Positions 1 to 10,609 of a stretch of 10,609 nucleotides of DNA are shown here, piece after piece. The notes below the pieces were generated by a model. That model saw only the letters and a list, made by a program, of their open reading frames with translations. It had not been told where the DNA came from and searched no databases. The position numbers and the translations under genes are program-made. This stretch comes from Candidatus Riflebacteria bacterium HGW-Riflebacteria-2 (GTDB lineage: Bacteria > Muiribacteriota > Ozemobacteria > Ozemobacterales > Ozemobacteraceae): assembly GCA_002839435.1 (NCBI GenBank), contig PGYA01000016.1, positions 64,001 through 74,609 of the forward strand. The letters are read 5' to 3'. Numbering within the stretch: position 1 is the stretch's first letter; each line of letters opens with the position of its first letter.

Positions 1-134
1 TTGAGCATTCGCAGTTTTTCGAACCTACCGTCATGATTTCATCCTGGAACGAATGGACAGAAGGCCATTACCTTGAGCCCGACAAAAAGCACGGCTACGC
101 CTGGCTCGAAGCGGTAAGGTCGGTGCACGGCTGA
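1..134 (+). CDS. 3' end of an upstream gene, 5'-partial: C-terminal fragment of a glycan-processing protein resembling the WbsX / GH99-like family
   Basis: Frame 3 is open from the window edge and reads EHSQFFEPTVMISSWNEWTEGHYLEPDKKHGYAWLEAVRSVHG, ending at TGA 132-134. The SWNEWTEGHY block resembles the conserved NEW(G/T)EG C-terminal motif of WbsX-like glycosyltransferase / GH99-like proteins. The stop overlaps the next ATG (TGATG). Confidence 0.45.
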   Translation, partial: EHSQFFEPTVMISSWNEWTEGHYLEPDKKHGYAWLEAVRSVHG

Positions 135-1027
135 TGGATAAGAGATGGCCATTCTTTACGGTAGATGTCGAGCTGACAAATATCTGTGAGCAGAACTGCC
201 GTTTCTGCCCACGTGAAAAGCTGACGCGGCCGTCCGGCTTTATCGACACACAACTGTTGCACAGCATTATGCGTCAGCTCGCTGAAATTGGCTCACGCGT
301 GACCTTTTGTGGAATGGGCAACCCTTTGCTGCACCCGCAATGGGCTGAAATATGCACAATCTGTCATGCCAGCGGCGTCAAATACGGCCTTACCATTCAG
401 GCGCCGGCTCTTATCGAAGCCAATATTTCAAAAATCTGCGAACTCAGGCCGGCGTTTATCGAGGTTTCGTTTCCCAGCATCGATTCCGGGCACTTCGCAA
501 GAATTTATCCGGGCGAGAATCTTGCCAGTTCTCTCAATTCATTGAACCGGCTGGTTGCCGCGCGCGGTTCAGCGCGAGGAATCATCATAACAGCCGTAAG
601 AACCACCGACGACCCGACCGAACCGGCAGAGACCCTTGCTTTCTGGCAACAGAAAGGACTGCTGGTAAGAATACAACAATGCCATTCGCGCGGCGGCAAC
701 CTGCATGGGCAGACAACGACAGAAGCGCGCCGAATAACCAGTTGCGGCCTGTTCGCGACGCACTCGTTCATCACCTGGCAGGGCCTTCTGCTCGCCTGTT
801 GCCACGATCTCGCCGGCGCCACTGCTGTTGCCGATCTCAGGCAACTCTCGCTCGACCAGGCCGCCGCCGCTAAAATCGAAATTCTGCAAAAGCCAATGCC
901 CTGGCCGATCTGCGCAAACTGCGATGAGCCGGCGGCAATCCGCCCCCTGCCCGATCGCCCTTTCCCCGCAACAGAAAAAGCGCGAAGCCGCTATTTAAAA
1001 CGCCTCTGCGCTTCAGATCAGTCGTAA
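134..1027 (+). CDS. Radical SAM protein with a cysteine-rich SPASM/twitch-like C-terminal region
   Basis: 297-aa ORF. Canonical CxxxCxxC (TNICEQNCRFCP) sits at residues ~18-25. A GGE-like SAM-binding motif (FCGMGNPLL) is present. The C-terminal half has seven Cys (QQCH, SCG, ACCHD, PICANCDE) arranged like an auxiliary Fe-S cluster domain. Translationally coupled to the upstream gene by a TGATG overlap. Confidence 0.8.
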   Translation: MDKRWPFFTVDVELTNICEQNCRFCPREKLTRPSGFIDTQLLHSIMRQLAEIGSRVTFCGMGNPLLHPQWAEICTICHASGVKYGLTIQAPALIEANISKICELRPAFIEVSFPSIDSGHFARIYPGENLASSLNSLNRLVAARGSARGIIITAVRTTDDPTEPAETLAFWQQKGLLVRIQQCHSRGGNLHGQTTTEARRITSCGLFATHSFITWQGLLLACCHDLAGATAVADLRQLSLDQAAAAKIEILQKPMPWPICANCDEPAAIRPLPDRPFPATEKARSRYLKRLCASDQS

Positions 1028-1045
1028 TAGTATTTTTTTGGCTAT

Positions 1046-1064
1046 ACTAAACTTACAGTTTAGA
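1046..1064. terminator. Weak AT-rich hairpin between convergent genes; possible bidirectional terminator
   Basis: ctaaac-ttaca-gtttag forms a 6-bp stem with a 5-nt loop, between the plus-strand radical SAM gene (ends 1027) and the minus-strand TPR gene (stop 1107-1109). T-runs flank it on the plus strand. The stem is all A/T, so stability is low. Confidence 0.2.
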
Positions 1065-1106
1065 TTTGACGAAAATTTTTACTCTATTGAGGTTTTGCAA
1101 TGGCTG

Positions 1107-1979
1107 CTACTTCAGTTCGCTCAGTTCTTTGGCCATTTCTTCGAGGGCGCGGGTCAGTTCGACGCGGTGCTCCTGATCGAGATTCTTAGACTCTTTGAGC
1201 GCCTTGCCGGCTTCGCCAAAAGCTTTGCTGGCAGCTTCGCGATCTTTCAGCTTAAGCTGCAGGCGGCAGCGCAGAAAGCTGGTTTCGAGCTGGTAGTCAC
1301 TGCTCACTGAATCGAGCCAGCCCAGTGCCATTTCGTAGTTGCCCTGGCGCATGTGCAGGTTGGCAAGAGCAAAGGCCGGTGCGGTATCGGTCGGATCAAC
1401 GGCGAGACACTCGCTCAGTGCCATTTCGGCTTCGAGAAAACGCCCAAGCTTACTGAGCACGGTGCCCTTGTTGAAAAGCGCTGAACGTCTGACATGTTCA
1501 TTGTGCGCCAGTGCGTGCGCCTGTTCGAAGGCGCTGAGGGCCTGCTCGTTTTCGTCGAGAGCCAGATACATGTTACCGAGGGCGAGGTAAGCCTCGGGGA
1601 ACTGCGCTTTGAGCTCGATAGCTTTGAGCTGGGCGTTTATAGCTTCAGCAAACTTGCTGTTGAAGCCGAGCGCCAGGCCAAAATTATACATGGCTTCAGG
1701 TGATTCGGGGTTTTCGACTACGGCACGCCCGAGAATGGCTTCAGCTTCGCCGGTTTCGCCGGCGGCCAGCAGCCTGGCGCCTTCATTCACCAGCGCAAGC
1801 GAGCCAAGACTGCCGGGATCAACAGAAGCCGGAGCGGCAGCAGCAGAAAGGCCGGTGCGTGGCCTGGCTGGAACCGGTAATATCTCTTGCGCAGAAAGCA
1901 TCGGGCCGTTTGTCAGGCCAACACAGGCAACAGATGCAAGCAAAAGAGTTCGGATGTTGTTTTTTGCAGTATTTTTCAT
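1107..1979 (-). CDS. Secreted tetratricopeptide-repeat (TPR) protein
   Basis: 290 aa with an ATG start. N-terminal signal peptide MKNTAKNNIRTLLLASVACVGLTNGPMLSAQE. Multiple 34-residue TPR-like units follow (AEAILGRAVVENPESPEAMYNFGLALG..., AYLALGNMYLALDENEQALSAFEQA..., AFALANLHMRQGNYEMALGWL...). The start lies 14 bp downstream of the L,D-transpeptidase stop on the same strand, so the two form an operon. Confidence 0.8.
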   Translation of the reverse strand: MKNTAKNNIRTLLLASVACVGLTNGPMLSAQEILPVPARPRTGLSAAAAPASVDPGSLGSLALVNEGARLLAAGETGEAEAILGRAVVENPESPEAMYNFGLALGFNSKFAEAINAQLKAIELKAQFPEAYLALGNMYLALDENEQALSAFEQAHALAHNEHVRRSALFNKGTVLSKLGRFLEAEMALSECLAVDPTDTAPAFALANLHMRQGNYEMALGWLDSVSSDYQLETSFLRCRLQLKLKDREAASKAFGEAGKALKESKNLDQEHRVELTRALEEMAKELSELK

Positions 1980-1993
1980 GGTTAAAACCTGTT

Positions 1994-3196
1994 TCAGTTA
2001 TACTTGCCGGTCACAGATGTGATGATGACAGGAGTTCCGACTTTAACCAGCGAAAAGAGCTCTTCGGCGTCGGCAGTGAACATGCGCACGCAGCCGGCCG
2101 AGGCTTTTGAGCCGATCGACGACGGTGCCGAGGTTCCGTGCATTCCGATGCTGCCGCCCCAGCCAGCGCTCAGGCCCATCCAGCGGGTGCCAAGCGGGTT
2201 GTTGGCCGCGCCACCGGGTATATTCTTGTATTGCGGATTTACCGCTTTGTTGACTATCGAAAAGGCTCCCTGGGGAGTGCGCTTGTCGCCGACCTTCTGC
2301 TTGTTGGCCCCATCTGGGTTCGCACCATAAGCAATCGGGTAGATTCTTACGACCTTGCCGTTCGAATAAACGGTCGAAGTAAAATTGGCTTTGTTGATCA
2401 CGACTTTGTCGACAACAGCGGGATTGCTGCGCACTTTTTTGACTTCGTCAGAACCCTTGGCAAGCAGGCTGTAGATACCGTATTTTGCCCGGAATTCACG
2501 CAGAGCCGCCTGAGTGTCGGCATGGTTGAGCCCTTTCGTCGGCACCAGCTTCGTGTAGGCATTGTAAGCGATCATGAAATCCTGCTGAGCATACTCAACC
2601 AGCTTTGGTTCTGAGCGCTCGATCATCTTTTCGCCGCTGATCAGAGCAATTTGCGTCCAGCCGTCTTTTTCGCCAAGCACCGGAAAGGTTTTGCCGATAG
2701 TGCTTGTTGATACTATCGAATGGCTGGTTGATGGCCCGGATCTGAGGTTTACTTTGTCGAGAATCACCATGATCACCTTGCCGACCTGCGCACACATGTC
2801 GTTGCGCAGCCATGCCGACGGCTGTTGGCTTTCATCGACAGCGGTCACCGCCATGCTGATATTGTGCCAGCCCGACTGCGTTTTGATTACCGGAAACCGG
2901 TCACCGCGGCGCACCTGATCGAGAACCTCATAACCAAGACCCGGGCCTGATCTGACGTTAACCGTTCCCTGGGTAATGCGCAACTGGCCCTTATCGACAA
3001 TACCCATGTCCCCGCGCACCCAGCCACTCTCGCTGGCTGCGGCAGTCGAAGCAGCGACACCCGTTCTGGCGTTTCCAGAAGTCGTCGCCGGGGTATTATC
3101 AACCTCAAATATCGACTGTGCCGATGAAATGAAGGGCAAAACCAGCATGATGGCAAACATCAGCCAGCTCGCGGTTCGCATGAAGCTTTTTCTCAT
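1994..3196 (-). CDS. Exported L,D-transpeptidase (YkuD domain) with N-terminal bacterial SH3-like domains
   Basis: C-terminal YkuD signature: YPIAYGANPDG...NPLGTRWMGLS...GMHGTSAPSSIGSKASAGCVRM (His...Ser-x-Gly-Cys-[VI]-R-M catalytic motif). There are two SH3b-like segments (GTVNVRSGPGLGYEVLDQVRRGDRFPV and VILDKVNLRSGPSTSHSIV). I place the start at the ATG at 3194-3196 (MRKSFMRTASWLMFAIMLVLPFISSAQS, a clear signal peptide) with GGAGGG 8 nt upstream. The ORF-track start at 3223 is a TTG nine codons further upstream and has no RBS. Confidence 0.85.
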   Translation of the reverse strand: MRKSFMRTASWLMFAIMLVLPFISSAQSIFEVDNTPATTSGNARTGVAASTAAASESGWVRGDMGIVDKGQLRITQGTVNVRSGPGLGYEVLDQVRRGDRFPVIKTQSGWHNISMAVTAVDESQQPSAWLRNDMCAQVGKVIMVILDKVNLRSGPSTSHSIVSTSTIGKTFPVLGEKDGWTQIALISGEKMIERSEPKLVEYAQQDFMIAYNAYTKLVPTKGLNHADTQAALREFRAKYGIYSLLAKGSDEVKKVRSNPAVVDKVVINKANFTSTVYSNGKVVRIYPIAYGANPDGANKQKVGDKRTPQGAFSIVNKAVNPQYKNIPGGAANNPLGTRWMGLSAGWGGSIGMHGTSAPSSIGSKASAGCVRMFTADAEELFSLVKVGTPVIITSVTGKYN

Positions 3197-3388
3197 ATTG
3201 GTCCCTCCATGGGTGTCATACAACTATCTGATTATACGAAGATTTGCAGATCAGGTCAATGTAAGTTCTGAAGGGAATGATGGTCTGATATCTGCCATCT
3301 GAGGATTATCAAAAATCATTTTGCATGAAGAACTGATTTTGTTGTCTGAAACAGCCTTATGAAGCCTTTTGTGCAGTTTGCTTACTCT

Positions 3389-3976
3389 TTACAGCAGCGC
3401 TTTTAAAATCAGTGAACGGGCCTGGCTGATATTTCGCGAGACAGCTGGTGGAAAGGGCAAAACGAATACCTGCTCGGCCGTGTCGCTGACGAAGCGGATG
3501 ACGGCGCCGTTTAGCTCCCTGCCCTGCATGGCTTCGGCGAAAAAGAAGCTTTCCATATCGACCAGGCTGGCGTCGTATTTTGCGGCCAGTTGTGCGCGGT
3601 CGTCTCTGGTGATTGCCGGCTGGTCGACAGTTACAACTGCTGCCGGCGGCAGGTCGGCCGGGGCGGGCAGCTCAAGCTGACGACAAGCGTAAAAAAATCT
3701 GTTGCAACAGAACAGCTGGCCCACCTGCAGTTCGGGCGCGAGCGCTCCGGCTGCGCCAAATAGGATTATGCGTCGATAGCTGGCCTGTGTCAGTTCTCTA
3801 TCGAGCAGCGCAAACAAAGGGTCGCCGCCGGCGGCATTGGCTGTGACCAGCCGGCCACCTTTAAAAAACCAGCTTGCAGCGTCTGATTGCCGGCAATCTG
3901 GCAGGATAGCGGCCAGCAGCCTGGCTTCGGCTTTGAACGGCGCCAAAATAAGAGTCTGCGGGTCTGTCGGGCTCAT
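3389..3976 (-). CDS. MTA/SAH-nucleosidase (PNP_UDP_1) family protein, short futalosine-hydrolase-like form; candidate 5'-deoxyadenosine nucleosidase
   Basis: 195 aa. The segments ILFGAAGAL, VVTVDQPAITRDD, SLVDMESFFFAEA and AVIRFVSDTAEQ align by eye with the E. coli Pfs motifs INTGSAGGL, VSGDAFINGS, AVEMEATAIA and VRAISDVADQ. This includes the catalytic Glu in the (V/D)ME context and the Asp of the SD motif. The start overlaps the upstream gene stop by 4 nt (ATGA). Confidence 0.8.
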   Translation of the reverse strand: MSPTDPQTLILAPFKAEARLLAAILPDCRQSDAASWFFKGGRLVTANAAGGDPLFALLDRELTQASYRRIILFGAAGALAPELQVGQLFCCNRFFYACRQLELPAPADLPPAAVVTVDQPAITRDDRAQLAAKYDASLVDMESFFFAEAMQGRELNGAVIRFVSDTAEQVFVLPFPPAVSRNISQARSLILKALL

Positions 3977-5022
3977 TTCTGCAGACTCCGGTCAAGCATC
4001 TTTTTGAGATCCGCGCTGCCGAAAGTTGTGTTTTTTAGGCGTTCCCAGACTTCGGGGGTTTCCATGCACATGTAGATCGGCACGTCGACGAAGTGTTTCT
4101 GCAGACCGGCGCGGGCAAAATTGTAAATCTGCTCGCGGAAAGGCCTGAAATATCTGATCTTACCGTCAGTCGAAGGGTAAAATTCTTCGGCGAGAATGCC
4201 GGTGTCAGGGTGATATTTTTCGACGTTTTCCTGAAACCCTTTTGGGAAGCGAAAAGTGCCCAGGGAAATCCAGTTGATCTTAAGTCCGTGCAGATATTCG
4301 TGCATAAGCGCGAATACTTCTGAATAGCGTTCCTGCCAGTTCTGCAAGGGCAGTAACGGATCGAAATGAAACGCCAGCGCGCAGCCTTTTTCTCGGGCAG
4401 CCGAGGCTGCTGCATTCAGGCGCTCACGCAGTGAGGCCGCGCCATGTTCGAGGCGATCGATGTATTCCTGCGGATTCAGCGAAAAGGCCAGAGTTACGTG
4501 GCGCGCATCTTTTGCCTGCATTATTGCCTTTATATCAGAGCTTTTGCTTTTGACTTCGAGCGTGAAATCAGGCATTCCGGCGGTCCATTCAATGATCGCA
4601 GCGTTGAGCGGGAAAATTCCTTCGAGCGCGAGCGGATCGCCGAACTGGCCGGTGCCAAGTCTGATTGGCCCGCTGATGCGTTCGCGCAGGTCGATGATTT
4701 CTCGGCGGCAGTCTTCCCAGTTCAAGAAAAGTGTTACATCGCCGGCGCCGGTATAATTCTGGATTATGCAGTATTCGCACTCGAACGGGCAGCCCATCCC
4801 CCACTCCACTACCCAGTAACCGCAGCAGACGCTGCCTTTCTGACCCGGACATGGTTTTACAAACGCCCCGCGATTGAGAGTGAGCAGCAGACCATCGCCT
4901 GGATGCTGTTCGCCGCTGACTTCATGCCGCTGCTCAAATTCAATCAGGCTCTCGATCTGTTTTGCCAGCGGCAGATCCTTGACCCGCTCATCAACATAGA
5001 GGTTTTTGAAGCTCAGATTCAT
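3973..5022 (-). CDS. Radical SAM protein of the spore-photoproduct-lyase (SplB/SPL) family
   Basis: 349 aa. The N-terminal NLYVDERVKDLPLAKQIESL matches the SPL N-terminus VYIEPRALEYPLGKELKDKF of B. subtilis SplB. The radical SAM triad GCPFECEYC (C78-x3-C82-x2-C85) sits where SplB has CMGHCHYC. A second block, FSLNPQEYIDRLEHGAASLRERLNAAASAAREKGCALAFHFDPL, matches SplB FSINADYVIKNFEPGTSPLDKRIEAAVKVAKAGYPLGFIVAPI. ATG start with a 2-nt spacer after the ParB-like gene stop. Confidence 0.85.
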   Translation of the reverse strand: MNLSFKNLYVDERVKDLPLAKQIESLIEFEQRHEVSGEQHPGDGLLLTLNRGAFVKPCPGQKGSVCCGYWVVEWGMGCPFECEYCIIQNYTGAGDVTLFLNWEDCRREIIDLRERISGPIRLGTGQFGDPLALEGIFPLNAAIIEWTAGMPDFTLEVKSKSSDIKAIMQAKDARHVTLAFSLNPQEYIDRLEHGAASLRERLNAAASAAREKGCALAFHFDPLLPLQNWQERYSEVFALMHEYLHGLKINWISLGTFRFPKGFQENVEKYHPDTGILAEEFYPSTDGKIRYFRPFREQIYNFARAGLQKHFVDVPIYMCMETPEVWERLKNTTFGSADLKKMLDRSLQK

Positions 5023-5024
5023 TA

Positions 5025-5855
5025 TTAAAGCTCTTCGACGGCCGCGAAAATTGCATCGACTGCGGCCTGAGCTTCGGTTAAACGGCCGCTGTGCCGGCGG
5101 GTCAGATTGCAGGTCAGCTGCATGCCGGGTTTAGAAAACGTCTGGTCGATTTTTATGGTTATTCCTGGCGGCAGCGGGTTTTGTTCGAGGGCACGCGCGA
5201 ATTTGTCGAGCGCATCAGTTCTGCGCGGCTGCGCCAGGCGCTGCAGGTTTTCGAGTGCTTCGGCAGCATTGTTGCCGGGTAGTTTTTCTGGTAGAACTCT
5301 CTTTCGCTGGGCCTGCCGCAAAAACATCGCGATATTGCGCTTTTCAGAGACCGTGCCGGGCATGGTCAGCAGATCAAAGGCAAAAAGCTTCATGTCATCA
5401 CCAAGATGTGCAAGCTCTCGCCATATATTGAGCGGCAGATTATGCTTGCCACATTCAGGATGACAGAGCAGATTGCACCCGATAAAGCGCAGGGCAAGAC
5501 GTAGCTGGGGCGAGTCGGTGCATCCGGCCAGCTTCAACATTTCAGCATGATCTGATGGCGCACAGCTGGCAAATGCGGCTGTCAGCTCGCAAGCACTCAA
5601 CTCTCGATGACTGTTCAATTGAACAAACAGCAACGCCGGCAACCCGGTTGCTTCAATACAGGGCACACTGCTGTGCCCTAGTTCTTTAAGGGCAAGAAGC
5701 CGCCGGTGCCCGTCACAAACAGTGTTCTGAGCGATAACCAGTGGTTGTAAAACACCATTTTCTCTGATGCTGCACAACAATTTCTCTTCAACCGGCGCCG
5801 TGAATGAATCAATCAGTGGCATCAATTCATTTATCTGAACTTCAATAATTTTCAT
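5025..5855 (-). CDS. ParB/Srx-like nuclease-domain (ParBc) protein with a C-terminal extension of unknown function
   Basis: 276 aa with an ATG start. The N-terminal ~90 aa (LIDSFTAPVEEKLLCSIRENGVLQPLVIAQNTVCDGHRRLLALKELG) shows the ParB-like nuclease domain pattern (hydrophobic-DGHHR-l-A-k-lG). The remaining ~180 aa are Cys/His-containing with no motif I recognise. First gene of the three-gene operon. Confidence 0.7.
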   Translation of the reverse strand: MKIIEVQINELMPLIDSFTAPVEEKLLCSIRENGVLQPLVIAQNTVCDGHRRLLALKELGHSSVPCIEATGLPALLFVQLNSHRELSACELTAAFASCAPSDHAEMLKLAGCTDSPQLRLALRFIGCNLLCHPECGKHNLPLNIWRELAHLGDDMKLFAFDLLTMPGTVSEKRNIAMFLRQAQRKRVLPEKLPGNNAAEALENLQRLAQPRRTDALDKFARALEQNPLPPGITIKIDQTFSKPGMQLTCNLTRRHSGRLTEAQAAVDAIFAAVEEL

Positions 5856-5863
5856 GATACCGC

Positions 5864-5892
5864 ATTGTAACGCATACCGGCATCACCATCAA
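5864..5892 (-). promoter_or_regulatory. Candidate sigma70-like promoter for the ParB-like/SPL-like/MTAN-like operon; would give a near-leaderless transcript
   Basis: On the minus strand the sequence reads TTGATG-N17-TACAAT, with the -10 hexamer ending 8 nt before the ATG at 5855. No Shine-Dalgarno precedes this ATG. This assumes sigma70-type promoter rules apply to this organism. Confidence 0.25.
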
Positions 5893-6286
5893 GCAGCATA
5901 AGAGAGTTCATGGTATAACCCGCCCGCCGGCGACAGCTCGGCGGTCTGTTCTGCTCTAGTGGCCGTTACTCAACTAATTCGATCATAATCGAACTATTTG
6001 CATAAATTGTAGTTTAATTCTTTTATGATCAAATTTAATGAGCAGATCTTGTATTGGCAGATGAACCTGCTTGATTTTCTTCTTTAGCAGATAGATCCTG
6101 GAGAGCCGCGGTCTGAATTGGTCGCTGCGCAAAAAAACATACATGAAAGTTGGCTGCATCATATTCTTTTGTACGTATTTTCACTTACAGGCTGTTTGCG
6201 ACTTTTATGTAAGAATTATAGTAGTTCAGATGTAATACCTGTATGTGATTTTGGCTATGATAAGAGAAATGAATCCTCTCTGAATG

Positions 6287-6316
6287 GAGCTGCCTGCGCG
6301 GGCAGCTTCTTTTTCT
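6287..6316 (+). terminator. Canonical Rho-independent terminator (GC-rich hairpin plus T-tract) on the plus strand with no annotated upstream gene
   Basis: The stem agctgcc (6288-6294) pairs with ggcagct (6301-6307) across a 6-nt loop tgcgcg, and g6287:t6308 adds a wobble pair. The stem is followed immediately by tcttttttct. The reverse complement has no U-tract, so orientation is plus. Confidence 0.5.
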
Positions 6317-6372
6317 GAGCTATGATCCACTATTTTTAAATTTTGAGCTGTTTTGCAGCATTGCCCGCATTT

Positions 6373-6405
6373 CTAAAGAGCGCAGGGGTGAACCACGCGA
6401 AACCC
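6373..6405 (-). pseudogene. Orphan 3'-terminal remnant of an FGE-sulfatase-domain gene
   Basis: The 23 nt at 6383-6405 (caggggtgaaccacgcgaaaccc) match 22/23 with the 3' end of the FGE-domain gene (8294-8316, caggggcgaaccacgcgaaaccc). 19 nt also match the internal domain junction at 9399-9417. The minus strand here reads ...HHFGFRVVHPCAL*, against WKGFRVVRP* in the gene. The stop codon is mutated TGA to TGC and only ~14 codons are open upstream. Confidence 0.4.
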
Positions 6406-6416
6406 GAAATGATGAG

Positions 6417-6445
6417 TTGCAGATATTCAATCACCATGTTATTAT
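6417..6445 (+). promoter_or_regulatory. Candidate sigma70-like promoter upstream of the NTase-fold gene
   Basis: TTGCAG-N17-TATTAT at 6417-6445, about 37 nt upstream of the TTG start at 6483. The match is weak and assumes sigma70-type rules. Confidence 0.25.
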
Positions 6446-6482
6446 TAAGTTATACGTAAATACATTGTGGTAATAAATTATT

Positions 6483-7067
6483 TTGAATAGTCTAAGTTGC
6501 GAAAACTTAAAAGAGATTCTGAGTCGTCTCAGCGAATTGATCAGCCTTGAGACAAACCAGTGCTTTGAACTGGTTGTCTGCGGCGGTTCGGCTCTGATAG
6601 CACTTGGTTTGATTGAGCGAACTACGCGTGACATCGATGTTGTCGCTGTTGTAAAAGGCAATTTATTTGCGGACCCCGAACCCTTGCCGGCAGAGATGAT
6701 TAAAGCCGCTGCCAGAATTGCTCAATATTCAGATTTACCGGCTGACTGGTTGAACACGGGGCCTGCCGATATCTTCAGAATGGGGTTGCCAGATGGCTTT
6801 GGCAACAGGCTCGTTACCTGGCATGTCGGCAGGAACCTTGTCATACATTTTATCAGCCGGCTGGATCAGATTCATTTCAAACTCTACGCAGCAGTCGATC
6901 GCGGGGGATATCACATAACAGATCTCATGGCTCTCAACCCATGTGACAATGAAATTCTGCAGGCTGCGAGATGGGCACGAACTCATGATGTCTCTGATGG
7001 TTTCAAAGAAATGCTTGAATTCCTTTTAAAGGAACTGGGTTATGAAAGAATCATTGCTGAATTATAA
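6483..7067 (+). CDS. Minimal nucleotidyltransferase-fold (Pol-beta superfamily) protein; candidate toxin/antitoxin or defence component
   Basis: 194 aa. The NTase signature hG[GS]...D-x-D is present in ELVVCGGSALIALGLIERTTRDIDVVAV. The C-terminal helical part (HFKLYAAVDRGGYHITDLMAL) is typical of small NTase toxin/antitoxin proteins. The only in-frame start near the 5' end is TTG at 6483 and there is no clear RBS. The 3' end overlaps the next gene by 26 nt. Confidence 0.55.
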   Translation: MNSLSCENLKEILSRLSELISLETNQCFELVVCGGSALIALGLIERTTRDIDVVAVVKGNLFADPEPLPAEMIKAAARIAQYSDLPADWLNTGPADIFRMGLPDGFGNRLVTWHVGRNLVIHFISRLDQIHFKLYAAVDRGGYHITDLMALNPCDNEILQAARWARTHDVSDGFKEMLEFLLKELGYERIIAEL

Positions 7068-8076
7068 AAACCAGCTGCTGGAAAAGATGCTAAAACTTCT
7101 CTGGTCGGGCTGGGCACAGCTTGGCGTTGCAGGTTATAAACCAGTCCGCTGGAAAAGGGTTATCGACATCGAAGCCTTGATTCTGACCACATGCTTCTGG
7201 GGAAGATACGATCAACGGCTTTTTGATGAAATGCTGTCCTGGTTGCTGGCAAACGAAAGGTTTGTCAATATTCAGCGGCTCCAGACCATCATAAAAAAAG
7301 AGACTTTTCATGAACCGGGACTTCTTGGGCCAATAAGCCGCAAACTCTGCAGAAAAAATCGTACCCCGAAATGGCGTGGAATAGCAGGAAAACTGGAAAG
7401 ACAGCAGGCAGTATTACAGCCTGAAAAGCTGTTTTTGTTTCCTGATAATAAACCATTGCCTGTTATCGGCGCAGCCGACGATGATTTTGCTGAGTGCGGC
7501 TTTCTGCGACTGCCCTTTATAGATCGTCAGCTGTCGACAGACTTTACAACAGGGGTGGCGGCAACGCTGCAGCTACAGTTGCGGGCTTTTTTCGGAGTAT
7601 GTTCGCGAGCTGAAATCATGCTTGCATTTTTTATCAACAATCAGGCGAGTATAAGTGATATCGCTGCCAGCTCTTATTATTCATGGAAATCTATTCAGGA
7701 AGCTCTTTTTGAAATGTCTCATTCTGGCATTGTGAGCCATCCTGCGTCTAAGCGGGAAAGGCGTTACTATCTTGCCTCAGAAAACTGGACAAAACTGTTT
7801 ATTGGCCAGGAAACGGACTGCCCCGAAAAATTCCACTGGTGCAAATTTTTCAGCGCCATGGAAATTCTCTGGCAAAAGGTCACTAACCCTGCCTTCGGCA
7901 ATTTATCAGAGAAAAGCATGGATATTGAAATTGCAGATCTGGTAAACCAACATCTGCAAAGCCTGTTAACAGCAGCCGACGAAAATTGGCGGGTTTCTTC
8001 TCCCGCAACATCCTGTGAAAACTTCCTTGCAACTTTCTCGGCCTTTATAATCACTCAGCTTAAACAGCTTCAGTAA
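7042..8076 (+). CDS. Hypothetical protein (344 aa) overlapping the NTase-fold gene; putative cognate partner
   Basis: Long open frame with an ATG start (MKESLLNYKNQLLEKML...). Overlaps the preceding gene by 26 nt. GC appears lower than the flanks. I recognise no catalytic motif. Confidence 0.55.
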   Translation: MKESLLNYKNQLLEKMLKLLWSGWAQLGVAGYKPVRWKRVIDIEALILTTCFWGRYDQRLFDEMLSWLLANERFVNIQRLQTIIKKETFHEPGLLGPISRKLCRKNRTPKWRGIAGKLERQQAVLQPEKLFLFPDNKPLPVIGAADDDFAECGFLRLPFIDRQLSTDFTTGVAATLQLQLRAFFGVCSRAEIMLAFFINNQASISDIAASSYYSWKSIQEALFEMSHSGIVSHPASKRERRYYLASENWTKLFIGQETDCPEKFHWCKFFSAMEILWQKVTNPAFGNLSEKSMDIEIADLVNQHLQSLLTAADENWRVSSPATSCENFLATFSAFIITQLKQLQ

Positions 8077-8190
8077 CCTTCTCTCACACAGGCTTCACAG
8101 AAAAAAATGTGCCCGGTGGTAGTCGCGCTGTGAGCGGGAAGCGCTGCGGCTTGCCGCCTTCGCGCAACCCGCTCTCCGCACGCTGTCGCA

Positions 8191-8219
8191 CCCAGCTTCG
8201 GCTTGAGGCCGAAGCCGGG
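8191..8219. terminator. Strong GC-rich hairpin between convergent genes, without a U-tract
   Basis: ccc-a-gcttcggc-ttgag-gccgaagc-c-ggg forms a perfect 8-bp stem (8195-8202 with 8208-8215) plus three outer GC pairs across a 1x1 mismatch. It lies in the 216-bp GC-rich spacer between the plus-strand gene ending at 8076 and the minus-strand gene ending at 8293. Neither side has a T-run, so it is either a non-canonical terminator or another structured element. Confidence 0.3.
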
Positions 8220-8292
8220 AATGGATAATAATGGATCGTCACAGGATATGGTTTATACCTGACCGCACTATGATTGAGAAGCCTGGGTTAAC

Positions 8293-10609
8293 TCAGGGGC
8301 GAACCACGCGAAACCCTTTCCAGTTGGAAGCGGAAGCCATGCCCGCGCTATAACGACTGGGGAAGTAGCTGGGGTTGCTGCCGCCGCTGCCGCCACGACA
8401 GACCCGTCCTGAAGAACCAGTTAAAGCGCCGTGATAGTCATAGACAGTATTGCTTGGGTAGTTTTCAAAAAAGTCCCAGCACCATTCAAATACGTTACCG
8501 CTCATGTCATACAGACCCAGTTCATTCGCCAGTTTTGTTCCAACCGGGTGGGTCTTGAAGCTTGAATTATCACTAGACCAGGCATAATCGCCGACGGTAT
8601 TACTGCTATTGCTGCCAGCAAATGGCTTTGCATAACCAGTTAAATTAACTCCACCGCTCACGGCACCGGGTTGACTGTCCTGGTCAGCGCCCATTGCTGC
8701 CCACATCCATTCCATTTCGGTCGGCAGGCGATAACCATTAGCCGACCAGTTGCAGGTCGCCGCATCCCAGTCGGTATTAGTAGTGGTCGGTATTGCTGCG
8801 TAGGTAAGCGTCGAAAAGTCAACGCTATTAACTTCGTAGACAGGCGTCAGGCCTTCGGCAATACTGAGTTTGTTACAGAACGCGATCGCGCAATACCAGT
8901 TTGTGAATTGCACCGGGTCGGTGACGCCATTTGAAGTCTCTGTCACGCTTGGGTCAGATCCCATAATTGCACTGAACTGCGTTCTGGTAATCTCATGCTG
9001 GCTCATTCTGAAGCCTTTGGTGATTATTGAAATATTCGCCTCATCAGAATCCCGCTGAAACGACCCCGCTGGCACATACTTCAACGTCCCGATAGTTGCA
9101 GATGAGTAGTCACCCCATATCTGCTTGGCAGAGCTGTAAACGGTGCCGCTGTAGCTGTCTTTGCCGGCGGCGGCAACACGAACGTATTTACCGCTAGCTG
9201 TTTTGGCCAGATCAACGACATAAGTATTGGTGGTGACACCTGCAATATCGGCCCAACCGGCCGAACCGTCATCGCTGACCTGCCACTGATAAGTAACGGC
9301 GGCATAACTCGGGGTCAGTGCCCCGGCGGTCAGTGTCTGACCACTCTTTGGCAAACCAGTAATGCCACCAATCTCAGTCACCGGCACAATCACTGAGCGA
9401 ACCACGCGAAACCCGAAGCCGTTGCCCTGGTAGTTCGGGCTGCTCCTGTTACGGAAGGCCACGGTAGCTTTGTCCGCGGCAAAGGCCCAGCTACCGCCGC
9501 GCATCACACGGTCCGAGCCAGTTCCAGCACCACGGTAATCGGAGTTAGAATTCTCGGGGTAAATGTTATACCAGTCCCAGCAGAATTCCCAGGCGTTGCC
9601 ACTCATATCAGAGATGCCAAGTTCATTCGCCTGTTTTGTTCCAGCAGGGTGAGTCTTGCTGCTAGCATTATCAAAATACCATGCATAATCTCCAACTGCC
9701 CCCCCCATGCCCTCGCCAGCATACGCTTTATTGTATCCGGTAGTATTGGTTGCACCAGGATTGCCTGTGTCAGCGCCCATTGCTGCCCACATCCATTCCA
9801 TTTCGGTTGGCAATCGGTAACCATCTGCAGCCCAGTTGCAGGTCGCAGCGTTCCAGGTTGGGTTGTCACTTGTCGGCACTGCACCCCAGACAGACGGATC
9901 GGTTGAGCCGCTGATAGTGTAGACCGGAGTCAGGCCTTCGGCAATGCTCAGTTTGTTACAGAATGCAATCGCATGATACCAGTTAGCCATCTGCACAGGG
10001 TCGGAGACTCCGTTCGAATAGCTTGTATTACTCGGATCAGTACCCATAATCACATTGAACTGAGCCCTGGTTATCTCATGCGCGCTCATGCTGAACGCCG
10101 AAACAAATGATGTGTTTGCCGCGGTTGCGTCACGCTGAAAGGTTCCGGCGGTAACACTTACCATGGTCGGCATTCCCAGAATCTTTTCGGCAGCACTGAA
10201 AACCTCACCACAATAAGACCCATTACCTGTAGCAACAAGCCGGACATATTGCCCTGCAGCTGATTTGGCAGGATCAACTTCATAGCTGGCTGTAACGGCA
10301 CCGGATATATCAAGCCATGCGTTAACGCCATCATTACTTACCTGCCATCTATAATCAACCGTAGCCCCAACAGGAGTTATTTCTCCAGCTGTCAGCGTCT
10401 GCCCGCTCATCGGAATACCCGTAATCGCACCTATTGCGGTCACCGGTTCAGCGGTGGCTGCAAAAACAATTGAGACCAAACCCGAGTTGGCAGCATTGGT
10501 AGAAGTTCCGCCGGCAACTGTAAAGAAGTTTTCAGCAACGCCAGTCAGCGTAAAGCCGGCCTTCGGCGTAAGAGTTACTGTCGCAGTGTAAACTGTGCCT
10601 GCAGCAAAG
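8293..10609 (-). CDS. Large secreted/surface-type protein, 5'-partial (runs off the window end): Big-like segment plus 2 x [Ig-like domain + FGE-sulfatase (SUMF1/EgtB/PvdO-type) domain]
   Basis: The ORF-track start at 10479 is a TTG. The frame stays open to 10609 (…FAAGTVYTATVTLTPKAGFTLTGVAENFFTVAGGTSTNAANSGLVS IVF…), so the true start lies beyond the window. There are two FGE-domain copies with the hallmarks GYRLPTEMEWMWAAMGAD, DMSGN(A/V)(W/F)E(F/W)CWD, RGGS and GFRVVR. Each is preceded by an Ig-like module (ITG(I/L)P(M/K)SGQTLTAG...Y(R/Q)WQVS(N/D)DG). Confidence 0.85.
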   Translation of the reverse strand, partial: FAAGTVYTATVTLTPKAGFTLTGVAENFFTVAGGTSTNAANSGLVSIVFAATAEPVTAIGAITGIPMSGQTLTAGEITPVGATVDYRWQVSNDGVNAWLDISGAVTASYEVDPAKSAAGQYVRLVATGNGSYCGEVFSAAEKILGMPTMVSVTAGTFQRDATAANTSFVSAFSMSAHEITRAQFNVIMGTDPSNTSYSNGVSDPVQMANWYHAIAFCNKLSIAEGLTPVYTISGSTDPSVWGAVPTSDNPTWNAATCNWAADGYRLPTEMEWMWAAMGADTGNPGATNTTGYNKAYAGEGMGGAVGDYAWYFDNASSKTHPAGTKQANELGISDMSGNAWEFCWDWYNIYPENSNSDYRGAGTGSDRVMRGGSWAFAADKATVAFRNRSSPNYQGNGFGFRVVRSVIVPVTEIGGITGLPKSGQTLTAGALTPSYAAVTYQWQVSDDGSAGWADIAGVTTNTYVVDLAKTASGKYVRVAAAGKDSYSGTVYSSAKQIWGDYSSATIGTLKYVPAGSFQRDSDEANISIITKGFRMSQHEITRTQFSAIMGSDPSVTETSNGVTDPVQFTNWYCAIAFCNKLSIAEGLTPVYEVNSVDFSTLTYAAIPTTTNTDWDAATCNWSANGYRLPTEMEWMWAAMGADQDSQPGAVSGGVNLTGYAKPFAGSNSSNTVGDYAWSSDNSSFKTHPVGTKLANELGLYDMSGNVFEWCWDFFENYPSNTVYDYHGALTGSSGRVCRGGSGGSNPSYFPSRYSAGMASASNWKGFRVVRP
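8296..9393 (-). repeat. Tandem duplication unit B (Ig-like + FGE domain, residues 363-728 of the visible ORF)
   Basis: Copy offset from unit A is about 1.09 kb. Long near-identical nucleotide runs support this, e.g. 8689-8721 and 9777-9809 (gcccattgctgcccacatccattccatttcggt), and 8850-8880 against 9939-9969. Confidence 0.7.
9394..10452 (-). repeat. Tandem duplication unit A (Ig-like + FGE domain, residues ~11-362 of the visible ORF)
   Basis: The two units are colinear at the protein level and match at most positions, with long identical blocks such as LTPVY, CNKLSIAEGLTPVY, GYRLPTEMEWMWAAMGAD and KTHP(A/V)GTK(Q/L)ANELG. The unit boundary falls exactly after GFRVVRS. Confidence 0.7.

What the first reader, a model, noticed from the sequence alone, without database searches (positions are those of the whole stretch)
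3973..5022. SPL-family radical SAM protein that appears to lack parts of the SP-lyase radical relay
The Fe-S triad (C78, C82, C85 in GCPFECEYC) and the Tyr inside the CxYC motif (equivalent to Y97 of B. subtilis SPL) are present. The residue after the third Cys, which is Tyr99 in SplB (CHYCY), is Ile here (CEYCI). At the position where my by-eye alignment places the H-atom-donor Cys141 of SplB (RFEASCTSD against RLGTGQFGD) there is Gln, with the nearest Cys ~21 residues upstream (WEDCRRE). Some clostridial SPLs also lack Cys141, so this is not conclusive. It is consistent with this protein doing chemistry other than canonical spore-photoproduct repair, for example a different DNA or nucleotide radical transformation.
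Basis: partly seen in the sequence, partly recalled or inferred. Interest (0 to 1): 0.55.

Follow-up and report, generated by a model that had tools for sequence, protein, structure and literature searches.

The report
SPL-like radical enzyme paired with ParB
This gene encodes a radical-SAM enzyme with the fold of the spore DNA-repair enzyme SP lyase, but it belongs to a separate, unstudied branch from non-spore-forming anaerobes that is almost always encoded next to a ParB-like DNA-binding protein, which suggests a partner-assisted radical reaction on DNA that has not been described.

Summary
In the 349-aa ORF at 3973-5022 (-), C78/C82/C85 form the cluster triad, Y84 matches SPL Y96/97, I86 replaces Y98/99, and Q126 replaces C140/141. 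Three alignment methods agree. It aligns with position 76, where clostridial SP lyases carry their alternative H-donor Cys. So the loss of the donor Cys is not established.

The protein is not an authentic SP lyase. It scores 67.9 bits against a TIGR04070 cut-off of 400. It separates from Bacillus- and Clostridium-type SPLs in 40/40 bootstrap trees. It lacks R193 and E268, which bind the 5'-dihydrothymine, and it has two extra invariant Cys (C67, C319).

The host is a Riflebacteria MAG, a non-sporulating anaerobe. The gene is tightly packed between a ParB/Noc-like gene upstream and an MTAN/MqnB-like nucleosidase gene downstream. A ParB-like gene lies directly upstream in every checked locus of this subclade. 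A different ParB paralogue lies upstream in 58/59 loci of a second subclade.

Best reading, at moderate confidence: a ParB-assisted SPL-family enzyme acts on DNA, on a substrate other than the classical spore photoproduct. It consumes SAM, and the nucleosidase clears 5'-deoxyadenosine. I found no paper describing this pairing.

The parts
3973..5022 (-). SPL-family radical SAM protein (349 aa), member of an uncharacterised non-SPL clade
   Evidence: Pfam PF20903 60.6 bits. TIGR04070 67.9 bits against a cut-off of 400. hhalign to authentic SPL gives probability 100% over the full length. AF2 model pLDDT 95.6, with TM 0.76-0.80 to GtSPL structures.
4768..4791 (-). CxxxCxYC radical-SAM cluster motif (C78, C82, Y84, C85), followed by I86 at 4765-4767
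   Evidence: Read directly from the sequence. Invariant in 117/117 clade members.
4645..4647 (-). Q126, at the position of the Bacillus-type H-donor Cys (Gt C140 / Bs C141)
   Evidence: The clade has E/Q/H here and never Cys.
4822..4851 (-). KPCPG...CC segment: invariant C58 (4849-4851), aligned with the clostridial donor position Gt S76, then a 6-residue clade-specific insertion ending in C66/C67
   Evidence: L-INS-i alignment, hhalign and conservation counts.
4066..4068 (-). Invariant C319, two residues after Y317 (= Gt Y339), at the start of a roughly 30-residue C-terminal extension that authentic SPL lacks
5025..5855 (-). ParB/Noc/KorB-like protein (276 aa) with DGHRR (box II-like) and LNSHRE (box III-like) motifs. 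Its stop codon lies 2 nt before the SPL-like start codon.
3389..3976 (-). MTAN/MqnB/HpnG-like nucleosidase (195 aa). Its ATG overlaps the SPL-like TGA (ATGA).
   Evidence: Pfam PNP_UDP_1 42.9 bits. Best NCBIfam hits are HpnG, futalosine hydrolase and MTAN, all below their cut-offs. The profile hits H. pylori MTAN/aminofutalosine nucleosidase at E 1.7e-12 and CT263 at 1e-4, with the VDME (E142) and SD (D165) catalytic motifs invariant. Present directly downstream in 15 of 33 surveyed loci and in L038.
5864..5892 (-). Promoter-like TTGATG-17-TACAAT, ending 8 nt before the ParB-like ATG
   Evidence: Consensus scan. The block CTTG(A/C)TGG...TA(C/G)AAT..G.CATCATG is conserved in five related loci.
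134..1027 (+). Second radical SAM protein (297 aa, BtrN-like with C-terminal Cys-rich SPASM/twitch-like region). It is possibly associated with the cassette; membership is not established.
   Evidence: Pfam Radical_SAM 46.3 bits plus weak SPASM. BtrN is the best PDB hit. Orthologue in L001 is 57% identical. Adjacent to ParB-SPL in 16 loci in either orientation, usually in an aminotransferase-WbsX-rSAM2 operon.

Best explanation
The ORF is a working radical-SAM enzyme with the complete SP-lyase fold, but it belongs to a separate clade found in non-spore-forming anaerobes (here a Riflebacteria MAG). It works as one half of a two-protein unit with the ParB/Noc-like protein encoded immediately upstream. 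Proposed mechanism, with each step marked. (1) Shown by sequence and model: a [4Fe-4S]/SAM site with the SPL SAM ligands (K160 = K174, S181 = S195) that can generate the 5'-deoxyadenosyl radical. (2) Inferred: the ParB-like protein, which keeps the GxRR and ENxxR-type NTP-pocket motifs and a ParB-type DNA-binding middle domain, holds or opens duplex DNA and presents a site to the enzyme. This would parallel the ParB partners that activate phage thymine dioxygenases on dsDNA. (3) Inferred: the 5'-dA radical abstracts an H atom from a flipped-out nucleotide or dinucleotide. The phosphate and base contacts R258 (= R273), K288 (= K309) and Y317 (= Y339) are kept, but the 5'-dihydrothymine readers R193 and E268 are replaced by A179 and S253. 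The substrate is therefore a DNA lesion or base other than the classical spore photoproduct. (4) Inferred: the product radical is quenched by C58, in the clostridial donor position, possibly with help from the clade-specific invariant C67 and C319. (5) Inferred: without Tyr98/99 the thiyl-to-5'-dA return path of SPL is missing, so SAM is consumed stoichiometrically. The co-transcribed MTAN-like nucleosidase hydrolyses the inhibitory 5'-deoxyadenosine.
For: SPL fold and family: (TM 0.76-0.80 to 4FHC/4FHE/4RH0; the next-best radical-SAM structure scores TM 0.48 or less). Residue map: (C58 = position 76; Y84 = Y96; I86 at Y98; Q126 at C140; A179 at R193; S253 at E268; R258, K288 and Y317 kept), with conservation. 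Distinct clade: TIGR04070 67.9/400 and TIGR03886 23.9/437; a split from 27 authentic SPLs in 40/40 NJ bootstraps; the ParB-linked subclade is monophyletic in 30/30. Partnership: a ParB-like gene lies directly upstream in all 29 clade loci with upstream sequence, plus L036-L038, including Thermoanaerobaculia (L005) and Acidobacteriota (L035). A different ParB/Noc-like paralogue (about 320-350 aa; GFRR and ENLTTR motifs; ParB/Noc hits at E 1.8e-13) lies directly upstream on the same strand in 58 of 59 loci of a second subclade. The ParB-like protein is of the DNA-binding type: its profile aligns to B. subtilis ParB through the HTH. Foldseek matches Noc, ParB and KorB over 220-255 columns, against about 77 columns for sulfiredoxin, SerK and SbnI. 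Operon packing: a 2-nt gap and an ATGA overlap, and a conserved promoter. Nucleosidase competence. Precedent for ParB-dependent DNA thymine-modifying enzymes: PMC13229309. SPL relay roles of C141, Y99 and Y97, and the clostridial alternative Cys: PMC5368176 and PMC3467042.
Against: No experiment or DNA-level signal links this clade to DNA. The ParB-linked enzymes are acidic to neutral (median pI 6.1 and 7.4), whereas authentic SPLs are basic (8.7-9.2). That fits dependence on a DNA-binding partner, but it fits a non-DNA substrate equally well. Several subclades lack an adjacent ParB gene (L004, L006, L040, L041). The nucleosidase is missing from about half of the loci, and none was found within 4 kb of the SPL-like gene in any of the 80 loci of the second subclade. 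The ParB-like Pfam score is below the cut-off, and its box I is not recognisable. In Riflebacteria the neighbouring aminotransferase-WbsX-rSAM2 operon, and in L005 an acyltransferase and a HAD hydrolase, would also fit small-molecule or glycan chemistry.
Confidence: 0.4

Rival explanations
1. It is an ordinary spore-photoproduct lyase of the clostridial type (donor Cys at position 76, not 140) that happens to sit in a non-sporulating host and repairs SP-like thymine dimers.
For: Full-length SPL fold. C58 aligns with the clostridial donor Cys in a shared 'PCP' context. Y96, R273, K309 and Y339 equivalents are kept. Sources annotate relatives as 'spore photoproduct lyase' or 'DNA photolyase'.
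Against: All 27 authentic SPL representatives, of both Bacillus and Clostridium type, have Y98, R193 and E268. The clade has I/V, A/S and S at these positions. The TIGR04070 score is 67.9 against a cut-off of 400. The clade separates from authentic SPLs in 40/40 bootstraps, with about 22% identity. It has a clade-specific insertion, a C-terminal extension and extra invariant Cys. There is no splA gene; a ParB-like gene sits upstream instead. The hosts are aquifer, digester and rumen anaerobes with no spores or UV exposure (organism and source names; the ecological point is inference).
Confidence: 0.08
2. It starts a DNA base modification and does not repair damage. It would be an oxygen-independent counterpart of the ParB-dependent thymine dioxygenases: the 5'-dA radical activates a thymine (or 5-methylpyrimidine) C-H bond, and the neighbouring WbsX glycosyltransferase, class-V aminotransferase and BtrN-like radical SAM enzyme then elaborate the base.
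For: There is a ParB-plus-thymine-modifying-enzyme precedent, with downstream hypermodification genes. The SPL family chemistry centres on the thymine methyl/allyl radical. The aminotransferase-WbsX-rSAM2 operon stays adjacent to ParB-SPL in 15-16 loci despite inversions, and also in the more distant L029 and L037. The extra invariant Cys residues could carry redox or covalent chemistry.
Against: No relatives were found in viral contigs, phages or plasmids. There is no restriction or defence context. The AT5-WbsX-rSAM2 genes are absent beside the cassette outside Riflebacteria-like genomes (L005, L035, L036, L038, L039), so the adjacency may be lineage synteny. A conserved H-donor-type Cys fits lesion reversal better. 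There is no evidence of modified bases.
Confidence: 0.15
3. It belongs to a small-molecule or lipid pathway. The radical SAM enzyme adds the 5'-deoxyadenosyl radical to an olefin, as HpnH and MqnE do. The HpnG/MqnB-like nucleosidase then removes adenine to leave a ribosyl side chain. The ParB/Srx-fold protein acts as an NTP-dependent kinase-type enzyme, like SerK, SbnI or sulfiredoxin.
Against: HpnH and MqnE are not SPL-family enzymes (my own knowledge). The SPL-specific N-terminal domain, the beta-hairpin region and the phosphate-binding R/K residues are retained. The ParB-like proteins of both subclades match two-domain DNA-binding ParB/Noc/KorB proteins far better than single-domain kinases. 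The nucleosidase is absent from half of the loci of this subclade, and none was found within 4 kb in the second subclade.
Confidence: 0.12
4. The ParB-like protein is only a KorB/Noc-type transcriptional regulator of the operon, in the position that SplA holds in Bacillus splAB. The SPL-like enzyme then acts alone.
For: Authentic splB is preceded by the regulator gene splA. The ParB-like protein has an HTH-type middle domain. A perfect TTCGAT-N4-ATCGAA palindrome lies upstream of the promoter in the window and in L008. Some SPL-like subclades have no adjacent ParB gene.
Against: The pairing is kept across very deep divergence, with two different ParB paralogues, and with near-universal adjacency. 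The genes are tightly packed, with a 2-nt gap. NTP-pocket motifs are conserved in both ParB families. The palindrome is not conserved in L007 or L010.
Confidence: 0.15

Closest known systems
Spore photoproduct lyase SplB, Bacillus/Geobacillus type (PDB 4FHC/4FHD; NCBIfam TIGR04070)
   Same: [quoted passage not shown] Same CxxxCxYC motif with the first Tyr. Same SAM-binding Lys/Ser. Arg273, Lys309 and Tyr339 equivalents are kept.
   Different: About 21% identity. Gln replaces Cys140, Ile replaces Tyr98, and Ala/Ser replace Arg193/Glu268. There is a 6-residue insertion with invariant Cys67, and a roughly 30-residue C-terminal extension with invariant Cys319. The hairpin is shorter with different tip residues. 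pI is acidic instead of basic. The score is far below the family cut-off. The host is non-sporulating, and the upstream gene is ParB-like, not splA.
Clostridial-type SP lyase (e.g. C. acetobutylicum SPL; engineered mimic GtSPL C140A/S76C, PDB 4RH0)
   Same: No Cys at position 140, but a Cys at position 76 in an F-x-x-C-(R/K/P)-P loop. Several representatives read 'PCP', like the query's KPCPG. This Cys is proposed as the H-atom donor (PMC3467042; PMC5368176).
   Different: Clostridial SPLs keep Tyr98, Arg193 and Glu268, have A/S (not E/Q/H) at position 140, lack the CC insertion and the Cys319 extension, are strongly basic (median pI 9.2), and group with Bacillus SPLs and not with this clade.
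ParB-dependent phage thymine dioxygenases (5mYOX-ParB pairs; PNAS 2026, PMC13229309)
   Same: A ParB-fold protein is encoded next to, and functionally coupled with, an enzyme whose family chemistry is on the thymine C5-methyl in DNA. The cognate pairs co-diverge. The partner is needed specifically on dsDNA in that system.
   Different: The enzyme there is an Fe(II)/2-oxoglutarate dioxygenase (O2-dependent), phage-encoded, and its ParB lacks an obvious DNA-binding domain. Here the enzyme is an anaerobic radical SAM protein, chromosomal in bacteria with no viral relatives, and the ParB-like protein retains a ParB-type middle domain. Dependence on the partner is untested here.
Radical-SAM plus MTAN-family nucleosidase pairs (HpnH/HpnG in hopanoid side-chain synthesis; MqnE/MqnB in the futalosine pathway; Pfs/MTAN clearing 5'-dA for BioB/LipA)
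   Same: A PNP_UDP_1 nucleosidase with the MTAN catalytic Glu/Asp is encoded with a radical SAM enzyme. Its best family matches are HpnG, futalosine hydrolase, MTAN and CT263.
   Different: All family scores are below their cut-offs. The partner radical SAM enzyme is SPL-family and unrelated to HpnH and MqnE. Whether the nucleosidase clears 5'-dA or processes an adenosylated product is unknown. The pathway roles cited here rest on my own knowledge.
Chromosomal ParB / Noc / KorB CTPase clamps
   Same: N-terminal ParB/Srx domain with GxRR and ENxxR-like motifs, a helical HTH-type middle domain, a C-terminal beta-beta-alpha element, and a similar length (276 aa).
   Different: Box II reads DGHRR (His in place of the Glu of GERR) and box I is not recognisable. 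The Pfam score is below the cut-off. There is no ParA neighbour. The gene is always next to an SPL-like gene.

Membership tests
Spore photoproduct lyase proper (SplB; TIGR04070) | CxxxCxxC [4Fe-4S]/SAM motif with SAM-binding Lys174 and Ser195 | tested here: met
   C78/C82/C85, K160 and S181 are invariant.
Spore photoproduct lyase proper (SplB; TIGR04070) | Tyr inside CxYC (Gt Y96 / Bs Y97) | tested here: met
   Y84, present in 117/117 clade members.
Spore photoproduct lyase proper (SplB; TIGR04070) | Relay Tyr after the third Cys (Gt Y98 / Bs Y99) | tested here: not met
   I86. I/V in 104 of 118 homologues and Y in 2. Y in all 27 authentic representatives.
Spore photoproduct lyase proper (SplB; TIGR04070) | H-donor Cys at Gt140 / Bs141 (Bacillus type) | tested here: not met
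   Q126. The clade has E/Q/H here and never Cys.
Spore photoproduct lyase proper (SplB; TIGR04070) | Alternative H-donor Cys at Gt76 (Clostridium type) | tested here: met
   Invariant C58 aligns with position 76 in L-INS-i and falls within one residue of it in hhalign. This is a positional match only; the donor function is untested.
Spore photoproduct lyase proper (SplB; TIGR04070) | Arg193 and Glu268 binding O4 of the 5'-dihydrothymine of SP | tested here: not met
   A179 and S253. R and E in every authentic representative, A/S and S across the clade (residue roles from PMC3467042).
Spore photoproduct lyase proper (SplB; TIGR04070) | Arg273/Lys309 (bridging phosphate) and Tyr339 (base N3/O4) | tested here: met
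   R258, K288 and Y317 are conserved at 98% or more.
Spore photoproduct lyase proper (SplB; TIGR04070) | Reaches the equivalog score cut-off | tested here: not met
   67.9 bits against 400.
Spore photoproduct lyase proper (SplB; TIGR04070) | Groups with authentic SPLs in a phylogeny | tested here: not met
   A split of 30 clade members from 27 authentic SPLs appears in 40/40 NJ bootstraps.
Spore photoproduct lyase proper (SplB; TIGR04070) | splAB operon in an endospore-forming host | tested here: not met
   The upstream gene is ParB-like. The organism is Candidatus Riflebacteria. splA lies next to splB in Bacillus records.
Spore photoproduct lyase proper (SplB; TIGR04070) | Repairs 5-thyminyl-5,6-dihydrothymine | not testable with these tools
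   Requires an enzyme assay.
SPL superfamily (Pfam PF20903 / SPL fold) | Pfam gathering score and SPL-specific fold | tested here: met
   60.6 bits against 27. TM 0.76-0.80 to GtSPL over about 348 columns.
SPL-family protein TIGR03886 (lyase_spl_fam) | Reaches the equivalog score cut-off | tested here: not met
   23.9 bits against 437.55.
ParB/Noc/KorB CTPase-fold DNA-binding proteins (the upstream partner) | ParB/Srx N-terminal domain | tested here: met
ParB/Noc/KorB CTPase-fold DNA-binding proteins (the upstream partner) | NTP-pocket motifs: box II GxRR and box III ENxxR | tested here: inconclusive
   D48-G49-H50-R51-R52, and N81, R84, E85 are invariant or nearly so. The Glu of GERR is His, and box I is not recognisable.
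ParB/Noc/KorB CTPase-fold DNA-binding proteins (the upstream partner) | HTH DNA-binding middle domain | tested here: inconclusive
   The sequence profile aligns through the ParB HTH. Foldseek aligns 220-255 columns with Noc/ParB/KorB, but with low TM (0.27-0.42).
ParB/Noc/KorB CTPase-fold DNA-binding proteins (the upstream partner) | CTP binding/hydrolysis and DNA clamping | not testable with these tools
   Requires biochemistry.
MTAN / MqnB / HpnG nucleosidases (the downstream gene) | PNP_UDP_1 fold with the catalytic Glu (ribose) and Asp (adenine N7) | tested here: met
   Pfam 42.9 bits against 25.1. VDME (E142) and SD (D165) are invariant and align to VEME / SD of H. pylori MTAN.
MTAN / MqnB / HpnG nucleosidases (the downstream gene) | Reaches any equivalog cut-off (HpnG, futalosine hydrolase, MTAN) | tested here: not met
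   53.9/187.1, 34.4/124.7 and 28.2/169.
ParB-dependent DNA base-modifying pairs (5mYOX-ParB) | ParB-fold gene adjacent to the enzyme gene across homologues | tested here: met
   All 29 clade loci with upstream sequence, plus L036-L038. 58/59 loci in a second subclade.
ParB-dependent DNA base-modifying pairs (5mYOX-ParB) | Enzyme is an Fe(II)/2OG dioxygenase; system is phage-encoded | tested here: not met
   The enzyme is a radical SAM protein. No viral, phage or plasmid relatives.
ParB-dependent DNA base-modifying pairs (5mYOX-ParB) | Enzyme activity on dsDNA depends on the ParB partner | not testable with these tools
   Requires co-expression or in vitro assays.

The most novel reading that the evidence does not exclude
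The ParB-like protein and the SPL-like enzyme form an oxygen-independent DNA thymine (or 5-methylpyrimidine) C-H activating system. It would be a radical-SAM counterpart of the ParB-dependent TET/JBP-type thymine dioxygenases. In Riflebacteria it would feed a chromosomal base-hypermodification pathway built by the adjacent aminotransferase, WbsX glycosyltransferase and BtrN-like radical SAM enzyme, giving an anaerobic, bacterial, base-J-like modification.
Probability: 0.12. Interest if true: 0.9.

Novelty: new variant of a known kind. Interest (0 to 1): 0.6.

Why it matters
SP lyase is the only characterised member of its fold and the textbook case of radical-SAM DNA repair with a protein radical relay. 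The SPL family as a whole has 1588 clusters at 50% identity, and the branch described here includes hundreds of sequences (1781 relatives of the query at E<=1e-5). This work shows that the branch lives in non-sporulating anaerobes, has a rebuilt substrate pocket and a different set of invariant cysteines, and in two subclades is encoded next to a ParB-fold protein in nearly every locus checked. If the pairing is functional, it would be a second, chemically unrelated example of a ParB-like protein assisting a DNA-base-directed enzyme. It would also point to an unknown anaerobic DNA lesion or modification. It gives a direct test of how much of the SPL relay (Cys position, second Tyr) is needed for SAM recycling as against stoichiometric SAM use.

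Tried and rejected
1. Defence-system models (PADLOC) gave nothing for the three cassette genes.
2. Rfam and tRNA scans of the window found nothing.
3. Viral contigs, phage records and plasmids hold no close relative. The only 'phage' hits (MT835514, MT835770) are about 25% identical, on unverified contigs. The one inspected, MT835514, carries bacterial housekeeping genes such as GreA and a cation efflux protein.
4. A variant futalosine pathway was considered because there are two radical SAM genes plus an MqnB-like gene. I rejected it because neither radical SAM protein hit any MqnE or MqnC model. My own knowledge that MqnA and MqnD are not ParB-fold proteins points the same way.
5. A cysteine-desulfurase role for the neighbouring class-V enzyme was rejected. 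Its best hits are transaminases (pyridoxamine-pyruvate, AGXT/PhnW type).
6. I asked whether enzyme charge tracks ParB linkage. It does so only loosely: ParB-linked subclades have pI 6.1 and 7.4, while solo groups have 8.8, 6.3 and 6.3. I treat this as weak evidence.
7. Strict monophyly tests of my residue-defined groups failed, because fragmentary or intermediate 'other' sequences nest among them. I replaced them with a split test.
8. The first bootstrap script timed out, and a distance formula failed.
9. The afdb50 fold library was unavailable.
10. Distances between C58, C67, C319 and the SAM site could not be measured, because model coordinates are not exposed.
11. Literature searches for ParB plus radical SAM/SPL found no description. 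The 2013 Iyer et al. paper could not be read.


Full report

The window carries a 349-aa ORF at 3973-5022 on the minus strand. Read directly from the sequence, the relevant codons are:
- C78: tgc, 4791-4789
- C85: tgc, 4770-4768
- I86: ata, 4767-4765
- Q126: cag, 4647-4645

Pfam places the protein in the SPL family (PF20903, 60.6 bits against a cut-off of 27).
- phmmer against the Geobacillus thermodenitrificans SPL chains 4FHC/4FHD
- a clade profile against the same chains
- hhalign between a 117-sequence clade alignment and an authentic-SPL alignment (probability 100%, full length)
- MAFFT L-INS-i with 51 full-length family representatives

In all four, GCPFECEYCI pairs with GCMGHCHYCY, and RLGTGQFGD pairs with RFEAACTSD. 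So Y84 is Gt Y96 / Bs Y97, I86 replaces Gt Y98 / Bs Y99, and Q126 replaces Gt C140 / Bs C141. The numbering was verified on Geobacillus SPL P0153.

These features are shared by the whole clade. Among the 120 best homologues, position 86 is I/V in 104 and Y in only 2. Position 126 is E (66), Q (37) or H (16), and never Cys.

Three other cysteines are invariant in 117/117 or 116/117 clade members:
- C58, in KPCPG
- C67, in CCGY, inside a 6-residue insertion relative to SPL
- C319, in Y-x-C-M-E, at the start of a roughly 30-residue C-terminal extension that authentic SPL lacks

I searched 1.84 billion cluster representatives with Geobacillus SPL. This returned 1588 family members at E<=1e-3. Aligning the full-length ones shows two kinds of authentic SPL:
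- The Bacillus type has S76, Y98, C140, R193 and E268.
- The Clostridium type has C76 in F-x-x-C-(R/K/P)-P, then Y98, A/S140, R193 and E268.

This matches the literature. [quoted passage not shown] PDB 4RH0 is the engineered C140A/S76C mimic.

C58 of the query aligns exactly with position 76. Several clostridial representatives even read 'PCP' there. So the enzyme has the donor Cys in the clostridial position. The claim that part of the relay is missing holds only for the second Tyr and for the Bacillus-type Cys.

**It is not an authentic SP lyase**

- The NCBIfam equivalog scores are far below their cut-offs: TIGR04070 at 67.9 against 400, and TIGR03886 at 23.9 against 437.55.
- Mean identity to authentic SPLs is 21-23%, against 36% between the Bacillus and Clostridium types.
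- A split separating all 30 clade members from all 27 authentic SPLs appears in 40 of 40 NJ bootstrap replicates.
- The residues that hydrogen-bond O4 of the 5'-dihydrothymine in the SP complex (Arg193, Glu268; PMC3467042) are R and E in every authentic representative. In the clade they are A/S and S (A179 and S253 in the query).

Several SPL features are kept:
- the phosphate-binding Arg273 and Lys309 (R258, K288)
- Tyr339 (Y317)
- the SAM ligands Lys174 and Ser195 (K160, S181)

An AlphaFold model built from 84 sequences has pLDDT 95.6. It matches only GtSPL structures strongly (TM 0.76-0.80, E about 1e-21); the next-best radical SAM enzyme scores TM 0.48 or less.

The picture is an SPL-fold enzyme with an intact radical-generating site and a nucleotide-like phosphate site. 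Its base-recognition pocket has been rebuilt and it carries a different set of cysteines.

**Organism and gene context**

The upstream protein is 100% identical to a hypothetical protein of Candidatus Riflebacteria bacterium HGW-Riflebacteria-2. The closest loci are Riflebacteria MAGs.

The target is the middle gene of a tightly packed three-gene unit on the minus strand:
- Upstream is a 276-aa ParB-like gene (5025-5855). Its stop codon lies 2 nt before the target's ATG.
- Downstream is a 195-aa PNP_UDP_1 gene (3389-3976). Its ATG overlaps the target's TGA.
- A promoter-like TTGATG-17-TACAAT ends 8 nt before the ParB-like ATG. It is conserved in five related loci.

A tblastn and ORF-clustering survey covered 33 non-redundant loci:
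- The ParB-like gene lies directly upstream of the SPL-like gene in all 29 loci of this subclade that have upstream sequence. These include a Thermoanaerobaculia contig (L005) and an Acidobacteriota contig (L035). It is also there in three further metagenomic contigs (L036-L038).
- The nucleosidase gene lies directly downstream in 15 of the 33 surveyed loci, and also in L038.

This ParB-linked group (motif WVVEWG) is monophyletic in 30/30 bootstraps.

A second subclade, represented by P0092, is only about 34% identical to the query. It is preceded by a different and longer ParB_N protein. In a metagenome scan, 58 of 59 loci with enough upstream sequence had that ParB gene directly upstream on the same strand.

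Other subclades are 'solo' (L004, L006, L040, L041).

**The ParB-like partner**

- Pfam alone is marginal (23.1 bits against 26.3).
- A 32-sequence profile aligns to B. subtilis ParB (6SDK, E 5e-6) across the N-terminal domain and into the HTH.
- Conserved motifs are C-D-G-H-R-R (box II, GxRR) and L-N-S-H-R-E (box III, ENxxR).
- The AlphaFold model has pLDDT 90.5 and a C-terminal beta-beta-alpha element.
- Foldseek ranks the two-domain DNA-binding proteins first. Noc, ParB, pNOB8 ParB and KorB match over 220-255 columns at E 2e-5 to 1e-3. Sulfiredoxin, SerK and SbnI match only about 77 columns at E 0.03-0.2.
- The second ParB family has GFRR and ENLTTR motifs. It hits ParB/Noc structures at E 1.8e-13 to 1e-6, in part through the DNA-binding domain.

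Both partner families therefore look like ParB/Noc/KorB-type proteins and not like Srx-type kinases. CTP binding and DNA binding remain untested.

**The nucleosidase**

- Its best family hits are HpnG (53.9 bits), futalosine hydrolase and MTAN. All are below their cut-offs.
- A 13-sequence profile hits H. pylori MTAN/aminodeoxyfutalosine nucleosidase at E 1.7e-12 and Chlamydia CT263 at 1e-4.
- The ribose-binding Glu (VDME, E142) and the adenine-protonating Asp (SD, D165) are invariant.
- It is thus a plausible hydrolase for 5'-substituted adenosines.

**Best-supported mechanism**

In SPL the proposed relay is Cys141, then Tyr99, then 5'-dA (assisted by Tyr97), and it regenerates SAM (PMC5368176). 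This enzyme keeps a donor-position Cys and the first Tyr but lacks the second Tyr. The simplest inference is that SAM is a consumed co-substrate. A co-transcribed 5'-dA-type nucleosidase fits that reading.

The near-universal ParB/Noc-like partner, in two paralogous forms, points to DNA as the substrate. So do the retained SPL phosphate-binding residues and the SPL-specific domains.

There is a direct precedent. A subclass of phage thymine dioxygenases requires a cognate ParB-like activator specifically on dsDNA (PMC13229309).

The loss of the dihydrothymine-reading Arg/Glu argues against the classical spore photoproduct as substrate. So does the ecology, since the hosts are aquifer, digester and rumen anaerobes that form no spores.

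I therefore favour a ParB-assisted, SAM-consuming, SPL-type radical reaction on a different DNA lesion or base. My confidence is about 0.4. Only the fold, the motifs and the gene linkage are shown. The DNA substrate, the donor role of C58, the stoichiometric use of SAM and the nucleosidase's substrate are all inferred.

**Rivals**

1. A clostridial-type bona fide SP lyase (about 0.08). The pocket residues, the scores, the phylogeny and the context contradict it.
2. A DNA-modification initiator (about 0.15; this is the novel case). In Riflebacteria a class-V aminotransferase, a WbsX glycosyltransferase and a BtrN-like radical SAM gene form an operon. The last of these is the window's 134-1027 ORF, whose orthologue in L001 is 57% identical. 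The operon stays adjacent to ParB-SPL in either orientation in 15-16 loci, and also in the more distant L029 and L037. This resembles hypermodification gene sets. But the operon is absent next to the cassette in other lineages, and there are no viral relatives.
3. A small-molecule adenosylation pathway on the HpnH/HpnG or MqnE/MqnB logic (about 0.12). The nucleosidase's affinities, the acidic pI of the ParB-linked enzymes (6.1 against 8.7-9.2 for SPLs) and the acyltransferase and HAD neighbours in L005 favour it. The ParB/Noc-type architecture of the partner and the retention of SPL-specific DNA-facing elements weaken it.
4. The ParB-like protein as a mere operon regulator, analogous to SplA (about 0.15). 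Deep conservation of the pairing with two paralogues, and the conserved NTP-pocket motifs, argue against it. It is not excluded.

**Novelty**

No paper in the searchable library combines ParB with radical SAM/SPL. The 2025 survey of the ParB-CTPase fold does not mention radical SAM or SPL. The SPL-like clade itself carries only automatic annotations ('radical SAM protein', 'DNA photolyase', 'spore photoproduct lyase'). I rate it a new variant of a known kind: a known fold and radical chemistry, with a new partner, a new pocket and a new operon logic. The function is unproven.

Noticed in passing
window 134-1027 (+); related loci L001, L008, L009, L012, L014, L016-L022, L028, L029, L033, L037: A second radical SAM protein (297 aa, BtrN-like, Cys-rich C-terminal SPASM/twitch-like region). 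In related genomes it is the last gene of an aminotransferase (class V, transaminase-like) - WbsX glycosyltransferase - rSAM operon. That operon sits next to ParB-SPL, either co-directional upstream or convergent downstream. In the window it is separated from the cassette by a TPR gene and a YkuD/SH3 gene.
   Followed up: partly
window 6483-8076 (+): A DUF6036/AbiEii-like nucleotidyltransferase (194 aa) overlaps by 26 nt a 344-aa protein with no family hit. Both lie in a low-GC stretch (37-49% against about 52-59% elsewhere). Neither protein has a homologue in any of the 35 related loci, so this looks like a strain-specific inserted toxin-antitoxin or defence-type pair.
   Followed up: partly
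window 8293-10479 (-): A 728-aa protein made of two tandem halves that are 57% identical over 365 aa. Each half carries an FGE-sulfatase (SUMF1-like) domain preceded by an Ig-like segment, which indicates an internal duplication.
   Followed up: partly
window 6286-6319 (+): A strong intrinsic-terminator-like hairpin (10-bp stem with 6 GC pairs, then TTTTTCT) on the + strand, with no convincing + strand gene upstream. It lies in the 630-bp AT-rich spacer between the ParB-like gene and the nucleotidyltransferase gene. Rfam finds nothing there.
   Followed up: no
window 5975-5990 (within 5966-6005): A perfect palindrome TTCGAT-N4-ATCGAA about 120 nt upstream of the ParB-like start codon. It is also present in L008 and degenerate in L024. 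It could be a binding site for the ParB-like protein.
   Followed up: no
window 5853-5892 (-) and L007, L008, L010, L024: The conserved -10 box (TACAAT) ends only 8 nt before the ParB-like ATG, and there is no room for a Shine-Dalgarno sequence. The operon mRNA may therefore be leaderless or nearly so.
   Followed up: partly
L042 (MT835514.1, 'Bacteriophage sp.', unverified): This contig, labelled as phage, carries bacterial housekeeping genes (GreA, a cation efflux protein) and a distant SPL-family gene. It also has a radical SAM-HhH protein next to a DUF4130 protein, a pair that I recall is annotated as putative DNA modification/repair. The contig is probably bacterial.
   Followed up: partly
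L005 3826-7608: In a Thermoanaerobaculia contig the ParB-SPL-nucleosidase trio is preceded, with overlapping or nearly abutting genes, by a HAD-family hydrolase and a lipid A-type (LpxL-like) acyltransferase. This suggests a five-gene operon.
   Followed up: no
plasmid-collection hit H3, NZ_CP084075.1 (Fusobacterium vincentii) 1192651-1193595: A 2.1-Mb Fusobacterium replicon (chromosome-sized, although filed among plasmids) encodes an unannotated SPL-family protein, 23% identical to the query at E 4e-18. This is another non-sporulating anaerobe with an SPL-like gene. Its residue type was not examined.
   Followed up: no

Follow-up and report, generated by a model that had tools for sequence, protein, structure and literature searches.

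What does a long intergenic spacer hold when it contains an intrinsic terminator and no gene in front of it? The question arises in a 10,609-nucleotide stretch of contig PGYA01000016.1 from Candidatus Riflebacteria bacterium HGW-Riflebacteria-2 (positions 64,001 to 74,609, hereafter the window), where 627 bp at a GC content of 0.40, against 0.52 for the whole window, lie at positions 5856–6482 between two genes:

5025–5855, minus strand: ParB_N-like gene, left border of the spacer
6483–7067, plus strand: DUF6036 gene with a TTG start, right border of the spacer; its homologues likewise have 194 aa

A first-pass annotation found the spacer long for a bacterial intergenic region and suggested that it hides a small RNA, a small peptide or an RNA antitoxin. 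Long it is, though not uniquely so: gaps range from 14 to 691 bp in locus L001, the 14.7 kb of the source contig on which gap sizes and terminator ranks were computed. After comparison with related lineages (designated by L numbers), we give about an even chance to one reading, that the plus-strand unit in this spacer is a regulator-controlled small regulatory RNA of ~95 nt, and neither a peptide gene nor an RNA antitoxin.

Set against related Riflebacteria contigs, the spacer resolves into a historical mosaic with six components: the ParB-like operon's own promoter, a 60-bp palindrome, the plus-strand unit, the relic of an FGE-sulfatase gene, a junction at 6415/6416, and the promoter of a DUF6036 cassette. 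The mosaic is clearest in one block:

6053–6415, no strand: block common to the L016/L017/L018 and L022 lineage

This block is 89–91% identical between the window and that lineage (blastn, nhmmer and alignment), whereas the flanking operon DNA, covering the PNP-like, SPL-like and ParB-like genes (window 3450–5893), reaches just 82%. Spacer sequence left of 6053 cannot be aligned. L022 is itself a mosaic, and L021 is non-homologous to the window left of 6165. The source contig also turns up in ERZ27239240 and SRR3546455, and relatives in SRR3546449/50 and JGI 3300010355. Searches of genome contigs with the ParB-like protein and with a 20-mer from the block gave no matches, nor did a sequence-pattern search of viral contigs or megablast against E. 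coli genomes. No tRNA or tmRNA was found. Descent of the spacer from the divergent genes that adjoin the ParB-like gene in relatives was considered and rejected, since tblastn found no similarity to them.

The left part of the spacer serves the ParB-like gene:

5864–5892, minus strand: promoter of the ParB-like/SPL-like radical SAM/nucleosidase operon, from a promoter scan, with −35 TTGATG (5892–5887) and −10 TACAAT (5869–5864)
5976–6035, no strand: extended 60-nt palindrome (24% GC), from an inverted-repeat search, with 13-nt arms AATTCGATCATAA and TTATGATCAAATT (5976–5988 and 6023–6035)

Only 8 nt separate the −10 element from the ATG at 5855, which would make the mRNA nearly leaderless. The arrangement TTG(A/C)T(G/A)-17-TACAAT is kept in the five lineages inspected (the window, L011, L016, L020 and L027), and the first 38–60 nt upstream of the ParB-like gene can be aligned in L014, L019 and L021 as well.

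The palindrome encloses an 8-bp inverted repeat that had been proposed as an operator. The repeat is real, with its left arm at 5981–5988 rather than 5972–5979 and a spacing of 34 rather than 43 nt; together with its right arm (6023–6030) it forms the centre of the 13-nt arms. L020, L011 and L027 retain the palindrome ahead of the ParB-like gene, at a distance from the ATG that varies between 138 and 295 nt, and L014, L016, L019, L021 and L022 lack it. Two of its 22 consensus pairs have changed on both sides in this alignment, one from A-T through G·T to G-C and one from C-G to T-A. Dyad symmetry is thus conserved across species, and the 60-nt element is probably functional. It travels with the ParB-like gene rather than with the terminator unit. 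The view of the spacer as lying between two mobile defence modules is only half right: the left-hand ParB-like/radical-SAM/nucleosidase operon keeps its synteny and is a chromosomal feature specific to its lineage rather than a mobile module.

The right part of the spacer records a gene loss and an insertion:

6373–6414, minus strand: relic of an FGE-sulfatase gene, its last 13 codons and stop (HHFGFRVVHPCAL*)
6383–6405, no strand: left copy of a 23-nt direct repeat; right copy at 8294–8316, in the 3' end of an intact FGE-sulfatase gene, 96% identical
6416–6482, plus strand: left end of the DUF6036 cassette, with promoter TTGCAG (6417–6422), 17 nt, TATTAT (6440–6445) and a leader
6483–8076, plus strand: two-gene cassette, a DUF6036/AbiEii-like nucleotidyltransferase (6483–7067) and a 344-aa winged-helix partner (7042–8076), overlapping by 26 nt

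The relic matches the C-terminus of a gene that is intact at the same position in L021 (313 aa, ending ...GFRVVCNRE*); the stretch 6317–6372 once flanked that gene on its 3' side. The relic recurs in L017, truncated at the identical position, and both L016 and L017 diverge from the window exactly at 6415/6416, where the cassette meets the older sequence. From 6417 to 6482 the spacer is shared with cassettes in unrelated contexts (L003 and L005–L010), and no other part of it is. The 23-nt repeat copies flank the cassette and could be a target duplication or reflect paralogy of the GFRVV motif. Beyond the junction, the L017 tail has no match to the far side of the cassette. Near-identical strains have different sequences after the same FGE relic, and elsewhere DUF6036 cassettes are bracketed by 65–79-nt duplications of a gene's 3' end; together these observations suggest that the junction may mark an unrecognised way in which small, integrase-less defence cassettes insert into gene ends. 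ORFs from the gene caller on L001 span recombination junctions.

What remains is the plus-strand unit between palindrome and relic, which is best approached from its 3' end:

6286–6316, plus strand: intrinsic terminator, GGAGCTGCC-TGCGCG-GGCAGCTTC followed by TTTTTCT, with a GC-rich stem of 9–10 bp (10 pairs by the scan's count)

Scan and fold agree with the original observation of a terminator that no plus-strand gene precedes. A 56-nt stretch containing it (6270–6325) folds at −21.1 kcal/mol, a value equalled by 6 of 200 shuffles, and the region has five terminator-like sites where 1.3 are expected. On L001 it is one of the two best such sites. The other stands canonically behind a gene, an indication that this organism uses canonical terminators.

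Conservation of the hairpin across genomes had been named as a check, and it bears the hairpin out. In the diverged lineage L021 the stem is GCCACC/GGTGGC, with three of nine pairs changed on both sides and pairing kept. Across the alignment 94% of cells are paired (n = 4 sequences), and L016 has a single A·C mismatch. The best reading of these comparisons is that the terminator is no orphan and would close a short, conserved non-coding transcription unit.

The strand of this unit deserves scrutiny, because both the terminator and a second hairpin just upstream of it lie 20–65 nt past the stop codon of the FGE gene, which is whole in L021 and reduced to a relic in the window. They could instead belong to the minus strand, forming the terminator or stabiliser at the 3' end of the FGE-sulfatase mRNA, with the plus-strand T tract as the A tract of a bidirectional terminator. 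The second hairpin pairs better in that direction, and in L016 and L022 it is followed by a U-rich run on the minus strand. Yet after the GC-rich hairpin no lineage has a minus-strand U tract (AUUCAGAG in the window, UCUUGCCG in L021), while all four unit-bearing lineages carry T5–T8 on the plus strand. The elements also persist where the FGE gene is gone, and a conserved promoter-like core further upstream would be left unexplained. We consider the minus-strand reading quite unlikely. The terminator does resemble those between convergent genes in that a GC hairpin separates a plus-strand unit from a gene on the minus strand, ancestral and still intact in L021. With its U tract on one strand only, it is not a symmetric bidirectional terminator.

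A plus-strand transcription unit should have a promoter, and comparison points to a candidate:

6169–6190, plus strand: 22-nt imperfect palindrome, TTGTACGT-ATTTTC-ACTTACAG, proposed to bind a dimeric regulator; it overlaps the −35 region
6208–6216, plus strand: putative extended −10 element, TGTAAGAAT

The 22-nt core is identical or nearly so in six lineages. Its distance to the −10-like element is fixed and gap-free in five, and spacing on the other side varies. In an ungapped comparison the −10 counterparts are TGTAAAAAT in L021, TGCAAACAT in L023 and GGTTAGGCT in L025, and in all compared lineages the hexamer keeps its second-position A and sixth-position T. The hexamer AAGAAT is weak, and a scan for the sigma-70 consensus called no plus-strand promoter. 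Sigma-54 and ECF-type promoters were tried by eye as readings of the core and rejected on spacing. From the conserved −10-like element we predict a transcription start at about 6221–6224.

The core also occurs in front of protein genes, preceding lipoprotein genes in L023 and in L024/L025. In L024/L025 it lies ~85 nt after an operon encoding a HisKA_3 kinase and a NarL-type regulator, and that regulator is also present in L021. The palindrome is perhaps the site of a response regulator of this NarL/LuxR type.

Between the predicted start and the terminator lies the putative RNA:

6221–6316, plus strand: predicted non-coding transcript of ~95 nt (~120 nt in L021), with a variable 5' part, a conserved hairpin and the terminator
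6263–6281, plus strand: invariant 19-mer hairpin, AGAGAAATGAATCCTCTCT, its 3' side CU-rich and anti-Shine-Dalgarno-like

Between the window and L021, whose ParB proteins are 74% identical, conservation covers the core, the 19-mer and the terminator, and the segments in between cannot be aligned; the depth of this comparison is shallow. The two share an invariant stretch of 13–19 nt, loop included. In L021/L026 ATGAATCCTCTCT is identical although the sequence on either side is unalignable, and the 19-mer was not found elsewhere in 158 kb of compared loci. As a hairpin it has 5–6 pairs on the plus strand and 7–8 on the minus strand, where two G·U pairs account for the difference. The complete unit is present in only four lineages, of which three are close or recombinant, so the comparative signal comes mainly from L021.

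The predicted RNA belongs to no family we could recognise. The proposed covariance-model check found none: a scan of the whole window against Rfam 15 gave no match at E ≤ 1, and a scan of the 627-bp spacer at E ≤ 10 gave terminator-driven matches only (E ≥ 1.9), the best reaching 16 bits where the gathering score is 50, with all scores far below gathering. Its folding energy is unexceptional (z −1.1 to −1.7). A large structured RNA over 6053–6420 was rejected on both strands on thermodynamic grounds (z +0.6 to −1.3). A stem predicted from an 11-nt inverted repeat (6181–6191 and 6238–6248) was rejected too, since L016 disrupts it with no compensatory change and L021 lacks it. An RNA duplex search for targets in 11 neighbouring start regions yielded none that convinced, the best being a hypothetical 83-aa gene at z −2.0.

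These features would also fit a unit that has lost its purpose. A protein gene might once have followed the promoter and been lost, leaving a relic promoter and a terminator that blocks antisense transcription into the FGE-sulfatase gene, with a short, functionless RNA as by-product. Lipoprotein genes behind the same core in L023 and L025 fit such a history, as do the convergent gene that the unit faces in L021, the unremarkable folding and the target search without result. Against it, an insulator requires the terminator alone, yet the 19-mer is invariant between the window and L021, loop included, while the RNA around it has diverged beyond alignment. Moreover, the window and L016/L017/L022 retain only 13 codons of the FGE gene, yet promoter, 19-mer and terminator are all intact there. 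On balance we regard this relic history as somewhat unlikely.

A small protein was the other product envisaged for a plus-strand transcript ending at 6316. Two reading frames had been singled out from the ORF list, and both exist as described:

6118–6318, plus strand: 66-aa ORF with a TTG start
6143–6235, plus strand: 30-aa hydrophobic ORF with an ATG start

Neither survives in relatives. A 5-nt indel throws the 66-aa ORF out of frame in L016/L022, where the 30-aa ORF has GTG for its ATG and TGA for TGC at codon 5; to the left of 6165, L021 offers no homologous sequence to carry them. Both cross the conserved 22-nt palindrome, and thus the promoter core, and the longer one also crosses the terminator hairpin. 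They lack a ribosome-binding site. The only ORF common to all lineages starts ATG AAT CCT CTC and in the window ends after four codons. The peptide half of the original proposal therefore falls away, a small protein gene being very improbable, while a short non-coding RNA is the best supported product, with a terminator, the 19-mer and a promoter-like element ~95 nt upstream.

Could that RNA be an antitoxin, or a cis-regulatory leader, for the toxin-like cassette next to it? The layout invites the thought, with RNA unit, terminator and nucleotidyltransferase gene following one another on the plus strand. Type III toxin-antitoxin loci consist of ToxI repeats, a terminator and toxN, and they too have a toxin-like gene preceded, on its own strand, by a non-coding unit and terminator. 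Unlike those loci, this one has no tandem array (TRF found no repeats in 5800–6550 at a minimum score of 30), and its toxin-like gene encodes an AbiEii/DUF6036 nucleotidyltransferase, not a ToxN/AbiQ endoribonuclease. A gene relic, the recombination junction and the cassette's own promoter intervene between unit and cassette. The DUF6036 gene and its 342–344-aa partner occur in at least five other contexts (among L003–L010) with only their own ~65-bp promoter region (6417–6482) and without the RNA unit; conversely, L016/L017 and L021 have the unit without the cassette. The antitoxin reading is already contradicted by these comparisons, and we assign it minimal probability.

The cassette, moreover, brings a protein partner of its own. 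AbiE-type (type IV) systems pair an AbiEi winged-helix antitoxin with an AbiEii nucleotidyltransferase. Here the nucleotidyltransferase matches PF19502 above cutoff and, weakly, PF08843 and the AbiEii model of PADLOC. The overlapping 344-aa protein has a structure model at pLDDT 90 and weak winged-helix matches to ArsR/MarR regulators (E 0.016–0.3, where the usual cut-off is 0.001). A recombinase or nuclease fold was sought in this helical protein and not found. The cassette, toxic at most putatively, differs from AbiE in its reversed order, nucleotidyltransferase first, and in the lack of any match of the partner to an AbiEi family in Pfam, NCBIfam, PADLOC or PHROGs. A literature search found no paper that mentions DUF6036.

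Returning to the regulatory RNA, we propose the following model. A dimeric regulator, most plausibly the NarL/LuxR-type response regulator encoded beside the same palindrome in related genomes, would bind the 22-nt site and switch the promoter on. In some Riflebacteria this promoter would drive lipoprotein mRNAs; in the window and three related lineages it would drive a short non-coding RNA, which would halt at the terminator before running antisense into the convergent gene. The older plus-strand mini-unit would once have faced the FGE-sulfatase gene. Most likely the RNA would base-pair with targets in trans, and the invariant AUGAAUCCUCUCU would be the probable point of contact. The RNA would then be the small-RNA arm of a two-component regulon. 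More tentatively, we suggest a fuller version, in which a functional small RNA has its origin in a lipoprotein gene's 5' leader, is switched on by the NarL-type regulator through the palindrome, and uses the CU-rich AUGAAUCCUCUCU as an anti-Shine-Dalgarno seed; we link to it the notion that the junction at 6415/6416 may mark a new mode of cassette insertion.

Such an RNA would have familiar counterparts. Trans-acting small RNAs whose promoters carry a transcription-factor site and whose genes end at a Rho-independent terminator serve known regulons, among them OmrA/OmrB under OmpR, MgrR under PhoP and RyhB under Fur. Like them, the predicted RNA is ~100 nt long, has no ORF, and ends at an intrinsic terminator behind a predicted promoter of its own. 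The proposed regulator palindrome is its best-conserved part and recurs upstream of protein genes of the presumed regulon, and a short invariant motif, single-stranded or in a loop, could be the seed. It differs in sharing no sequence or covariance similarity with that class (the OmrA-B match scores 14.9 bits where 40 is the gathering score, E 5.1) and in its host, an uncultured candidate phylum.

Comparative dissection can thus explain a long 'empty' spacer: more than one third of it (~240 bp) consists of the two neighbours' promoters, a gene relic and a cassette junction, and the small transcription unit adds ~130 bp. The locus records recombination and cassette turnover at a fixed junction among closely related uncultured strains. 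If expressed, the RNA would represent a small-RNA family that Rfam does not contain, in a phylum for which metagenomes are the only source. A regulator hypothesis is at hand, in that the unit has its palindrome in common with lipoprotein promoters adjoining a two-component system, and the regulon could be defined by genome scanning. If the fuller version of the model is true, the candidate phylum Riflebacteria would have its first defined small RNA of a regulon.

The intrinsic terminator that the first-pass annotation called an orphan closes a small plus-strand unit, one older than the insertion of the neighbouring cassette. The spacer that holds it (5856-6482) is 627 bp long, has a GC content of 40% (52% across the window as a whole) and owes its length to a mosaic history. 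The same DNA occurs in metagenome contig ERZ27239240 k141_29977, with a 3.6-kb identical copy in SRR3546455. Scan, fold and T tract agree with the first reading of a strong terminator:

6286-6316, plus strand: intrinsic terminator, GGAGCTGCC-TGCGCG-GGCAGCTTC, then TTTTTCT

The terminator scan gives a stem of 10 pairs, and the 56-nt stretch that includes it (6270-6325) folds at -21.1 kcal/mol, a value reached by 6 of 200 shuffles. No U tract was found on the reverse strand. The site is among the two best terminator-like sites in L001 (14.7 kb of the source contig); the other follows a gene, as is canonical, and the organism therefore uses ordinary intrinsic terminators. The proposed Rfam search returned no match at E<=1 over the whole window and, over the spacer alone, only sub-threshold, terminator-driven ones. 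Searches found no tRNA or tmRNA, and no tandem repeats around the spacer. Another hairpin resembling a terminator, CCGCCGGCGACAGCTCGGCGG with a weak T tract after it, lies at 5924-5944 (plus) within a genome-specific segment (5894-5968, 59% GC) that aligns with no relative.

The right end of the spacer belongs to a two-gene cassette:

6416-6482, plus strand: cassette promoter, TTGCAG (6417-6422), 17 nt, TATTAT (6440-6445), with a conserved leader
6483-7067, plus strand: DUF6036/AbiEii-like nucleotidyltransferase, 194 aa, TTG start, homologues of equal length
7042-8076, plus strand: 344-aa partner gene, overlapping the nucleotidyltransferase gene

A DUF6036 gene paired with a gene of ~342 aa recurs in at least five unrelated contexts (L003, L004, L005-L008, L009 and L010). 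Only the last ~65 bp of the spacer are common to these loci: the cassette brings its own promoter region, 6416-6482, and nothing further left belongs to it. The suggested RNA antitoxin for the cassette is excluded by this distribution; the cassette instead has a protein partner. That partner matches no family in Pfam, NCBIfam, PADLOC or PHROGs. Its model, a confident one (pLDDT 90, pTM 0.91), is helical, with a central winged-helix domain at about residues 165-255 that weakly matches ArsR/MarR regulators (E 0.016-0.3). The protein probably supplies the DNA-binding or antitoxin half of an AbiE-like pair. The cassette resembles AbiE in joining a nucleotidyltransferase to a winged-helix partner, but its gene order is reversed.

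Direct repeats of host sequence, listed here with length and identity, bracket the cassette in three of five independent contexts:

Window, 6383-6405 and 8294-8316: 23 nt, 96%
L005, 4695-4773 and 6493-6571: 79 nt, 91%
L009, 4604-4668 and 6602-6666: 65 nt, 98%, the contig ending inside the repeat

Each repeat is the 3' end of the adjacent gene, so that one intact gene copy is kept. No recombinase-like fold encoded by the cassette was found. In the window, the 23-nt repeat could alternatively stem from GFRVV, a motif conserved in two FGE paralogues. A large FGE-sulfatase-domain protein is encoded at 8293-10479 (minus) and beyond (L001 11811-14732), with at least 973 aa and two FGE domains on the contig; in a contig self-comparison, DNA repeats ~130 nt and ~340 nt long show up within its gene.

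To the left lie the following:

3389-5855, minus strand: ParB/Srx-N protein, SPL-like radical SAM protein and MTA/SAH-nucleosidase-like protein
5025-5855, minus strand: ParB_N-like gene, first left of the spacer
5892-5864, minus strand: predicted ParB-like operon promoter, TTGATG-17-TACAAT, 8 nt before the ParB-like ATG
5976-6035: AT-rich extended palindrome, 60 nt, which four lineages conserve ahead of the ParB-like gene

The spacer had been placed between two mobile modules, a description that does not suit this side. The ParB_N-like protein, 100% identical to one from 'Candidatus Riflebacteria bacterium HGW-Riflebacteria-2', has only 32 detectable homologues, whose available source names are mostly Riflebacteria, and relatives keep the operon's synteny, with YkuD and TPR genes downstream. 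The operon is thus chromosomal and specific to the lineage, with no obvious sign of being a mobile module. We would guess at a role in DNA/nucleotide modification or repair. Five lineages show both hexamers of its predicted promoter on direct reading (window, L011, L016, L020, L027), and in L014, L019 and L021 the 38-60 nt immediately before the gene can be aligned as well. With TACAAT 8 nt before the ATG, the operon mRNA should be near-leaderless.

The inverted repeat noted earlier exists, with its left arm at 5981-5988 rather than 5972-5979, and lies in 13-nt arms and the 60-nt palindrome. L020, L011 and L027 also have the palindrome ahead of their ParB-like gene, at a variable distance (138-295 nt), and it is missing from five other lineages compared. 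Two of its pairs show compensatory changes: C-G has become T-A in one, and A-T has passed through G.T to G-C in the other. Pairing is slightly better on the plus strand. The palindrome probably serves as a protein-binding dyad or RNA hairpin linked to the operon, and could be a putative parS-like site for the adjacent ParB-N protein; whichever its nature, it is independent of the terminator unit. In L020 (1-216, minus) and L023 (95-598, plus), a putative AAA-ATPase gene with a Walker-type GKS motif lies between this palindrome and the core region of the candidate small RNA. That gene seems to be lost from the window, where the palindrome runs straight into the following block at about 6040-6053.

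That block, 6053-6415, shares 89-91% identity with the DNA that precedes the ParB-like gene in L016/L017/L018 and L022, relatives whose ParB protein is only 73% and operon DNA (window 3450-5893) 82% identical; the 160 bp to its left cannot be aligned with them. The 66-aa TTG and 30-aa ATG ORFs are present as annotated. In the L016/L022 lineage the first is frameshifted by a 5-nt indel and the second has GTG for ATG and TGA for TGC at codon 5; both are discounted as genes, and the small-peptide reading is not supported. On the minus strand of L001 the gene finder calls two further small ORFs, which span block boundaries and are chimeric. The only start codon common to the carriers opens four codons in the window, and no ORF is conserved.

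In a more diverged relative, L021 (identical to L026; ParB 74% identical to the window's), only four patches survive:

Patch 1: core region, window 6165-6219
Patch 2: AGAGAA(g)ATGAATCCTCTCT
Patch 3: terminator, GCCACC-TGCAAA-GGTGGC then T7
Patch 4: AACCACGCGAAACCCGA

Three stem pairs of the terminator are changed on both sides relative to the window. The cross-genome comparison proposed at first pass thus finds terminator and core kept in both L021 and the L016/L022 lineage. Patch 4, read on the opposite strand, encodes the C-terminal GFRVV of an FGE-sulfatase gene that is intact in L021 (313 aa), which identifies its window counterpart:

6373-6414, minus strand: FGE-sulfatase relic, 13 codons reading HHFGFRVVHPCAL and a stop

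The relic ends at 6415/6416, exactly where the cassette promoter starts. L017 carries it too, severed at that very position; beyond the breakpoint L022 has the DUF6036 cassette, and L016 and L017 have unrelated sequence. On its left side L022 is 97% identical to the L016 lineage, to which it belongs, and from the terminator rightwards it is window-like, a mosaic which implies that lineages recombine across the locus. This pattern indicates that the cassette turns over, and that lineages recombine, at one fixed junction, 6415/6416. The unit persists after destruction of the convergent FGE gene.

The upstream part of the unit comprises two elements:

6169-6190: 22-nt imperfect palindrome, TTGTAcGT-N6-ACtTACAA
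6208-6216: -10-like element, TGTAAGAAT in the window, TGTAAAAAT in L021, TGCAAACAT in L023, GGTTAGGCT in L025

A metagenome scan with the 21-mer core yielded two further lineages, both with lipoprotein genes bearing clear lipoboxes (...LSIGC in L023, ...LVSGC in L025) 66-140 nt downstream of the palindrome. In L024/L025 the palindrome lies ~85 nt past the stop of an operon for a HisKA_3 kinase and a NarL/LuxR-type response regulator, and L021 carries the same regulator gene (78% nt identity). No lineage has an indel between palindrome and TG-extended -10-like hexamer, and spacing upstream of the palindrome varies, which points to a rightward promoter with its dyad centre near -43 and a predicted start near 6221-6224. 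A generic sigma-70 scan of the region did not call it.

Of the earlier interpretation, a candidate short plus-strand non-coding RNA ending at the terminator stands; the peptide and antitoxin readings are not supported. The unit would consist of a regulator palindrome and promoter, an RNA of ~95 nt (~120 nt in L021), a 19-mer hairpin that is invariant and has one CU-rich side, and the terminator. Since no ORF is conserved and the unit is kept without an intact convergent FGE gene, we favour a regulator-controlled candidate small RNA, probably trans-acting. Confidence is limited by the small comparison (four carriers, three of them close or recombinant), ordinary folding z-scores, one mismatch in the L016 terminator stem, a 19-mer that pairs better on the minus strand, and a duplex search among 11 neighbouring start regions from which no target emerged. 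The chief alternative is a relic promoter, with a terminator that does no more than insulate its surroundings. The U tract lies on the plus strand in every case, which lowers the likelihood that the hairpins serve a minus-strand 3' end. The favoured small RNA may derive from the leader of another gene in its regulon. The unit is a new candidate small-RNA gene with an intrinsic terminator, a known kind of element.

What the first reader, a model, noticed from the sequence alone, without database searches (positions are those of the whole stretch)
6373..6405. 23-nt near-perfect copy of the FGE-domain gene 3' terminus stranded in an intergenic region 1.9 kb away
caggggtgaaccacgcgaaaccc (6383-6405) differs at one position from the sequence spanning the last codons of the minus-strand FGE-domain gene (8294-8316). 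It also matches 19 nt at the domain A/B junction inside that gene (9399-9417). On the minus strand the orphan copy still encodes the family C-terminal GFRVV motif (…HHFGFRVVHPCAL*), but with the stop mutated and only ~14 codons open. This looks like the decayed 3' end of another FGE-domain paralogue, or a recombination/deletion scar. That fits the internally duplicated, repeat-prone nature of the neighbouring gene. It implies that the NTase pair and/or the region between were inserted into, or replaced most of, an ancestral FGE-domain gene.
Basis: seen in the sequence. Interest (0 to 1): 0.5.

Follow-up and report, generated by a model that had tools for sequence, protein, structure and literature searches.

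The report
Gene-end scar beside inserted toxin-antitoxin-like cassette
The 23-base orphan is a dead 39-base stub of an FGE-family gene end, left where a small self-contained two-gene cassette was inserted; the stub is ordinary, but the same cassette is bracketed by duplicated host sequence in other bacterial phyla too.

Summary
In detail: 6383-6405 matches 8294-8316 at 22/23 and 9399-9417 at 19/19, and reads HHFGFRVVHPCAL* on the minus strand.

The match is not specific to the neighbouring gene. This Riflebacteria FGE subfamily ends almost invariably in GFRVVRP*, often with the same codons. An FGE gene from another Riflebacteria genome matches a sister strain's copy of the orphan 22/23.

The orphan is still a real gene-end fragment.
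- Its downstream side carries a terminator block (6165-6320) homologous to the 3' flank of an intact FGE gene in a sister strain.
- Its upstream side stops at 6411/6412, the conserved left end of a 1.7-kb cassette (DUF6036 nucleotidyltransferase plus a winged-helix partner, 6412-8105).
- That junction occurs in three strains, and the stub drifts at the same rate as its flanks.
- No FGE homology lies beyond it.

In the sister strain two copies of [terminator block + FGE 3' end] bracket the cassette. Locus-specific two-copy direct repeats bracket the same cassette in 7 of 70 other genomes against 0 of 173 shifted controls.

The best reading is an old "insertion with long target duplication", a mode described for restriction-modification genes. 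A lost full paralogue remains possible. Interest is modest.

The parts
6373..6411 (-). Orphan FGE-family 3'-end stub, reading HFGFRVVHPCAL plus stop. It is non-functional.
   Evidence: Translation. It is bounded upstream by the start of cassette homology at 6412. The same stub occurs in L096 and L097-L099, with substitutions at the same rate as the flanks: 3 differences in 39 nt by reading alignment A3, against 228/248 identity overall.
6383..6405 (.). The reported 23-nt repeat copy (GFRVVHP codons plus TG).
   Evidence: It matches 8294-8316 at 22/23.
8294..8316 (-). 3' terminus of the intact FGE gene (GFRVVRP plus TG of the TGA stop).
9399..9417 (-). Third copy of the motif, at the end of the first FGE domain (GFGFRVVRS).
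6165..6320 (+). Block 'S-T': a conserved 48-nt segment S (6169-6216) and a hairpin plus T-run terminator T (6286-6315). This is the native 3' flank of the gene that the stub came from.
   Evidence: Terminator scan. It is homologous to L010 1965-2145, which lies directly 3' of an intact 323-aa FGE gene. The hairpin stem differs between the two loci while its position is kept.
6412..8105 (+). Cassette core: an AT-rich leader, the DUF6036 nucleotidyltransferase gene (6483-7067), and a 344-aa winged-helix partner gene (7042-8076).
   Evidence: Only this interval is shared, at 94.5% identity, with L010-L013. L014 shares 6417-8071 at 71% and L015 shares 6437-7877 at 67%, each in a different context. 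Pfam finds DUF6036 and a weak AbiEii hit, and PADLOC a weak AbiEii hit. The AlphaFold2 model of the partner has pLDDT 89.8, and its only PDB fold matches are MarR-like winged helices. GC is 45% against 54% for 1-5855.
8106..8292 (.). Filler 'Z' between the cassette core and the FGE stop codon. It is 59% GC and has a perfect 8-bp hairpin at about 8196-8216.
   Evidence: Sequence. It has no homologue in any fetched locus and no FGE homology.
8293..10609 (-). FGE-sulfatase-domain surface protein gene. It has two [Ig-like + FGE] modules and N-terminal ~95-aa repeats, and runs off the window and off the contig (at least 973 aa).
6024..6053 (.). Left limit of the variable, low-GC block that holds S-T, the stub and the cassette.
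   Evidence: The sequence upstream of the ParB-like gene is conserved with relatives L003-L007 up to about 6023. The 94%-identity block shared with L096 starts at 6053, whereas the adjacent ParB-like gene is only 71% identical.

Best explanation
The orphan is a non-functional insertion scar. It is the truncated inner end of the left arm of an old duplicative insertion, of the kind called 'insertion with long target duplication'.

The inserted unit is a self-contained, integrase-less two-gene cassette: a DUF6036 nucleotidyltransferase with a winged-helix partner, resembling an AbiE-type toxin-antitoxin module. It was placed at the 3' end of an FGE-family gene.

The proposed steps are as follows.
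1. The last ~39 nt of that gene, together with ~220 nt of its 3' flank (block S-T, including the terminator), ended up on both sides of the cassette.
2. The left copy is the stub at 6373-6411 plus S-T.
3. The right copy stayed attached to the intact gene, as is still seen in the sister strain.
4. In the window's strain the right side was later exchanged, so the cassette now faces filler Z and a different, two-domain FGE gene.

The 22/23 identity to that gene's terminus reflects family-wide nucleotide conservation of the GFRVVRP* end, not a recent copy.

Shown directly: the stub, its native 3' flank, the cassette's discrete ends, the junction shared among three strains, drift at the same rate as the flanks, and the recurrence of bracketing repeats around this cassette elsewhere.

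Inferred: that the duplication arose at insertion, the order of events, and the molecular mechanism. Possible mechanisms are a staggered break with fill-in, or single-crossover integration of a circularised fragment.
For: 1. The cassette is a discrete unit found in different contexts. Only 6412-8105 is shared with L010-L013 (94.5%), and about the same interval with L014 and L015.
2. The stub|cassette junction is identical in the window, in L096, and in strain B once an IS insertion is removed. The IS has 16-nt inverted ends and a 2-bp AT duplication.
3. Strain B reconstructs as ParB - S-T - stub - [IS] - cassette - Y - S'-T' - intact FGE gene, so two copies of [S-T + FGE 3' end] bracket the cassette. 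The contigs come from the same three samples with similar coverage. The arms are 60-63% identical over 154 aligned nt, with an 83%-identical 48-nt block.
4. No FGE coding remnant lies next to the stub or beyond the cassette, in Y, Z or U'. A simple insertion into a full gene is therefore not what remains.
5. The same cassette family is bracketed by locus-specific, two-copy direct repeats of 19-138 nt in 7 of 70 loci from other genomes, against 0 of 173 shifted control positions (Fisher p = 1.3e-4; details).
6. In L051 the repeat starts at the stop codon of a convergent periplasmic-binding-protein gene, and the orphan copy keeps that gene's hairpin terminator. This is the same geometry as in the window. 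In L015 the repeat is the 3' end of the adjacent fvmX5 gene.
7. A canonical AbiEii/DUF6088 pair next to another Riflebacteria FGE gene is bracketed by an 82-nt repeat with 1898-nt spacing.
8. The cassette encodes no recombinase and has lower GC than the genome.
9. The mode is documented for restriction-modification gene units: repeats of 46-423 bp, some overlapping the 3' ends of genes, with no mobility genes (PMC2853133, read).
Against: - No empty-site allele was found for this or any other locus. The only metagenome hit for the left flank (L096) is also filled.
- In the window itself the repeat is only 23 nt and can be explained by family conservation alone.
- The strain B arms are only about 60-63% identical with several indels. 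The duplication would therefore be much older than the split between the window strain and strain B (92% identity), and the arms could equally be paralogous gene ends.
- Strain B is assembled from separate contigs joined by inference through an IS.
- 63 of 70 tested loci show no two-copy bracketing repeat within 600 nt (59 show no repeat at all), and four repeat pairs proved to be multi-copy intergenic repeats.
- In several loci one repeat copy is separated from the gene pair by 100-350 nt of unexplained 'filler'.
Confidence: 0.5

Rival explanations
1. Relic of a separate, once full-length FGE paralogue. In this reading, tandem FGE genes each had an S-T-type 3' flank. The cassette, with Y or Z, then replaced the body and promoter of the left gene, leaving its last 12-13 codons.
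For: - The stub has its own stop, tail and terminator block, like an independent gene end.
- Its PCAL tail resembles the native tail of an intact family member (P0113, RPCVLIKV).
- The strain B arms are as diverged (60-63%) as old paralogues would be.
- FGE genes are multi-copy and modular in these genomes.
Against: - No FGE remnant exists on either side of the cassette in either strain. This reading therefore needs an insertion plus a ~1-kb deletion whose ends coincide with the cassette's conserved left end and with the left limit of S' homology.
- It does not explain why unrelated genes are partially duplicated around the same cassette in other phyla.
Confidence: 0.3
2. A recent, direct duplication of the present neighbour's terminus. 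In this reading a 23-24-nt target-site or att-like duplication was made when a 1.9-kb element (6406-8293) integrated at the stop codon of the two-domain FGE gene, with S-T being that gene's native 3' flank.
For: - The identity is 22/23 with sharp edges, and the repeat starts at the stop codon.
- The 1911-nt spacing lies inside the 1775-2049-nt range seen at other bracketed loci.
Against: - Unrelated Riflebacteria FGE termini match equally well, at 21-22/23.
- The unit shared with the sister strain ends at 8105, not 8293, and Z has no counterpart there.
- The sister strain has a different FGE gene, with its own S'-T', to the right of the same cassette and the same left junction.
- No integrase or terminal inverted repeats were found.
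Confidence: 0.1
3. Remnant of a diversity-generating retroelement (DGR) template repeat or homing signal. In this reading the FGE-type domain is a DGR variable protein, and the orphan is the 3' end of a lost template copy.
For: - Close homologues end in an invariant GFRVVRP preceded by about 25 hypervariable residues.
- The FGE-type C-type-lectin fold is a known DGR target scaffold, according to the abstracts of PMC5006420 and PMC6328139 listed.
- The single mismatch is an A in the orphan against a G in the gene on the coding strand.
Against: - No reverse transcriptase or accessory gene occurs in the 16.2 kb of the source contig examined (locus L001).
- The similarity is 23 nt, not about 100 nt.
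- The two FGE domain ends are not related by adenine-only differences.
- The stub sits on a gene-type 3' flank.
Confidence: 0.04
4. A functional short element, for example an antisense or operator site regulating the FGE gene or the cassette.
For: The + strand of the orphan is complementary to the FGE mRNA at two places.
Against: - It lies outside the conserved cassette leader and is absent upstream of the same cassette in L010, L014 and L015.
- It accumulates substitutions at the same rate as its flanks in three strains.
- There is no Rfam match.
Confidence: 0.02

Closest known systems
Insertion with long target duplication of restriction-modification gene units (Nobusato et al. 2000, as cited in Furuta, Abe & Kobayashi 2010, Nucleic Acids Res 38:2428, PMC2853133)
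   Same: A small 'selfish' gene unit with no integrase or transposase and lower GC is inserted between direct repeats made from local host sequence. The repeats are tens to hundreds of bp long, vary in length, and often overlap the 3' end of a neighbouring gene (compared).
   Different: - The cargo here is a nucleotidyltransferase plus winged-helix pair rather than restriction-modification genes.
- The window's own repeat is 23 nt, below that paper's 30-bp criterion.
- The longer arms are seen only in the sister strain and are about 60% identical.
- No empty site was found, whereas the published cases rest on filled-versus-empty genome comparisons.
Displaced native 3' gene ends left by elements that integrate into protein-coding genes (for example the icd pseudogene beside prophage e14 in E. 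coli; recalled from my own knowledge, not checked here)
   Same: An orphan 3'-end fragment with its native terminator lies on the far side of the insert, while the intact gene ends in a nearly identical sequence.
   Different: Those cases use a site-specific integrase and one fixed attachment site. Here there is no integrase, and the bracketing repeats differ at every locus.
AbiE type IV toxin-antitoxin / abortive-infection modules (AbiEi winged-helix antitoxin plus AbiEii nucleotidyltransferase toxin)
   Same: A two-gene operon with overlapping genes encodes a small nucleotidyltransferase with weak AbiEii similarity and a winged-helix partner. A canonical AbiEii/DUF6088 pair shows the same bracketing next to an FGE gene in L103.
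   Different: The gene order is reversed, with the nucleotidyltransferase first. The nucleotidyltransferase falls in DUF6036, and its AbiEii score is below the Pfam cut-off. The 344-aa partner matches no AbiEi model. Toxicity was not tested.

Membership tests
Insertion with long target duplication | The inserted unit carries no integrase, transposase or other mobility gene. | tested here: met
   6406-8293 holds only the DUF6036 gene and the winged-helix partner. No terminal inverted repeats were found.
Insertion with long target duplication | Direct repeats longer than 30 bp, made of local target sequence and unique in the genome, abut the insert. | tested here: inconclusive
   In the window the repeat is only 23 nt and is a family-conserved motif. 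Strain B has arms of about 250 nt at 60-63% identity. Other loci have two-copy repeats of 44-138 nt at 89-100% identity. Uniqueness across a whole genome could not be checked.
Insertion with long target duplication | A related genome has an empty site with a single copy of the repeated sequence. | tested here: not met
   The only additional contig carrying the left flank (L096) is also filled. Relatives with a ParB-like gene at about 70% identity have different neighbours.
Decayed FGE-sulfatase paralogue (pseudogene) | Residual homology to FGE domains beyond the terminal motif, in some frame. | tested here: not met
   tblastn of both FGE proteins against 5856-8292 and against Y, Z and U' gave only the 13-residue terminal match (E = 1.5) and noise.
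Decayed FGE-sulfatase paralogue (pseudogene) | A gene-type context: its own stop codon and a 3' flank homologous to that of an intact family member. | tested here: met
   S-T (6165-6320) aligns with L010 1965-2145, which lies directly 3' of an intact FGE gene.
Site-specific (integrase/att) genomic islet | An integrase gene and the same core attachment sequence at independent insertions. | tested here: not met
   No integrase was found. The bracketing repeats are unrelated in sequence between loci.
Transposon with target-site duplication | Terminal inverted repeats and a short duplication of fixed length. | tested here: not met
   No inverted repeats lie at 6406-6440 or 8070-8293. Repeat lengths elsewhere range from 19 to 138 nt.
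Diversity-generating retroelement (template repeat / homing signal) | A reverse transcriptase nearby, and a ~100-nt template/variable repeat pair differing at adenines. | tested here: not met
   No reverse transcriptase occurs in the 16.2 kb of the source contig examined (L001). The repeat is 23 nt.
AbiE type IV toxin-antitoxin system | An AbiEii (PF08843) nucleotidyltransferase toxin, an AbiEi antitoxin, and demonstrated toxicity or neutralisation. | tested here: inconclusive
   The AbiEii hit has E = 1e-3 at 19.5 bits, below the 22.5-bit cut-off, whereas the DUF6036 hit at 36.4 bits is above its cut-off. PADLOC gives AbiEii at E = 3e-4. The partner has a winged helix by fold only. Function cannot be tested with these tools.

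The most novel reading that the evidence does not exclude
DUF6036/winged-helix cassettes, and at least some canonical AbiE pairs, may be integrase-less selfish modules that spread across many phyla by 'insertion with long target duplication', often at the 3' ends of host genes. The phyla sampled include Riflebacteria, Hydrogenedentota, Verrucomicrobiota, Lentisphaerota and Elusimicrobiota. This mode is so far documented for restriction-modification genes and still has no known mechanism. The window's orphan would be one aged footprint of it. Contigs that end inside the second repeat copy (L015, L017, L026, L082) would then hint at excised circles or polymorphic sites.
Probability: 0.35. Interest if true: 0.6.

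Novelty: new member of a known kind. Interest (0 to 1): 0.33.

Why it matters
The stub itself matters little. It is a neutral scar that dates and locates an insertion.

The wider pattern is more useful. How toxin-antitoxin and defence cassettes without any recombinase move between chromosomal sites is poorly understood. A cassette family that repeatedly carries locus-specific flanking duplications would extend the unexplained 'long target duplication' mode beyond restriction-modification systems. It would also supply many natural junctions from which the mechanism could be inferred.

There is a practical caution too. Near-perfect short matches to FGE-type gene termini in these genomes reflect family-wide nucleotide conservation and should not be read as recent copies.

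Tried and rejected
- **Extended decayed homology.** tblastn and blastn of the FGE genes against 5856-8292 and against Y, Z and U' found nothing beyond the motif.
- **Structured RNA or tRNA integration target.** There is no Rfam or tRNA hit in the window.
- **Synteny through the ParB-like neighbour.** Relatives at 60-80% identity have AsmA-like or unrelated neighbours and no FGE gene or cassette, so they cannot serve as empty sites.
- **Empty-site search.** A 24-mer from the orphan's left flank, searched in JGI metagenomes, found only a second filled allele.
- **Recombinase role for the 344-aa partner.** The confident AlphaFold2 model matches only MarR-like winged helices. The afdb50 fold library was unavailable.
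- **DGR reading.** This was rejected because no reverse transcriptase or ~100-nt template repeat was found in the DNA examined (window and locus L001).
- **Exact 24-nt terminus in viral contigs.** There were no hits.
- **Cassette on plasmids or phages.** There were no tblastn hits.
- **First repeat census.** The initial count of about 17 of 80 bracketed loci was too generous. L063, L077, L086 and L092 carry multi-copy intergenic or tandem repeats, and L016/L017 are flanked by whole PDDEXK_2 paralogue genes. The stricter count is 7 of 70 against 0 of 173 controls.
- **Circular-permutation idea.** Testing whether Z or Y matched the other side of the cassette in other loci found no homology.

Full report
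**Observation**

- 6383-6405 matches 8294-8316 at 22 of 23 positions. The latter is the last codons of the minus-strand FGE gene plus TG of its stop.
- 6390-6408 is identical to 9399-9417, at the end of the first FGE domain.
- The shared 16-mer occurs three times in the window, against 0.01 expected.
- On the minus strand the orphan reads *ISATHHFGFRVVHPCAL*.

**Source and genes**

The window is an exact piece of a 27.6-kb metagenome contig, ENA ERZ27239240 k141_29977. It comes from a Candidatus Riflebacteria organism: the ParB-like protein is identical to one from HGW-Riflebacteria-2.

The genes around the orphan are as follows.

| Coordinates | Strand | Gene |
|---|---|---|
| 5025-5855 | - | ParB-N-like gene |
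| 6483-7067 | + | DUF6036 nucleotidyltransferase |
| 7042-8076 | + | overlapping 344-aa gene with no Pfam match |
| 8293 onward | - | FGE-sulfatase surface protein, at least 973 aa, running off the contig |

GC falls from about 54% to 37-47% between about 5850 and 8100.

**How far the homology goes**

tblastn of the FGE protein against 5856-8292 finds only SATHHFGFRVVHP (E = 1.5) and noise. Contigs from a related strain (L010-L013) share only 6412-8105 with the window, at 94.5% identity. More distant copies share 6417-8071 (L014, 71%) and 6437-7877 (L015, 67%), each in a different genomic context.

The nucleotidyltransferase pair with its AT-rich leader is therefore a discrete cassette whose left end is at about 6412. 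The SATH codons belong to the cassette. The FGE-derived stub is at most 6373-6411.

**The stub is a real gene end**

In L010 an intact 323-aa FGE gene (FGE', ending NIGFRVACNKE*) is followed by a + strand hairpin terminator and a conserved 48-nt segment. The window carries the homologous block S-T at 6165-6320, immediately 3' of the stub's stop. The hairpin stem differs in sequence between the two loci, but its position is the same.

**The junction is shared by three strains**

- A JGI metagenome contig (L096) carries S-T, the stub and the start of the cassette at 93.7% identity to the window. Its adjacent ParB-like gene is only 71% identical.
- Contigs L097-L099 come from the same three samples as L010-L013. 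They carry the ParB-like gene, S-T and the stub (here HHFGFRVVRPCAL*) at 89% identity, and then end about 50 nt into GAATCTATCCCAAAAC.
- L010/L013 begin about 50 nt before the inverted counterpart GTTTTGGGATAGGTTC, which abuts the cassette. The flanks overlap by AT.

The simplest reading of the last two points is an insertion sequence sitting exactly at the stub|cassette junction in this strain (strain B). Its order is then ParB - S-T - stub - [IS] - cassette - Y - S'-T' - FGE'.

The stub differs among strains at about the same rate as its flanks. There are 3 differences in 39 nt by reading the alignment, against 228/248 identity overall. It is therefore drifting and not under selection.

**Why 22/23 is not evidence of a copy of the neighbour**

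Nearly all of the 120 closest homologues of the FGE domain end in GFRVVRP*, preceded by about 25 highly variable residues. The nucleotide conservation shows in a matrix of the 23-nt termini.

| Comparison | Identity |
|---|---|
| Window orphan vs window FGE end | 22/23 |
| Strain B orphan (L098) vs FGE end from another Riflebacteria genome (L103) | 22/23 |
| Window FGE end vs L103 FGE end | 21/23 |
| FGE end from an unidentified organism (L102) vs the above | 18-19/23 |

One intact homologue, P0113, ends GFRVVRPCVLIKV, so the orphan's PCAL tail may be a native variant rather than a mutated stop. Across the 103 fetched loci the 13-mer core occurs only at FGE termini, at the domain junction, and at the orphan copies.

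**What made the stub**

In strain B the cassette (with Y) is bracketed by two copies of [S-T + FGE 3' end]. The left copy is cut at the cassette's left end, and the right copy continues into the intact gene. The arms are 60-63% identical over 154 aligned nt, with well-conserved blocks. No FGE coding remnant exists in Y, Z or U'.

This is the form expected of a duplicative insertion. A lost-paralogue origin would need an insertion plus a ~1-kb deletion whose ends happen to coincide with the cassette end and with the limit of S' homology.

In the window's strain the right side is different: Z (8106-8292, 59% GC, no homologue anywhere fetched) followed by the two-domain FGE gene. One lineage has therefore exchanged that side since the shared junction arose.

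**The cassette elsewhere**

An alignment of the 344-aa partner retrieved 80 loci from species-representative genomes of many phyla.

- Same-strand repeats between the two flanks were common.
- After removing repeats with more than two copies in the locus (L063, L077, L086 and L092), two-copy repeats within 600 nt of the gene pair remained in 7 of 70 loci. Positions shifted by 3-4.5 kb gave 0 of 173 (Fisher p = 1.3e-4).
- Repeat sequences are unrelated between loci, 19-138 nt long and 89-100% identical. The interval between them is 1.75-1.94 kb.
- In L051 the repeat begins at the stop codon of a convergent periplasmic-binding-protein gene, and the orphan copy keeps that gene's hairpin terminator. 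This geometry is the same as in the window.
- In L015 the repeat is the 3' end of the neighbouring fvmX5 gene.
- Several contigs end inside the second copy (L015, L017, L026, L082).
- In another Riflebacteria genome (L103) a canonical AbiEii/DUF6088 pair lies convergent to an FGE gene and is bracketed by an 82-nt repeat at 84-87% identity with 1898-nt spacing.

**Nature of the cassette**

The DUF6036 hit is above its Pfam cut-off. The AbiEii similarity is weak in both Pfam and PADLOC. The partner folds confidently (pLDDT 89.8), and its only PDB fold matches are MarR-like winged helices.

No recombinase or transposase is present. No homologues were found in the plasmid or phage collections. No paper in the searched library mentions DUF6036.

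**Comparison with what is known**

[quoted passage not shown] Their repeats are 46-423 bp, some overlap the 3' ends of genes, and the inserts often differ in GC from the genome. The mechanism is unknown.

The present cassette shows the same form. The window, however, fails two of that paper's criteria: its repeat is shorter than 30 bp, and no empty site was found. I therefore describe the cassette as behaving like such an insertion. I file it only tentatively as a new cargo type for that mode.

**Verdict**

The orphan is a genuine FGE gene-end scar created with the arrival of the nucleotidyltransferase cassette, and it is non-functional.
- It is not demonstrably a copy of the neighbouring gene's terminus, and there is no evidence for a decayed full-length paralogue.
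- Duplicative insertion is the best-supported origin (about 0.5). A replaced paralogue is the main rival (about 0.3).
- The finding itself is ordinary. The recurrent bracketing of this cassette family is the part worth following up.

Noticed in passing
window 8293-8420, and homologues P0071-P0190: Close homologues of the FGE domain almost all end in an invariant GFRVVRP*, preceded by about 25 hypervariable residues. This looks like the variable region of a diversity-generating retroelement target. The second FGE domain in the window has an unusually scrambled version of that stretch. No reverse transcriptase or template repeat occurs in the DNA examined (window and locus L001).
   Followed up: partly
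L103 1133-3891: In another Riflebacteria genome an FGE gene with its hairpin terminator is followed by a convergent canonical AbiEii/DUF6088 pair. That pair is bracketed by an 82-nt direct repeat (1911-1992 and 3809-3891, 84-87% identity, 1898-nt spacing).
   Followed up: partly
L098 1-51 and L013 1-52 (strain B): Both contigs end about 50 nt inside inverted 16-nt ends (GAATCTATCCCAAAAC / GTTTTGGGATAGGTTC) with a 2-bp AT overlap of the flanks. This implies an insertion sequence sitting exactly at the stub|cassette junction in that strain. The element itself was not recovered.
   Followed up: partly
L016 4275-8234 and L017 4303-7779: In two Riflebacteria relatives the same cassette sits between two PD-(D/E)XK 'PDDEXK_2' (Rpn-like putative transposase) paralogue genes that are 91-96% identical. 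The arrangement resembles a composite element.
   Followed up: partly
L015 1-11107: Here the cassette lies at the end of an FtsH-MoxR-vWA ('fvm') conflict-system operon. A repeat of at least 69 nt at 97% identity, made from the 3' end of the fvmX5 gene, recurs after the cassette, and the contig ends inside the second copy.
   Followed up: partly
window 10479-10609 and L001 1-730: The N-terminus of the FGE protein carries at least three tandem ~95-aa repeats that are 87-92% identical at the DNA level. The contig ends within them, so the gene is incomplete and the assembly probably broke on the repeats.
   Followed up: no
window 3389-5855; L003, L007, L008, L097, L101: A three-gene set is conserved across Riflebacteria contigs while its surroundings vary. 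It comprises a ParB-N-like gene, a radical-SAM gene of the spore-photoproduct-lyase family, and a PNP/UDP-phosphorylase-like gene. Its function is unknown.
   Followed up: no
window 6286-6315 vs L010 2113-2140: The + strand terminator hairpin lying tail-to-tail with the FGE gene end keeps its position and loop but has a different stem sequence in the two loci (GCTGCC...GGCAGC against CCACC...GGTGG). The structure rather than the sequence is conserved. Nothing obvious on the + strand upstream of it needs terminating in the window.
   Followed up: no
L086 4290-4700 (Oligosphaera ethanolica DSM 24202): A tandem array of ~43-nt units lies upstream of the cassette. Copies recur downstream of the cassette and again about 2.5 kb further on. 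These multi-copy repeats mimic a bracketing duplication.
   Followed up: partly
window 8106-8292: The 187-nt filler between the cassette and the FGE stop codon is GC-rich (59%), contains a perfect 8-bp hairpin (GCTTCGGC...GCCGAAGC), and has no homologue in any fetched locus. Its origin is unexplained.
   Followed up: partly

Follow-up and report, generated by a model that had tools for sequence, protein, structure and literature searches.

A low-GC pair of overlapping genes in the genome of a Candidatus Riflebacteria bacterium raises the question of what a minimal nucleotidyltransferase (NTase) and a 344-residue protein of an unnamed family do together. The pair lies in a stretch of 10,609 nucleotides, hereafter the window, and had been proposed from its sequence to be a toxin-antitoxin (TA) or abortive-infection module. 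The two reading frames and their overlap are as this original prediction had described them:

6483..7067, forward strand: NTase gene, putative toxin; 194 aa, TTG start
7042..8076, forward strand: partner gene, putative antitoxin and regulator; 344 aa, ATG start, unnamed family
7042..7067, forward strand: overlap of the NTase 3' end with the partner 5' end, 26 nt

The TTG at 6483 is the earliest canonical start past an in-frame TAA (6474-6476), and the length of 194 aa is that of the closest homologues of the NTase. Two Riflebacteria loci, L004 and L005, start on TTG as well, and ATG is used in 120 of 126 loci. As had been noted before, no ribosome-binding site is visible there, inspection of the sequence revealing no purine-rich Shine-Dalgarno element before the TTG. 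The lower GC content of the pair was likewise confirmed (GC 0.463 and GC3 0.462 for the NTase gene, GC 0.452 and GC3 0.461 for the partner gene, against GC 0.52-0.59 and GC3 0.53-0.65 for the flanking genes), as was the long AT-rich spacer toward the ParB/SPL/MTAN operon, which occupies 627 nucleotides upstream of the NTase (5856-6482) at 40% GC. Neither Rfam (E<=1) nor a tRNA scan identified RNA genes in the window.

The pair is not a chance arrangement, the two genes and their overlap being found again in more than 120 independent loci. The partner is directly downstream of the NTase in 79/79 NTase-anchored loci. Of the 66 loci anchored on the partner, most have the NTase upstream, and wherever the two are paired, the window included, the NTase comes first. 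The overlap is always within 16-32 nucleotides (26 nt in 65 loci, 20 nt in 47, 32 nt in seven, 23 nt in three and 16 nt in one), and translational coupling is suggested by the ribosome-binding region of the partner (GGAACTGGG), which falls within the coding sequence of the NTase. The two genes are an obligate two-gene module with a patchy distribution over about ten phyla, most of them uncultured; the module is also present in gut Akkermansia.

The two genes differ in how they decay. The NTase is degraded (nine loci) or absent (three loci) in 12 of 60 partner-anchored loci, and each of the 47 NTase-anchored loci that leave sufficient room carries an intact partner (Fisher p = 0.001 for 12/60 versus 0/47, in a comparison that spans two collections, MAGs and metagenome contigs, with frameshifts in MAGs possibly being assembly errors). 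For instance, L034 and L035 have a common cstA context, and L035 is deleted for the NTase only. This pattern looks like that expected of a toxin (the NTase) and an antitoxin (the partner), and the pair displays the generic traits of TA systems, namely linkage, patchiness and a loss that is tolerated for the toxin and not for the antitoxin. The proposal of a TA or abortive-infection module is supported in part: the obligate pairing and the TA-like decay speak for it, and several observations given below were counted against it.

The 194-aa protein is a member of the DUF6036 family (PF19502), with a Pfam score of 36.4 bits against a gathering cut-off of 23.6 and a match of its residues 8-163 to profile positions 2-133; precomputed annotation assigns PF19502 to nearly all of its 120 listed homologues. 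The only other match in Pfam and PADLOC is AbiEii, one of the families that had been suggested for comparison: the Pfam score against AbiEii/DUF1814 (PF08843) is 19.5 bits, below the cut-off of 22.5 and limited to residues 29-81, and the PADLOC AbiEii models match with E = 3e-4 and 0.05. We counted the sub-cut-off Pfam score against the TA reading, and also the literature, where we found no paper on DUF6036 or PF19502. The Pfam entry for DUF6036 states neither function nor partner, and the obligate downstream partner and the toxin-like motifs are absent from any description of the family that we found. A PDB sequence search with the NTase profile returned nothing significant (best 5uvd, E = 0.63).

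The Pol-beta NTase signature recognized in the original prediction is present as CGGSALIALGLIERTTRDIDVV, and C33, G34, G35, R46, T48, D50 and D52 do not vary across 36 homologues. The motifs of the NTase, in residues of the protein, are:

C33-G34-G35-S36: motif I
R46-T47-T48-R49-D50-I51-D52: putative phospho-acceptor with motif II
K133-L-Y-A-A-V-D-R140: motif III
Y143-H144-I-T-D147: variant motif IV

Motifs I and II of DUF1814 proteins follow the pattern hG[GS]-x15-DhD, whereas the classical Pol-beta NTases have a spacer of 9-13 residues (PMC3985639); with 14 residues between C33-G34-G35 and D50-I-D52, our NTase has the long spacer of the DUF1814 type. It also has the DUF1814 motif III (KLxAaxxR, with the Lys in a hydrophobic context), in which K133, A136 and D139 never vary among the 36 homologues and R140 is kept in at least 90% of them, the "aromatic" position being A/S at 137. 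In place of the DUF1814 motif IV (+DxxD) there is Y143-H144-x-x-D147, with all three named residues invariant, a His instead of the first Asp and no basic residue before it; this replacement was held against the TA reading.

Judged by sequence, R46-x-T48-x-D50-x-D52 has the arrangement typical of AbiEii and MenT, i.e., a Ser/Thr two residues before the DxD and an Arg two residues further upstream. The loops of MenT1 (R37-x-T39-R40-D41-x-D43; PMC11375011) and AbiEii (R63-S64-T65-x-D67-x-D69; PMC3985639; bioRxiv 10.64898/2026.01.19.700257) are in the same register, and the Thr in them is the site of antitoxin-induced auto-phosphorylation (PMC11375011; bioRxiv 10.64898/2026.01.19.700257). In the structure model of the NTase, T48 lies in the loop preceding strand 2, as in MenT1 and MenT3.

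The AbiE system (AbiEi/AbiEii; Lactococcus, Streptococcus agalactiae), first classified as a type IV TA/abortive-infection system and later as type VII (bioRxiv 10.64898/2026.01.19.700257, a 2026 preprint), resembles the pair in being a widespread, patchily distributed bicistronic operon, in its Pol-beta-fold NTase (a toxin there, a putative one here), in which the G[GS]-to-DxD spacer is long and motif III is of the KLxAxxxR type (PMC3985639), and in the Thr two residues before the DxD (T65 in AbiEii, T48 here; bioRxiv 10.64898/2026.01.19.700257). The NTase differs from AbiEii in being about 100 residues shorter, in falling below the Pfam cut-off and in having Y-H-x-x-D for +DxxD. The likeness to MenAT1 and MenAT3 of Mycobacterium tuberculosis is in the R-x-T-R-D-x-D loop, which is identical in register (PMC11375011), and in the catalytic Lys, which lies in a C-terminal helix in MenT (PMC11375011) as in the NTase; there is no sequence-level homology to MenT by HMMER. 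The MenT toxins are also instructive in that antitoxins of unrelated folds all target the same loop (PMC11375011).

The partner has no family match in Pfam, NCBIfam or PADLOC, PADLOC has no model for the module, and PHROGs gave no meaningful match; the lack of a PADLOC model for the partner was entered against the TA reading. The family is large: besides a set of 38 homologues, it has 2227 cluster representatives at E<=1e-3, the clusters being made at 50% identity. The structure model of the partner (pLDDT 90.8, pTM 0.91) has three domains:

7042..7401, forward strand: N-terminal all-helical domain, residues 1-120, the most conserved part
7552..7791, forward strand: central winged helix-turn-helix (wHTH), residues ~171-250, MarR/ArsR-like
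7792..8073, forward strand: C-terminal helical domain, residues 251-344, variable among homologues

The N-terminal domain holds W21, W24, G28, G31, D42, GRYDQRLFD (residues 54-62) and NIQRL (residues 76-80), with a majority fraction of 0.70-0.83 over residues 41-80, as against 0.24-0.56 in the C-terminal domain. A search for structures found no match for it, and we propose that this domain binds and neutralizes the NTase. The central domain has the recognition helix SWKSIQEALFEM and the wing KRERRYYL, so that the statement in the original prediction that the partner lacks a wHTH was wrong; winged helices are also present in the AbiEi and MenA3 antitoxins. We rejected an assignment of the partner to AbiEi (COG5340), none of the 38 family members matching the AbiEi models in a Pfam scan (E<=1) and the wHTH sitting in the middle of a 344-aa protein between two other domains, whereas it is N-terminal in AbiEi, ahead of the C-terminal antitoxicity domain. 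MenA1, a 7.4-kDa peptide, and MenA3, which is AbiEi-like, do not resemble the partner either. A PDB sequence search with the partner profile found nothing significant, the best matches being wHTH proteins at E ~0.04-0.1; the architecture is one with no solved or named relative.

With the NTase first, a three-domain partner with its wHTH in mid-protein and no HEPN domain, the layout departs, as had been claimed, from the standard AbiEi/AbiEii and MNT-HEPN layouts. In both AbiE and MenAT the antitoxin gene comes first; this reversal and the size of the putative antitoxin, which is much larger than the putative toxin, were both counted against the TA reading.

Since the NTase comes first, one may ask whether the roles are reversed, as in type VII TA systems of the MNT/HEPN kind (MntA/HepT), with the NTase as an antitoxin that nucleotidylates and inactivates a toxic 344-aa partner. 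In the HEPN/MNT systems, as far as they are covered in PMC7641770, a small NTase encoded ahead of its partner serves as the antitoxin, and here too a small NTase is the first gene of a two-gene operon. There the partner is a HEPN RNase; here it lacks the HEPN motif (Rx4-6H), in line with the original prediction, there is no invariant or near-invariant His among 38 homologues, and the HEPN fold is absent, for which reasons a HEPN identity was rejected; a nuclease-like fold was not found in it either. Moreover, 12 loci retain the partner intact while their NTase is degraded or gone, a state that a toxic partner would make lethal, and the decay pattern suggests that the harmful component is the NTase. 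Hence, we regard a reversal of roles as improbable.

Another reading is that of a regulator-enzyme pair, in which the NTase would nucleotidylate a small molecule (an antibiotic, as in ANT(2''), or some metabolite), with a ligand-responsive, MarR-like regulator of the operon as its partner. Several lines of evidence make this unlikely in our view, if less so than reversed roles. The NTase has no match in NCBIfam, including its curated resistance families, and does not fall in an ANT(2'')-like family; its R-x-T-x-D-x-D and KLxAxxxR are motifs of DUF1814 toxins. The strict overlap of 16-32 nt and the linkage in 79/79 loci are uncommon between a regulator and the gene that it controls, and the part of the partner that is most conserved is a domain other than the wHTH. 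Finally, it is the enzyme that decays repeatedly and the "regulator" that is kept, the opposite of what is expected of a resistance operon.

On balance, the pair is rather likely to be an AbiE/MenAT-like (type VII-like) TA-type module, set apart from AbiE and MenAT by its NTase family, by a gene order that is reversed and by a new architecture of the antitoxin. On the model of MenT and AbiEii, the DUF6036 NTase would be a toxin that attaches nucleotides to the 3' ends of tRNAs or of another RNA and thereby stops translation. The partner, whose overlapping gene downstream would be translated by coupling, would be its antitoxin; its N-terminal helical domain would bind the NTase and either block it directly or induce self-phosphorylation of T48, as happens in MenA1/MenT1, MenA3/MenT3 and AbiEi/AbiEii. 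The central winged helix would probably bind DNA and repress the operon promoter, and for the cellular role we infer addiction or an abortive-infection-type defence. NTase toxins such as AbiEii and MenT are a recently understood class, in which extension of the tRNA 3' end blocks translation and antitoxin-induced auto-phosphorylation is the off-switch. If the above is true, the module, which is widespread yet undescribed, would be a third and very large branch of these toxins and would make it possible to test directly how general the R-x-T-x-D-x-D auto-phosphorylation switch is; two families whose present annotation is hypothetical or DUF would gain names.

On inspection of the sequence, a putative promoter region precedes the NTase gene:

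6406..6482, forward strand: 5' region of the operon with putative promoter

A candidate promoter, TTGCAG-17 nt-TATTAT, lies at 6417-6445, and an extended -10-like element (TGGTAATAA) at 6469-6477 stops 5 nt short of the TTG at 6483; a consensus promoter scan listed nothing in 6406..6482. In contrast to AbiE, there is no inverted-repeat operator of at least 8 nt upstream of the NTase, another point against the TA reading. Since -10-like hexamers ending at -7 to -9 are found in only ~20 of 120 loci, a leaderless mRNA is not a general feature of the loci.

The pair is bracketed in the window by a direct repeat:

6383..6405: left copy of the 23-nt repeat (CAGGGGTGAACCACGCGAAACCC), at the left edge of the low-GC segment
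8294..8316: right copy, 22/23 identical, the true 3' end of the FGE-domain gene
8293..10479, reverse strand: FGE-sulfatase-domain gene

The left copy is an orphan fragment that duplicates the final codons (GFRVV.P) of the FGE-domain gene, and the similarity between the copies stops at 23 nt. The repeat has two matches in the window at <=1 mismatch and none in 200 shuffles. The foreign composition and the bracketing repeat indicate that the 1.9-kb segment holding the module was probably acquired horizontally. The same had been suggested earlier from composition, and is also favored by the patchy distribution, the lack of a conserved core neighborhood, the enrichment of flanking direct repeats and the kinds of neighboring genes (the last two are described below). 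An integron cassette/attC origin of the repeats was set aside for the window: by eye, the 23-mer of the window is not palindromic and is merely the end of the FGE gene, and the repeats at other loci are transposase genes or tandem arrays.

Direct repeats are found on both sides of the pair at 15 of 86 loci, as compared with 17 of 820 control frames (a roughly 10-fold enrichment). A minimal cassette that mobilizes itself, its DNA-binding protein and nucleotidyltransferase driving insertion and leaving direct repeats at the ends, would account for these 15 cases without a recombinase, including the window, where the 23-nt repeat is at both edges of the low-GC segment. We nevertheless consider this very improbable. 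The other 71 loci have no such repeat, and neither protein has a recombinase-like fold or motif. The repeats are also of several kinds: transposase genes in duplicate at L003 and L004, tandem arrays at L043 and L057, and a short gene-end fragment in the window. At 15-167 nt or more, they differ widely in length, as target-site duplications left by a dedicated transposase do not.

As for carriers of the module, tblastn found it in none of 72,556 plasmids (PLSDB) and none of 50,697 phage records (INPHARED), which was counted against the TA reading; among 2.9 million viral contigs (IMG/VR), one has the NTase. The genes flanking the module are not conserved, even within Riflebacteria. They include type I restriction-modification genes, PD-(D/E)XK transposases, a TOTE system, PIN and KilA-N, and defence genes are a minority of the neighbors, which again was counted against the TA reading. 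Synteny with the ParB/SPL/MTAN operon, raised along with the original prediction, was rejected: in a tblastn search of all window neighbors against the 66 partner loci, neither this operon nor any other neighbor adjoins the pair elsewhere, except in L001 and L002 from the same organism. The pair is, then, probably an independent, horizontally acquired insert that is separate from the ParB/SPL/MTAN operon.

The predicted nucleotidyltransferase (NTase) and the gene downstream of it, hereafter the partner, were recovered with exactly the coordinates and overlap of the original prediction:

6483..7067, + strand, NTase ORF, 194 aa, TTG start
7042..8076, + strand, partner ORF, 344 aa, ATG start, 26-nt overlap with the NTase ORF

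The TTG at 6483 is the earliest canonical start past an in-frame TAA and, as had been noticed, no Shine-Dalgarno sequence lies ahead of it; the resulting length of 194 aa is the same as in the nearest homologues. An identical TTG start is found at two loci (L004 and L005) and an ATG at 120 of 126. A partner-anchored scan of one genome per species yielded 66 loci, most with the NTase directly upstream, from Riflebacteria, Lentisphaerota (Victivallales, Oligosphaera), Spirochaetota, Nitrospirota, Hydrogenedentota, Verrucomicrobiota (several Akkermansia), Aminicenantes, delta-proteobacteria, Fibrobacterota and Actinomycetota-related MAGs. Conversely, among 81 NTase-anchored metagenome or viral loci, the partner directly follows in all 79 with any downstream room. 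The overlap is conserved, most often at 26 nt (65 loci) or 20 nt (47), with 32 nt at 7 loci, 23 nt at 3 and 16 nt at a single one, which points to translational coupling of the two genes.

Of the families originally named for comparison, Pfam supports DUF6036 (PF19502; 36.4 bits, cut-off 23.6) for the NTase, whereas membership in AbiEii (PF08843) was rejected, the score being under the cut-off (19.5 vs 22.5); sub-threshold AbiEii matches, this one in Pfam and others in PADLOC, are the only further hits, and an NCBIfam scan gave none. A 90% clustered protein collection holds 2,689 relatives, which are strongly conserved (mean column identity 64%), with invariant residues including C33-G34-G35, R46, T48, D50, D52, K133, A136, D139, H144 and D147. 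Judged by how Dy et al. 2014 (PMC3985639) defined the motifs of DUF1814, the NTase has motifs I and II, including the unusually long spacer, and motif III (KLxAxxxR), but differs from AbiEii/DUF1814 in showing Y-H-x-x-D in place of motif IV (+DxxD). Its loop R46-T-T48-R-D50-I-D52 is in the same register as R37/T39/R40/D41/D43 of MenT1, and R46/T48/D50/D52 as R63/T65/D67/D69 of AbiEii; the toxin auto-phosphorylates the Thr of this loop upon antitoxin binding in MenT1 (PMC11375011), as it does the equivalent Thr in AbiEii (bioRxiv 10.64898/2026.01.19.700257). The Pfam scores and the motif comparison make the NTase a distinct family of the Pol-beta superfamily, neighbouring AbiEii/MenT and outside PF08843. 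We found no literature on DUF6036; the module concept is familiar, and the family is very large and uncharacterised.

The partner matched no family in Pfam, NCBIfam, PADLOC or PHROG. A word-indexed search recovered 38 homologues. When 1.84 billion cluster representatives were searched with a profile, 2,227 matched at E<=1e-3, 562 of them at E<=1e-30; the partner belongs to a large family without a name. A confident structure model (pLDDT 90.8, pTM 0.91) divides it into three parts:

residues 1-120, N-terminal helical domain
residues ~171-250, central winged helix
third part, after the winged helix, C-terminal helical domain

The supposed lack of a wHTH was therefore mistaken, while the lack of a HEPN motif held, since the homologues have no conserved His. 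Conservation peaks at residues 41-80 of the N-terminal domain (GRYDQRLFD and NIQRL) rather than in the wHTH. Two longer proteins of this family, P0210 (780 aa) with a C-terminal Schlafen AlbA_2 domain and P0175 (666 aa) with a C-terminal DUF5677, are either fusions or gene-calling read-throughs. At L010 (5328-9838), a solo homologue without an NTase directly follows a TOTE conflict-system AEP-helicase protein, with a calcineurin-like metallophosphoesterase 2 nt beyond it and a RelB/RelE-like pair nearby, which may be another kind of pairing for this family.

Which gene is harmful was addressed by the pattern of decay. Of the partner-anchored loci with sufficient sequence upstream, 48 keep an intact NTase, 9 have a degraded one and 3 have none, whereas the partner is intact in 47/47 NTase-anchored loci with sufficient downstream sequence (Fisher p = 0.001, for two sets drawn from different collections and with frameshifts in MAGs that may be errors). 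The ORF at L135 bears a 40-residue in-frame insertion and is otherwise intact. Loci L034 and L035 share a cstA context, and in L035 the NTase alone is deleted. Loss of the NTase is tolerated and the partner is never lost alone, which matches the prediction of an NTase toxin and a partner antitoxin and argues against the reversed roles of an MNT/HEPN-like system.

Family knowledge and the anatomy of the pair suggest that the NTase would be a toxin adding nucleotides in the manner of MenT/AbiEii, most likely to tRNA 3' ends, and that the partner would be its co-translated antitoxin. The conserved N-terminal domain of the partner may bind and neutralise the toxin, plausibly through induced auto-phosphorylation of T48, and its wHTH might autoregulate the operon; this last step is the weakest because no inverted-repeat operator was found for the pair. 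In its working the module would be closest to AbiE and MenAT, but the gene order differs, the NTase coming first here, and the partner shows no AbiEi homology.

The pair is AT-richer than its neighbours, as first suspected: GC is 0.46 in the NTase and 0.45 in the partner against 0.52-0.59 in all flanking genes, and GC3 is 0.46 in each against 0.53-0.65. The spacer upstream of the NTase (627 nt) has 40% GC. Two copies of a 23-nt direct repeat, identical at 22/23 positions, bracket the low-GC 1.9-kb segment:

6383-6405, left copy, orphan fragment that would read GFRVVHP
8294-8316, right copy, genuine 3' end of the FGE gene (GFRVVRP*)

None of 200 shuffles gave such a match and the similarity ends at the repeat borders. 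The repeat resembles a scar left by an insertion or a duplication. Direct repeats of at least 15 nt flank the pair in 15/86 loci versus 17/820 control frames of the same geometry, which overlap one another (~10-fold enrichment, p = 2e-8). They differ in kind among loci. In the closest non-identical relatives, the Riflebacteria MAGs L003 and L004, they are two 89%-identical PD-(D/E)XK (PDDEXK_2, Rpn/YhgA-like) transposase genes in the same direction, an arrangement resembling a composite transposon; in Oligosphaera (L043), Akkermansiaceae (L057) and Victivallales (L051) genomes the pair is embedded between tandem or dispersed repeats:

L003, 4791-5789 and 7758-8750, transposase genes
L004, 6303-7220 and 9264 onwards, transposase genes
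L043, 6300-7330 and 9130-9700, tandem arrays
L057, 4377-4953 and 6760-7336, tandem arrays of 169-170-nt units
L051, 7193-7319 and 9013-9139, 127-nt duplication

We read these repeats as insertion or duplication scars of recombination-prone, variable regions in which the pair resides, and do not take them as evidence for a dedicated transposition mechanism.

The flanking genes vary even within Riflebacteria. None of the window's radical SAM, TPR, L,D-transpeptidase, MTAN-like, SPL, ParB-like or FGE genes accompanies the pair elsewhere, the sole exception being contigs L001 and L002 of the same organism. The pair is neither part of the core genome, the reading that had been set against the original prediction, nor tied to the ParB/SPL/MTAN operon. 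Across 150 neighbouring ORFs, subunits of type I restriction-modification systems, PD-(D/E)XK transposases, KilA-N, TOTE, PIN and DUF4143/AAA_14 are among the commonest families, forming a minority amid varied housekeeping genes. The module was not found in PLSDB plasmids or INPHARED phages, and one IMG/VR contig carries it. It also occurs in Akkermansia/Akkermansiaceae MAGs of some ten species (L047-L050, L054, L056-L058, L061 and L062), several of which come from faecal, rumen or rectal samples; in L062 the NTase lacks its N-terminal half and the partner is intact.

Three further features of the window lie outside the pair:

3389-5855, - strand, operon of ParB_N-like, spore-photoproduct-lyase-family radical SAM and PNP_UDP_1/MTAN-like proteins
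6118-6318, 66-aa ORF in the AT-rich spacer, ending in a + strand hairpin (6286-6309)
8293-10479, - strand (L001 11811-14732), large protein carrying two FGE-sulfatase-type domains in tandem

The ParB_N-like assignment is a weak Pfam match under the cut-off (22.9 bits). The hairpin (10 pairs, then TTTTTCTG), with a T-run after it, is strong and intrinsic-terminator-like; together with the 66-aa ORF it falls outside the repeat-bounded segment, is conserved in the sister contig L002 only and has no Rfam match, and the region could be a small RNA or small protein gene. The FGE-domain protein is 973 aa long on the full contig, and each of its domains is preceded by a similar ~100-residue repeat, the internal repeat being ~57% identical.

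Follow-up and report, generated by a model that had tools for sequence, protein, structure and literature searches.

In an intact diversity-generating retroelement (DGR), as described in the literature, an HRDC accessory gene, a reverse transcriptase (RT) and a template repeat (TR) lie just 3' of the target gene. Reverse transcription of the TR RNA places random bases opposite adenines, and the resulting cDNA takes the place of the variable repeat (VR), which encodes the exposed loops, lying between RGGS and GFRVVR, that bind the ligand; replacement is directed by a GGGTTTCG...CCCTGA tail (IMH-like) together with the GC-rich hairpin that follows it. FGE-sulfatase proteins constitute the largest class of DGR targets, and one known target has three FGE domains in tandem (PMC5758913). 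The HRDC gene marks DGR 'architecture C' (Wu et al. 2018, PMC5758913). Additionally, remote targets at distances above 100 kb have been documented (PMC5758913), and target genes are kept in Treponema denticola strains without an RT (PMC4891356). TvpA (TDE2269, PDB 2y3c), the target protein of the T. denticola DGR, has been reported to be without formylglycine-generating activity (PMC5758913). In the searched library, no literature link between Riflebacteria and DGRs was found.

The locus compared here with these systems lies in a window of 10,609 nt (the whole stretch of DNA that was analysed), the minus strand of which holds at 8293..10609 the 3' 2.3 kb of a 5,823-nt target gene. The reading frame has its stop at 8293 and is still open at the window end (10608), so the 5' part lies outside, as the first-pass annotation had recognised; extension of the contig toward the true N-terminus gave a complete ORF of 1,940 aa (L001:11252-17074). 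Contig L001 is 100% identical to the window except for one 115-nt stretch inside a ParB-like gene, and since the ORF runs on upstream in it, the TTG at 10479 is ruled out as the real start. The window protein is a 100% match to PKL48960.1 (CVV42_08165, Candidatus Riflebacteria MAG). The N-terminus of the full protein, MKSDTSGSTRFFAILLVLFVAAVTLISGC, which lies outside the window and was read directly from L001, is a signal peptide ending in a lipobox Cys, in agreement with the earlier description of a surface protein; judged by this sequence, the 1,940-aa product is a surface-type lipoprotein, presumably surface-exposed. Besides the two tandem Ig + FGE units, it contains seven 95-aa repeats and, toward the N-terminus, additional domains. 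The coding sequence of the 95-aa repeats is a tandem array of 285-nt units (5.8 copies, 87% matches); it enters the window only from 10484, with its first 126 nt at 10484..10609 (minus strand; converted from L001 coordinates).

Two colinear Ig-like plus FGE units of about 365 aa, offset by about 1.09 kb, had been proposed, and units of 354 and 363 aa with direct repeats at offsets of 1083-1101 nt were indeed found. Their similarity had been overstated: 207 of 348 aligned residues are identical (59%), nucleotide identity is about 65%, and the reported plural 'runs of >30 identical nt' reduce to one run of 39 nt, the second longest being 18 nt. The units are thus not near-identical repeats, and because their nucleotide identity is only about 65%, the idea that they form a hot spot of recombinational length change is unsupported; far higher similarity is found in the 285-nt array. 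Each FGE domain is preceded by an 85-aa module, at 10189..10446 in unit 1 (minus strand; Ig-like, AIR9 A9 / SCAB-Ig type) and at 9130..9384 in unit 2 (minus strand; assigned by homology, unit colinearity and model). These modules share 43-49% identity with the repeats of protein P0020, which Pfam assigns to IG_AIR9 / SCAB-Ig; on the window's own modules no Pfam model scored above threshold. Their predicted structures are all-beta, at low confidence in unit 1 and with a pLDDT of 65-82 in unit 2. The FGE-sulfatase (C-type-lectin-fold) domains are internal in unit 1 (9397..10170, minus strand; fragment residues 147-404) and C-terminal in unit 2 (8296..9069, minus strand; start approximate, taken from unit-1 colinearity). 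A Pfam scan bore out this assignment with two PF03781 matches (E = 3e-70, 237 bits against a gathering cut-off of 23.3), and the domain models exceed a pLDDT of 90 in unit 1 and across most of unit 2.

The unit-1 model has TvpA (2y3c) as its top Foldseek match (E = 7.6e-23, target-normalised TM 0.81, 35% identity), compared with E ~1e-12 and 17-19% identity for catalytic FGEs, and TvpA is also the best solved relative by sequence (E = 2e-43; 8.7e-40 for unit 2 alone). Catalytic FGEs (human SUMF1; Streptomyces, Thermomonospora) have the Pfam family and overall fold in common with the window domains, and in SUMF1-type enzymes a C-x4-C motif after RGGS binds Cu and forms formylglycine. This Cys pair is missing from both units: in HMMER alignments, the pair of the Streptomyces FGE (2q17 / 6muj) faces a gap or residues other than Cys in unit 1, and G/S and F in unit 2, and the segment after RGGS contains no Cys in either. 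The earlier prediction of a non-enzymatic binding fold therefore holds, and the product would be an adhesin- or receptor-like binding protein and no enzyme. What had been missed is the kinship with TvpA, the closest relative, and that these are probably DGR variable-protein domains, in a window with remnants of DGR cis elements; the Cys-less segments quoted in the first-pass annotation would be the variable-repeat positions themselves. TvpA and the window domains share the scaffold RGGSW..A..(C/A).VA.R....P.......GFR with a VR at the C-terminal end of the domain, and both proteins are lipoproteins of the HRDC-type DGR lineage without the catalytic Cys pair (PMC5758913; PMC4891356). They differ in that TvpA is small and single-domain, whereas the window protein is multi-domain; TvpA also retains one Cys of the pair, the second, where window unit 1 and its close homologues have Ala, and the window gene, unlike TvpA, has no accompanying RT or TR.

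The variable-repeat core of unit 1, 25 codons WAFAADKATVAFRNRSSPNYQGNGF at 9415..9489 (minus strand), differs from the TR of L254 at 15 of 32 TR adenines and at 6 of 79 other bases over a 111-nt core (p = 7e-6). The TRs compared with the window come from other metagenomes, and with such a non-cognate TR the six non-adenine mismatches may reflect TR divergence, later drift or both. The core is followed by an IMH-like tail, GGGTTTCGCGTGGTTCGC (9397..9414, minus strand), which encodes GFRVVR and agrees fully at its synonymous sites with the tails of homologues and TRs. In the family alignment, entropy within the FGE domain peaks at positions between RGGS and GFR, and variability at codon positions 1/2/3 amounts to 0.42 / 0.41 / 0.29 in the VR segment against 0.19 / 0.14 / 0.37 in the rest of the domain, a reversed order. 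Variable codons are of the form NNC, with the third-position C fixed across homologues; NNC codons account for 59% of VR segments and 35% elsewhere (p = 1e-16, 9 genes). Furthermore, a CNN column is present, and scaffold codons are identical at synonymous sites across genomes.

The VR-equivalent segment of unit 2, 23 codons GGSNPSYFPSRYSAGMASASNWK at 8317..8385 (minus strand), is shorter by two codons and lies out of register with the TR family, with mismatches at 24 of 32 adenine and 40 of 79 other sites; model confidence falls here to 75-87. Its codons are biased toward NNC (14 of 23, against a background of 30%), and it ends in an IMH-like tail, GGGTTTCGCGTGGTTCGCCCCTGA (8293..8316, minus strand), encoding GFRVVRP plus the stop, with 0-2 mismatches to homologous-target and TR tails (conserved form GGGTTTCG...CCCTGA). 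This tail and the codon bias are the only features by which the sequence would link unit 2 to a DGR. A frameshifted canonical variable repeat was considered for unit 2 and rejected, as the similarity was no better than with shuffles. A VR/TR-like regular expression (up to 8 substitutions) run over L001-L004 returned nothing beyond the variable repeats themselves, and viral contigs scanned for the VR/TR-type pattern and for the tail gave no matches.

Intact cassettes were identified in relatives by using an Asn-rich peptide, inferred from the VR alignment, as a protein-database query, which returned short ORFs rich in Asn (in the best case with 91% identity to the inferred peptide), located directly 3' of HRDC and RVT_1 genes. 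Active-type cassettes stand beside the closest homologues of the window protein. In L258, the closest homologue, P0002, occurs in the order target-HRDC-RT-TR, with 18 of 36 adenine sites and 2 of 96 others mismatched between its VR and the accompanying TR. The two-unit target of L256 runs colinear with the window protein (64% identity, shared linker RSVIVPVT), and HRDC-RT-TR follows it. Here the C-terminal VR departs from the TR of its cassette at 14 of 21 adenine sites and at none of 56 others, and the internal VR shows 10 non-adenine mismatches in 56, so that in two-unit targets the terminal repeat alone is perfectly templated. The corresponding C-terminal unit of the window protein is the one that lies off the TR register. 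A three-FGE target with multiple VRs (PMC5758913) likewise combines tandem FGE-sulfatase domains with internal VRs and coding IMHs, as in the window, but all three of its repeats appear diversified, in contrast to L256. The VR of L248a differs from the TR at 21 of 32 adenine and 1 of 79 other sites. L247 was considered as a remote target and set aside, being a truncated contig of the cis cassette in L258.

Downstream of the window gene, the cis elements of such a cassette are partly preserved. A structured post-VR element, consisting of a GC-rich hairpin and a multi-stem domain, is located at 8109..8223 (minus strand); it also follows the VR in the cassette-linked targets L256, L252 and L258 (= L247), as well as in L248a, L249 and L251, targets with no RT in their recovered flanks. 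Its consensus fold has -70.7 kcal/mol and 3 compensatory pairs, and in the long-range stem 6 of 8 pairs are each broken in one sequence. The window copy is partly degraded: folded alone, it loses the long-range stem (MFE -65 versus -72 to -81 kcal/mol), and its first hairpin still folds. Rfam returned no family match over 5800-8400, this element included. Further downstream, the TR 3' end GGGTTTCGCGTGGTTCACCCCTG and the post-TR region are kept at 6350..6407 (minus strand), where 58 nt share 77.6% identity with the ends of the L252 / L253 TRs (E ~1e-9), and weaker similarity continues to about 6263; an extended alignment to L257 scores 81 against 26 +/- 3.7 for shuffles. Of a TR, which in a complete cassette measures about 100-130 nt, just the last ~25 nt are left, together with the post-TR region, and the TR body is missing. 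The remnant lies 1.9 kb downstream of the stop, and in intact cassettes the VR end and TR end are ~1.75-1.85 kb apart, a likeness in spacing that could be coincidence. The 23-nt 'orphan tail' at 6383-6405, considered as an att-like direct repeat of an inserted cassette, was rejected on account of a flank homologous to post-TR regions.

Between these two remnants lie two genes on the opposite strand. A 344-aa ORF (7042..8076, plus strand) occupies the place of HRDC/RT and has no Pfam or PADLOC match, and a DUF6036 nucleotidyltransferase gene (6483..7067, plus strand; PF19502, E = 6e-9) with weak AbiEii similarity (E = 1e-3) occupies the place of RT/TR. The GC content of the DUF6036 segment is 45-49%, compared with 52-56% in the target gene. 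No RT or HRDC was found from ~18 kb downstream to ~4 kb upstream of the gene, whether by called genes and Pfam or by tblastn with the L252 RT, and tblastn detected no remnant of either within the 344-aa ORF region; the search covered ~28 kb of a 186-kb contig. Neither a cognate TR nor an RT for the window genome was found in the sequence searched.

Taken as a whole, the window gene is probably a TvpA-class DGR target whose local cassette has decayed to a relic, its VRs being either frozen or served in trans. The locus would formerly have carried a full cassette, in which HRDC, RT and TR body were swapped for the two-gene DUF6036 module, leaving both VRs frozen now or open to service in trans only. 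The HRDC cassettes of 'architecture C' in L252, L255, L256 and L258 resemble the window in the succession of target, post-VR element and TR end, which are similarly spaced, and share its tail sequence; they differ in that the window has the DUF6036 gene and the 344-aa ORF in place of HRDC, RT and TR body. T. denticola strains without the RT/TR core similarly keep a target with a VR signature and no local RT, which has been read as core gain and loss (PMC4891356). Unlike those strains, the window retains a TR fragment and post-TR region, and DGR loss can for this reason be mapped to the locus itself.

The most serious competing explanation is that diversification of one or both VRs continues in trans, driven by a DGR at another place in the genome, which appears unlikely but not negligibly so. 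Both IMH-like tails are intact, as is the first post-VR hairpin, and three homologous targets (L248a, L249 and L251) combine recovered flanks free of RT with the post-VR element and strongly adenine-biased mismatches. Remote targets have precedent, as noted above, and a Riflebacteria RT of the same DGR lineage exists (P0166). Moreover, the search was confined to ~28 kb of 186 kb, and the assembly of contigs with an RT is poor in this lineage (mostly 1-6 kb), which leaves a trans-acting DGR a real share of the probability. Against it, the unit segments are identical wherever the recovered contigs, possibly not from independent samples, overlap (both in L001 and L002, that of unit 2 also in L003 and L004); the NCBI protein is likewise identical, and the contigs pass the unit-2 segment unbroken. 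In addition, the long-range post-VR stem is lost in the window copy, unit 2 is off register with every TR seen, and none of the best 120 RT relatives comes from the window's own MAG.

A bolder extension, which we regard as rather doubtful, is that the 115-nt post-VR element acts as a trans-licensing target-recognition module, that the window gene is a live target, and that swaps between RT cores and toxin-antitoxin-like genes are recurrent. The element follows the VR in every target of this HRDC-type lineage, with or without an RT close by, is absent from Rfam and is larger than the simple IMH and hairpin of the Bordetella DGR. If this were true, the module would license genes anywhere in the genome for trans diversification, and swaps of the RT core would switch diversification between local and remote control.

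On the preferred reading of a degenerate DGR locus, the annotation shifts from an oddity, a non-catalytic protein of FGE repeats, to a variable surface lipoprotein of the DGR type, and the locus displays at base-pair resolution a DGR of which the RT core is gone and the target, recognition element and TR stub are kept. The system is already known; this is a new example only, and the DGR mechanism is unchanged. Three results are reusable, namely TR discovery through protein searches with Asn-rich peptides, the conserved structured post-VR element outside Rfam, and the perfect templating of the terminal repeat alone in two-unit targets.

The view implied by the first-pass annotation, a static lectin-like protein that arose by duplication of Ig and non-catalytic FGE domains under ordinary mutation and selection with no retroelement involved, is very improbable. 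It would account for a locus without RT, HRDC or complete TR, for domains that both lack the Cys pair, and for overlapping contigs without variation. However, a fixed third-position C, a CNN column and scaffold identity at synonymous sites are not products of ordinary evolution, nor are mismatches sorted by TR adenines as in unit 1; the locus also retains the 3' end of a TR along with a post-VR element of DGR type, and its closest homologues are textbook DGR targets.

Finally, surface display of catalytic enzyme domains, of the FGE type or the EgtB/PvdO type, is scarcely credible, since membership of PF03781 and weak NCBIfam matches to EgtB, SenA and PvdO stand against the missing Cys pair in units 1 and 2, equivalog scores that are all 5-10 times under their cut-offs, and a nearest structure, TvpA, that is non-enzymatic. 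Automatic annotation labels the homologues 'SUMF1/EgtB/PvdO family nonheme iron enzyme'.

The window protein is best read as a variable lipoprotein of the TvpA class, TvpA (PDB 2y3c) being the protein varied by the diversity-generating retroelement (DGR) of Treponema denticola. Its minus-strand frame has its stop at 8293 and stays open as far as the window's final complete codon, and direct repeats at offsets of 1083-1101 nt correspond to two colinear stretches of protein, 354 and 363 aa long (unit 1, internal; unit 2, C-terminal), identical at 207 of 348 aligned residues (59%), which bears out the tandem duplication proposed in the first-pass annotation. The description of these repeats as near-identical does not hold, nucleotide identity being ~65%, with a single shared run of more than 30 identical nt (39 nt, encoding YRLPTEMEWMWAAMGAD) and a second longest of 18 nt. 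At the domain level, the proposed composition is upheld: Pfam matches FGE-sulfatase PF03781 twice (E = 3e-70), and the ~85-aa modules preceding each FGE domain, none of which exceeds the Pfam threshold by itself, are rightly named Ig-like because they are homologous (43-49% identity) to the repeats of another protein, P0020, which Pfam places in IG_AIR9 / SCAB-Ig. In HMMER alignments with Streptomyces FGE structures, the catalytic Cys pair is matched in unit 1 by residues other than Cys or by a gap and in unit 2 by G/S and F, and its predicted loss from both units is confirmed. Divergence between the units is greatest in the 23-25 codons lying between RGGS and GFRVVR.

As predicted, the N-terminus lies beyond the window: on JGI Ga0246098_00138 (L001), at 186 kb the longest of the contigs, the ORF can be followed upstream to a total of 1,940 aa, so translation does not begin at the TTG at 10479. 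The 1,940-aa protein opens with a lipoprotein signal, MKSDTSGSTRFFAILLVLFVAAVTLISGC; next come stretches resembling SdrD_B / CarboxypepD_reg-type beta-sandwich domains weakly and below threshold, together with a Big_12 domain, then a tandem array of 285-nt units, and last the two Ig + FGE units. The array (window 10484-10609, continuing in L001:13443-15106) comprises 5.8 copies with 87% matches, and its 95-aa repeats (...AVPGVTAPVTGATPVTTITETAQYTGTVSWSP...) have no Pfam match. It is this array, rather than the FGE units to which recombinational length variation had been ascribed, that is the likely site of copy-number change; the JGI assembly contains Ns within it. PKL48960.1 (CVV42_08165, partial), from a Candidatus Riflebacteria MAG, matches the window fragment at 100% identity, and the 344-aa neighbour ORF is present on four public contigs, all 100% identical to the window across their overlaps. 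L001 departs from the window solely at 5146-5260, within the ParB_N-like ORF 5025-5855, where 115 nt are reduced to 10 nt and the product to 241 aa vs 276 aa, either a true indel or a gap in the assembly.

By sequence, the best solved relative is TvpA (E = 2e-43; 9e-40 for unit 2 by itself). The AlphaFold model of unit 1, with pLDDT >90 in its FGE part, retrieved 2y3c in a fold search at E = 7.6e-23, target-normalised TM 0.81 and 35% identity, whereas catalytic FGEs gave weaker matches (E near 1e-12, 17-19% identity). The HMMER alignment sets the RGGS-GFRVVR segment against the TvpA C-terminus, the location of the TvpA variable repeat (VR; PMC6328139). In a 45-sequence family alignment, the top-entropy domain positions (321-323, 326, 331, 333-336, 338-339, 341-344; ~3 bits) hold mostly S, N, Y, D, G and F and are interleaved with a fixed scaffold (A324, C/A327, V329, A330, R332, P337, Q/R340, GFR). 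The unit-2 model is confident overall, with pLDDT falling to 75-87 in the VR-equivalent segment. TvpA has been reported to lack formylglycine-generating activity (PMC5758913), and by analogy the window protein would be a binding protein rather than an enzyme, its ligand-contacting loops presumably written through adenine mutagenesis. The binding role first predicted matches this analogy; the DGR identity and the relics beyond the annotated gene had been missed.

Codon usage carries the same signature: in either window segment 60% of codons are NNC, vs 30% elsewhere (p ~0.002 each), and across nine genes of the family the share is 59% in VR segments vs 35% outside them (p = 1e-16). When unit 1 was aligned by codon with four homologues from other assemblies, scaffold codons proved invariant down to synonymous sites, while variable codons were NNC with the third-position C fixed, alongside one CNN column (CAG / CGG / CAA / CTG) and one NTC column. 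Pairwise differences averaged 0.42 / 0.41 / 0.29 at codon positions 1/2/3 of the VR segment vs 0.19 / 0.14 / 0.37 over the remaining domain, a reversed pattern of the kind yielded by AAC-templated, adenine-specific mutagenesis (PMC5758913).

The template repeat (TR) peptide inferred from this alignment, used as a protein query, retrieved Asn-rich ORFs of 43-93 aa, the best 91% identical to it, directly 3' of an HRDC gene and an RVT_1 reverse transcriptase (RT) gene and overlapping the RT-gene 3' end (loci L252-L255), in the order of the Treponema-type 'architecture C' of Wu et al. (PMC5758913; PMC4891356). Mismatches were counted over a 111-nt core against the TR of L254, which is not cognate to the window. 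They fell on 15/32 adenines and 6/79 other bases in window unit 1 (Fisher p 7e-6), on 18/32 and 3/79 in the cis VR of L252 (p 2e-9), and on 21/32 and 1/79 in L248a (p 1e-13); against its own TR, the L252 VR differs at 18/32 adenines and 2/79 other bases. Unit 2 (24/32 and 40/79) showed no register, and its similarity to canonical VRs was no higher than that of shuffled sequence.

Intact cassettes are found at related loci. At L258, the gene for P0002, the homologue nearest to the window protein, precedes HRDC, RT and TR; VR and cognate TR there disagree at 18/36 adenines and 2/96 other bases, both non-adenine differences lying in the first codon; L247, considered as an RT-less locus, was rejected as a shorter contig of L258 ending just after the gene. 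At L256, a two-unit target colinear with the window protein across both units (64% identity, shared inter-unit linker RSVIVPVT.IGGITG) precedes HRDC, RT and the start of a TR. Its C-terminal VR differs from that TR at 14/21 adenines and 0/56 other bases, vs 9/21 and 10/56 for the internal VR (the two lie at L256:520-650 and L256:1628-1757); from these counts, the terminal VR appears to be currently templated and the internal one an older, drifting copy, which suggests that after unit duplication solely the copy adjoining the post-VR element remained a target.

This post-VR element follows the VR in every target examined, both cassette-linked (L256, L252, L247 = L258) and without RT in the recovered flanks (L248a, L249, L251). 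In the window, its 115-nt homologue occupies 8109-8223 (-), beginning 69 nt past the stop vs 16-24 nt in six homologous loci; ~45 additional nt separate the two within 8224-8292. The consensus folds at -70.7 kcal/mol into an 11-bp GC-rich hairpin and a multi-stem domain with three compensatory pairs, and has a long-range stem in which 6/8 pairs are each broken in one sequence; folded by itself, the window element loses this stem (MFE -65 vs -72 to -81 kcal/mol in the others). The element matches no Rfam family; a GC-rich inverted repeat 3' of the IMH is a known DGR feature (PMC5758913). Further downstream, at ~6263-6407 (-), a TR stub resembles TR 3' ends and the post-TR region, with 77.6% identity over 58 nt to L252 / L253 (E ~1e-9) and an alignment score of 81 to L257 vs 26 +/- 3.7 for shuffled sequence, a downstream hairpin being held in common. 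An earlier reading, in which the gene's tail recurred here as an orphan of 23 nt, was superseded, since homology runs on into the TR 3' end and post-TR region. From the stop to the stub is 1.9 kb, and in intact cassettes VR end and TR end are ~1.75-1.85 kb apart. Between the post-VR element and the stub lie, on the opposite strand and at lower GC, a DUF6036 nucleotidyltransferase gene, weakly similar to AbiEii, and the 344-aa ORF, of no known family. From ~18 kb downstream to ~4 kb upstream of the gene, neither Pfam on called genes nor tblastn with the L252 RT and HRDC proteins detected an RT or HRDC gene.

The locus is best read as a degenerate cis DGR in which the HRDC-RT-TR core would have been replaced, the post-VR element partly decayed, and the unit-2 segment scrambled past alignment, with unit 1 probably retaining a recognisable VR. 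It is possible that a DGR elsewhere in the genome diversifies the gene in trans: three homologues without RT in their recovered flanks show strongly adenine-sorted mismatches, and RT-bearing contigs of this HRDC-type lineage (L252-L261 and the RT matches listed) are mostly 1-6 kb, often ending in or just after the TR, and therefore binned genomes tend to lose the RT core and targets look orphaned, so that a core could easily be absent from this MAG. Current activity is argued against, however, by the overlapping contigs, every one of which is identical across both segments and unbroken at the unit-2 segment.

FGE-sulfatase targets are the largest DGR target class, and multi-VR targets, HRDC-type cassettes, remote targets and orphaned targets have all been described (PMC5758913, PMC4891356). 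What this locus adds is modest: a Riflebacteria host, with no paper pairing Riflebacteria and DGRs in the literature searched, a mapped RT-core replacement, and an undescribed conserved element downstream of the VR.

Additionally, three loci have toxin-antitoxin-like modules lying convergently just 3' of their FGE-type DGR targets (DUF6036 + 344-aa ORF, HicAB, AbiEii/AbiEi and AbiEii/DUF6088, at window 6483-8076, L248:10618-11232 + 14779-16316 and L249:4280-5897), which could be a coincidence, the regions being variable, or an association that recurs. At L248:5789-5812, between two AAA_14/DUF4143 genes and 2 kb upstream of a target gene, the GFRVVRP tail is present as a second orphan; the homology sets in precisely at GGGTTT, the 3' flank is similar to the one behind the second L248 target gene, and this copy may be either a VR or a TR remnant. 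Finally, window 3389-5855 (-) holds three adjacent same-strand genes, encoding ParB_N-like, spore-photoproduct-lyase-family (PF20903) radical SAM and PNP_UDP_1-like proteins.
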